Shown: in pieces, positions 1-54,664 of the stretch
Layout of the letters: the number at the start of each line of letters is the position of its first letter
How positions within the stretch are numbered: the first letter of the stretch is position 1
Assembly (NCBI GenBank): GCA_910586635.1
Contig: CAJUJA010000001.1
Location: 1 to 54,664, forward strand
Source: an uncultured Bacilli bacterium
GTDB lineage: Bacteria; Bacillota_I; Bacilli_A; RF39; UBA660
Reading direction: 5' to 3'
DNA: 54,664 bases
Notes under the pieces: generated by a model
Told to the model about the DNA's origin: nothing
What the model saw: the letters and a program-made list of their open reading frames with translations, nothing else
The model's database searches: none
Translations under genes and position numbers: made by a program

Positions 1-8516: not shown

Positions 8517-9308
8517 ATGGATACATTCCATTTTAAAAAAAAGTATGGACAAAATTTTTTAACAGATATAAATTTAGTGAATAAAATAGTTGATATAACT
8601 CATATGGAAAGGGACTCTTTAGTGATAGAAGTAGGACCTGGTAAGGCTATTTTAACAAAACAATTGTTAAAGATTTCAGAAAGTGTTTTATGTTATGAAA
8701 TTGATTTAGAATTACAAGAATATTTAAACGATGAGTTAAAGAATTATAAGAATGTTGAAGTTGTATTTGATGATTTTTTAAAAAGAAATATTGAACAAGA
8801 TATTCAAAAGTACAATAAAGATTTTATTTATTTTGTTAGTAATGTTCCATATTATATTACAACACCTATTCTTATGAAATTATTAGAGTCTAATATTCAT
8901 TTTAAAAAAATTGTAATGATGGTTCAAAAAGAGGTGGGAGAAAGATTTGCTGCGACTCCAGGAAATAAAAGTTATGGATCAATTACCGTATTACTAAATT
9001 ATTATTATTATGTTAAACGGGAATTTAAGGTAAGTCGGAAGATGTTTACTCCAGAACCTAAAGTAGATAGCGAGGTAGTTTCTTTAACACAAAGAAAGAA
9101 CAGAAGTTCTCTAAAAAATGAAAAGCTATTTTTCCAATTAATAAGAGATAGTTTTCAATATAAGAGGAAAAATATTAGAAATAATTTGAAACGGTATCCT
9201 TTAGAGAAGATAGAACAAGTGCTAATGAAATTTGGTTTTCATCTAACAGATAGGGCAGAACAATTACCAGTAGAGGTATTTATAGAAATATGTAATCATC
9301 TAGATTAG
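8517..9308 (+). CDS. rsmA: 16S rRNA (adenine1518/1519-N6)-dimethyltransferase RsmA/KsgA
   Basis: YGQNFL motif, VIEVGPGKAILT SAM-binding loop, SNVPYYITTPI. Confidence 0.9.
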   Translation: MDTFHFKKKYGQNFLTDINLVNKIVDITHMERDSLVIEVGPGKAILTKQLLKISESVLCYEIDLELQEYLNDELKNYKNVEVVFDDFLKRNIEQDIQKYNKDFIYFVSNVPYYITTPILMKLLESNIHFKKIVMMVQKEVGERFAATPGNKSYGSITVLLNYYYYVKREFKVSRKMFTPEPKVDSEVVSLTQRKNRSSLKNEKLFFQLIRDSFQYKRKNIRNNLKRYPLEKIEQVLMKFGFHLTDRAEQLPVEVFIEICNHLD

Positions 9309-9353
9309 TCATATTTCTTTTTTTTCTTCATAAAATTAGTTGGAGATGATTTT

Positions 9354-10142
9354 ATGAACTTAAAGATAGGGGATATTGTAAGTAGAAAGTCTTATAATAA
9401 TGATATCCTATTTAAAATTATTGATATAACTGAAAAAGTAGCCATTTTAAAAGGAATTGAATTAAGATTATATGCAGATAGTGAGTTAAAAGATTTAGTA
9501 AAGGAGGATAAAAGGCCAAATACGACAAAATCTGATCGGGAAATTATTAATGAAAATTTAAAAAGTCTTCATTTAGATCGGTCAGAATATTTTTACTTAC
9601 CAGGGAAAATTTTACATATTGATGGTGATGAAGATTATTTAGAAAGATGTATTAATTTTTATCGGGATTTAAATGTAAAAGCTTATGGACTTACATTAAA
9701 GGAATCTGAAGTTTATAAATATATTGATCAGTATTTAAATGAGTATAATCCTGATATTTTGGTAATAACAGGACATGATGCCTATTATAAAAAAAGAAAT
9801 GATATGGATAATATTGATAACTATCAAAATTCTAAAAATTTTATTAAAGCTATTAAGGTGGCAAGAAAGTATGAAAAAGATCAAAATAAATTAATTATTA
9901 TATCAGGGGCGTGTCAGTCTGATTACGAGGAGTTGATTAAGGCTGGAGCTAACTTTGCATCGAGTCCTAAAAGAATTAATATTCATGCGTTGGATCCTGC
10001 TATTATAGCATCTTCTATAGCCCTATCCGTTAGAAATAAAAGTATTGATTTAATTTCTTTAATTGAAAAAACAAAGTATGGTGCAGATGGGATAGGTGGT
10101 ATTATTACAGATGGAACCATGTATGTGGGGTATCCAAGATGA
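9354..10142 (+). CDS. yabG: sporulation-specific protease YabG
   Basis: IGDIVSRKSYNNDILFKI, HIDGDEDYL, ILVITGHDAY, GACQS, GANFASSP and NIHALDP follow my recollection of B. subtilis YabG. It is adjacent to rsmA and veg, as in Bacillus. Confidence 0.85.
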   Translation: MNLKIGDIVSRKSYNNDILFKIIDITEKVAILKGIELRLYADSELKDLVKEDKRPNTTKSDREIINENLKSLHLDRSEYFYLPGKILHIDGDEDYLERCINFYRDLNVKAYGLTLKESEVYKYIDQYLNEYNPDILVITGHDAYYKKRNDMDNIDNYQNSKNFIKAIKVARKYEKDQNKLIIISGACQSDYEELIKAGANFASSPKRINIHALDPAIIASSIALSVRNKSIDLISLIEKTKYGADGIGGIITDGTMYVGYPR

Positions 10143-10372
10143 ACATAAGTAAAATTAGAAATTTTATTACTCAAAATAAAGGGAAAACATTTTCTTTTAA
10201 ATTTAAAGGAGCTAGAAATCAGACAGAAGAATTTTCTGGTAGAATTGTAGAGGTGTATCGTTCTATATTTATTATAAAGGTCTTAGATTATACAAATAGA
10301 GTGAAATCGTTTAGTTACAATGATATATTAACAAATAGTTTGGAAATTAAAGAAATTGCACTAAAAAAATAA
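10139..10372 (+). CDS. veg: Veg (biofilm/sporulation-associated small protein)
   Basis: A 77-aa protein with ...SGRIVEVYRSIFIIKV...SFSYNDILT..., like B. subtilis Veg. ATGA overlap with the yabG stop. Confidence 0.8.
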   Translation: MNISKIRNFITQNKGKTFSFKFKGARNQTEEFSGRIVEVYRSIFIIKVLDYTNRVKSFSYNDILTNSLEIKEIALKK

Positions 10373-10445
10373 ATATTGCAATTTTTTTAATAGTAGTATA
10401 AAATAAATTTATAAAGTGAAATACTTTAAAGAAGGAGGAACATAC

Positions 10446-10724
10446 ATGAAGATTACATCTGTAAATGTACGTAAAATTGAAAAAGAAGGATCACGTATGA
10501 AGGGAATTGCATCTGTATTATTGGATGATAGTTTTGCAGTTCATGATATTCGTGTTATAGAAGGGGATAATGGTTTGTTTATTGCAATGCCAAGTAGAAA
10601 AACAGCAACAGGGGGATATCGAGATATTGCACATCCAATTAATCCTGAGGTTAGATCAATGTTCGAAGAGGCTATTATTGATGCGTATAACAATGCAGAA
10701 GAACAAACAGAAGAGGAGAACTAA
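10446..10724 (+). CDS. spoVG: septation/sporulation regulator SpoVG
   Basis: [11 protein letters not shown]...[31 protein letters not shown]. The ATG at 10446 follows GAAGGAGG. The track ORF (10416) is an upstream extension. Confidence 0.9.
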
Positions 10725-10738
10725 TCCTCTTTTTTTTG
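10712..10738 (+). terminator. intrinsic terminator after spoVG
   Basis: agagga-gaactaa-tcctct hairpin followed by T7. Confidence 0.6.
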
Positions 10739-10784
10739 TAATATTATAAATGCTTGTACATATAATTTTGTAGGAGGAATCAAT

Positions 10785-11075
10785 ATGGAAAAGCAAGAAA
10801 CAATTGGTAATTATACACATGGAATTAGTTTAGTAGAAAGAAAAAATCTAGTCATCACTGGAGTGAAAAAAATAGAAAATTTTGATACTGAGCAATTTTT
10901 ATTAGAAACTAGTATGGGGTTTATCTTGGTTAAGGGATCAGAATTAGAGTTAATTAAATTGGATACTTTACAGGGAAATGTTTCTATTAGGGGAATCATA
11001 TCAGGAATTAATTATTTAGAAGAGAATAATAAAAAATCAAAAGAAAATGGAATATTTAATAGGTTATTTAAATAA
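10785..11075 (+). CDS. yabP: sporulation protein YabP
   Basis: ...NLVITGVKKIENFDTEQFLLETSMGFILVKGSELELIKLD..G.VSIRG matches the YabP family pattern. yabP-yabQ-divIC order is conserved. Confidence 0.8.
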   Translation: MEKQETIGNYTHGISLVERKNLVITGVKKIENFDTEQFLLETSMGFILVKGSELELIKLDTLQGNVSIRGIISGINYLEENNKKSKENGIFNRLFK

Positions 11076-11401
11076 TGGGTTTAAAAACGCAAATTATTTC
11101 TTTACTTTTTTCTTTTGTTTTTGGAATTATTTTCTCTATTTGTACAAACATTAATTATAAATTGCTCTTTTGTAAAAAAAAGATATTTCAAATTATTATT
11201 ACTATTATTTATGTAATAGATGCATCACTTGCTTATTTTTTAATGATTAGAAGGATTAACGAAGGTATAATTCACTCTTATTTTTTGCTTAGTGTGGCTT
11301 TGGGATTTTTTATTGGATTTGTTAATTTAAGTAAATATGTCAATTTGTTCAAAAATAAGGTAAAAAACTGTTTAAAAAATGTCAAAAAAAAGAAAGTTTA
11401 G
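11075..11401 (+). CDS. yabQ: spore cortex biosynthesis membrane protein YabQ
   Basis: Overlaps the yabP stop (TAATG). Small protein with 3 to 4 TM segments at the conserved position. Called mainly from synteny. Confidence 0.6.
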   Translation: MGLKTQIISLLFSFVFGIIFSICTNINYKLLFCKKKIFQIIITIIYVIDASLAYFLMIRRINEGIIHSYFLLSVALGFFIGFVNLSKYVNLFKNKVKNCLKNVKKKKV

Positions 11402-11468
11402 GAAAAAATCTTGTTTTCAGGAGTGAGAGTGCTATACTATAGTTATAAAATTAGGTTTAGGTGATACT

Positions 11469-11762
11469 ATGGCAAAGAGAAAAAAAAGTAAAAAATCTAT
11501 AAGACGTATTCTTTTTTTAGGGATTATTTCTTTAACCATTATTGTTGGAACTACTTATACTATAGGAAAATATTGGGTAGAAATATATGGTAAGTATAAG
11601 GAAAAGAAGGAATTAAAACATAAATTAACTACACTGAAAGAAAAGGAAGAAGAGTTACAAGTGGATGCAGATAAGCTTCAAAATCCAGATTATATTGCAA
11701 GGTATGCTAGAGAAAAATACTCTTATTCAAAAGATGGTGAAATTATTTTACGAATTCCTTAG
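11469..11762 (+). CDS. divIC: septum formation initiator DivIC/FtsB family
   Basis: N-terminal TM, a coiled coil (KEKKELKHKLTTLKEKEEELQ), and C-terminal PDYIARYAREKYSYSKDGEII typical of DivIC. Confidence 0.8.
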   Translation: MAKRKKSKKSIRRILFLGIISLTIIVGTTYTIGKYWVEIYGKYKEKKELKHKLTTLKEKEEELQVDADKLQNPDYIARYAREKYSYSKDGEIILRIP

Positions 11763-11797
11763 AATAGATAACCAAACAAAGGTTATCTATTTTTTGT
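11763..11797 (+). terminator. intrinsic terminator after divIC
   Basis: aatagataacc / ggttatctatt stem followed by a T run. Confidence 0.65.
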
Positions 11798-11893
11798 TGA
11801 TATGTTGTAAGCACGCTGTAAAACCCCTTTTTTCTATTACTTTTTTCTTGATAAAATGGTAGAATTCGTATAGAATGGAATTGGTGGGATCAA

Positions 11894-13210
11894 ATGGTTA
11901 ATATAGAGGAAAATATAGAATTAAAAAATAAGGATATTATTGTTGTTGGTTGTTCGACAGGACCCGATTCTATGTGTTTAATAGATTCCCTGTTAAAAAT
12001 TAGGGACAAATATCAGTTACAATTAATTTGTGCTCATGTGAATCATAATGTTAGAAGACAGAGTACCGAGGAAGAGGAATTTATACAAGAGTATTGTATT
12101 AAACACCATGTGATGTTAGAAAAGATGAAAATAGAAAAGTATAGTGATGATAATTTTCATAATGAAGCGAGAAATATAAGGTATCATTTTTTTGAAGAGG
12201 TTGTTCATAAATATGGAGCTACCTATTTAATGACAGCCCATCATGGAGATGACTTGATAGAGACAATATTGATGAGGATTGTAAGAGGATCTAATCTTCA
12301 GGGGTATAGTGGCTTTCATAAAGAAGTGGATATGGGAGATTATAAAATAGTAAGACCTTTAATTGGTTATACGAAAGAGGAATTAGAAGAATATGACTCC
12401 TACAATAAAGTCCCTTACTTTATTGATGAGTCCAATCATAAAATGAAGTATACTAGAAATAGATATCGCAAAAATATTTTGCCATTTTTAAAAGAAGAGG
12501 AAGAAAATGTTCATATTAAATTTTTAAAGTTTAGTGAAAACTTAGAAGAAACAGGCAGATATATAGCCAAAGAGAGGGATCTGGCTTTAAAAAAGGTTTT
12601 AACTAAGCAGGGCAAAATTAATATTTTAAGTTTTAAAGAATTAGATAGGTATATTCAAAAGGAAATACTATATTATATATTAGAGGATTTTTATCAAGAT
12701 GATTTGGTTTTAGTAAATGATAAACATATCGAATTATTATTCTATTTAATTTATAGTGATAAATCTAATTTAGAGGTGAATTTGCCAAATGAGATTTTAG
12801 CGATTAAAAGTTACGATGAATTTTATTTGACGAGAGAGACAGAGGAAATTACAGAATATGAAATAGAATTTAATACCTATGCAGATCTTCCTAATAAGCA
12901 TTATATTAAAAGGTTGGAAGAAACAGAAGAAACTTCTAATAATATTTGTAGGTTGTGTAGTGAAGACATTCGTTTACCTATTATCATTAGAACGAGAAAA
13001 ATAGGAGATAAAATACAGGTAAAGGGATTAAATGGTAAGAAAAAGGTAAAAGATATTTTTATTGAAAATAAGATAAAAATTAGACAGCGTGATACTTGGC
13101 CTATTGTAGTAGATTCTGAAGGAAAGATTCTTTGGATACCTGGGTTAAAAAAGTCAAAATTTGATAAACATAAACAAGAAAAGTATGATATAATAATGAA
13201 ATACTGTTAG
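11894..13210 (+). CDS. tilS: tRNA(Ile)-lysidine synthetase TilS
   Basis: PP-loop VVGCSTGPDSMCL (SGGxDS-type), AHVNH, TAHHGDD. C-terminal ...RTRKIGDKI...GKKKVKDIFI domain. Confidence 0.9.
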   Translation: MVNIEENIELKNKDIIVVGCSTGPDSMCLIDSLLKIRDKYQLQLICAHVNHNVRRQSTEEEEFIQEYCIKHHVMLEKMKIEKYSDDNFHNEARNIRYHFFEEVVHKYGATYLMTAHHGDDLIETILMRIVRGSNLQGYSGFHKEVDMGDYKIVRPLIGYTKEELEEYDSYNKVPYFIDESNHKMKYTRNRYRKNILPFLKEEEENVHIKFLKFSENLEETGRYIAKERDLALKKVLTKQGKINILSFKELDRYIQKEILYYILEDFYQDDLVLVNDKHIELLFYLIYSDKSNLEVNLPNEILAIKSYDEFYLTRETEEITEYEIEFNTYADLPNKHYIKRLEETEETSNNICRLCSEDIRLPIIIRTRKIGDKIQVKGLNGKKKVKDIFIENKIKIRQRDTWPIVVDSEGKILWIPGLKKSKFDKHKQEKYDIIMKYC

Positions 13211-13223
13211 AGGAGGCAAATAT

Positions 13224-15200
13224 ATGAATAAAAATATTGTAAATCAAAAAAATATGAAAAAAGGGTTAGTTCCATATCTTTTTATGTTTTTAATTATTAT
13301 AGGTGTATTTTATGTATTTAATGTGATGAATACAGATGTTAAAAATTTCACTTATAACGAGTTTATTGGAGAATTAACTGAGGGGAATATTAAAAACTTA
13401 GTTATTACTGCTAGAGATAGTGCTAAGACATATGAGGTTACAGGATCATTAAAGGGTGCTAAAAAGTCTCAAACGTTCTTTGCTAGACTTCCGATGAGTG
13501 ATGCTGTTATGAAAAAAATAGTAGAGGCATCAGAGGTACAAGATTTTAAATTAGAGGCGAAAGCAGATCCAGAGAGTTCAACTTTCTTAATGATTGTTGT
13601 AAATGTTTTACCTTTTGTTTTATTAATTGCCTTTGCTTTCTTCTTTTTTAATCGTCAAATGGCAGGAAATAAAAGTTCTATGGATTTTGGAAAAAGTAAA
13701 GCAAAGCTAAGTAGTAGTAATAATAAAATTACTTTTAATGATGTTGCTGGATTAAAAGAGGAAAAAGAAGAAGTAGCAGAGTTAATTGACTTTTTAAAAA
13801 GTCCAAAGAAATTTCAAAAATTGGGAGCTAGAATTCCAAAAGGAGTTTTATTATTTGGGCCTCCGGGAACAGGAAAGACATTGCTAGCTCGTGCTGTAGC
13901 AGGTGAGGCTAATGTTCCATTCTATTTTATTAGTGGTTCTGATTTTGTTGAGTTATTTGTAGGAGTTGGAGCTAGTCGTGTTAGGGATATGTTTCAACAG
14001 GCAAAAAGAAATGCACCTTGTTTAATCTTTATTGACGAAATTGATGCAGTGGGTCGTCAAAGAGGTACTGGTTTAGGTGGTGGACACGATGAGCGTGAAC
14101 AAACTCTAAATCAATTATTAACAGAAATGGATGGTTTTGGAGAAAATGAAGGGATTATTATTATTGCGGCAACCAATAGACCAGATGTATTAGATCCAGC
14201 TCTTCTTCGTCCAGGAAGATTTGATCGACAAGTAACCGTGAACTTGCCTGATGTTAAGGGAAGAGAAGAAATATTAGGAGTACATTCAAAAAATAAGAAA
14301 TTAGCTCAAGGAATCACATTAAAAAATTTAGCTAAGAGAACTCCTGGATTTAGTGGAGCAGATTTGGAAAATTTATTAAATGAGGCAGCCCTTTTAGCAG
14401 TTAGAAGAAATAAAGAAGTCATTACTATGAGTGAAGTAGATGAAGCAACAGATAGAGTACTAATGGGTCCTGCTAAAACCTCTCATAAGTATAGCGATAA
14501 TGACCGTAAGTTAGTTGCCTATCATGAGGCAGGCCATGCGGTTATTGGGTTAAAGTTAGATAATGCAAATGATGTTCAAAAAGTAACAATTATTCCACGT
14601 GGAGCTGCAGGCGGGTATAATATGATGGTTCCAAATGAAGAAAAACTATGTTCTACAAAGACCGATTTGTTAGAGCAAATTACAGGGTTATTAGGAGGAA
14701 GAACTGCAGAAGAGATTATTTTTGGAGAGATTACAACTGGAGCACATAATGATTTTGAAAAGGCAACTAAGATTGCACGTGCTATGGTTACAGAATATGG
14801 AATGAGTGATTTAGGACCATTGCAGTTTGAGCAACAAGATGGTAGTGTATTCTTAGGAAGAGATTATAATAAAAGTCAACATTTTTCCAATGAGGTAGCT
14901 AATGAAATTGATATGGAAATGAGAAAAATTATTGATGATTGTCATAAAAAAGCAACAGAAATTATTAAGAAAAATAAAAAGCTATTAAAATTAATAGCAG
15001 ATACCCTACTTGAATATGAGACTCTTACTAAAGAGCAAATTGATTATTTAGTAGAACATGGAAAGATGCCTTCAGATGATGCTGCATCAAGTCTTGAAAA
15101 AATGTCTGTTACCAAATTAAAACAGCTTGCGAAAGAAAAAGGAATCAAAAATTATTCAAAAATGAATAAATCAGAGTTATTAAAAGAGTTAGATACATAA
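13224..15200 (+). CDS. ftsH: ATP-dependent zinc metalloprotease FtsH (with a C-terminal Rho_N/SAP-like extension)
   Basis: Two N-terminal TM segments, Walker A GPPGTGKT, Walker [31 protein letters not shown], Zn site HEAGHA. Confidence 0.97.
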
Positions 15201-15225
15201 TTGAATTGAATCTAACTCTTTTTTA
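15185..15225. terminator. bidirectional terminator between convergent ftsH and the minus-strand HD gene
   Basis: Perfect 10-bp stem agagttagat (15185-15194) / atctaactct (15210-15219) followed by a T run. The left arm lies in the last ftsH codons. Confidence 0.6.
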
Positions 15226-15888
15226 TCGTTTTTTAGAATATTGTTTTTGTTTAATGTTGTTGTTCTTTCCCGTAAGAAGTGCAGATATTGCAAAAATATT
15301 ACTATTTTTAAAATTAGAAAAAGATACTATTTTATCTGCATTACTCATGATTTGTCCTTCTTTATATAAACTAGGATAAATAGAATAAGGACCAATTGAT
15401 TTTCTACTTTTCAGCGTTTCTAGTTGATTTTTGGTATCATCATCTAATTGCTCTATTATTTCAAAATTTGCTAGTTCCATATCATTATTTTCTGATAGTG
15501 TAAATTTACGCACAGGTAGTGGAAACATATGATGAATGACTCCATCAATTAACTTTTTCTTCGTTTTTTCATCTGAGAATTCTTCTGGAAACCAGCTTAT
15601 TGCATTTAAAATGGCTTTAAGTGGATGCCTAAATCCATGTTTATTACAAAAATGAGTGTCTATTGGATTAGGATTATTTTGCCATGGGTATACATATAAA
15701 TCATGCATCATATAAACTTTTAAAGCAGTTTTATAATCATAGCCTGGTTTTTTTACTTTTTGTGATAATAAGTAGGTGACTATTGTATCTGCTAAGATAT
15801 GTTCTCCTAGGGTTATTTTATCGTGATGAGGAAATTCAGGACTCATACGTCTTTGAAATTCCTCGTGGATAAATATATTGTGAATCAT
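15223..15888 (-). CDS. HD-superfamily metal-dependent phosphohydrolase-like protein
   Basis: Ordered His/Asp pattern (GEH..., MMHDLY, GFRHP, VIHHMFP, NADKI) consistent with an HD domain. No closer assignment possible. Confidence 0.45.
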   Translation of the reverse strand: MIHNIFIHEEFQRRMSPEFPHHDKITLGEHILADTIVTYLLSQKVKKPGYDYKTALKVYMMHDLYVYPWQNNPNPIDTHFCNKHGFRHPLKAILNAISWFPEEFSDEKTKKKLIDGVIHHMFPLPVRKFTLSENNDMELANFEIIEQLDDDTKNQLETLKSRKSIGPYSIYPSLYKEGQIMSNADKIVSFSNFKNSNIFAISALLTGKNNNIKQKQYSKKR

Positions 15889-16005
15889 ATTTAATAACTC
15901 CTGTGCCTGATTATGAGTTAATTAATATTTCTTACATAAATTGGAAAAGATTTTTTCATTTTTTAATAATAACATAGAAATCACCTACACTTAAAATTTA
16001 ATATT

Positions 16006-16872
16006 TTATTTTTTTCTGAGTACCTTAATTGGAGCATTAGGAAAGGGAAGAACTAATCTTTCCTTTTCTGCAAGTTTATAAAGATCATCGCCTAAAAATT
16101 CATTTGGTATTGATGCTGGTTGAAATAACCTCCAAACTTTCTGCTGTATATCAGCATTATCTAAGTTAATCATAGAAAATATTTCGTCTAAACTAATATT
16201 TTGACCGGTATATGGATTTATTTGATTGACTGCACCTAAATCAATTCCAAATACATCGACGAAGTATAAGAAGATTGCACTTTTTATATCTAATTCTTTT
16301 GTAAATAGATTTGATTTGTGGTCATAGTACTTTTTTACTAGTACATCTTTAGGTGTTCCTAAATAGTCTGAATAACCAACTGCAGGCATGTGTTTTATTT
16401 GTAGACCATCATAATCTATAAAAAATACTTTATTATCATGGGTAATTCTAATGTTTTCTGTTGTACATAAATCGGGAAATATGATACCTACATTATTTCC
16501 ATTTTTTATGTTAGTTTCAATTTGGGAGTGGATGCTAGCATAGCTAGTTAAGTTAAGTATATTTTCATAATAATTGGTAAAGTCAACGCCAGGAATTTCA
16601 GACATTACATACGCCTTTACGATACCATCATCCTCCAGCATCATAGTAGGCCATGAAAAATTAGTAAATTTGTTTAAATTTTTCACCTCATTTAGTCTGG
16701 TTTCTAAATTATAACCAGTATTAGATATTATTTTTAATAATTTATCATCGAGTATTTTTAATAGTTTCCCATTCGGAAGTTTTATTATTGTAGTGTCTTT
16801 GGATCTTTTTAATATATTATATCCTTTATTTTTATTTAAAAACTCTTTCAAGTTTGATTTTGGTAAACTCAT
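16006..16872 (-). CDS. protein-kinase-like fold protein (APH/ChoK/CotS-like), substrate unknown
   Basis: FPDLCTTENIRI (catalytic-loop-like D..N) followed by FFIDYDG (DFG-like metal-binding Asp). N-lobe-like GKLLKIL lysine. Confidence 0.45.
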   Translation of the reverse strand: MSLPKSNLKEFLNKNKGYNILKRSKDTTIIKLPNGKLLKILDDKLLKIISNTGYNLETRLNEVKNLNKFTNFSWPTMMLEDDGIVKAYVMSEIPGVDFTNYYENILNLTSYASIHSQIETNIKNGNNVGIIFPDLCTTENIRITHDNKVFFIDYDGLQIKHMPAVGYSDYLGTPKDVLVKKYYDHKSNLFTKELDIKSAIFLYFVDVFGIDLGAVNQINPYTGQNISLDEIFSMINLDNADIQQKVWRLFQPASIPNEFLGDDLYKLAEKERLVLPFPNAPIKVLRKK

Positions 16873-17028
16873 AGTGACTCCTTTTTGGCTTATATATTAT
16901 TTGTTTTTTTGATATTTGTCAATGGTTTCTTATTATTTTCCAATATAGGTAGTAAAAATAAAATTGTTACAATTTGAAAAAACGTTATTTTTATAGTATA
17001 CTATGGTTGCTTTGAAGAGGAAAAAGAT

Positions 17029-18012
17029 ATGGAATGGAATATAGGTAATGTAAAAATTAAAAATCAGGTGGTTTTAGCTCCAATGGCAGGAATCTCAAAC
17101 TCAGCATATAGACGGATTGCTAAGGAAATGGGCTGTGGTCTTGTATATGCAGAAATGGTTAGTGATAAAGCAATTATGTATGAAAATCAAAAAACGATTG
17201 ATATGCTTTATATGACAGCTGAAGAGAGACCTATTGCTCAACAAATATTTGGTACAGATGTTGAAAGTTTTGTAATTGCTGCTAAATATATTTATGAGAA
17301 TATGCATCCTGATATTATTGATATTAATATGGGATGCCCAGTACCTAAAGTAGCTGTAAGAGCTCAAGCAGGTTCTGCTCTTTTAAAATCTCCCAAAAAG
17401 ATTTACGATATTGTAAAAGCAGTAGTAGAAGCAGTTCCTATTCCTGTAACTGTTAAGATTAGAAGTGGTTGGGATAGGAATAGTATCAATGCTTTAGAAG
17501 TGTCAAAAGTTATAGAAAAAGCAGGAGCTAGTGCTATTTGTATTCATCCTAGAACAAGGGCCCAGGGCTATAGTGGTAATGCTGATTGGAATATTATAAA
17601 AGAAATTAAAAAGGTGATTTCTATTCCCGTTATTGGAAATGGAGACATTAAAAATGCAATCGATGCCAAGAAAATGTTACAAGAAACAGGTTGTGATGCT
17701 GTTATGATAGGAAGGGGAGTATTAGGGAATCCATGGTTAATAAAAGAAACAGTAGCTCTCTTAGAAGAAAATAAGGTTCTAAAAAAGCCAACAGTAGAAA
17801 ATAGGATTGATATGTGTTTAAAGCATCTTTCATACTTACAACAGACGAAGGATGAAAAAATAGTCCGATTGGAAATAAGAAATCATATTGGTTGGTATTT
17901 AAAAGGACTTAAAGGAGCGAATGAAATTAAAAATAGGGTATATCAATGTTCCCGTATTCATGATATAATGCAAGTGTTGATTCGTTATAAGGAGGAGTTA
18001 AAAAATGGCTAG
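17029..18012 (+). CDS. dusB: tRNA-dihydrouridine synthase DusB
   Basis: LAPMAGISN, INMGCPVPKV, HPRTRAQGYSG, MIGRGVLGNPW. Confidence 0.9.
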   Translation: MEWNIGNVKIKNQVVLAPMAGISNSAYRRIAKEMGCGLVYAEMVSDKAIMYENQKTIDMLYMTAEERPIAQQIFGTDVESFVIAAKYIYENMHPDIIDINMGCPVPKVAVRAQAGSALLKSPKKIYDIVKAVVEAVPIPVTVKIRSGWDRNSINALEVSKVIEKAGASAICIHPRTRAQGYSGNADWNIIKEIKKVISIPVIGNGDIKNAIDAKKMLQETGCDAVMIGRGVLGNPWLIKETVALLEENKVLKKPTVENRIDMCLKHLSYLQQTKDEKIVRLEIRNHIGWYLKGLKGANEIKNRVYQCSRIHDIMQVLIRYKEELKNG

Positions 18013-18679
18013 TAATAAAAAAGTAAAATTAGAAGAAAAGGATTCAGTAAAGGAAATTACTACGGAAAAAGAAAATCAAAAAATGGAGAAGATTTACGCT
18101 AGTTTTTGGCAAAGATTATGTGCATTTATTATTGATATGTTTTTAATTAGTTTGGTTACTTCCTTAATTACACAACCATTTATTCATAATAATAATTTAC
18201 AAACATTATCTAATGAGGTTACAGATACATTAGAACAATACCAAAAGAAAAAGATAGATATTAATACCTATATTAATAGGACGGTAGATATTAGTTATGA
18301 TATGGCAAGAGAAAGTGGTCTTTCTACTATTATTGGAATTGCTCTTTCTATTTTATATTTTGTGGTTTATCAATTTAGGTGTAATGGTCAAACTATAGGA
18401 AAAAAACTTCTTAAAATAAGAGTTGTTAAGAAAGATGATTCTAATTTAACTATGAATAATATGTTATTTCGATCTTTAATTATTGATTCTATTTTGGTAG
18501 ATATTATTATATTATGCTTATCCATTTTTGCAAATAAAGATATTTATTTTTACGGTGTTGGAATTGTTCAATTTATACAATATCTTATTATATTTGTTAG
18601 TTGTTTGATTATTTTATCTAGAAAGGATAGACAAGGACTTCATGATATGATGGCAAATACAGAGGTAGTAATCGCTTAG
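18005..18679 (+). CDS. RDD-family membrane protein
   Basis: FWQRLCAFIIDMFL..., TIGKKLLKIRVV and C-terminal RQGLHDMMANTEVV are typical RDD-domain blocks. Has 3 to 4 TM segments and overlaps the dusB stop. Confidence 0.65.
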   Translation: MASNKKVKLEEKDSVKEITTEKENQKMEKIYASFWQRLCAFIIDMFLISLVTSLITQPFIHNNNLQTLSNEVTDTLEQYQKKKIDINTYINRTVDISYDMARESGLSTIIGIALSILYFVVYQFRCNGQTIGKKLLKIRVVKKDDSNLTMNNMLFRSLIIDSILVDIIILCLSIFANKDIYFYGVGIVQFIQYLIIFVSCLIILSRKDRQGLHDMMANTEVVIA

Positions 18680-18693
18680 AAAGGAGTATTAAG

Positions 18694-20175
18694 ATGAGAG
18701 AATTTAGTGAACAGGAGTTAGTAAGAAGAGAAAAAGTTGAAAAGATTAGGGAGGTTTGCAATCCTTATCCTGAACGATTTGAAATTACTCATGAAATTAA
18801 AGATGCAGCTAAGTTAGAAGATGGCATTTCATCCGTATGTGTTGCAGGAAGAATTGTTTTTATGAGAAAAATGGGAAAAATGAGTTTTGTTACGATCAGA
18901 GACATAGAAGGGAAAATTCAATTATCTATTAAGATTGATATGGTTGGAGAAGAAAAGTATAGATTTTTTAAAGAAAACTTTGATATTGGAGATTTTATAG
19001 GTGCAAGGGGAGAAATCTTTACAACACATACTGGGGAAAAAACGATTCGTGTTGATTCTTTTGAATTTTTAGGCAAGGCATTAAAACCCCTTCCAGAAAA
19101 ATTTCACGGGTTAACAGACCAAGAATCTTGTTATCGACAAAGATATGTGGATTTAATTATGAATCAGGACACTAGAGACCGTTTTTTAATTCGAATGAGA
19201 TTTATAAAAGAACTTAGAAATTATTTAGATTCTTTAGGCTATATGGAAATTGAAACCCCTATTTTAAATAATAAGGCAAGTGGGGCTACTGCTAAACCAT
19301 TTAAATCCCATCATAATGCTTTAGACATGGATGTATATTTAAGAATTGCACCTGAAACGTATATGAAAAGGGCTGTAGTAGCGGGTATTTCAAAGGTATA
19401 TGAAATTGGTCGCTGTTTTAGGAATGAGGGGATTGATCAAACTCATTTGCAAGACTTTACAATGATAGAGGCATATCAAGCATATTATAATTATCGGGAT
19501 AATATGAAATTGATTCAGAATATGTTACAGACAATTATTAAAAATATTTTTGGAACTCTAATAATACCTTTTGGAGATAAGCAAATTGATTTTAGTGGTG
19601 AATGGAAGAGTCAATCTTTTAGAGATATATTGATTCAGTATGCAAATATTGATATTAATGAGTATGATACGAAGGAAAAATTATTAGAAAAGATTCGTCA
19701 AGATCATATTGAATTAGAAAGTGAAACGCCAATCGAGGACTTGGGATTTGGGAATTTAGTAGATGTTTTATATAAAAAGGTTGCACGTCCGTTTATGATA
19801 GAACCGGTTTATTTAACAGAACATCCAATTGATTTATCTCCTTTAGCCCGTACCAATGATGATAATCAATTGGTAACAGATAGATTTCAATTAGTAATTA
19901 ATGGTGCTGAAATTGTAAATGGATATTCTGAGCTTGTAAATCCTATAGAACAAGAAAAAAGACTTTTAGAACAATCAAAATTAAAAGAAGCTGGGGATAC
20001 CGAGGCTATGGAGATGGATTATGACTATATAACAGCAATGGAATATGGAATGCCACCAATATCTGGTTGGGGTATGGGAATTGATAGAATGATTCAATTA
20101 TTGACTAATAGTGAAAATATCAAAGATGTTGTCATGTTTCCACTGATGAGATCTTTAGAAAAGGAAAATAGATAG
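18694..20175 (+). CDS. lysS: lysyl-tRNA synthetase, class II
   Basis: OB-fold N-domain. Class II motifs (YMEIETPIL; FRNEGID; GWGMGIDRM). Confidence 0.95.
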   Translation: MREFSEQELVRREKVEKIREVCNPYPERFEITHEIKDAAKLEDGISSVCVAGRIVFMRKMGKMSFVTIRDIEGKIQLSIKIDMVGEEKYRFFKENFDIGDFIGARGEIFTTHTGEKTIRVDSFEFLGKALKPLPEKFHGLTDQESCYRQRYVDLIMNQDTRDRFLIRMRFIKELRNYLDSLGYMEIETPILNNKASGATAKPFKSHHNALDMDVYLRIAPETYMKRAVVAGISKVYEIGRCFRNEGIDQTHLQDFTMIEAYQAYYNYRDNMKLIQNMLQTIIKNIFGTLIIPFGDKQIDFSGEWKSQSFRDILIQYANIDINEYDTKEKLLEKIRQDHIELESETPIEDLGFGNLVDVLYKKVARPFMIEPVYLTEHPIDLSPLARTNDDNQLVTDRFQLVINGAEIVNGYSELVNPIEQEKRLLEQSKLKEAGDTEAMEMDYDYITAMEYGMPPISGWGMGIDRMIQLLTNSENIKDVVMFPLMRSLEKENR

Positions 20176-20273
20176 AAATTCTATTTCTTTTTTTCCAAAA
20201 ATTTCATAAAAAAGTATTTAAATGCTTGTATTATGGGTTCAATGTAGTATAATTATTATGGGAGGAGGTATTT

Positions 20274-21719
20274 ATGAAAAGACATAATACAATAAAAGTC
20301 GTTCTTATTACAGTGTTAGTATTTATGCTACTTTCTTGGATATTACCAGCTGCATATTTCCAAAGTAGCTATGTTGAACAAGGACGCGTTCAGATGGGAT
20401 TGTTTGATTTATTCACATATCCTACAACAGCATTATCTTATTTTGGATATATTGCTTTATTTATTCTTGTTGTAGGGGGATTCTATGGAATATTAAACAG
20501 AATTCCAGCTTATCGAATTTTACTAGATAAGATTGCTAAGGCATTTAAAAAGAAAGGAAAAATAGTATTATCAGTTATGATGGTATTATTAGCAGTAATC
20601 ACTTCTATTTGTGGTTTACAATTAGGATTGATTATCTTTTTCCCATTCTTAATAGCTATTATTCTTCTAATGGGATATGATAAGTTGGTTGCCGCATTAA
20701 CCATAGTAGGATCTACTATGTTAGGAATTGCTGGAACTACATTTGCTTATGCAAATACTAGTGTGGTATTATCCACATTATCAGTTAAACTTACAACTAA
20801 TATGTTAGTAAAAATTATTATTTTAGTTGTTGGATTAGGACTGTTGATATTTAATACAATGAGATATATCAATAAAACAGAAAAGGCTTCTAAAGAAAAA
20901 AAGAAAACAGCTAAAAAGACAGAAACAAAAGAGGAAAGCTCTTTTGCAGCTAAATTAGATGATTTTGTACCTGCAGCAACAAAATCAAAAGCAAAAATAT
21001 GGCCAATAGTGGTAGTTTTTTCAGTTATTTTTGTGATTATGGTCATGGCCTTTATTTCTTGGTCAGGAGCATTTAATATTACAGCTTTTGATAAAGCAAC
21101 AACGGCAGTAACAGGATTTAAAATTTTCGGATTTAATTTATTTGGAAAATTGCTAGGAAATGTTAATGCATTTGGTAGTTGGACTTTGGCAGAATTAATG
21201 GCTACTATGATTCTATTTGCGGGATTATTGATGATTATTTACAAAGTTAAATTTAATGAGGGATTTCAAGCATTTATTACAGGTGCTAAAAGAGCATTAG
21301 AGCCTGCTGTATTAGTTATCTTAATTTATACTTGTTTAGTAATTGTAACTTATCATCCATTCCAATTAGTTATTTATAAAGCATTATTTAGTATTACCAA
21401 GGGATTCAATGTATTTACATCTTCTATAGCAGCAATTTTAGCAAGTTTGTTTAATGCAGATCCATTGTATACATTCCAAAGTATTTTACCTTATTTAACT
21501 AGCATTGTATCTGATAAAGCAACCTATAAGATTATTGCAGTTGTTTATCAGGCTATGTATGGTGTTACGATGTTGATAGCACCTACTAGTGTTATTCTTA
21601 TGGGGATCCTTTCTTATTTAGGTATTTCATATAAGGATTGGTTTAAAAATATTTGGAAATTAGTGCTTGAATTAATAATTATTATGTTAATCATATTTAC
21701 GATATTGGTATTAATTTAA
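20274..21719 (+). CDS. YfcC/DcuC-like polytopic membrane transporter (putative) with a Lys-rich loop
   Basis: At least 10 hydrophobic spans. ...VVGGFYGILNRIPAYRILLDKIAKAFKKKGK...MGYDKLVAALTIVGSTMLG resembles the YfcC-family N-terminal blocks as I remember them. Central KTEKASKEKKKTAKKTETKEE loop. Confidence 0.45.
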   Translation: MKRHNTIKVVLITVLVFMLLSWILPAAYFQSSYVEQGRVQMGLFDLFTYPTTALSYFGYIALFILVVGGFYGILNRIPAYRILLDKIAKAFKKKGKIVLSVMMVLLAVITSICGLQLGLIIFFPFLIAIILLMGYDKLVAALTIVGSTMLGIAGTTFAYANTSVVLSTLSVKLTTNMLVKIIILVVGLGLLIFNTMRYINKTEKASKEKKKTAKKTETKEESSFAAKLDDFVPAATKSKAKIWPIVVVFSVIFVIMVMAFISWSGAFNITAFDKATTAVTGFKIFGFNLFGKLLGNVNAFGSWTLAELMATMILFAGLLMIIYKVKFNEGFQAFITGAKRALEPAVLVILIYTCLVIVTYHPFQLVIYKALFSITKGFNVFTSSIAAILASLFNADPLYTFQSILPYLTSIVSDKATYKIIAVVYQAMYGVTMLIAPTSVILMGILSYLGISYKDWFKNIWKLVLELIIIMLIIFTILVLI

Positions 21720-21730
21720 AAGTAAGATAA

Positions 21731-21752
21731 GAGAGCCTTTGCTCTTTTTTTG
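21731..21752 (+). terminator. intrinsic terminator
   Basis: agagc-cttt-gctct hairpin followed by T7. Confidence 0.5.
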
Positions 21753-21754
21753 TA

Positions 21755-21783
21755 TTGACAAAAAGCTCTGGGGGGGGTATACT
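21755..21783 (+). promoter_or_regulatory. consensus-like promoter TTGACA-17 nt-TATACT with a G8 tract in the spacer
   Basis: TTGACA at 21755-21760. The spacer (21761-21777) ends in GGGGGGGG (21770-21777). TATACT at 21778-21783. Confidence 0.6.
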
Positions 21784-21818
21784 GTAAACATAAGGTAAAT
21801 AAATACGGAGTGATAGCA

Positions 21819-22781
21819 GTGAAAAAGAGAGTAAAAAACAATTATAAAATCATATTAGGAATCATAATAGGAGGTATCTTATCGGGAGTAGGAGTCTATG
21901 CAGCAACTACCATTTCAAGTTCTACTATTTCTTATGATAATTCGAAATCAGGGTTAACATCTACAAATTTGAAGGGTGCGATAGATGAGTTGTATGAAAA
22001 ATCAGATATTAGAAGGCAGGGAAAATACGTATCAGCATATACTTATAGTACAGCTACTGCAACAAAATGTATAACAGGGGAGGAATCAACCTGTAAGAAG
22101 ACAGAATGTTATAAAACGAAGACAGCAAATAGTTGTAAGGCTGGTGATATTATAAAATATAAAGTAAATGATACAGATATTGTAACGTTTCATGTTATGT
22201 TTGATAATGGATCAACAATGACTATGCAGTCCCAAAAAAATACGGTAAATAGAACAGTATGGTATGAAGATCCTGGTTTAGAACACAAGAATGAAGGTGT
22301 GTTGAAATCAGATAATATTACAGCCTTTGGACCTTTAACAGCACTAGAAGCTTTAGAATCTGTCACGGAAACGTGGGTAAATGTCAATAATCAAACCTAC
22401 AAAATGGGAACAACAGTATTTAAGACAAATGCTTATACAGGTTGTGATAGAGGTTCGATTTCATGTACTAAGAATATATATACTCTACCTGAAAGGACTG
22501 CAAAAGCTAGGATGATTACCTTGCAAGAAGCAGTTGTATTAGGATGTACAAAAACAAAGTTAACATGTCCAATTTGGATAGCAAACTATTTAAAATATTC
22601 TGCAGGAAATGGAGGAACTATTAATATTACTCAATCTAGTGATGCGATATGGACAATGAATGCCGAAGATTCACAAATTGCAGTAACCATACTTCCTAGA
22701 TATTTAGATCATAATTATGCATATGGGTGGCAATCAAGATTTGAACGTGGGGTTAGAGCCGTTGTTGTTGTTAACAAATAA
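21819..22781 (+). CDS. N-terminally anchored or secreted Cys-rich surface protein sharing an N-terminal module with 54267..
   Basis: GTG 21819 lies 8 nt after ACGGAG (the frame is open from 21810). TM/signal ...GVGVYAATTISS, then ISYDNSKSGLTSTNLKGAIDELYEK. Contains 9 Cys. Confidence 0.6.
   Translation: MKKRVKNNYKIILGIIIGGILSGVGVYAATTISSSTISYDNSKSGLTSTNLKGAIDELYEKSDIRRQGKYVSAYTYSTATATKCITGEESTCKKTECYKTKTANSCKAGDIIKYKVNDTDIVTFHVMFDNGSTMTMQSQKNTVNRTVWYEDPGLEHKNEGVLKSDNITAFGPLTALEALESVTETWVNVNNQTYKMGTTVFKTNAYTGCDRGSISCTKNIYTLPERTAKARMITLQEAVVLGCTKTKLTCPIWIANYLKYSAGNGGTINITQSSDAIWTMNAEDSQIAVTILPRYLDHNYAYGWQSRFERGVRAVVVVNK
21897..22004 (+). repeat. dispersed paralogous segment (copy 1), about 80% nt identity to 54345..54452
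   Basis: By-eye alignment: tatgcagcaactacc...gatgagttgtatgaaaaatca versus tatgcggcaactacg...gatgaattgtatgaaaagttt. Confidence 0.7.
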
Positions 22782-22829
22782 TTTGATATAAAGAAATTAT
22801 GTTAGTTAGTAGTACATGGTAATATTTTT

Positions 22830-22854
22830 GTGGCAATTCTTGTCACTTTTTTTG
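22830..22854 (+). terminator. intrinsic terminator
   Basis: gtggca-attct-tgtcac hairpin (one G-U pair) followed by T7. Confidence 0.5.
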
Positions 22855-22916
22855 TTTCATAATTTCTTGCAAAAGAATACATAATAAACATAAAATAACT
22901 TTAGGAGGAGGAGAAT

Positions 22917-25220
22917 ATGTTTTCAAAATTCAGTGAGGAATCCCAAAAAATATTATTAAATGCAAAGAGGGAAATGTCATCTTTAAAACATCCTTATGTT
23001 GGTAGTGAGCATTTACTTTTAGCAATTTTATCTAATAGTGATATCGAAGTTACTAAAAAATTAAAGGATTATAATATAAATTATCATAGTTTTAAAGATG
23101 AGGTGATAAATGTCATTGGGAAGGGAACTCTTGCAAATCAATGGTTTTTATATACGCCCCTATTAAAAAGGATTATTGAAGGAGCTACAATGGAGTGTAA
23201 GGAAAATAAGGATAAGGAAGTTACTCCTACTCATTTATTTTTGGCTCTTTTGGAAGAAGGTGACGGAGTTGCTATTCGAATATTAATGGGAATGAATATT
23301 GATATTGATACTTTATATGATGAATTTTCGAATAGCTTAATTGCAAAAAAAAGTAAGAGTAAAAGAAAATTAATGATAGAAGAATACTCTGTGGATTTAA
23401 ATAAAAGATGCTTAAATCATGAATTAGATCCAGTAGTAGGTAGGGAGTCAGAAATTGAGCATATTATTGAAATTCTTTCGCGTAGAACAAAAAATAATCC
23501 TTTATTAATAGGAGAGGCAGGTGTAGGAAAAACTGCTATTGTGGAAGAGTTAACTAACCGAATTGTATCTGATATGGTTCCCAATAATTTAAAGAATAAA
23601 AGAATTTTGTCAGTGGCCATGTCCTCTTTAGTAGCAGGGACTAAATATAGAGGAGAGTTTGAGGAACGAATTAATAAACTGTTAAAGGAAGTAGAAGAAA
23701 ATGATGATATTATATTATTTATTGATGAAATTCATACTCTAGTAGGGGCTGGGGGAGCAGAGGGTGCAATTGATGCTTCGAATATTTTAAAGCCTGCCTT
23801 GGCGAGAGGTAAAATTAAAGTAATTGGTGCAACGACAATAGAAGAATATTCAAAATATTTGGAAAAGGATAAGGCCCTAGATAGGCGTTTTCAAAAAATT
23901 TATATATCAGAGCCTAATACAGAAAAGGCTAAGGATATTCTCTTAAAATTAAAGCCACTATATGAATCTTTTCATAATACTTTAATTAGTGATGAAATCG
24001 TTGATTATATTATTGATGTATCAGATAAATATATTTATAATAGAAAATTTCCTGATAAGGCAATTGACATTTTAGATGAAGTTTGTGCTAGAACGGTTTT
24101 ACTAAAGGACAATAATGAAGAAAAAATTGATAGGTTAAAACAACAATTAAAACTTACCATAAAAAATAAAAAGGAGTCTATTGTAAAAGAGGATTTTGAT
24201 CAGGCAACAGAATTTAAAAATGAACAAAATAAACTAGAGACTAAGATTAACCATCTTTATTTGAAAAGTAATCAAAATAATAGTCCAAAACTTATTACTA
24301 AGAAGATGGTTATGGATGTGGTTACCGCAAAGACGACTATTCCTATTTTTGAGGATGAAAATACAAATAAAAGAATTATTAATTTAGAGTCTCATTTAAA
24401 GAAAAAAGTAAAAGGACAGAATGAAGCGATAGAAACTCTTTGTAATTTTGCTAAGAAAAAGCAATTGGGATTTATGGATAATAAGGTGCATTCTTTCCTT
24501 TTTGTTGGAAAAACAGGAATTGGGAAAACACTTTTGGTCAAGGAATATGCCAAAGAACTTTATAATAAAAATAATCTTATTAGAGTCGATATGAGTGAGT
24601 ATAAAGAGTCACATTCGGTTAGTAAGATTATTGGATCTCCTCCAGGTTATGTGGGATATGAAGATCAAAATTATTTATTAGAGAAAGTGAGAAATAATCC
24701 TTATAGTGTGATTTTACTAGATGAAATTGAAAAGGCTAGTACAGATGTTATAAAATTGTTTTTACAAATTTTAGATGAGGGTAAAATCAAAGATTCTAAA
24801 GGTGTGGATGTTTATTTTCATAATACTACTATTTTTATGACATCAAATTTAGGATGTAGTGGAGCTACTATTGGCTTTAGTGAGAAACGAGAAAATATGA
24901 TTATGAATACGTTAAATGAATATTTTGGAGTAGAGTTTGTTAATAGAATAGATGATATTCTTGTATTTAGAAGTTTAGAAGAGGATGTAGTAAAAGAAAT
25001 AATAAGAAAAAAAAAAAAAAAATTAAAAAATTATTATCAGGAAAAAGATATTAAATTGATTTTTAATCATCAACTGGTTAATAAAATTGTGAAAGAGTCT
25101 AAGTATGAGATATATGGGGCTAGAAGAATTGAGAAAGTAATCGATCGTAATATTAATAATTATATTATTAATGAGGTGTTGAACGGAAACAAAAATGTTA
25201 TTCTTAAAGAGGCTTTGTAG
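22917..25220 (+). CDS. clpC: ATP-dependent Clp protease ATP-binging subunit ClpC (class III stress AAA+ unfoldase)
   Basis: Clp_N repeats. D1 Walker [11 protein letters not shown]2 Walker A GKTGIGKT, a coiled-coil middle region, and a TIGF ClpP-docking-type loop. Contains an A16 tract at 25007-25022. Confidence 0.9.
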
Positions 25221-25236
25221 TCTCTTTTTATTTTTC
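25206..25236 (+). terminator. possible terminator after clpC
   Basis: aaagag / ctcttt stem spanning the stop codon, followed by a T-rich tract. Confidence 0.4.
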
Positions 25237-25269
25237 TTTTAATATGATATAGTAAATGCAGGTGATAAT

Positions 25270-26667
25270 ATGCGAATTTATAATACTTTAACAAGACAAG
25301 TAGAGGAATTTATTCCCAATAATCCAGGTGAGGTTAAGATGTATACCTGTGGACCTACGGTGTATCATTTTGCTCACATTGGTAATTTAAGGGCCTATAT
25401 ATTTGAAGATATTCTAGAAAAAACTTTGAATTATTTAGGTTATAAAGTAAAAAGATGTATGAATATTACAGATGTAGGGCATCTTACTAGTGATTCTGAT
25501 TCTGGCGAGGATAAGATGTTAAAGGGAGCAAAAAGGGAACATAAATCAGTGATGGATATTGCAGAATTTTATACTGCACAATTTCAGAAGGATATTAAAT
25601 GTTTAAATATAGCATGCCCAGAAATTGTATCTAAGGCAACAGATAATATAGAGGAATATATTGAAATTATTAAAGTTTTATTAGAAAAAGGATACGCTTA
25701 CTGGAGTGGTGGTAATGTATACTTTGATACCTCAAAGCTAGATGATTATTACAAACTTACGAATCACAAGATAGATGAAATGGTAGTAGGTGTTAGAGAG
25801 GGTGTAGAAGAAGATAGAGATAAGAAAAATCAAGCAGATTTTGTTTTATGGTTCACGAAGTCTAAATTTGATGAACAGGAATTAAAGTGGGATTCTCCCT
25901 GGGGAGTGGGATATCCTGGATGGCATATAGAATGTTCTGGGATATGTATGAAATATTTAGGAGAATATTTAGATATTCATTGTGGTGGAATAGATAATAT
26001 TTTCCCACACCATACTAATGAAATTGCTCAAAGTGAGGCTTATCTTTCCCATAAGTGGTGTAACTACTGGGTGCATGGGGAACATTTATACGATACTACA
26101 GGAAAGATGAGCAAATCAAAGGGAGAATTTTTAACTATAGGGTTATTAAAGGATAAAGGATATAATCCTCTTTCCTACCGTTTTATGTGTTTAAATACCT
26201 CTTATCGTAAGGTGTTGGTGTTTTCTTATGAAGCCTTAGATCAAGCAGAAAATGCTTATATGAAATTGAAAAATAAAATTTCATCTATAGATAATGGTGG
26301 TGAATTTGATCAAGTACAGTTTGATTATTATAATAATAAATTTATGGAGAATATTGGAGATGATTTAAATACTGCTAATGCGATTATGCTAATTTATGAT
26401 GTAATAAAAAGCGATTTAACTGGTACGACTAAAATTAAATTAATAGAGTCTTTTGATAAGGTTTTGTCATTGGATTTATTAAAAAAGGATACGAATCAAA
26501 TAGATTTAAATCAAGAAATACTAGAACAAATAGAAAAAAGAAACAAAGCTAAAAAGGATAAGAACTACCAATTAGCGGATTCTATTAGAAATGAACTTTT
26601 AGAACAGGGGATTAAACTAATCGATGGTAGAGAAGGTATTACCTATGAGATTGTTGATAAGATGTAA
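25270..26667 (+). CDS. cysS: cysteinyl-tRNA synthetase
   Basis: CGPTVYHFAHIGN (HIGH), KMSKSKGE (KMSKS), Zn ligands (C..C, HxxxE). Confidence 0.95.
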   Translation: MRIYNTLTRQVEEFIPNNPGEVKMYTCGPTVYHFAHIGNLRAYIFEDILEKTLNYLGYKVKRCMNITDVGHLTSDSDSGEDKMLKGAKREHKSVMDIAEFYTAQFQKDIKCLNIACPEIVSKATDNIEEYIEIIKVLLEKGYAYWSGGNVYFDTSKLDDYYKLTNHKIDEMVVGVREGVEEDRDKKNQADFVLWFTKSKFDEQELKWDSPWGVGYPGWHIECSGICMKYLGEYLDIHCGGIDNIFPHHTNEIAQSEAYLSHKWCNYWVHGEHLYDTTGKMSKSKGEFLTIGLLKDKGYNPLSYRFMCLNTSYRKVLVFSYEALDQAENAYMKLKNKISSIDNGGEFDQVQFDYYNNKFMENIGDDLNTANAIMLIYDVIKSDLTGTTKIKLIESFDKVLSLDLLKKDTNQIDLNQEILEQIEKRNKAKKDKNYQLADSIRNELLEQGIKLIDGREGITYEIVDKM

Positions 26668-26733
26668 AGTAAAATGAATTCTTTCATCTTTTTAATAGTT
26701 ATGGTATACTAAAGGTAGTCAATAGGAGGTATT

Positions 26734-27402
26734 ATGGATAAAAAATATCAAATAGTAAGAAAAGCAGAAAGTGGGGAAATATATAACAGACAAATTGCAG
26801 CAGTGGCAACGGTTACTTTAGTTACCGTTGGTTTTGTCAGTCTTTGTGCAATTTTTTCAAAAGGGAATAGTCAAAATTATAGGTATAACATCAATAATTC
26901 TTTACCTTATGCAGAACAATTAGAGAATATGTTAGATATTAATTTAGATTCGGATTTAGAAGAAAGTGTTAATAAATTACAGAACATTAGCATTTTAATT
27001 GATGAGTATCAAAATAATGAGGGATTTCTTGTGAGAAGTCATGCTTGTGAAAGTTTAGCCCAAAACTATTCTGAGATTGAGAAGACATCTTTGGAGGTAT
27101 TAAAAAAAGTAATAGCTGGCGAACATGGAGGTGTTGCTTCTGAGTATCAAATTGGATATGAAAAGTCGGATAATAGTTGGATTGCTTCTAATTACGCAGT
27201 AGGGACTATTACTTTAACAGGAGAGGAGCGATCTTTAGCAGAGGCAATTGGTCAATTTCAAAATTATCAATCTGTTGATTTTGAAAACTTAGACATAAGG
27301 GGTATTTCTCAATATGTTCAGGCATGTAGTCAAGTTCTTGACAATTCTATTTTCTTAGTGACTAGTAAATCAGAAAAATTTCAATATGCAAAAAAGCCTT
27401 AG
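26734..27402 (+). CDS. N-terminally anchored hypothetical protein
   Basis: RBS AGGAGG. One TM (IAAVATVTLVTVGFVSLCAIF), then an acidic, polar domain. No motif recognised. It is inserted between cysS and mrnC, which are adjacent in B. subtilis. Confidence 0.5.
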   Translation: MDKKYQIVRKAESGEIYNRQIAAVATVTLVTVGFVSLCAIFSKGNSQNYRYNINNSLPYAEQLENMLDINLDSDLEESVNKLQNISILIDEYQNNEGFLVRSHACESLAQNYSEIEKTSLEVLKKVIAGEHGGVASEYQIGYEKSDNSWIASNYAVGTITLTGEERSLAEAIGQFQNYQSVDFENLDIRGISQYVQACSQVLDNSIFLVTSKSEKFQYAKKP

Positions 27403-27436
27403 GGCTTTTTATTATCATAAAATTTTAGGAGGATTT

Positions 27437-27817
27437 ATGGATATAAGAGAAGTTAATGTACTTGTTTTAGCGTATTTAGGAGATACAATATATGAAGATT
27501 ATATTAGGCGTTATCTTATTGATAAAGGATTAAATCATGTGAATACTCTTCAAAAAGAATCAATTCAATATGTAAGTGCTAAAGGACAAGCTGAATTTTT
27601 AAAAAAAATGTTAAATCAAAACTATTTTACAGAAGAGGAAATAGATATTATTAAAAGAGCACGTAACTATAAAACAAATTCACACCCTAAAAACTGTGAT
27701 ATTATTACTTATAAATTAGCAACGGGTTTAGAGGCATTAATTGGATATTTAAGTTTAAGTAATAAAAGGGAGCGAATAGATCAAATTATGAGTTATATTT
27801 TGGGAGGTGTGTCATGA
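27437..27817 (+). CDS. mrnC: mini-ribonuclease III (MrnC/YazC)
   Basis: LAYLGDTIYEDYIR (RNase III-like signature) and ATGLEALIGYL. The ATG at 27437 follows AGGAGG. The track ORF from 27386 is an extension overlapping the upstream gene. Confidence 0.85.
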   Translation: MDIREVNVLVLAYLGDTIYEDYIRRYLIDKGLNHVNTLQKESIQYVSAKGQAEFLKKMLNQNYFTEEEIDIIKRARNYKTNSHPKNCDIITYKLATGLEALIGYLSLSNKRERIDQIMSYILGGVS

Positions 27818-28509
27818 TTGTATATGGAAAAAATGTAGCTTTAGAATTACTTCAAAGAAATACTAAGATAAAAAAAGTGTTTTTACAGGATAATTTTTGT
27901 GATGAAAAAATTATTTCTCTTATTGAAAAATTAAAAATACCTGTTTCAGTTTGCTCAAAAAGAAAAATGGACGATTTGTCAGGGGGAGTACATCAAGGTA
28001 TAATACTAGACATTCGGGACTACCAATACAAAGATTTAGATTCCCTACTTTTAAAGAATCCTGATTTTATTGTGATATTAGATCATTTAGAAGATCCTCA
28101 TAACTTAGGGGCTATTATTAGAACCTGTGAAGCAGCAGGTGTTAACATGATAATAATTCCTAAGGATAGGCAAGCTCAGGTAAATGCTACTGTCATGAAA
28201 ACTAGTGCTGGAGCCATTTCAAATATGAATATTGTTAGAGTTCCTAATTTAGTTAGTATCATTTCTAAATTAAAAAAGGAGGGATTTTGGATTGTAGGAA
28301 CTGATATGCAGGGCAGTCGTTATGATGAAATAGATTATAATTGTAAAGTTGCTTTAATCATTGGAAATGAGGGGAAAGGAATGAGTGATTTGGTATCTAA
28401 ATCCTGTGATTTTATTGCAACAATTCCCATGGTAGGGAAAATTAATAGTTTAAATGCATCTGTTTCCGCAGGAATCTTAATTTATGAGGTGGTTCGAAAT
28501 AGAAGGTAG
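27814..28509 (+). CDS. rlmB: TrmH/SpoU-family 23S rRNA 2'-O-ribose methyltransferase RlmB (YacO-like)
   Basis: LDHLEDPHNLGAIIRT, LIIGNEGKGM, IPM.G.INSLNASVSAGILIYE (SPOUT motifs). Overlaps the mrnC stop. Confidence 0.85.
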   Translation: MIVYGKNVALELLQRNTKIKKVFLQDNFCDEKIISLIEKLKIPVSVCSKRKMDDLSGGVHQGIILDIRDYQYKDLDSLLLKNPDFIVILDHLEDPHNLGAIIRTCEAAGVNMIIIPKDRQAQVNATVMKTSAGAISNMNIVRVPNLVSIISKLKKEGFWIVGTDMQGSRYDEIDYNCKVALIIGNEGKGMSDLVSKSCDFIATIPMVGKINSLNASVSAGILIYEVVRNRR

Positions 28510-28517
28510 GTAATATT

Positions 28518-29129
28518 TTGAATTATAAAAATGTCAATGACTATGAAACATTATACTTGATAGGTGAGAATGATGAAGATTCTATGAATCAGTTGTTTAA
28601 AAAATATAGACCAGTTATTATTTCGATTGCTAAGAAATATTATTCTAAGATGAATTATCATTGTGGAGAATTAGAGGATTTTATTCAAGAAGGATATATA
28701 GGTTTGGATCGGGCTATTAAATCTTTTGGCGAATATAGAAATGTACTTTTTTATACATTTTCTGTTATATGCATAGAAAGACAAATAAAGAGTTACTGTA
28801 GAAGTTTTCTATCCTTAAAGAATGAGCATATAAATAACGCATTATCCATGGATCTTGAATTAGAGGAAAATTTTAGATTATTGGACTCTTTCCGTGAAGA
28901 TTCTGTTAGTGCAAATCCGGATTTATATATAGAGGAAACAACTGTTTTAAATGATTTAATTCGCTTTAAAAATAGTTTGTCTTGGAAACAAGGGTTAATA
29001 TTTGAGCTTCGATATAATGGTTTTAAATATAAAGAAATTTCAAGATTATTAGATATTCCCATTAGTACAGTAGATAATTGTCTACACATTTGTAGAAAAA
29101 AGTTGTCTAATAAGTTTACATTTTCTTAG
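28518..29129 (+). CDS. sigH: sporulation/transition-state sigma factor SigH-like
   Basis: Region 2 (DFIQEGYIGLDRAIKSF) and region 4 HTH (YKEISRLLDIPISTVDNCLHICRKKL). Its position after rlmB and before secE matches sigH. TTG start. Confidence 0.7.
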   Translation: MNYKNVNDYETLYLIGENDEDSMNQLFKKYRPVIISIAKKYYSKMNYHCGELEDFIQEGYIGLDRAIKSFGEYRNVLFYTFSVICIERQIKSYCRSFLSLKNEHINNALSMDLELEENFRLLDSFREDSVSANPDLYIEETTVLNDLIRFKNSLSWKQGLIFELRYNGFKYKEISRLLDIPISTVDNCLHICRKKLSNKFTFS

Positions 29130-29186
29130 ATTTTCTATTTGTGTTTTTATTTTCTTTGTTATACAATAAAAATAGGTGAATAGGGT

Positions 29187-29870
29187 ATGGGCTTGAATTT
29201 AAAAGAATGGTTAGAAACCAATCATGAAATAGAAAGTAGACAAAAATTGTTTTATAATATGTCTCGTACTATGAATTATATTCATGATAGGGATTATTAT
29301 ATTAAAAGTTTTAATTTAAAAGAAATTGAGATTTTGAATCCAGAAAAACTAAGTCCTATTCGATATGATACCGTAGTAAGAATGCCTAAGGAATATAAAG
29401 AACAGATTATAAGAGAAGATATTTATAACTTGGCCTTTATTCAAATAAGTGCATTTGCTAATATTAAAATTGAGAACTTAAAACCTATTTATTTAAAGGA
29501 AAATTTTTCTGAATTTCAAAAATATCTTCCTCAGATGGATGTTCCTTATTTACAAGGAATTATCGAAAGAGGGGCAGGAATCTATTACTATGAGTATATC
29601 GATAAAAGAAATAAACAGGAATTAGAAAGGTTGCAAAGAGAAACAGATTCTGAGATTAATAATTCTTCAAGATCTATTTCTAACTCTTTAGGAATACAAA
29701 GGACCAAAACTACGGCAGTAGGAAAATCTATGGTTGATTCTGATACTAAAAAATTATATGGAGATTTAGTAGATACAAAACAAGCTGCTTTTGTTAGTTT
29801 TTTAATTTTTCCAGTATCCTTGATTTTATTAGGGATTATTTTAGTTATGGTTGTTTTCTTCTATATTTAA
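29187..29870 (+). CDS. tail-anchored protein with a kinase-C-lobe-like (pseudokinase?) N-domain
   Basis: MNYIHDRDYYIKSFNLKEIEIL and EDIYNLAFIQISAF resemble kinase subdomains VIb and IX. There is no Gly-rich loop or VAIK lysine. A single TM lies at the extreme C-terminus (FVSFLIFPVSLILLGIILVMVVFF). Confidence 0.45.
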   Translation: MGLNLKEWLETNHEIESRQKLFYNMSRTMNYIHDRDYYIKSFNLKEIEILNPEKLSPIRYDTVVRMPKEYKEQIIREDIYNLAFIQISAFANIKIENLKPIYLKENFSEFQKYLPQMDVPYLQGIIERGAGIYYYEYIDKRNKQELERLQRETDSEINNSSRSISNSLGIQRTKTTAVGKSMVDSDTKKLYGDLVDTKQAAFVSFLIFPVSLILLGIILVMVVFFYI

Positions 29871-30070
29871 ATTAAATGTGTTAATACTAATTTAAGTTCA
29901 TCGTATAAAATTTGACGTAAAATAATTATAAATGATAGAAAGTGACATTTCTATAAAGTATTAATAAGCAATTTTAATTGGTTGACATTTCTATTTGTTT
30001 GTGCTATTTTAGTTATAGACACGTAGAGGTGTTTTTATTTTGTACAAAATATTAGGAAATAGGTGATAAA

Positions 30071-30376
30071 ATGGCTGAAATTGTAAAGGCGAAGAAAAGA
30101 AAAAAAATAGTAAAAATAGAAGAAGAAAAAGCCCCAAAAAAAGAATCTAAAATTGAAAAAAAGTCAGAGATAAAAGGGGAAGAAAAGAAAAATTTATGGG
30201 AGAAGTTCATGACCTTTTGTCATGGTGTTGGAAGTGAATTTAAAAAGGTAAGATGGACTTCTAAGAAGGATATGATTAAATATTCTATAGCAACTATTGT
30301 ATTTATTGTTTTCTGCTCTTTATTTTTTTATGGAATTGATACAATATTTGCGTTAATACAATCGTTATTTAGTTAG
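30071..30376 (+). CDS. secE: preprotein translocase subunit SecE (Lys-rich N-terminal extension)
   Basis: The C-terminal FKKVRWTSKKDMIKYSIATIVFIVF... matches the SecE core TM. It lies immediately upstream of nusG. Confidence 0.8.
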   Translation: MAEIVKAKKRKKIVKIEEEKAPKKESKIEKKSEIKGEEKKNLWEKFMTFCHGVGSEFKKVRWTSKKDMIKYSIATIVFIVFCSLFFYGIDTIFALIQSLFS

Positions 30377-30397
30377 GATGTAAAGGAGAGATTTGGA

Positions 30398-30931
30398 ATG
30401 GAAAAACAATGGTATGTTGTAAATACTTATTCGGGACATGAGAATAAGGTAAAAGAAAAATTAGAGATGAGAGCAGAGTCTATGGATATGGAAGATTGTA
30501 TCTTTAGGGTGATTGTTCCAGAAGAAAAGGTAGTCGAGGTAAAAGATGGAGTTACCAAGGAAAAAACTAAGAAAATGTTCCCTGGTTATATTTTAGTTGA
30601 AATGGTTATGACAGATGATGCCTGGTATGTAGTTCGTAACACCCCAGGTGTAACAGGCTTTATTGGATCTAGTGGAAAGGGTGCTAAACCAACCCCATTA
30701 CAACCTTATGAAGTGGATAAGGTTCTTAATAATATGGGTATTAGTAGAATTGATGTTGATAATGAATTAGAGGTAGGATTAAGTGTTAAAATTATCTCTG
30801 GACCATTTAATGGAATGTTTGGTAAGATCGAGTCTATTGATTTGCCAAATCAGAAAGTAAACTTAACAGTAGATTTATTTGGTCAAGAAACTTCTGTGGA
30901 AGTAGAAATTAATCAGATAGAAAAAGCATAA
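30398..30931 (+). CDS. nusG: transcription termination/antitermination factor NusG
   Basis: WYVVNTYSGHENKV, FPGYILVEM and a KOW motif (ISGPFNGMFGKIESID). Confidence 0.95.
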   Translation: MEKQWYVVNTYSGHENKVKEKLEMRAESMDMEDCIFRVIVPEEKVVEVKDGVTKEKTKKMFPGYILVEMVMTDDAWYVVRNTPGVTGFIGSSGKGAKPTPLQPYEVDKVLNNMGISRIDVDNELEVGLSVKIISGPFNGMFGKIESIDLPNQKVNLTVDLFGQETSVEVEINQIEKA

Positions 30932-30934
30932 AAC

Positions 30935-30963
30935 TTGCAAAAGATACAGATATATGGTATTAT
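30935..30963 (+). promoter_or_regulatory. promoter candidate for rplK-rplA (TTGCAA-17 nt-TATTAT)
   Basis: Hexamers at 30935-30940 and 30958-30963 with a 17-nt spacer. A leader of about 100 nt follows. Confidence 0.45.
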
Positions 30964-31070
30964 TTAGAGGCTATATTTAATAAATATAGATTAGTGGGAG
31001 GCAAAACCTATTAAAGCGGTAATAGCTATTTGGACCACTCGCGAAAACAAAGATAAAGGAGGCGTTTTTC

Positions 31071-31514
31071 GTGGCAAAAGCAGCTGTCAAGAAAATAAAG
31101 TTACAAATCCCTGCGGGAAAAGCAACACCAGCTCCACCAGTAGGAACTGTTTTAGGACCAGCAGGAATTAATTTACAAGAGTTTTGTACTAAATATAACG
31201 ATGCTACTAGAGATAAGATGGGAGATATCTTACCAGTAGAGATTTCAATATATGAAGATAGAAGTTTTGATTTTATTATTAAAACTCCACCAACAAGTTT
31301 CTTGCTTAAGAAATATGCAAAGATCACTAAGGGTGCTGTTAAGGGATCTACTGAAGTAGTTGCTACTTTAACAAAAGATCAATTAAAAGAAATTGCAGAA
31401 ATCAAACTACCTGATCTTAATGCATATACTGTAGAAGAAGCAATGAAAATTGTTGCAGGTACGGCAAGAAATATGGGAATTGCAGTAGAAGGCTTAGAAG
31501 AGACTGTAGAATAG
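31071..31514 (+). CDS. rplK: 50S ribosomal protein L11
   Basis: [33 protein letters not shown] start after AAGGAGG. Confidence 0.95.
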
Positions 31515-31595
31515 TTAAAATAGGGTTACCCTATGTGGAAGGAATGTCCGCTTACATGAATTCCGAGGATAATACCACATAAGGAGGATAAAGTA
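31515..31595 (+). promoter_or_regulatory. structured rplK-rplA intergenic region that can sequester the rplA RBS
   Basis: The arm tatgtgg pairs with ccacata directly abutting AAGGAGG. An inner ggaat...attcc stem is present. Any role as an L1-binding mimic is only a guess. Confidence 0.3.
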
Positions 31596-32291
31596 ATGAA
31601 AAAAAGAAGTAAGAAGTATACAGAAGCTGTTTCTAAAATAGAAAAAAATAAAGTATATTCAAAAGAAGAAGCAGTAAAACTAGTAAAAGAGACTTCCATT
31701 AGTAAGTTTGATTCATCAATTGAAGTTGCGATGAGATTAAATGTAGATCCTAAAAAGGCAGATCAACAATTACGTGGAGCGATTGCTCTACCAAAAGGAA
31801 CTGGTAAGGAAGTTCGAGTTTTAGTAATTGCTAAAGGAGATCAGGCAAAAAAAGCTCAAAAAGCTGGAGCAGATTATGTTGGAGATGTAGATATGATCGA
31901 AAAAATTGAAAAGGAAAATTGGTTTGAATTTGATACTATGATTGCAACTCCAGATATGATGCCGCTTTTAGGAAAAATTGGACGTGTTTTAGGACCAAGA
32001 GGGTTAATGCCAAATCCAAAGACTGGAACCGTTACTATGGATGTAGAGAAGGCAATTGAAGAAGTAAAATCAGGAAGAGTTGAATATAGAACGGATACTT
32101 TTGGTAATATTCATGGAGTAATCGGGAAAGCATCTTTTTCTGAGGAAGATTTATTAGTAAACTTAAATGCTTTTGTATCAGCAATTTTAAAGGTAAGACC
32201 AACTACAGTAAAAGGTGATTATATTAAAAATATTTCTATTTCTTCTACTATGGGACCTGGAATTAAAGTTGAAAATAATTTTGACAAGTAG
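31596..32291 (+). CDS. rplA: 50S ribosomal protein L1
   Basis: Typical L1 blocks: [37 protein letters not shown]. Confidence 0.95.
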
Positions 32292-32299
32292 AAGATTAT

Positions 32300-32446
32300 A
32301 AGATATAATAAAGACAATTTATTGGTGCCATAGACAGTAGGTATAAAAATAAATCCTACCGAGGACTAAAAGTGTAAGAGTTCTTGAAATGTCTATTTTT
32401 AAGGACTTTTTTTATGGCATCCCTAAATAGAAGAAGGAGGTGTACT
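32300..32446 (+). promoter_or_regulatory. rplJ (L10) leader, probable L10(L12)4 autoregulatory element
   Basis: A leader of about 150 nt with paired segments (acagtaggt...cctac(c), catagac...gtctat). The position equals the Firmicute L10 leader. The structure was not verified against a covariance model. Confidence 0.45.
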
Positions 32447-32938
32447 ATGGCAAATGCAAAAATCTTAGAGGCAAAGCAAAGGGTGATTGAGGAGATTAAA
32501 ACTCGTACTCAGAATGCAAAATCCGTAGTTTTATTTGACTACCGAGGAATTACAGACGCAGAGGCTAAAGAATTACGTGTAAAATTAAAAGAGGCAAATT
32601 CAGATTATAAGGTTTATAAGAATACTTTGATGTCACGTGCTTTTGATGAATTAAAGTTAGATCTTAAAGAAAATTTAGTTGGACCAAGTGCTTTTGCTTA
32701 TGGAGAAGACCAAATTGGAACGATCAAAATTTTAACTGATTTTGCAAAGGAACACCCATCAATAGTTTTGAAAGTAGGGATTGTAGATGGAGAAATAGCA
32801 GACCAAGCAAAACTTGCTGAATATGCTAAATTACCATCAAGAGAAGGACTACTTACTATGCTTGCTGGTGGTATGATAGGACTTGTAAGAGATTTATCAA
32901 TTTGCTTAGATTTATATAGTAAACAAAAAGAAGATTAA
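32447..32938 (+). CDS. rplJ: 50S ribosomal protein L10
   Basis: [11 protein letters not shown]... after GAAGGAGG. The track ORF from 32384 is a spurious 5' extension. Confidence 0.93.
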
Positions 32939-32966
32939 AAAGTCAATGAAAGGAAGGAAAATAAAT

Positions 32967-33338
32967 ATGGCTAAATTAACAAAAGAAGATTTTATCAGTA
33001 GTTTAAAAGAAATGAATTTATTAGAAATTAAGGAATTAGTAGATGCAATGAAAGAGGAGTTTGGAGTTGATCCATCTGCTGTTGCTGTTGCTGCTCCTGC
33101 TGGAGGAGCTGATACTGCAGATGCTGCACCTAGTACGGTTACAGTAAGTATTGCTGATGCTGGTGCTGGAAAGGTTGCAGTTATCAAGGTAGTACGTGAA
33201 ATTACTGGATTAGGATTAAAAGAATCTAAAGACATCGTTGATCAAAATGGTGTAGTTAAGGAAAACATTCCTACTGATGAAGCTGATGAAATTAAAGCTA
33301 AGCTTGAAGAAGCTGGAGCTACTGTAGAGGTTAAGTAA
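32967..33338 (+). CDS. rplL: 50S ribosomal protein L7/L12
   Basis: [34 protein letters not shown], an Ala-rich hinge, and C-terminal [21 protein letters not shown]. Confidence 0.95.
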
Positions 33339-33366
33339 TTAACTTCTTTTTTTTTGAATTTTTGTA

Positions 33367-33375
33367 TGATATAAT
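33367..33375 (+). promoter_or_regulatory. extended -10 element (TGaTATAAT) 25 nt upstream of essC
   Basis: TG at 33367-33368 and TATAAT at 33370-33375. No good -35 element. Only a weak 5-bp hairpin plus T9 (33330-33355) separates it from rplL, so read-through from rplJL is plausible. Confidence 0.4.
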
Positions 33376-33399
33376 ACCTATTAGAATAGAGGTGGTTGA

Positions 33400-36300
33400 A
33401 TGTTAATTTATTTAATGCATGTAGATAAAATATATACATTTAAATTGCCGAAAAAAATTCAGGGAAATTATGTCTTGTCTGACTATGATTCTCAGGGAAA
33501 TAAGAGATCTTTAGTAAATGTAGATGCTAAGGACGGAAAATGGTATGTTTCTAGTAATATAGATGTAAAAATACAATATAATCAGAAAATGGTTACTTCT
33601 ATAGAACTCATTCTTTATAATTTTTATCAATTAACCTATGGAAATGAAAATATTATTATGTATGTTTGTCCTGGAAATGAAACCTCATATGTTGCTAAGG
33701 CTATTTCTAATAATCAAACGTTAGTAATTGGAAATGATTCTGGATGTGATATTACATATAATTACGCAGGTTTTTCTAAAAAACAGTTGGAGTTGACTTA
33801 TAAAGATGGAAAATATTCGTTTAAAAATTTAGACAATAGATATCCTGTTTATTTGAATAAAATAAGAAGAGAATCTGGTTATTTAGAGAATTTTGATACT
33901 TTATTTATAATGGGGCTCAAAATTGTTATTTGTGATAAATTTATATTAGTTAATAATCCTATGAAATTAGTTGTACTTATGTCCAATAAGTTTTGTGAAT
34001 TAAAAACGGAATTATCAATGGGAGATTATCATGTGGATAATGTGATTTATAAGGATTTTTATGATGAAAAAGATTATTTTAATAAATCCCCGGTATTTTT
34101 GAAAAAGATAAAGACTTTGGAGTTAGAAATAGCCCTTCCACCAGAAAAACAACGATCAGATGGAGAATCCATGTTAATTAAAATTGTACCATCTATTCTT
34201 ATGTTTTCAACCTCTGCTTTTACAGGAATACAAGCATTGATTAACGTTCAAAAGGATCCATCATCTTTACAAAGTAACTTATCTAGTATAATTATGTGTA
34301 TTGCATTATTTATTTCTAGTATTATTTGGCCTTTTGTAGAGCAGATGATAAATAAGTTTAGAATAGCAGGTGCTAATCTTAGAAGAGGCAGAAGGTTTTC
34401 AAAATATTTAAAGGGCAAGGAAAAAATATTGAAGCAGGCTATTGATGATCAAAAAATGATTTTATGTGATCGTTATACATCTTTAGGTGAAATACAGAAT
34501 ATTATTTTTTCTAAATTACCTAATTTATTTTCTAGAACAATAGAGAGCAGGGACTTTTTAGTAGTAAGACTAGGTATTGGAACGATTCCTTTAGATTGTG
34601 AAATTGATTTTCAAAAACCAGAGTACAGTGAAAATAATGATCATTTGATTGAAAATGCCGAAAAGATTATAGAAAATAATAAGTGGGTTCATGATGTTCC
34701 TTATACATTATCTCTATATAAAAATAATATTTTAGCATTTATAGGTCAAATTGAAATTATGCCAAATTATATGAAAGCCATTATGCTTCAGTTATTAACT
34801 TTTCATAGCTATAATGATTTAAAAATAGTTGTATTAACAGGGGAAAATGAAAATTCTTCTTTAAGTTTTCTAAGGGGATGTAACCATTGCTGGAATAATG
34901 AGAAAAGTAAAAGATTTTTTGCAAGTAACTTAAATGAAGGTGAGGAATTGTCATCCTTTTTAGAAAAAGAACTAATGAAAAGAATGGAAAAAGAGCAGAA
35001 GAAAGAGTTGCCTTATTATTTAATTGTTACTGATAATATTTCTATGTATAAGGATCTTAAAATTATAAAGGACTTAGATTCTAATAGTAGTAGGTATCAT
35101 ATGGGATTGATTATGTTTTGTCAAAAAGTTGCCGAAGTGCCTAGTACTTGTAATCACTTTGTTGATTACAAATTAAAGGAAGCAGCTTCCTTTAATTCAG
35201 AAATGGATCAAGATAGTTTGAATAAGTTTAATCCAGAGTTTATAGAGGATATAAATTTTAATGAGTGTATTAGAAGAATATCTAATATACCAATTAAATT
35301 ACAGGATGCTATATCTGGAAATTTGCCAGATAACCTAGGCTTTTTGGAATTATATGGAATAGGTAATGTCAAGCAATTTAACTCAATAGAGAAGTGGAAA
35401 AATTCAGATGTAATTAATAGTTTATCGGCACCTATAGGGGTTGATGTCAATGGAAATGTTTTAAACTTGGATTTGCATGAGAAAAGACATGGTCCCCATG
35501 GTTTAGTTGCGGGTATGACAGGTTCTGGTAAAAGTGAATTTATTGTTACGTATATTTTATCCTTGGCAGTTAACTATAGTCCTGATGAAGTTCAATTTGT
35601 ACTGATTGACTATAAAGGAGGAGGTTTAGCAGGTGCTTTCGAGAATAGAAAAACAGGAATGAAATTACCTCATTTGGTAGGAACTATTACCAACCTTGAT
35701 AAGTCAGAGATGAAGAGAACCTTGGTATCTATTAAGAGTGAATTACAAAGGAGACAAAGAGTATTTAATCTTGCTAAGGAAAGATTAAATACAGGAACTA
35801 TTGATATTTATAAATATCAAAGGTTAGTAAGGGAAAATCAACTTCAAGAGCCTATGTCTCATCTATTTATTATTTGTGATGAATTTGCAGAATTAAAGGC
35901 ACAACAACCTGATTTTATGGATGAACTTGTATCAGCTGCTCGTATTGGGCGTAGTTTAGGTATTCATTTAATTTTAGCTACGCAAAAACCTAGTGGTGTT
36001 GTGGATGATCAAATCTGGTCAAATTCTAAGTTTAAGGTTTGTTGTAAAGTGCAAACGGTAGAAGATAGTAAAGAAATGATCAGGCGTGATGATGCAGCCT
36101 ATTTAAAACAATCAGGAAGATTTTATTTACAAGTAGGATATGATGAATACTTTGTTTTAGGCCAGTCTGCTTATAGTGGAATTACCTATATACCATCTGA
36201 GAGAAGTAGAACTAAGATTGACGATTCTATAGACTTTTTAAATAATTCTGGTGAGGTTGTTAAAAATGTTACGAAACCTGAAGGAAAAGTAGAGATCCAT

Positions 36301-37941
36301 GAAGAATTAGGAGAAGAGTTGGGAAACGTTTTAAAGTATTTAATTGAGCAAGCAGCAGTATTAAATTTTCAAAATAAGCAATTATGGTTAGAAAATGTAG
36401 CTCCTATTATCTATTTAGAAGATATTAGAAAGAAATATGAGATTGGAATTAAACGATATAATATTAACCCTGTTATTGGAGAATATGATGATCCAAGAAA
36501 TCAAAAGCAGGGAAGTGTTACTCTACCTATTAATCAATTAGGGAATATTTTTATTATGGGAGTACCTGGTAGCGGAAAAAGTACATTATTATCAACTATT
36601 ATATATTCCGCTATAATTACGCATAATACAAGTGAGGTTAATTTTTATATTGTAGATTTATTGGCAGAAACTTTAAATCGTTTTATAAAAGCTCCTCAGG
36701 TAGGAGATTTTGTGACTACATCAACACCAGACAAAATCAAAAAATTATTTTACTTTTTAACAAGAGAAAATGAAAAAAGAAAAAGATATTACTCTGATAA
36801 AATTGGTGGTTTTGAGGGTGAATTAAAAAAAGAAAAGACAACTTTCCCAAGTACTATTGTTATAATAAATGGTATGGATGTTTTTAAAGAAGAATTTGAG
36901 TTTGAATATGAGGAGTTATTTGGACCACTTACTAGAGAGTGTAATCGTAATGGGATTTATTTTATAGTAACAGGAACTTCATTATCCTCATTAGGTTTTA
37001 TGGTTGAAAATAATTTTAGTGAAAAAATTGTAATGCGTTTGTTAGATAAAACAGATTATAATACTATCTTCCCTTCTAGTAATATAATTCCTGCTGAAAA
37101 TCCTGGTCGTGGATTAATAAAATTAGATGATGTTTATGAATTTCAAACAGCTCTTATTTTTAATGATGCTGTAATGGAAAATAATTTAAATTATGTATTT
37201 GAGCAATTAAATAAATTTATAAAAAATAGAGCAAAGAAAATACCGGTTATGCCTAAAATTGTATCTATAGACTCTATACGAGGAGAAATTACAGACTTAT
37301 CTGGTGTTCCAATTGGAATAGAGTTTAATAGTGCTTGCCCTTATTTATATGATTTTGATAATTTTATTAATTTAATACTATTTGAAAATAGTACAGTAGA
37401 TAAAACTTTTATTACGCAACTTTCTAATATTTTAATTCAAAGTATCGATTATAAACTAGTAATATTAGATGCTTATAATATTTTAGAAGATTTTAATCAT
37501 ACTAATATTAAGTTATATAACTCAAATTTTAAGAAATTAATTTCTAGTCTAATTATGAATATTGAAAAGTCAATTGCTAACAATTCTAATAATCAGTTAT
37601 TATTCTTAATTAATGGATATACAGAGTTAGAAAAACATTTAAATGAATTAAAGCAGGAAGATAATCATGTTCATAATATTACAGATTTAATTTTATCAGC
37701 AAAGGATAGCGGTAATTATAAATTTATTATTGCAGATCAAAATCGTTCATTACGCTCTTTGGATAATCCATGGGGAGCTTATGCTGATAATACTAATGGA
37801 ATTTTATTAGGGTTATCGGTAGATGATCAAAGCGTTCTTGTTGCAAAACCTAGATATGATTTAGAAGGACAAATTCTATCTGATACAGCAATGGTTGTAA
37901 AAGATGGAGAACAAGAGTTTATTAAATATGTACGAAGATAG
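33400..37941 (+). CDS. essC: T7SSb EssC/YukBA-type secretion ATPase (FHA-like N-domains, 2 TM, three FtsK/SpoIIIE-like domains)
   Basis: FHA-like LVIGNDSGCDITYNY...YPVYLNKIR. Two TM segments (about aa 258-320). D1 PHGLVAGMTGSGKSEFIVTYILSLAVNYSPDEVQFVLIDYKGGG (P-loop 35512-35535) with Walker B LFIICDEFAEL. D2 P-loop GVPGSGKST (36559-36585). The third domain has no P-loop. Confidence 0.85.
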   Translation: MLIYLMHVDKIYTFKLPKKIQGNYVLSDYDSQGNKRSLVNVDAKDGKWYVSSNIDVKIQYNQKMVTSIELILYNFYQLTYGNENIIMYVCPGNETSYVAKAISNNQTLVIGNDSGCDITYNYAGFSKKQLELTYKDGKYSFKNLDNRYPVYLNKIRRESGYLENFDTLFIMGLKIVICDKFILVNNPMKLVVLMSNKFCELKTELSMGDYHVDNVIYKDFYDEKDYFNKSPVFLKKIKTLELEIALPPEKQRSDGESMLIKIVPSILMFSTSAFTGIQALINVQKDPSSLQSNLSSIIMCIALFISSIIWPFVEQMINKFRIAGANLRRGRRFSKYLKGKEKILKQAIDDQKMILCDRYTSLGEIQNIIFSKLPNLFSRTIESRDFLVVRLGIGTIPLDCEIDFQKPEYSENNDHLIENAEKIIENNKWVHDVPYTLSLYKNNILAFIGQIEIMPNYMKAIMLQLLTFHSYNDLKIVVLTGENENSSLSFLRGCNHCWNNEKSKRFFASNLNEGEELSSFLEKELMKRMEKEQKKELPYYLIVTDNISMYKDLKIIKDLDSNSSRYHMGLIMFCQKVAEVPSTCNHFVDYKLKEAASFNSEMDQDSLNKFNPEFIEDINFNECIRRISNIPIKLQDAISGNLPDNLGFLELYGIGNVKQFNSIEKWKNSDVINSLSAPIGVDVNGNVLNLDLHEKRHGPHGLVAGMTGSGKSEFIVTYILSLAVNYSPDEVQFVLIDYKGGGLAGAFENRKTGMKLPHLVGTITNLDKSEMKRTLVSIKSELQRRQRVFNLAKERLNTGTIDIYKYQRLVRENQLQEPMSHLFIICDEFAELKAQQPDFMDELVSAARIGRSLGIHLILATQKPSGVVDDQIWSNSKFKVCCKVQTVEDSKEMIRRDDAAYLKQSGRFYLQVGYDEYFVLGQSAYSGITYIPSERSRTKIDDSIDFLNNSGEVVKNVTKPEGKVEIHEELGEELGNVLKYLIEQAAVLNFQNKQLWLENVAPIIYLEDIRKKYEIGIKRYNINPVIGEYDDPRNQKQGSVTLPINQLGNIFIMGVPGSGKSTLLSTIIYSAIITHNTSEVNFYIVDLLAETLNRFIKAPQVGDFVTTSTPDKIKKLFYFLTRENEKRKRYYSDKIGGFEGELKKEKTTFPSTIVIINGMDVFKEEFEFEYEELFGPLTRECNRNGIYFIVTGTSLSSLGFMVENNFSEKIVMRLLDKTDYNTIFPSSNIIPAENPGRGLIKLDDVYEFQTALIFNDAVMENNLNYVFEQLNKFIKNRAKKIPVMPKIVSIDSIRGEITDLSGVPIGIEFNSACPYLYDFDNFINLILFENSTVDKTFITQLSNILIQSIDYKLVILDAYNILEDFNHTNIKLYNSNFKKLISSLIMNIEKSIANNSNNQLLFLINGYTELEKHLNELKQEDNHVHNITDLILSAKDSGNYKFIIADQNRSLRSLDNPWGAYADNTNGILLGLSVDDQSVLVAKPRYDLEGQILSDTAMVVKDGEQEFIKYVRR

Positions 37942-37949
37942 GTGAGAAT

Positions 37950-38201
37950 ATGAATAAGATTTTAGTTAGTGTGAAGGTACCCACCATTGAGGAGGAATAT
38001 GACTTGCTTATTCCAATTGGAGAAAAGATGAGTGAGGTATTATTATTAATTCAAAAGTCAATTCATGAATTATCTGGTGGATATTATATGATTAATGAGG
38101 AAGCTAATTTGTATGATAGTATTGGTGGTAAAGTGATTAATAAAAATAATATAGTAAGATTTTCTGGATTAAAGAATGGAAGCAAGGTAATACTTTTATG
38201 A
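37950..38201 (+). CDS. esaB: YukD/EsaB-like ubiquitin-fold (beta-grasp) T7SS accessory protein
   Basis: An 83-aa protein starting 9 nt after essC. The pattern ILVSVKV...YDLLIPIGEKMSEVLLLI...GLKNGSKVILL resembles EsaB/YukD (ending ...GD.L.LL, no Gly-Gly). Confidence 0.6.
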   Translation: MNKILVSVKVPTIEEEYDLLIPIGEKMSEVLLLIQKSIHELSGGYYMINEEANLYDSIGGKVINKNNIVRFSGLKNGSKVILL

Positions 38202-38316
38202 GTGTAAAATTTTACAATCAGTTATCGATTTTTTTTATAAATTATTTAACATTATTGATATGAAAAAAGAGATATGTTAATATTGAATTATAATAATTGA
38301 AAGGAAGGTGAAAGAT

Positions 38317-38709
38317 ATGGCAAAATCAAGGATTAACCTATCAAACATGGTGTCTTCAGACGAGGAAATTTTTATAGCAAACAATATTATGGATAAAGCA
38401 GCTGAAGTTAGAGATATACTAACACAAATTGTTACAACTTATAACTACATTGAAAGGGAGTATAAGAAAGTATGGAATGATCCTAAAACAAGGGGGTCTT
38501 TTAAAACAATAACAGAAAAAATGGCTGCTGTTTGTAAAAAACGTGCATCTTACGCACATAATCAGCAAGTTACTATGTATCGTAGTATAGAGAAGTCTGT
38601 TCAGAAAAATAAGGCTGCTTCTAATTCGTTAAGGGCGGATGTAGAAGGAGCTGCTGAAGCCATGATGAATGAAATAAATGCAGATGCCAGAGACCAACTA
38701 ATACGTTAG
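38317..38709 (+). CDS. small all-helical WXG-like protein (candidate T7SS substrate or partner)
   Basis: A 130-aa protein. The ATG at 38317 is 8 nt after AAGGAAGG. Central ...KKVWNDPKTRGSFKTI... (W53...G60-x-F) lies between two predicted helices. No signal peptide. Confidence 0.5.
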   Translation: MAKSRINLSNMVSSDEEIFIANNIMDKAAEVRDILTQIVTTYNYIEREYKKVWNDPKTRGSFKTITEKMAAVCKKRASYAHNQQVTMYRSIEKSVQKNKAASNSLRADVEGAAEAMMNEINADARDQLIR

Positions 38710-38755
38710 TAGTTTATAGAGAGTTTAAAAAATATGATAAAAGGAGAATATAAAA

Positions 38756-39034
38756 ATGGCAAAGAATAGTATCAGTCCAAAGGTTGCGTTAAGTATTTCG
38801 TCAAAAGTAGCAAAATATATCAAGGATTTAGATAGCCAAATGACGCAATTAGCGGATGCAGTGGAACATTTAAATGCTCATTATTGGTATGGTGGAGCCA
38901 ATGCGAATGATTGGTATAATAAAATGACAGCACATTATATTAATGCATTATCTGCTAATCAACGTTTATTAGATATGAATAATAAGTTTAAAAAGCAAGT
39001 TACAAAATATAAGAGTGCTAGTGATTCAAAATAG
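38756..39034 (+). CDS. WXG100-family (EsxA-like) protein
   Basis: A 92-aa protein with W44-Y-G46 (HYWYGGANANDWYNKM) at the centre of a predicted helix-turn-helix hairpin. No signal peptide. RBS AAGGAGAA. Confidence 0.6.
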   Translation: MAKNSISPKVALSISSKVAKYIKDLDSQMTQLADAVEHLNAHYWYGGANANDWYNKMTAHYINALSANQRLLDMNNKFKKQVTKYKSASDSK

Positions 39035-39045
39035 GAATATAAAGT

Positions 39046-39315
39046 ATGAATGAAAAAATAAGAATTGATGATAATATGAATCAAGATATTAAATCTGCTA
39101 TCAATTACATAAATAATAACGATGACGGTTTTATAAATGGTGTTGATTTATATGCGGAGTTTCGTGAAGGTGCTGATCCGACTGGAGAAGCGGAGTTTTC
39201 TACCATCGATAAAGATGATGAAATAGAAGAACTTTCTGTTTCTGATGATAGTGTCGTTAAAAATCAAATCCAAGAAAATGATGAAGCATTAAATGTTGAT
39301 GATTTATTTGAATAA
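39046..39315 (+). CDS. highly acidic small protein (candidate T7SS cargo, chaperone or immunity factor)
   Basis: An 89-aa protein rich in Asp, Glu and Asn (..NNNDDGF.., KDDEIEELSVSDDS, C-terminal LNVDDLFE) with no hydrophobic segment. The RBS is weak (AGGAAT). Confidence 0.4.
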   Translation: MNEKIRIDDNMNQDIKSAINYINNNDDGFINGVDLYAEFREGADPTGEAEFSTIDKDDEIEELSVSDDSVVKNQIQENDEALNVDDLFE

Positions 39316-39343
39316 AAGTATTGACAAAATACTTTTATTTTTG
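39314..39343 (+). terminator. hairpin plus T-tract closing the T7SS-like operon (overlaps promoter-like hexamers)
   Basis: aaaagtatt (39314-39322) / aatactttt (39328-39336), then ATTTTTG. The same sequence reads TTGACA (39321-39326)-17 nt-TATACT (39344-39349). Confidence 0.45.
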
Positions 39344-39355
39344 TATACTAATGTT

Positions 39356-39670
39356 GTTAATATATGATAGTGGAGAAGGTGCTTTGAAGTTTTATTTTTA
39401 ATTGTGCTGGTCTCTGATTTGCTTGTTATACATATATTAAGATTACAATTGAAAAGAAGGAAAACTTTTAGGGTAAGTGGCAGGTATAGGTCTGAATACT
39501 GATATCATTTAGCTAATGATGCCCCTAATTAAACCGGAATAGTAAGTTTTTATCAGAAATTTACTATGAACTCAGGAAACACGACCAGACCAGAAATGTT
39601 GTGTAGAGTTTTTAAAAGAAAATAAATACATGTAATGTTATTTTAATATTCATGTATTTATTTTTTTTTG
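39356..39670 (+). ncRNA. candidate structured RNA of about 300 nt, or a long 3' UTR, of unknown class
   Basis: No ORF. Bounded by the TTGACA-17-TATACT element and a perfect 13-bp terminator aaataaatacatg / catgtatttattt plus T9 (39620-39670). Internal hairpins: atcatt-tagct-aatgat, atagtaa...ttactat, and long-range ctggtct / agaccag. Confidence 0.4.
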
Positions 39671-39685
39671 TTTTATGAAGTTATC

Positions 39686-39873
39686 GAAAATAAAAAAGCC
39701 TAATAGGCTTTTAGTTTAAAATCACTATTTATATATTTATCAGATACATAAATAATAATAATGCTTGTTTAGAGTTTTCTTTCTCTTACAATAATTACAA
39801 TTCCCCTAGTGCGGTAAGTTATTACTTTAAAATCGATCGCATTTGATCTTTTGATTCCTCTTTATTACTAGGT
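39686..39873 (-). ncRNA. candidate minus-strand small RNA of about 190 nt, unknown class
   Basis: Minus-strand TTGACA (39904-39909)-17 nt-TAATAT (39881-39886) promoter. Minus-strand terminator aaagcc-taata-ggcttt, followed on that strand by TTTTTATTTT (39686-39712). The longest RBS-linked ORF is only 6 codons. Confidence 0.35.
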
Positions 39874-39928
39874 TAATTTAATATTACTATAGGTTTTAGA
39901 AGATGTCAATATATTTTTGAAAAAAATG

Positions 39929-39957
39929 TTGACTATTCTGTCTTTTTGTTGTATTAT
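39929..39957 (+). promoter_or_regulatory. promoter candidate for ybxB-rpoB-rpoC (TTGACT-17 nt-TATTAT)
   Basis: Hexamers at 39929-39934 and 39952-39957. It sits back-to-back with the minus-strand promoter at 39881-39909. Confidence 0.5.
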
Positions 39958-39966
39958 ATCTTTACG

Positions 39967-40012
39967 AAAGGAGACAACTGTAGCACTTTATAGTAGTTGT
40001 CTCTTTCTTTTT
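39967..40012 (+). terminator. leader hairpin plus U-tract (attenuator-like) between the promoter and ybxB
   Basis: gagacaact (39971-39979) / agttgtctc (39995-40003) with a 15-nt loop, followed by TTTCTTTTT. It lies 17 nt before the ybxB ATG. Confidence 0.5.
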
Positions 40013-40028
40013 GTATTTGGAGAGGATC

Positions 40029-40613
40029 ATGGGGCATTATTTTACAAACGAAAAATTACCAAGTGAAGTTAAGAAAACAAATTGTATAGTTAGAAACTGT
40101 AGTTTTGTTTTTTTGACAGATCGTGGTGTCTTTTCGAAAGAAGGACTAGATTTTGGCAGTAGACTTTTACTTGAATCCATCCCGCTTGTAGAAGTTGGAG
40201 CTAAAGTTTTAGATATGGGTTGTGGCTATGGTGTATTTGGTATTGTTTTAAATAAACTCACTAATGCTTGTATTGATATGGTAGATGTTAATTTACGGGC
40301 CTTACATTTAGCAAAACGTAACTTGGCTTTGAATGATTGTAGTAATATCCATGTTTTTGAAAGTGATTGTTATTCTAATATTGATCAAAAATATAATACT
40401 ATTATTACTAATCCGCCAATACGTGCGGGTAAAAAAATTGTTTATGAGATATTGATGAATGCAAAAGGATATCTAGAACCTGATGGAAATCTTTTCTTAG
40501 TAATTCGAAAAGAACAGGGTGCTAAATCGCTAATATCCGACTTAAGTAAAGTGTATAATGTTGAGATATTAGAAAAGAAAAAAGGATTTTTCGTATTAAA
40601 GTGTTCATTTTAG
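40029..40613 (+). CDS. ybxB: class I SAM-dependent (RsmC/RlmG-like) methyltransferase, YbxB-like
   Basis: VLDMGCGYGVFG (motif I) and IITNPPIRAGK (NPPxH/R-type motif IV). Located between rplL and rpoB, as ybxB is in B. subtilis. Confidence 0.75.
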   Translation: MGHYFTNEKLPSEVKKTNCIVRNCSFVFLTDRGVFSKEGLDFGSRLLLESIPLVEVGAKVLDMGCGYGVFGIVLNKLTNACIDMVDVNLRALHLAKRNLALNDCSNIHVFESDCYSNIDQKYNTIITNPPIRAGKKIVYEILMNAKGYLEPDGNLFLVIRKEQGAKSLISDLSKVYNVEILEKKKGFFVLKCSF

Positions 40614-40713
40614 TTGACTTGTTGATTGTTTTATGTTATTAATATAAATTGGCAACGTGTTATATTTAATGCGATTTTGTTCTTTAAAAATTAAATTGTT
40701 TGGGGTGAAAAGA

Positions 40714-43700
40714 GTGTCATATAAAATAGTTAAATGTGGTGACCATAGAGAAAGAAGAAATTTCTCAAAAATTAGAAATACGTATGAATTAAAAGATTTA
40801 CTTGAAATTCAGAAAAAATCTTATGATTGGTTTAAGAATGTAGGTATTAAAGAAGTTTTTGAAGATTTACTACATGGAGTAGAAAATTTTTCTGGTACTT
40901 TAAGATTAGAAGTTGGCGATTATCATTTTGATGAGCCTAGATATTCGATTAAGGAAAGTAAGGATCGTGAAACTACTTATTCAGCACCTTTAAAGGTTGA
41001 GGTGCGTCTTTTTAATCATGAGACTGGTGAAGTTAAGGAACAAGAAATTTTTATGGGAGATATGCCAATTATGACAGATAGTGGAACCTTTGTCATTAAT
41101 GGTGCAGAACGTGTTATTGTTTCTCAGTTGGTTCGATCTCCAAGTGTTTATTTTAATCGTGAAATTGATAAAAATGGACGTGAGTTAATTACTTCTCAGA
41201 TTATACCGACTCGTGGTACTTGGTTAGAATTTGAAACGGATGCTAGAGATGTGTTATATGTTAGGATTGATAGAACAAGAAAAGTAACTTTAACTACCTT
41301 ACTTAGAGCTTTTGGATTATCTAGTGATGAAGAGATTTTAAAGGTTTTTGGTGAAGATGAATATTTAAAGAATACAATTGCTAAAGATTCTACTAAAAAT
41401 ACAGATGAAGCTTTAATTGAAATTTATGAAAAATTAAGACCTGGTGAACCTGCAACGATTGATTCTTCTAAAAACCAAATTATTACTAGATTCTTTGATG
41501 AATTTAGATATGATTTAGCTCGTGTGGGGCGTTATAAGTTTAATCGTAAATTAAATGTTTTAGATCGTTTACTAGGACAAACAATCGCAGAAGATATTAA
41601 AGTAGGAAACAGGATTGTTTGTGCTAAGGGAACTATTATTACAAAGGCAATATTAGAAGAGTTAAAAGAAGTATTTAAAAATGGTTATGGAGTTTCTGAT
41701 GTTCCAGTTAATGAAGAATTGGATACTTATAATAGGATTCAACAAATTAAAATTATAGATCCGTCTGATAAGAAAAATAAATTAGTTGTAATCGGTAATG
41801 ATCAGGAAATAACAGAAAAAAGATTAACTATTTCTGATGTTTATGCATCTGTATCTTATTATTTAAACCTTCTACATGGTGTTGGGAATTTTGATGAGAT
41901 TGATCATTTAGGAAATAGACGTATTCGTCAAGTAGGAGAATTGTTGCAAAATCAATTTAGAATTGGTGTCTCTCGTATGGAACGTGTAATTCGTGAGAGA
42001 ATGACGACTCAAGAGATGGAGGAAGTAACGCCTAAGACTTTAATTAATATTAGACCAGTTACTGCAGCAATGAAAGAATTTTTTGGATCTAGTCAACTTT
42101 CTCAATTTATGGATCAAACTAATCCAATTGCAGAGCTTACGAATAAACGACGTTTATCAGCGTTAGGACCAGGTGGTTTATCAAGAGATCGAGCTGGAGT
42201 TGAAGTTCGTGACGTTAATACTTCTCACTATGGTAGAATTTGTCCAATTGAATCACCTGAAGGACCTAATATCGGATTAATTACTTCTTTAGCAAGCTAT
42301 GCAAAAGTAGATGAATATGGATTTATTATGACTCCATATCGTAAGGTTAAAGATTGTAAGATTACAGATACAGTTGAATATTTAACAGCAGATGAAGAGG
42401 CAGATTATATTATTTCACAATCTACAATTAATACAGATAAAAATAATGTTATTATAGATAATCAGGTGAATGCTAGACTTCGAGGGGAAAATATTTTAGC
42501 GAAACCCGAACAGGTAGATTATATTGATGTTTCTCCACAGCAAGTTGTATCGATTACCACAAGTTGTATTCCATTTTTGGAACATGATGATGCTACTCGT
42601 GCTTTAATGGGTGCTAACATGCAACGTCAAGCTATGCCATTAATTAAGACAGAAGCACCATTTGTGGGAACCGGTGTTGAGCATATTGCAGCAAAAGATT
42701 CAGGTGTCTGTGTGATTGCTAAGAATGATGGTATTGTTGAATATACTGATTCTAAAAAAATAATAGTGAAAACAAAAGAGGGAAAAGATACCTATGATTT
42801 AGCAAATTTTGAACTTGCAAATGCAGGAATTTGTAATCATCAAAGACCTATAGTTAAAGTAGGAGACAAGGTAGAGAAAAATCATACAATTTTAGCAGAT
42901 GGAAATTCTACCGATAAGGGAGAACTTGCTTTAGGAAAGAATATGGTCGTTGCTTTCATGACATTTGATGGTTATAACTATGAAGATGCTGTTATTTTAA
43001 ATGAAAATCTAGTCAAAGATGATAAATTAACTTCTCTACATTTAGAGGATTATGAAATGCAATGTCGTGAGACAAAACTGGGCCCAGAAGAAATTACTAG
43101 GGATATTCCAAATGTTAGTGAAGAATCTCGTAAAAACTTAGATGAAAATGGTATTATTACGATTGGAACTGAAGTAAAAGAAGGAGATATTTTAGTAGGT
43201 AAAGTTACCCCTAAGGGAATGGCTGAGCTTACATCAGAGGAAAAACTATTACATGCTATTTTTGGAGAAAAAACTCGTGAGGTTCGTGATACATCTCTTC
43301 GCGTTCCACATGGTGGAGATGGAATTGTTCACGATATTAAAATTTATTCACGTAAAGATAATGATGAATTACCAGCAGGAGTTTCTAAGGTAATTCGTGT
43401 CTACATTATTCAAAAACGTAAGATTCAAGTTGGAGATAAAATGTCTGGTCGTCATGGTAATAAGGGTGTTATTTCACTTATTCTTCCAGAAGAGGATATG
43501 CCATATTTACCAGATGGTACACCAGTTGATATTATGCTTAATCCACAGGGAGTTCCCTCTCGTATGAATTTAGGACAAATCCTTGAATTACATATGGGTA
43601 TGGCTGCTAAAAAGTTAGGAGTACATATAGCAACTCCAGTATTTGATGGAGCCCATATTGAAGATATTGAGAAAATGATGGAAGAAGCAGGTATGGATAA

Positions 43701-44277
43701 GGATGGAAAAACAGTTCTTTATGATGGACGTACTGGAGAGGCTTTTGATAACCGTATCTCAGTGGGAGTTATGTATATGATTAAGCTTCACCATATGGTG
43801 GATGATAAGCTGCATGCTCGTTCGACTGGACCTTATTCTATGGTTACACAGCAACCACTTGGTGGTAAGGCACAGTTTGGTGGACAAAGATTTGGAGAGA
43901 TGGAAGTTTGGGCATTATATGCATATGGAGCTGCACATACTTTGCAAGAAATTTTAACTGTTAAATCCGATGATGTTGTAGGTCGTGTAAAAGTATATGA
44001 GTCAATTGTGAAAGGTCAAGAAATTGATCAGGCAGGGGTTCCGGAGTCATTTAGAGTATTAATGAAAGAATTCCAAGCTTTAGGATTAGATATTTCTATT
44101 ATTAATGATAAGGGAGAAAACTTGCAGTTAAAGGAAATCGAAACAGAGGAAGATAGGGATGATTCTAAATTATCAATAGAGGAATTAGATAAATCACCTG
44201 TTGAGGAAATTGTTATTCAAGAAGAACCCACAGATGATAAAGAACAGGTATCTGTAGAGGAAGGAGCTGATATTTAA
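40714..44277 (+). CDS. rpoB: DNA-directed RNA polymerase beta subunit
   Basis: Begins [20 protein letters not shown]...[12 protein letters not shown], like Firmicute RpoB N-termini. GTG 40714 lies 7 nt after GGGGTG. The track ORF from 40657 is an extension. Confidence 0.95.
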
Positions 44278-47200
44278 TGATCGCAGTAAATAAATTTGAA
44301 GCATTAAAAATTGGTATCGCTTCTTCTGAGAAAATTCGTGAATGGTCTTATGGAGAAGTAAAAAAGCCAGAAACTATTAATTATCGTACTTTAAAACCAG
44401 AACGAGATGGACTATTTTGTGAAAAGATTTTTGGACCTACTAAAGATTTTGAATGTGCTTGTGGAAAATATAAAAGAGTACGTTACAAAAATATCGTTTG
44501 TGATAGATGTGGAGTAGAAGTAACTAGATCCAAAGTACGTCGTGAACGTATGGGGCATATAGAACTTGCTTCTCCAGTTTCTCATATTTGGTTTTTCAAG
44601 GGAGTTCCATCTCGTATGGGCTTAGTTCTAGATATGAGTCCAAGAGATTTAGAGGAAGTACTATACTTTGTTAGTTATGTTGTAATTGATAAAGGAAATG
44701 CACCGCTTGAAAATAAACAAACATTATCTGAAAAGGAATATCGTGCATACTATGAAAAATATGGCACAGGCTTTCGTGTTGGAATGGGTGCTGAGGCTAT
44801 TAAAGAGTTATTAAAAAAGGTTGATTTAAAAAAGGAAATTGATGAGATTACAGAAGAACTTGAATCCGCTTTAGGTCAAAAAAGGACTCGCCTTTTAAAG
44901 AGATTAGATGTTTTAGATGCCTTTTATCAATCAGGAAATCGTCCTGACTGGATGATTTTAGATGCGATTCCTGTGATTCCACCAGAACTACGTCCTATGA
45001 TTCAATTAGATGGTGGTAGATTTGCAACTAGTGATTTAAATGATTTATATAGACGTGTTATTAATCGTAATAATCGTTTAAAAAAGCTTATTGATTTAGG
45101 TGCACCTGGTATTATTATTCAAAATGAGAAACGTATGTTACAGGAAGCTGTTGATGCTTTGTTTGATAATGGACGTCGTGGTAGAAGTGTTACAGGTGCT
45201 GGAAATCGTCCTTTGAAGTCACTTTCTAGCATGTTAAAGGGAAAACAAGGACGTTTTCGTCAAAACTTACTTGGAAAACGTGTTGACTATTCAGGTCGTT
45301 CTGTTATTGTTGTTGGACCTAATTTAAAGATGTATCAATGTGGACTTCCAAAGGAAATGGCATTAGAGTTATTTAAACCTCATGTTATTAATGGGTTAGT
45401 AGGGAAAGATATTGCCCATAATATTAAAGCTGCTAAAAGATTGATTGAAAACCAGGACCCTGTTGTATGGGATATTGTAGAAGAGGTTATTAAAGAACAT
45501 CCAGTGTTATTAAATCGTGCACCAACATTACATAGACTTGGAATTCAAGCATTTGAACCAATATTAGTTGGTGGAAAAGCCATTCGTCTACATCCGCTTG
45601 TTTGTCCAGCATTTAATGCAGACTTTGATGGAGATCAAATGGCGGTCCATGTTCCTTTATCAGAAGAAGCTCAGGCAGAAGCTAGACTTTTAATGTTAGG
45701 TTCTAATAACATCTTACATCCAAAAAGTGGTGATCCAATTGTTACCCCTTCACAGGATATGGTCCTTGGTAATTATTATATTACAATGGAGAAAGCTGGA
45801 TTAGAAGGAGAAGGTAGAGTCTTTAAAAATTGTAATGAGGCATTAATGGCCTATGAGCGTAAAGAGCTTACCCTACATACCCGTATTGCTATTCCTGTAT
45901 CTTCGTTTAAACATAAGTTATTTACAGATGAGCAAAAAGAAAAATATTTGGTAACGACTGTTGGTAAAATTAAATTTAATGAAATCCTACCAGATTCATT
46001 TGCTTTTGTAAATGAACCAACTGATGATAATATTTCTAATATTACACCAAATAAATATTTCTTAGATCGTGGTACCAATATTAAAGAGGCGATTCAAGCT
46101 ATGCCTTTAGTAAAACCATTTGCTAAGGGAACCTTAGAAAAAATTATTGCCCAAGTATTTAAAAGATATAAAACTACTGAAACTTCAGAAATGCTTGATA
46201 AGTTGAAAGATTTGGGATTCTATTATTCTACCATTGCTGGAATTACGGTTAGTATGGCAGATGTTGAAACTAGTAAGCATAAGCCAGAAATTGTAGAAGA
46301 GAGTCAAAAACTTGTTGATAAAATTAATAAACAATATAAAAGAGGTTTAATAACTGATGAAGAGAGATTTACAAAAGTAATTGATACTTGGAATACAGCA
46401 AAAGATAGGGTACAAGCAGAGCTTGAGGAAATTTCTAATAGTGATATGGATAATCCGATCTTTATGATGATGCATTCAAAAGCTCGTGGTAATATCTCAA
46501 ACTTTACTCAAGTTGCAGGAATGCGTGGTATTATGGCAAAACCTTCTGGTGAGTCAGTGGAAATTCCAGTTTTATCAAACTTTAAGGAAGGTCTTTCAGT
46601 TGCTGAATTCTTCTTATCTACTCATGGTGCTCGTAAAGGTAGTGCAGATACCGCTTTAAAAACAGCTGATTCTGGATACTTAACGAGACGTTTGGTTGAC
46701 GTTAGTCAAGATATGATTATTAGAGAAGCAGATTGTGGTACTGATCAAGGTGTTGTTGTGCGTGCTTTCATGAATGAAAAAACTGGTGCAGTAATTGAAA
46801 GTTTAAGAGATCGAATTGTTGGTCGTTTTGCCAATAAAAAAGTTATAGATCCTACTACTAAAAAAGTTTTAGTAGAACGTTTGGATATGATTACTGAATT
46901 GATTGCAGATAAAATTATTGATGCTGGAATTGAAGAGGTTGAAATTCGTACCAATTTAACTTGTGCAACACAAAATGGTTTATGTCAAAAATGTTATGGA
47001 CGTAATCTTGCTACTGGTAATTTAGTAGAAATTGGAGAGGCAGTAGGTGTTATGGCTGCACAGTCTATTGGAGAACCTGGAACACAGCTTACTATGCGTA
47101 CTTTCCATACTGGTGGAGTTGCAGGTGGAGAAGATATTACTCAAGGTCTTCCACGTGTTCAGGAATTATTTGAAGCTCGTAATCCGAAAGGAAAAGCAAC

Positions 47201-47909
47201 AATTGCTGAGATTGATGGTAAGATTACTAAAATAAAAGAAGATCATGGAAAATATAAAATTAGTATTACAAATAAACTAGAAACAAAAGAACACGTATCT
47301 AATTATGGTGCTAAACTTTGTGTTGAAAAAGGTCAAGAGGTTACTTGTGGAACGAAACTTACAGAAGGTGCAATTAGCCCTAAGGAATTACTTGCCGTAA
47401 CCGATCCAATTACAACTCAAGAGTATATCTTAAAAGAGGTTCAAAATACATATCGTTCACAAGGTGTTGATATTTCCGATAAACATATTGAAGTTATTGC
47501 ACGTAGAATGATTTCTAAGATTCGTATTATTGAATCTGGGGATACAAGGTTCTTGCCAGGAAGTTTAGTTAACTTTAGGGAATTTACAGATGGAAATAAA
47601 GAGGCTATTATTAAAGGTAAGAAACCAGCTTTAGGAAAACCTGTATTATTGGGTATTACGAAAGCCTCTCTAGAAACTGATTCTTTCTTATCTGCTGCCT
47701 CTTTCCAAGAAACTACAAGGATTCTAACGGATGCTGCAATTAAGGGAAAAGTAGATCACTTAGAAGGACTAAAAGAAAATGTTATTATTGGTAAACTGAT
47801 TCCTGCAGGAACTGGTAGTAGAAGATATTCTAATGTAGAATATGATTTAGAAAAAGAGTTTATTGATGAGGAACCTCTAGATAAGTTAGAAGATCAATTT
47901 ATGGATTAA
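44277..47909 (+). CDS. rpoC: DNA-directed RNA polymerase beta' subunit
   Basis: Zn finger [23 protein letters not shown]. Catalytic [17 protein letters not shown] overlap with rpoB. Confidence 0.97.
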
Positions 47910-47937
47910 AGAACCGATTTTATTGGTTCTTTTTTGT
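47909..47937 (+). terminator. intrinsic terminator after rpoC
   Basis: aagaacc / ggttctt stem followed by a T run. Confidence 0.6.
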
Positions 47938-48073
47938 TTCTGATTATCAGAATTGTTTTATAGAGTATGTTTTTAATCATATAGTGGGGATTTTAAAACT
48001 TTTTTTTCTTGCTTTTCGTTATTAAGTATGATATAATTAAGCATAATTTATATTGTAAAGGGGAAAATATTAT

Positions 48074-48994
48074 ATGGAGAAAATTGATTTGTCAGGATGT
48101 AGAGAGTTTTTAATAGATGCTTATGAGGTTCAAAGAGAAAATGGATCTATTGGTTATATAGATGAGTATACTTATAAGAATACTTTAAAAGCTGCTGAAG
48201 ATAAAATTGAAGAGAAAAGAAATGAATTAAAAGCTTTGTTAAAGAGGTTTAGGGATAACAATCCTTTAAATAATCCTGCTTTTTCTAGTCAATCTCCATC
48301 TTTTTTTGCCTATCCATCTTTATTGGATTATGATGATGATTGTATAACTACTACAGATGGAAGGATCATTGTTGATGACTTTAAGCAGGCTGCTAATAAA
48401 AGAAGACAAGATGTTATAAATAGACGTTTTTCTTTAAAAAGAGTTGTTTCCACAGTAGGAGTTGCTCTTGGTTTAATGGCGGCGACAAAGGCTGCCTACA
48501 ATTATACTTTGGATAGTAATCACCATATTAGGGTTGAGGCACCAACTAAACCTGAAAGGGATAGTTATACTACGATGAGGAAAAACAAAAGTGGGATAAG
48601 GGTCGGTGTTTCAAGTATGCATACTATGAATAAGGAGTCTAGTATTTCCTTAATCGAGGATCCCATTCAGTTAGAAGATATTCAATTGTATTATAGTAGT
48701 GATGAACAAAAGCCTAGTGTAAAGACAAAGGAATTAGCTTGTGATAGTTATAAAATAAATCGTATTGCTATTCTTTCACATGATGGAAAAAAAATTATTA
48801 AAAATATCAATGCGAATAGACTAGATTCCACTATGAATATAGATGATTTTAAGGAAAATTGTCGATTGTTATATGGTGATGACATCAGGTTTAAAATTAA
48901 TGTTCATGGAATTATTGACGGTAAAGTAGTATATAAACAAGCAGGATGGACTTCAATGAGAAATATTAAAGATAAGAAAGCAAAAGTTTATTGA
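48074..48994 (+). CDS. bitopic membrane protein, function unknown (occupies the ybxF/L7Ae slot)
   Basis: RBS AAGGGGA. It has its own promoter-like TTGCTT-17-TATAAT. A single central TM (VVSTVGVALGLMAATKAAY) separates N-terminal (about 125 aa) and C-terminal (about 160 aa) soluble regions. Confidence 0.5.
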   Translation: MEKIDLSGCREFLIDAYEVQRENGSIGYIDEYTYKNTLKAAEDKIEEKRNELKALLKRFRDNNPLNNPAFSSQSPSFFAYPSLLDYDDDCITTTDGRIIVDDFKQAANKRRQDVINRRFSLKRVVSTVGVALGLMAATKAAYNYTLDSNHHIRVEAPTKPERDSYTTMRKNKSGIRVGVSSMHTMNKESSISLIEDPIQLEDIQLYYSSDEQKPSVKTKELACDSYKINRIAILSHDGKKIIKNINANRLDSTMNIDDFKENCRLLYGDDIRFKINVHGIIDGKVVYKQAGWTSMRNIKDKKAKVY

Positions 48995-49057
48995 AAGATA
49001 TAAGAACATTTTTTTAATAAAAGAATATTTATAATTATAAAAAGGGATGTGATATCA

Positions 49058-54664: not shown

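Follow-up and report, generated by a model that had tools for sequence, protein, structure and literature searches.

The junction between rplL and rpoB is usually taken as invariant. In an uncultured low-GC gut Bacilli bacterium, a group of genes resembling a type VII secretion system (T7SS) of the Firmicute type, T7SSb, lies within it, which raises the question of what kind of system these genes encode and whether they are a fixed part of the junction. To address this question, we analyzed the window, i.e. the whole stretch of 54,664 nucleotides that holds the locus, together with related loci. We found that the region is a real T7SS cassette related to T7SSb. It is likely a self-contained five-gene unit that constitutes an accessory, exchangeable operon in a variable rplL-ybxB slot of these Bacilli.

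The features of the locus are summarized in Table 1. Upstream of the cassette lie rplJ and rplL with an Rfam L10 leader (32310-32421), and downstream a gene for an MTS-family methyltransferase (ybxB) is followed by rpoB and rpoC. An earlier note on this DNA had described a T7SSb-like module at this junction, made up of tightly spaced ORFs on the + strand. This description is confirmed by the flanks, the ORF coordinates and the EssC score given below; all five ORFs are intact. Its statements on composition and mobility genes held as well: the GC content of the module (0.26-0.32) is that of its surroundings, and a search within the window found neither transposase or integrase ORFs nor flanking direct repeats. 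The window also contains no tRNA, and it shows none of the classical marks of a genomic island or mobile element (mobility ORF, repeat, tRNA or deviant GC).

Table 1 Features of the cassette locus (window coordinates).
Feature	Position	Strand	Description
Five cassette genes	33400-39315	+	Tight spacing; 5' neighbour rplL, 3' neighbours ybxB-rpoB-rpoC
rplL terminator-like hairpin	33326-33355	+	9-bp A/U-rich stem, GUAA loop with rplL stop codon, U9
Putative extended -10 TGATATAAT	33367-33375	+	25 nt 5' of essC ATG; sequence reading
essC (TsxC)	33400-37941	+	1513 aa: N-terminal FHA region, membrane segments, DUF/D0 domain, three ATPase domains
YukD/EsaB-like (TsxB)	37950-38201	+	83 aa, predicted ubiquitin fold
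130-aa protein	38317-38709	+	130 aa from conserved ATG with RBS
Divergent WXG100 (TsxA/EsxA-like)	38756-39034	+	92 aa, W44-Y45-G46 at hairpin turn
Acidic cassette protein	39046-39315	+	89 aa
Cassette-end hairpin	39310-39340	+	13-bp A/U stem and U-run
ybxB promoter (TTGACT-17-TATTAT) and leader hairpin with U-run	39929-40028	+	Promoter scan

TsxA (WXG100), TsxB (YukD-like) and TsxC (ATPase) form the universal T7SS trio (PMC11217815). The 1513-aa protein is the membrane-bound, multi-domain EccC/EssC ATPase of the FtsK/SpoIIIE family by which a T7SS is recognized. It scored 906 bits with TIGR03928, the NCBIfam equivalog model of Firmicute EssC (cut-off 778), and additionally matched the NCBIfam EccCa and EccCb domains, whereas the FtsK model reached 48.7 bits (cut-off 1566) and TraB 18 bits (cut-off 800); a TraD model matched weakly. 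The top relative by sequence among solved structures was B. subtilis YukB (9qks_G, E 7e-115), and matches to FtsK structures were weak (E about 1e-12). These scores agree with the previous assignment of the ORF to EssC rather than to a DNA translocase or coupling protein. Of the domain features read earlier from the sequence, the FtsK/SpoIIIE relationship (Pfam FtsK_SpoIIIE, E 3.8e-42) and both P-loops stood, with Walker A motifs GMTGSGKS at residue 705 and GVPGSGKS at residue 1054; the last ATPase domain is degenerate and has no Walker A motif. The two proposed membrane segments were recovered in part, since hydropathy analysis gave one strongly hydrophobic segment (residues ~290-317), and a weaker one seen by eye (~255-280) lies below the threshold used. 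The proposed FHA-like domains were likewise recovered in part, as the Pfam profile detected one of two expected domains (residues 109-162, E 3.5e-4, 21.4 bits, cut-off 20.7). By eye, G-N replaces G-R and S-K-K-Q replaces S-x-x-H in the FHA region, which appears to lack the phosphothreonine-binding Arg and His, like EssC of T7SSb.

The 83-aa protein corresponds to the second member of the trio, a small ubiquitin-like EsaB/YukD protein without a C-terminal Gly-Gly; its sequence ends with KVILL. An AlphaFold2 model with a ubiquitin-like beta-grasp fold (pLDDT 95.3) retrieved ubiquitin-like proteins in Foldseek, together with the Ubl domain of EccD from ESX systems. The window's protein itself stays below every Pfam and NCBIfam threshold, and its sole Pfam match is TUG-UBL1 (E 0.075). 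Within its family, 11 of 40 members match Pfam YukD at E<=1 (best E 3.6e-6), and P0099, which is 59% identical to the protein of the window, passes PF08817 (28.1 bits, cut-off 27). The predicted fold and the family-level matches support a YukD-type protein, as had been proposed.

The earlier note had also postulated two small helical proteins with W-x-G-type turns. This proved correct for the 92-aa protein, the WXG100 helical hairpin protein of the cluster. Its AlphaFold2 model (pLDDT 85) consists of helix 8-42, turn 43-47, which holds the WYG, and helix 48-91. The top 19 matches in the Foldseek PDB search were all Firmicute WXG100 proteins with TM scores of 0.60-0.83, most of them 0.72-0.83; the E-values are weak (0.05-0.3), as expected because the hairpin is short. 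An orthologue with 58.7% identity (L044_93) passes Pfam PF06013 (31.9 bits, cut-off 27.3). The 92-aa protein of the window has no PF06013 match at E<=1 and reaches no Pfam or NCBIfam threshold, and its WXG100 membership is therefore transitive, via this orthologue and the predicted fold. A search of PDB sequences with the family profile found no WXG100 chain.

For the 130-aa protein, the W-x-G claim did not stand. A conserved central W-N-D-x-K-T-[KR]-G stretch takes the place of W-x-G, and there was no match in Pfam, NCBIfam, PDB or with the WXG profile, i.e. no detectable similarity to WXG100. Its orthologues show 74% identity by tblastn and 70% in the alignment (L001), and 55% (L044). An alternative GTG start at 38308 would give 133 aa. 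In sister cassettes, the gene in the equivalent position, a counterpart by location, lies beside a WXG100-like gene or is fused to it (L002, L022 and L046; weak pairwise E of 0.009). The protein had been called helical from sequence reading alone.

The last gene encodes the acidic protein that had been noted before (26 D+E versus 6 K+R, net charge -20). It consists of a conserved N-terminal module, an acidic linker and a C-terminal L-x-x-[LMF]-F motif (here LNVDDLFE), which is kept across the family alignment. The protein has no Pfam or PDB match and belongs to a small, unannotated, lineage-specific family. At 90% identity this family forms 98 clusters, and at 50% it has 83 representatives in a set of 1.84 billion proteins. 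Like EsxB of T7SSa/ESX, it is a small protein encoded in the cassette whose flexible tail carries spaced hydrophobic residues at the very C-terminus; in M. tuberculosis, the EsxB tail LxxxMxF binds EccCb1 (ATPase3) (PMC6954902). In contrast to EsxB, the motif resides here on a separate acidic protein and not on a WXG100 partner, and its spacing differs. By analogy, the protein is a candidate targeting factor that may act via its C-terminal motif.

Regarding transcription, the spacer between rplL and essC measures 61 nt. It had been read as containing a weak hairpin and an extended -10 of the module, and both were recovered: the hairpin (dG -8.1 kcal/mol, z -2.4) and its T-run are conserved in all carrier loci examined, and TG-N-TATAAT is kept at the same junction in L001, L002, L004, L008, L012 and L022. 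No good -35 accompanies this putative -10. As judged from these motifs, the weak rplL terminator is followed by a conserved extended -10 promoter that belongs to the cassette. At the other end, the cassette-end hairpin (dG -10.7 kcal/mol, z -4.8) shares nucleotides with the stop codon of the acidic gene as well as with the -35 of the promoter that follows. The leader hairpin of ybxB has a dG of -17.8 kcal/mol (z -3.4), and the ~80-110 nt 5' of ybxB show conservation across 27 related loci with or without the cassette. On its downstream side, the variable slot is bounded by the conserved ybxB promoter and leader.

The comparison of the rplL-rpoB interval across related genomes, which had been suggested earlier, revealed that the interval is a variable slot and that the module is a true insert between rplL and ybxB. 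Among 30 species-level loci with a fully visible interval, six carry the cassette in this slot; the interval of a seventh carrier (L001) is truncated by the end of its contig and falls outside this count. In the other loci, the interval encodes a membrane-anchored protein of ~240 aa or a 179-aa protein, consists of ~1 kb of non-coding DNA, or is only 55-300 bp long. The 179-aa protein was read as Nudix-like. The five-gene unit recurs at at least four chromosomal sites in related uncultured gut Bacilli: at rplL-ybxB (L001, L002, L004, L008, L011, L012, L022, L041/L042, L044, L046), after dut (L039/L040), after scpB (L043, L047) and before infC-rpmI-rplT (L045). In L048, the context differs, and the truncated contig shows only essC, the gene for the YukD-like protein and that for a TPR protein. 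Carriers are scattered on the RpoB tree, with which the EssC tree is in conflict. By RpoB, carrier L008 is closest to a non-carrier (L007, 95.2%), and RpoB and EssC identities amount to 92.8% versus 59.3% for L002-L004 and to 89.1% versus 69.5% for L002-L022. The cassette is an exchangeable accessory operon rather than an ancient fixture. The earlier impression that it is not a recent island was based on composition and the lack of mobility genes, and both observations hold in the window. Across the relatives, however, the unit is exchangeable and the slot variable, and the two cassette junctions of L044 hold a fragment of an IS200-type transposase and a gene of the rve family.

The composition of the cassette differs from that of characterized systems. 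T7SSb encodes six core components without exception; all of them are required for secretion, and their genes as a rule sit together at the 5' end of a single locus. The six include EssB/YukC, a membrane pseudokinase, EsaA/YueB, a large polytopic protein whose extracellular domain is long, and the single-pass membrane protein EssA (PMC10765036). In nine Pfam-annotated cassette contexts, no gene up to 10 kb away from the YukD-like gene was annotated as YukC/EssB (PF10140), EssA, EsaA or LXG. In the window, profiles were run on the five cassette ORFs, ybxB and a 227-aa ORF, and the remaining ORFs were read by eye. The tail-anchored 227-aa ORF (29187-29870) weakly resembles a kinase C-lobe (E 0.016), and it is also present in genomes without a cassette at rplL-ybxB. 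An EsaA-like large membrane protein adjoins none of the cassettes examined, and EssA is not encoded in them, their small proteins showing no obvious hydrophobic segment by eye. With three machine parts absent beside it, the cassette may therefore represent a reduced form of an already known secretion system. The earlier reader had overlooked that these T7SSb-defining proteins are missing from the locus.

Both the cassette and T7SSb (S. aureus Ess, B. subtilis Yuk/Yue) encode an ATPase of the EssC/YukB type that combines an N-terminal FHA region with membrane segments and ATPase domains. They also have in common a YukD/EsaB ubiquitin-like protein that stands alone and lacks Gly-Gly, and a WXG100 protein of about 90-100 aa. 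The FHA domains of T7SSb EssC lack the phosphothreonine-binding residues (PMC10765036), as the FHA domain of the cassette apparently does by eye. Unlike T7SSb, the cassette has no LXG toxin/immunity genes at its locus and no EsaA, EssA or EssB within the distance given above, includes two extra conserved small proteins (the 130-aa and the acidic protein), and has an FHA/TM part (EssC residues 1-295) that does not align with YukB at the sequence level. The trio with few subtype-specific partners is reminiscent of T7SSg and T7SSf/T7SSh (Garrett, Higginson and Palmer 2024, PMC11217815), in particular of the "relatively simple" T7SSg with its small WXG100-type protein pair. However, TsgC and TshC have no FHA whereas the cassette EssC has one, and neither the TsgL beta-propeller and adjacent Tad pilus genes of T7SSg nor the PPM phosphatase, TsfJ and AAA+ protein of T7SSf occur in or beside the cassette. 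That RefSeq-based survey describes an acidic-tail protein for no T7SS subtype, and its supplementary text mentions no Erysipel-, Coprobacill-, Turicibacter, Catenibacterium, Holdemanella or Faecalibacillus. The cassette is probably a new architectural variant of the T7SS.

Several other explanations have to be weighed. The large protein could belong to the DNA translocases of FtsK/SpoIIIE type or to the conjugative coupling proteins, with unrelated small ORFs beside it, in line with its ATPase domains, the weak FtsK, TraB and TraD matches and the distant FtsK structures. Its layout of multiple ATPase domains, FHA and membrane segments is that of EssC, though, the gene is always linked with YukD-like and WXG100-like genes, and the window ORFs, mostly judged by eye from their translations, include no relaxase, T4SS or other conjugation gene. 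We regard this explanation as extremely improbable; DNA translocase identity is effectively ruled out by the EssC as opposed to the FtsK and TraB model scores. It is also very improbable that the cassette is a decaying remnant that has lost its secretion function. The locally missing T7SSb partner genes, the last EssC ATPase domain without Walker A and small proteins too divergent for direct profile matches would fit decay, but the five intact ORFs are under purifying selection (dN/dS 0.05-0.21 at dS 0.47-1.16 versus L001; EssC 0.049, YukD-like 0.08, 130-aa 0.18, acidic 0.08). Moreover, the D1 ATPase region is ~90% identical across species in which other EssC regions share 30-50%, the promoter is conserved, and intact cassettes occur in at least 15 loci on distinct contigs.

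A more serious alternative is that the cassette is the split-off part of an ordinary six-component T7SSb machine, with esaA, essA, essB and toxin/immunity genes located elsewhere on the chromosome. The cassette EssC passes the Firmicute EssC equivalog model and retains the N-terminal FHA region that binds the EssB pseudokinase in T7SSb (PMC10765036, PMC12637312), apparently without phosphothreonine-binding residues as in T7SSb; reviews hold all six components to be always encoded and required (PMC10765036), and the absence of partners concerns ~10 kb around each cassette. Nevertheless, we consider this unlikely. The intact unit is found at at least four sites but never with EssB, EssA or EsaA in the ~10 kb around it, although T7SSb core genes usually share one 5' cluster of a single locus (PMC10765036). 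In addition, its FHA/TM part does not align with YukB, and FHA divergence separates T7SS subtypes having different partners (PMC11217815).

As to function in the favoured reading of a self-contained cassette, as extrapolated from work on T7SSb and T7SSa, EssC would form the membrane channel and motor, and the YukD-like protein would clamp its FHA and DUF domains and thereby stabilize the assembly (for the YukD role, see PMC12637312). The core exported substrate would be the WXG100 protein, which probably pairs with the 130-aa protein next to it. By analogy to EsxB-EccCb1, the L-x-x-[LMF]-F tail of the acidic protein might dock on one of the ATPase domains of EssC, which would make this protein an adaptor or co-substrate. 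The C-terminal region of EssC is its least conserved part (27-36% identity) while the tail motif is conserved, which counts against such docking. These functions are read from homology and gene context. A bolder possibility, to which we would not yet give even odds, is an undescribed architecture outside T7SSa-j. In a walled, spore-forming Firmicute host, EssC and the YukD-like protein would be the sole machinery of a minimal system that exports the WXG100 protein and its partner, with the acidic protein docking on EssC as a new adaptor or co-substrate. One cassette type would be under the control of a structured 5' leader RNA of PGK-motif type, and the unit would move among "safe-harbour" intergenic slots beside highly expressed translation and transcription operons.

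A natural five-gene unit that retains just EssC, YukD and WXG100 of the T7SSb parts would show which T7SS parts are truly indispensable, and it would offer a small, transplantable system for reconstitution. The rplL-rpoB junction in this lineage represents a recombination-accessible cargo slot, and its variability matters wherever this gene string is used to anchor synteny or phylogeny of metagenome-assembled genomes. The carrier lineage is widespread in gut metagenomes; a single variant of the YukD-like protein already turns up in 506 indexed blocks of the assembly collection.

The interval between rplL and ybxB-rpoB-rpoC is occupied by a compact, mobile type VII secretion (T7SS) cassette that encodes two conserved, lineage-specific small proteins and is inserted in a variable rplL-rpoB slot, and we consider the finding more than a positional curiosity. 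As the earlier note had it, the cassette comprises five genes on the forward strand, a layout confirmed by the ORF list (see table). It is preceded, in order, by rlmB, a sigH-like gene, a 227-aa ORF, secE, nusG, rplK, rplA, an L10 leader identified by Rfam, rplJ, and rplL and followed by ybxB, rpoB, rpoC, a 306-aa ORF, rpsL, rpsG, fusA, and tuf. Names in the flanks are mostly based on translations read by eye, with profile scans applied among the flanking ORFs to ybxB and the 227-aa ORF only; the orthologues of secE, nusG, rplK, rplA, rplJ, and rplL in related loci carry the matching Pfam families. Comparison with the orthologues in L001, a related locus from another genome, gave dN/dS values of 0.049, 0.082, 0.18, 0.21, and 0.082 in cassette gene order (dS 0.47-1.16), compared to 0.030 for rpoB and 0.195 for ybxB in the flanks. 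In view of these low values a pseudogene reading is rejected, and all five cassette ORFs are, on this sequence evidence, real and constrained genes.

Coordinates of features in the window and of PGK motif matches in related loci
Feature	Location	Coordinates	Strand	Remarks
Segment matching L044 12406-12450	window	1-45		45 nt, 84% identity
First ~200-aa paralogue	window	4518-5126	+	N-terminal signal-anchor-like segment
Second ~200-aa paralogue	window	5141-5755	+	N-terminal signal-anchor-like segment
Third ~200-aa paralogue	window	5765-6379	+	N-terminal signal-anchor-like segment
Signal peptidase I-like ORF	window	6458-7216	+	3' of the three paralogues
Tail-anchored ORF, 227 aa	window	29187-29870	+	between sigH-like gene and secE
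rplL	window	32967-33338	+	upstream neighbour of cassette
Extended -10 element	window	33367-33375		3' of rplL hairpin
essC (large ORF), 1513 aa	window	33400-37941	+	ORF list
YukD-like ORF, 83 aa	window	37950-38201	+	ORF list
130-aa ORF	window	38317-38709	+	ATG with RBS, kept in orthologues; mechanical ORF from GTG 38308
WXG100-like ORF, 92 aa	window	38756-39034	+	ORF list
Acidic ORF, 89 aa	window	39046-39315	+	ORF list
PGK-like unit, promoter-motif-terminator	window	39321-39670	+	motif match 39415-39512 (+), 29.2 bits
PGK-like unit, promoter-motif-terminator	window	39909-39694	-	motif match 39730-39823 (-), 30.9 bits
ybxB promoter and leader hairpin	window	39929-40028	+	
ybxB, small methyltransferase gene	window	40029-40613	+	downstream neighbour of cassette
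306-aa ORF	window	48074-48994	+	between rpoC and rpsL
PGK motif	L041	5206-5297		47.3 bits, local E 5.5e-5
PGK motif	L011	3551-3642		43.5 bits
PGK motif	L045	5254-5346		39 bits
PGK motif	L007	9138-9213		41.6 bits

The large ORF scored 906 bits against the NCBIfam model TIGR03928 (type VII secretion protein EssC, Firmicutes; cut-off 778) over residues 225-1509, whereas the FtsK model reached 48.7 bits against a cut-off of 1566. These scores establish the EssC identity that had been proposed, and a reading as a DNA translocase or conjugation protein is rejected on the same grounds. Pfam identified FtsK_SpoIIIE and an FHA domain at residues 109-162. Walker A motifs are located at residues 705 and 1054, with none in the last ATPase domain. 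Among solved structures, the best sequence match was B. subtilis YukB (9qks_G; E 7e-115), which aligned to EssC residues 296-953 and not to the N-terminal FHA/TM part. Across relatives, EssC identity is ~90% within the D1 ATPase region but drops to 27-60% in the rest of the protein.

When the four small ORFs were scanned directly against Pfam and NCBIfam, nothing usable came up, and alignment profiles of the YukD-like and WXG-like families retrieved from PDB sequences only designed repeat proteins and coiled coils, which we took as spurious. The YukD/EsaB-like assignment of the 83-aa ORF was nevertheless borne out by its AlphaFold model, a confident beta-grasp (pLDDT 95.3), and by family member P0099, which is 59% identical to it and scores above the Pfam YukD gathering score. 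The family comprises 422 clusters, and 11 of 40 sampled members matched Pfam YukD at E<=1. Foldseek matched the model to ubiquitin, NEDD8, UBX domains, and, from ESX systems, the ubiquitin-like domain of EccD; like YukD, the protein has no C-terminal Gly-Gly. Two small helical WXG-type proteins had also been proposed, of which the 92-aa protein stands and the 130-aa protein does not. The model of the former consists of helix 8-42, a turn at 43-47 containing W44-Y45-G46, and helix 48-91, and its top 19 Foldseek matches in the PDB are all Firmicute WXG100 proteins, namely EsxB from B. anthracis, GBS1074, and EsxA from S. aureus (TM 0.60-0.83, most 0.72-0.83; E 0.05-0.3). A word-indexed search of 5.8 billion proteins found only 11 relatives; the orthologue in L044, another cassette-bearing locus, is 58.7% identical over its full length and passes Pfam WXG100 (31.9 bits vs 27.3). 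Clear orthologues of the 130-aa protein were found only in the closest cassettes, those of L001 and L044. Its family showed no relationship to the WXG-like family in hhalign (probability 0.4 and 0.1), its orthologues found no match in a PDB profile search, and BLASTP detected no similarity to the L004 protein, which is equivalent by position only. The acidic 89-aa protein comes from a small family without annotation, made up of 98 clusters at 90% identity or, in a set of 1.84 billion proteins, 83 representatives at 50%. In this family the N-terminal module is conserved, the linker acidic, and the C-terminal [DNS]-L-x-x-[LMF]-F nearly invariant; no relatives are present in PDB or Pfam.

The EssC model score, the YukD-like fold, and the WXG100 orthologue in L044 together support the type VII secretion reading. 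According to PMC10765036, T7SSb systems always encode six core components (EsxA, EsaA, EsaB, EssA, EssB, EssC), usually in a cluster. In the related cassette contexts described below, no EssB, EssA, or EsaA Pfam family is recorded within 10 kb of the YukD-like gene. The 2024 survey defining T7SSc-j describes no FHA-bearing subtype with only the trio TsxA/TsxB/TsxC, the general names for the WXG100, YukD/EsaB-like, and EssC-type proteins (PMC11217815), and the accessible part of its supplementary text names no Erysipel-, Coprobacill-, Turicibacter, Catenibacterium, Holdemanella, or Faecalibacillus. Because the trio is kept, the partners are unrecorded within 10 kb in those contexts, and the survey contains no matching subtype, we rate the cassette as a probable variant of known T7SS; it is not categorically new, T7SS diversity in Firmicutes being already recognised.

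The gene contexts of YukD-like family members revealed the same set at several sites, consisting of EssC, the YukD-like gene, and genes for a helical, a WXG-like, and an acidic-tail protein. It occurs between rplL and ybxB in L041/L042 (a variant for which the index of the assembly collection lists 506 blocks), L044, and L046, after nrdDG-dut in L039/L040, after scpAB in L043 and L047 with the gene order EssC, small genes, YukD-like gene, and immediately 5' of infC-rpmI-rplT in L045; on the truncated contig of L048, a further context, the visible part is limited to EssC, the YukD-like gene, and a TPR protein. The helical and WXG-like genes are fused in some cassettes, and one cassette type carries an extra small WXG-like pair. 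At none of these places was a Pfam family for YukC/EssB, EssA, EsaA/YueB, or LXG recorded within 10 kb of the YukD-like gene. Two membrane ORFs in the window were weighed as missing T7SS partners and rejected: homologues of the 306-aa ORF after rpoC are found at the rpoC-rpsL junction only in L001 and L002, and the 227-aa ORF after sigH is present across the clade (32-45% identity) with or without a cassette at this locus.

A YbxB search with one genome per species provided 38 loci, onto which the window proteins were mapped. EssC and the YukD-like gene occupy the rplL-ybxB interval in L002, L004, L008, L011, L012, and L022; in L001, where the contig breaks off on the rplL side, they are located 5' of ybxB. 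No cassette is present in 24 other loci with a fully visible interval, which instead contains a ~240-aa membrane-anchored protein, a 179-aa protein, other ORFs, ~1 kb without ORFs, or 55-300 bp. These cassette-free intervals hold no remnants of EssC, YukD, or the small genes at E<=1 beyond noise, so that loss by decay in place is not visible. In an RpoB neighbour-joining tree, the carriers are scattered across both ingroup subclades, with none in the outgroup, and the closest relative of carrier L008 is the non-carrier L007 (95.2% identity). EssC and RpoB give incongruent trees: identity between L002 and L022 is 69.5% in EssC and 89.1% in RpoB, and between L002 and L004 it is 59.3% and 92.8%. 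Moreover, the L044 cassette has an IS200-type transposase fragment at one junction and an rve-family gene at the other. The variable slot, the scattered carriers, the incongruent EssC tree, and the IS-type genes in L044 indicate, at the sequence level, that the cassette is an accessory unit with a history of repeated gain, loss, or exchange, probably through homologous recombination via the conserved flanks. The view that it is not a recent island holds for its composition (GC ~0.26-0.32, the same as the surroundings) and the lack of mobility genes in the window, but cannot be read as ancient and fixed.

Several side observations concern related loci. The ~240-aa family, membrane-anchored at its N-terminus, occupies the slot in L014, L018, L023, and L026, with a truncated copy in L019, and the 179-aa protein, Nudix-like by reading, in L015, L020, and L023, the last copy being truncated. 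The first 45 nt of the window match a segment of L044 beside the rve-family IS and may represent a short dispersed repeat or IS end. Within L001 1-160, the first ~80 nt do not run into rplL, the 3' end of which appears with its hairpin from ~nt 85; this start is probably an assembly break or a chimeric contig end at a conserved junction.

The final codons of the rplL reading frame fold into a 9-bp A/U-rich hairpin with a tail of nine U (dG -8.1 kcal/mol), in agreement with the weak hairpin and own extended -10 previously noted before essC. The hairpin is followed by TGATATAAT, a GAGGTGG ribosome-binding site, and the essC ATG. Both hairpin and TG-N-TATAAT are kept at every carrier junction examined, and as the element is conserved despite a spacer varying from 61 to ~195 nt, the sequence argues that the cassette has its own promoter; transcriptional read-through from rplJL is plausible. 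The cassette ends in a 13-bp A/U hairpin with a U-run (dG -10.7) overlapping the acidic gene's stop codon. Downstream of the ybxB promoter, TTGACT-17-TATTAT, a stable hairpin with a U-run (dG -17.8 kcal/mol, z -3.4) lies directly before the ybxB start. These final ~80-110 nt are conserved in 27 related loci and define the right-hand edge of the slot. By appearance, the leader hairpin looks like a transcription attenuator ahead of ybxB-rpoB-rpoC, reminiscent of the E. coli rplL-rpoB attenuator.

Just 3' of the cassette, Rfam scans revealed two convergent PGK-like RNA units (RF03040; gathering score 50.8, all matches being sub-threshold). In a second cassette type (L041, L011, and L045; three species, two chromosomal sites), the motif lies 100-130 nt 5' of essC. 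It also occurs in the ~1-kb non-coding rplL-ybxB interval of the non-carriers L007 and, by motif search only, L009 and L010. The PGK-like RNA may be an essC leader RNA or a relic of lost cassettes.

By analogy with known systems, EssC hexamers would form channel and motor, and the YukD-like protein would be held between the EssC FHA and DUF domains, stabilising the assembly, as in the B. subtilis YukB-YukC-YukD structure (PMC12637312). The WXG100 protein would be the obligatory exported core substrate (PMC11217815). More speculatively, the 130-aa protein may be its partner, as suggested by L002, L022, and L046, in which one protein joins a WXG-like N-terminal domain to another domain weakly resembling the position-equivalent gene of L004 (pairwise E 0.009). 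Equally speculative, the acidic protein may dock on an EssC ATPase domain via its C-terminal L-x-x-[LMF]-F tail, in analogy to M. tuberculosis EsxB, whose LxxxMxF tail docks into EccCb1 ATPase3 (PMC6954902). The cassette lacks a toxin/immunity pair; its small proteins may be the only exported cargo, or toxins may be encoded elsewhere.

Among public records, the nearest are metagenome-assembled genomes that carry the labels uncultured Bacilli, 'Tenericutes', or Erysipelotrichaceae. As spoVT, yabG, spoVG, yabP, and yabQ were read elsewhere in the window and SpoVA, Coat_F, and cell-wall enzyme genes are present on related contigs, the host is a walled, probably spore-forming, low-GC Firmicute.

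The 227-aa protein, tail-anchored by a C-terminal TM segment, has no Pfam or NCBIfam match; its family profile gives a weak match to the C-lobe of a protein kinase (TTK, E 0.016) near the catalytic loop, the catalytic motif being degenerate, and it could be a membrane pseudokinase or anti-sigma-like factor. The 306-aa ORF, with one hydrophobic segment read as TM, interrupts a normally tight junction; rpoC-rpsL spacing ranges from ~170 to 2400 nt among relatives, and the junction appears to be another variable cargo slot within this conserved gene string. At 4518-7216 (+), the three ~200-aa paralogues and the signal peptidase I-like ORF form a cluster that, by eye, resembles the TasA/camelysin-SipW type.

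Follow-up and report, generated by a model that had tools for sequence, protein, structure and literature searches.

A five-gene type VII secretion cluster sits between ribosomal-protein and RNA-polymerase genes in an uncultured gut bacterium. It is probably a functional, reduced module derived from T7SSb, predicted to be fixed between rplL and a ybxB-like methyltransferase gene/rpoB in a clade of low-G+C gut Bacilli. As part of this explanation, EsaA, EssA and EssB would have been lost or never acquired in the clade, leaving EssC as the sole membrane component encoded at the locus. Our analysis covered the window, that is, the whole 54.6-kb stretch of DNA, and 80 related essC loci, each at species level, from uncultured gut Bacilli. 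The module reads essC, a ubiquitin-like gene, a gene for a protein of ~130 aa, a WXG-like gene and a gene for an acidic protein (Table 1), and ORF calls reproduced the positions given for these genes in an earlier note on this DNA. That note had also remarked that the gene order is unusual, as it is: the canonical loci we compared (n=3) read esxA-esaA-essA-esaB-essB-essC, whereas here essC comes first.

Table 1. Coordinates of the module, its borders and the two proposed partners within the window.
Feature	Position	Strand	Remarks
Predicted tail-anchored kinase-like protein, 227 aa	29187..29870		next to sigH
rplL	32946..33338	+	upstream border of the insertion site; called gene matches Pfam Ribosomal_L12; same junction in 14 related loci
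rplL-essC junction, 61 nt	33339..33399	+	read directly from the sequence
essC	33400..37941	+	membrane FtsK/SpoIIIE-type T7SS ATPase, 1513 aa
Predicted EsaB/YukD-like (TsxB-type) ubiquitin-fold protein, 83 aa	37950..38201	+	structure model and profile-profile comparison
"A" protein, 130-133 aa	38308..38709	+	soluble, no hydrophobic segment; beside the WXG-like gene
"B" protein, 92 aa, putative divergent WXG100-like (TsxA-type)	38756..39034	+	central W44-Y-G46; profile-profile comparison
"C" protein, 89 aa, acidic	39046..39315	+	conserved N-terminal motif and C-terminal motif
RsmC/YbxB-like small methyltransferase, then rpoB	40011..40613	+	downstream border of the insertion site; Pfam MTS, E 1.6e-44
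306-aa protein	48074..48994		bitopic candidate of the earlier note

Judged by its TIGR03928 score and its best match to YukB, the large ATPase is a full-length EssC of the T7SSb type. It scores 906 bits against the NCBIfam equivalog TIGR03928 ("type VII secretion protein EssC"; cut-off 778), covering model positions 4-1293 of 1296, and its closest solved relative is B. subtilis YukB (388 bits, compared with 188 bits for EccC). Pfam reports FtsK_SpoIIIE and, at residues 109-162, an FHA domain. Overall, the protein comprises a pair of FHA-like domains at its N-terminus, then two hydrophobic (TM) stretches, a DUF region and a set of three ATPase domains. The second of the two hydrophobic stretches, read by eye at ~292-315, contains a segment (295-313) that exceeds the threshold of 1.6 in our hydropathy scan (19-residue window), while the first (~258-282) was seen by eye and lies below the scan threshold; a further segment at 166-184 is flagged marginally (1.68) but falls inside the cytoplasmic FHA region. 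Walker A motifs are present at 705-712 and 1054-1061 and a Walker B motif, FIICDE, at 823-828, so that both motifs are complete in D1; the Walker motifs of D1 and D2 were judged intact, and D3 has no Walker A. As read from the sequence, the second FHA domain has IGN.../FSKKQ in place of the canonical GR/SxxH, that is, it is without the phosphothreonine-binding Arg and His. FHA domains of T7SSb likewise lack the phosphothreonine-binding residues and bind the EssB pseudokinase (PMC11217815), and EssC shares this N-terminal feature of canonical T7SSb. It also corresponds to the TsxC-type membrane ATPase of the generic T7SS core (TsxA/TsxB/TsxC).

The "yukD-like" and "WXG-like" labels that the earlier note gave to two of the downstream genes found no direct backing in Pfam or NCBIfam; what support they have comes from fold prediction and profile-profile comparison. 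The 83-aa protein has no Pfam YukD match, and a search of its family profile against PDB sequences was also empty. Its AlphaFold2 model (pLDDT 95.3) has a predicted beta-grasp fold, and the top Foldseek matches of the model in the PDB are all ubiquitin-like (E from 4e-5, TM 0.6-0.73), the EccD ubiquitin-like domains 7npt and 4kv2 being among the matches. Alignment of the family with canonical EsaB by hhalign gives 48% (E 1.8e-4), with a YD-x-x-IP motif in both. The protein ends in ...KVILL, with no C-terminal Gly-Gly, and thus appears from its model to be the small EsaB/YukD-like ubiquitin-fold protein, without Gly-Gly, that is termed TsxB. Its gene adjoins essC in 68 of the 80 related loci.

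For the 92-aa "B" protein we propose, from profile-profile comparison, a putative assignment as a divergent WXG100-like protein. Neither it nor any member of its family reaches the Pfam WXG100 model PF06013, against which only coiled-coil noise is returned. The W-x-G is kept across the two clusters of the family (c19 and c18), however, and the family profile aligns in register with the Pfam-positive WXG100 clusters of the related loci (90%, E 1.6e-6), and these clusters match canonical EsxA at 93% in hhalign. Against the PDB, the profile returns a weak ESAT-6-like match (E 0.06) and otherwise mostly designed coiled coils. For the preceding "A" protein the ATG at 38317 is the more likely start, and the gene caller gives it 130 aa. 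It belongs to no Pfam or NCBIfam family, is homologous to cluster c64 of the related loci (hhalign 95%) and shows weak similarity (5-14%) to WXG100 clusters. The acidic "C" protein, also outside Pfam and NCBIfam, is homologous to clusters c65 (95%) and c22 (69%) by hhalign, the alignment showing termini in common, and carries a conserved D-L-[DN]-x-[LIMF]-F at, or adjacent to, the C-terminus. The A-B-C triad recurs in homologous form among the related loci, with the "A" slot filled by c64, c67, c50 or c49.

The earlier note held that EssC is the only membrane-spanning component of the cluster, and the hydropathy scan agrees: the 83-, 133-, 92- and 89-aa ORFs have no hydrophobic segment, and the module contains no large polytopic protein. 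ORFs down to 20 aa were included in the membrane-protein check. A hydrophobic micro-ORF of 21 aa (38198..38263) was considered as a hidden membrane protein and rejected, as it is not conserved in any relative, the closest included; among ORFs of at least 20 aa with a TM in 37940..40020, none is conserved.

Equally, the earlier note's statement that EssA, EssB/YukC and EsaA are missing beside EssC can be extended, in that none is detectable anywhere in the window. The module proteins and the other membrane or unassigned window proteins that we scanned include no YukC/EssB, EssA or EsaA in Pfam or NCBIfam. We also built custom HMMs from the T7SSb loci of Listeria, Bacillus and Limosilactobacillus, and the six-frame translation of the whole window contained no EsaA, EssB or EssA by these models of three canonical loci. 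Applied to six-frame translations of the 80 related loci (1.5 Mb), the same HMMs gave 85 hits for EssC and 25 for EsxA, and none for EsaA, EssB or EssA; Pfam and NCBIfam were likewise negative for YukC/EssB, EssA and EsaA among the recurrent or membrane neighbours of these loci. None of the canonical T7SSb components EssB/YukC, EsaA/YueB and EssA/YueC was detected in the window or in the relatives' loci. The partner search covered 54.6 kb of the source genome and up to 24.6 kb around each relative's essC. In a leave-one-out control the HMMs recovered their own families at 48-696 bits (EsaA 696 bits, EssB 374 bits, EssA 48 bits), and sensitivity is limited for EssA, a weak family.

These searches bear on whether the locus is one part of a split but ordinary T7SSb, with canonical essA, essB and esaA elsewhere in the genome. 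EssC itself would fit such an arrangement, being of T7SSb type, above the equivalog cut-off and best matched among solved structures by YukB. All six genes are contiguous, however, in the three canonical loci examined, and the survey of related genomes that the earlier note had proposed never placed canonical EsaA, EssA or EssB within ~10 kb of essC in any of the 80 species-level loci, including genomes with two essC paralogues. The leave-one-out controls show that the genes would have been detected, and it would be unusual for them to be consistently separated in all species. We regard a split system as quite unlikely.

The related loci instead point to the reduced T7SSb-derived module as a stable feature, with the same layout clade-wide. 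Across the 80 essC loci, conservation among the neighbours is confined to the ubiquitin-like gene and to genes for small proteins, either helical or acidic; WXG100 and DUF4176, typical T7SSb accessory families, are present in related loci. A few distant relatives have a ParA/CbiA-like ATPase directly after the ubiquitin-like gene. We considered larger recurrent neighbours as new partners, namely SMC, a HerA-like ATPase, HtrA, a ZIP transporter and SpoIID, together with a glycosyltransferase-TPR protein, Abi_2, a bacteriocin ABC exporter, an FtsX-like permease and similar proteins, but none is clade-wide. The rplL–essC–methyltransferase–rpoB insertion site is common to 14 other species-level loci. 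Among loci with this site EssC is only 44-54% identical, except in the near relative L007 (93%), and occupation of the same site despite this divergence implies long vertical retention. Two loci (L089 and L095) run directly from rplL to the methyltransferase, with no essC between.

Within the junction itself, a T-run follows a weak AT-rich hairpin, and there are an extended -10-like element (TGaTATAAT, 33367-33375) and a Shine-Dalgarno sequence, AGAGGTGG; a terminator scan found no G+C-rich terminator there. A perfect TTGACA-17-TATAAT promoter lies further upstream, at 32281-32309, ahead of the L10 leader. The conserved 695-nt spacer matched no Rfam family.

Comparison with L007 indicates purifying selection on all five genes at dS 0.5-1.2, with dN/dS of 0.05 for essC, 0.08 for the ubiquitin-like gene, 0.20 for "A", 0.22 for "B" and 0.08 for "C". 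Such values are hard to reconcile with a decaying or non-secretory relic, in which EssC would be kept for another role or be in the course of being lost. The missing partners and the lack of a large effector in the module (no large LXG-type effector is encoded in the module of the window) would suit a relic, as would the second essC copies of L008 and L031, which are split or truncated. Against it, the 1513-aa ORF is intact with Walker A and B complete in D1, dN/dS does not exceed 0.22 for any small gene, and the same five-gene set is kept between species whose EssC proteins are ~45-54% identical. We consider this explanation highly improbable.

It is also conceivable that the system needs a membrane partner of a non-canonical kind, encoded in trans. 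Because EssC keeps two FHA domains, the docking site of the EssB pseudokinase in T7SSb, an unrecognised partner may be expected, and the earlier note had put forward two proteins of the window. One of these, the 306-aa protein, does not stand: it is a singleton with no relative in the 80 loci, its hydrophobic segment peaks at 1.43, below the TM threshold, and hhalign to EssB, EssA and EsaA gives at most 1.5%. (In locus L016, rpoC is followed directly by rpsL.) The other, the 227-aa protein, is the best candidate for such a partner, as an analogue of EssB or TshM docking on the EssC FHA. For its family, a cytoplasmic domain of ~150 aa resembling a kinase C-lobe is predicted with confidence, together with a TM at the extreme C-terminus, and because the catalytic residues are replaced we take it to be a pseudokinase. 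[quoted passage not shown] The loss of the phosphothreonine-binding Arg/His from EssC FHA2, shared with the EssB-binding FHA domains of T7SSb, agrees with such docking, as does the position of the 227-aa gene: among the 11 ribosomal-context loci with enough flank, 10 have it in the same gene string, 3.5 kb upstream.

The linkage of the 227-aa gene, on the other hand, is to sigH, which it always follows by 48-70 nt, even in L094, with its unrelated downstream genes. The family is present where essC is missing from the site (L089, L095), is not found upstream in L029, where essC does lie at rplL, and, throughout the non-ribosomal loci, has no member close to essC. The earlier note's description of the protein as kinase-like and tail-anchored is thus borne out, but its role as a partner of EssC is not, given a C-lobe only, no EssB similarity and the pairing with sigH. 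We looked in it for the features of EssB/YukC (two lobes, a central TM, an extracellular domain, similarity to EssB and linkage to essC) and found none. Comparison with EssB by hhalign gives 0.5%, EssB lies outside the top 50 structural matches, and the protein has neither the N-lobe nor the alphaC helix, which are YukC's contacts to FHA2 (PMC12637312). The C-lobe-only fold, the absence of sequence similarity and the gene linkage rule it out as EssB, and dependence on a trans-encoded partner is in our estimation unlikely.

For the reduced T7SSb-derived module, homology to YukB and YukD suggests how it might work. EssC would oligomerise in the membrane, its own TM helices and stalk forming the conduit, and the ubiquitin-like protein would dock on EssC at its FHA/DUF region, which in YukB is the binding site of YukD (PMC12637312). 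More speculatively, the WXG100-like protein, perhaps in a pair with the "A" protein, could be the core secreted substrate or a co-factor and could engage the C-terminal ATPase domains of EssC, and the acidic protein might act as an adaptor or co-substrate recognised via its conserved C-terminus. Counting against the reduced-module reading, EssC retains the FHA domains on which a partner would dock, and the B. subtilis core unit has YukB, YukC and YukD in a 1:2:1 ratio, and YukC is needed for function (PMC12637312). That EssC and the ubiquitin-like protein form a complete translocon, so that the clade runs a natural five-gene T7SS with the ATPase as its only membrane protein, is a proposal we make tentatively. 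If it is true, EssB, EsaA and EssA would be lineage-specific additions and not channel parts, and the system would be hard-wired into a string of ribosomal-protein and RNA-polymerase genes, with which it may also be co-expressed.

The field has yet to settle what forms the T7SSb channel and which of the components are indispensable; to our knowledge it was in 2025 that a core unit (YukB:YukC:YukD) was first described by cryo-EM. The cluster described here is a candidate natural minimal version of the type VII machine. A naturally reduced, T7SSb-derived system of five genes, all small to moderate in size, would by its compactness lend itself to reconstitution and structural studies, and would test whether EssC alone forms the conduit. 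For a secretion system, a fixed position between rplL and rpoB is unusual. The cluster also brings uncultured gut bacteria of a common group into the catalogue of T7SS variants, which was built from RefSeq isolates, and means that where EssC alone is annotated in a metagenome-assembled genome, incomplete assembly is not the necessary reading.

That a T7SS can do without EsaA, EssA and EssB is already known, even if the present arrangement, compared by description, is not on the list of T7SSc-j. These eight variants, some of them very simple, are without the three proteins (Garrett, Higginson & Palmer 2024, PMC11217815), and TsxA/B/C constitute a near-universal T7SS core (PMC11217815). The earlier note had offered a choice: either the partners are encoded elsewhere, or the architecture is a reduced, previously uncharacterised one. 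The 80-locus comparison favours the reduced architecture, but "previously uncharacterised" is too strong because T7SSc-j (PMC11217815) already lack EsaA, EssA and EssB.

The module resembles T7SSb (Ess/Yuk; Staphylococcus aureus, Bacillus subtilis, Listeria) in EssC type and domain layout, in its predicted small ubiquitin-fold EsaB/YukD-like and putative WXG100-type proteins, and in the DUF4176 and further WXG100 genes of its relatives. It differs in that EsaA/YueB, EssA/YueC and EssB/YukC are encoded neither at the locus nor in those of the 80 relatives, in the placing of essC ahead of the small genes, in two extra conserved small proteins without known family ("A" and the acidic "C"), and in being embedded in the rplKAJL-rpoBC housekeeping string.

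Among the simpler variants, T7SSg (Acetivibrio/Paenibacillus; PMC11217815) has, like the core proposed here, a tiny predicted core, in its case of two small WXG-type proteins, a ubiquitin-like protein and an ATPase, with no EsaA, EssA or EssB. Its TsgC is without FHA, whereas EssC here has FHA, and T7SSg includes the DUF5050 beta-propeller TsgL and lies next to a Tad pilus locus, whereas no DUF5050 match was found in the module or its recurrent neighbours. TshM of T7SSh has by description the topology predicted for the 227-aa protein, but it is encoded inside the T7SS cluster, while the 227-aa gene pairs with sigH independently of essC. TshC of T7SSh is again without FHA, unlike EssC, and no counterpart of its EspG-like TshG was recognised here. 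The presence of FHA, the lack of a DUF5050 match and the lack of a kinase-like gene in the cluster thus separate the module from both T7SSg and T7SSh. The ATPases of T7SSi have FHA domains with poorly conserved phosphothreonine motifs (PMC11217815), as here. T7SSf (Clostridia; PMC11217815) has a PPM phosphatase (TsfF), a DUF6382-FHA protein (TsfJ) and an AAA+ protein (TsfV), none of which is in the module. It is nevertheless like the module in its FHA-bearing ATPase, which lies near the T7SSb branch, and, on the putative assignments made here, in TsfA and TsfB, and the ParA/CbiA-like ATPase of a few distant relatives recalls the TadZ-like TsfV.

The EssC protein of the module matches its NCBIfam family model (see table) at 906 bits (cut-off 778) and carries FtsK_SpoIIIE domains and an FHA domain (residues 109-162) according to Pfam. 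Its best solved relative is YukB of B. subtilis (388 bits), with actinobacterial EccC scoring 188. Of its two hydrophobic stretches, at ~258-282 and ~292-315, the second alone passes the hydropathy threshold. ATPase domain 1 keeps both Walker motifs, A and B, intact; domain 2 has a Walker A, and the third domain is degenerate. Two related loci, L008 and L031, contain an additional essC copy in split or truncated form, with pieces of ~350-460 and ~1040-1160 aa.

The module (33400..39315) is an insertion, between rplL and an RsmC/YbxB-like methyltransferase gene, in the conserved Bacillus-type gene string cysS–mrnC–rlmB–sigH–secE–nusG–rplK–rplA–rplJ–rplL–(methyltransferase)–rpoB–rpoC–rpsL–rpsG–fusA–tuf of a window with ~29% G+C. 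The rplL/methyltransferase-rpoB site is common to 14 related loci and, since EssC at these loci is only 44-54% identical to that of the window, the closest relative L007 (93%) excepted, the shared position points to an old insertion that was vertically retained. T7SS modules of more distant relatives lie at other sites. The order rpoC-c143-essC at L062 and L081 places the T7SS 3' of rpoC, another junction of the same housekeeping string, where the window has an unrelated 306-aa gene. Comparison with L007 gave dN/dS values of 0.05, 0.08, 0.20, 0.22 and 0.08 in module order (dS 0.5-1.2). All five genes are real and under selection, and it is most improbable that the cluster is a relic.

Coordinates of features in and around the module
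Feature	Position	Strand	Remarks
sigH	28518..29129		pairs with half-kinase gene 29187..29870
L10 leader	5' of rplJ		
rplL	ends 33338		upstream border of insertion
essC	33400..37941		1513 aa; NCBIfam TIGR03928 'type VII secretion protein EssC', full-length match
Acidic small protein	39046..39315		homologues with shared motifs, e.g. related loci L010:5600-5848, L029:15691-16005
Promoter-like TTGACA-17-TATACT	39321-39349	+	spacer 39316..40010
~300-nt stretch	3' of TTGACA-17-TATACT	+	folding z = -3.2; AT-rich hairpin and T-run at end
Terminator	39712-39694	-	spacer 39316..40010
Promoter-like site	39909-39881	-	spacer 39316..40010
RsmC/YbxB-like methyltransferase	40011..40613		downstream border of insertion

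None of the four ORFs 3' of essC (83, 133, 92 and 89 aa) has a hydrophobic segment, nor is there any conserved membrane peptide among the products of module ORFs of at least 20 aa, which bears out the earlier note's observation that EssC alone is membrane-spanning. Its labels 'yukD-like' and 'WXG-like' found no direct database support and were examined by fold prediction and profile comparison. A beta-grasp fold is predicted for the 83-aa protein (pLDDT 95), and every one of its best matches by structure is ubiquitin-like, among them the corresponding domains of mycobacterial EccD. The protein has no Gly-Gly at its C-terminus, shares a YD-x-x-IP motif with canonical EsaB (profile comparison probability 48%) and is encoded after essC in 68 of 80 related loci; we take it to be the counterpart of EsaB/YukD (TsxB). 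The 92-aa protein has a central W-Y-G, kept as W-x-G across its family, whose profile matches Pfam-positive WXG100 clusters of related loci in register (90% probability), these in turn matching canonical EsxA (93%). Because the family did not reach the curated WXG100 models, we call the protein, from its sequence, only divergent WXG100-like. The ~130-aa and acidic 89-aa proteins matched no known family, and both have homologues in equivalent positions of related loci (hhalign 95% each). Members of the acidic family share an N-terminal motif, I-x-I-x-D-x-M-P-x-D-L-K-x-A-I-x-[FY]-L-N, separated by a poly-acidic linker from D-L-[DN]-x-[LIMF]-F at the C-terminus (some with one residue more), and may represent a T7SS family, accessory or signal-bearing, that is as yet undescribed.

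The scan of window sequences gave no match to EssB/YukC, EssA or EsaA, confirming that these are not beside EssC. Scanning one genome per species, we obtained 80 loci with relatives of the window EssC (35-93% identity). Their sources are without exception uncultured bacteria of the gut, for which the submitters' labels are Bacilli, Tenericutes, Mollicutes, Erysipelotrichaceae, Clostridium sp. CAG:451/CAG:245 or Candidatus Coprovivens. When all their ORFs were clustered, the genes recurring beside essC were only the ubiquitin-like one and those for groups of small proteins (~80-135 aa), some of them bona fide WXG100 or DUF4176; larger recurrent neighbours, considered as partners, proved to be unrelated housekeeping or miscellaneous genes. 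HMMs were then built from three canonical T7SSb loci (Listeria, Bacillus mycoides and Limosilactobacillus), each with the order esxA-esaA-essA-esaB-essB-essC, and compared with the six-frame translation of the window and related loci. In these 1.5 Mb (the window and ~10 kb around each relative's essC) EssC was matched 85 times (top 809 bits) and EsxA 25 times, with no match to EsaA, EssB or EssA, whereas leave-one-out controls with the same HMMs scored 374 bits for EssB, 696 for EsaA, 48 for EssA and 98 for EsaB. The reduced layout is not peculiar to the contig of the window. We consider it probable, though well short of certain, that the module is a reduced system. A trans-encoded partner, canonical or not, is possible beyond the intervals covered; that EsaA, EssA and EssB themselves lie elsewhere in the genome seems unlikely.

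A non-canonical partner encoded in trans is also unlikely, if slightly less so. The earlier note had proposed the 227-aa protein (29187..29870), whose topology is like that of TshM of T7SSh. It is indeed kinase-like: its family profile aligns with protein kinases around the catalytic loop (TTK, E 4e-4), and its confident model (pLDDT above 90, residues 1-150) has only protein kinases as PDB matches. However, it consists of a C-lobe only, with catalytic residues replaced and a TM at the very C-terminus, shows no similarity to EssB and does not have the alphaC helix of the N-lobe, the part of YukC that touches the YukB FHA2 domain (PMC12637312). The family (222 clusters at 50% identity, nearly all 200-250 aa) is encoded 48-70 nt 3' of sigH in every context examined; the pair is kept at L094 though the genes downstream are unrelated, and is present at L089 and L095, where rplL abuts the methyltransferase gene without essC. 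No member lies beside essC in non-ribosomal loci. A T7SS role is conceivable but not supported by this linkage, and the gene is best read as sigH-linked. Together, sigH and this tail-anchored 'half-kinase' (a C-lobe-only pseudokinase) form a conserved gene pair, and the protein might regulate the SigH-like sigma factor from the membrane. The other proposed partner, the 306-aa protein (48074..48994), was discarded: it has no relative at any locus, no similarity to EssB, EssA or EsaA and a hydrophobic segment below threshold.

The 61-nt rplL-essC spacer contains only a weak AT-rich hairpin with T-run and an extended -10-like element. The module may be transcribed from both the strong rplJL promoter and a local one. 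The 695-nt spacer between the acidic and methyltransferase genes is 89.7% identical to L007 (flanking genes, dS 0.4-1.2); it matched no Rfam family, and its elements are candidate small RNAs. Elsewhere in the window, at 4518..8419, genes for three ~203-aa paralogues without Pfam matches, each with an N-terminal hydrophobic segment, are followed by an S26 signal-peptidase-like gene (6458..7216) and by two genes whose products are of 230 aa and of 163 aa (the latter with four TMs), an arrangement like a SipW/TasA-type secreted-fibre operon. Given an SpoVT/AbrB-type regulator (1036..1566; SpoVT_C, E 1e-27) and the SpoIID- and SpoIIR-like genes of related contigs, this reduced-genome lineage may retain sporulation genes.

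As a reduced system, the module would use EssC oligomers as conduit, with the ubiquitin-like protein clamping the EssC FHA/DUF region in the manner of YukD; the WXG-like protein would be the core substrate, perhaps together with the ~130-aa protein, and the acidic protein would work via its conserved C-terminus. The premise that EsaA, EssA and EssB are needed is right for T7SSb, where YukB:YukC:YukD in a 1:2:1 ratio make up the core unit of B. subtilis (PMC12637312). Eight more arrangements, T7SSc-j, do without them, sharing TsxA (WXG100), TsxB (ubiquitin-like) and TsxC (ATPase), and some, such as T7SSg, are very simple; that survey was based on RefSeq and does not mention Mollicutes, Erysipelotrichaceae or metagenomes (Garrett, Higginson & Palmer 2024, PMC11217815). 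Our literature searches turned up no T7SS paper for this gut Bacilli lineage. Three distant relatives (L064, L074, L077) have a ~274-aa ParA/CbiA-like ATPase gene directly 3' of the ubiquitin-like gene, and L053, L055 and L058 a nearby pseudopilin with an N-terminal methylation motif; these neighbours recall the Tad/TadZ associations of T7SSf, T7SSg and T7SSh. The window cluster itself, an FHA-bearing T7SSb-type EssC with ubiquitin-like, WXG-like and two unclassified small proteins, has no recognised kinase, phosphatase, EspG-like, DUF5050 or TsdI-type components and fits none of the T7SSc-j lists. The description 'previously uncharacterised' goes too far: although we rate the arrangement as new, partner-less T7SS as a kind are already represented by T7SSc-j.
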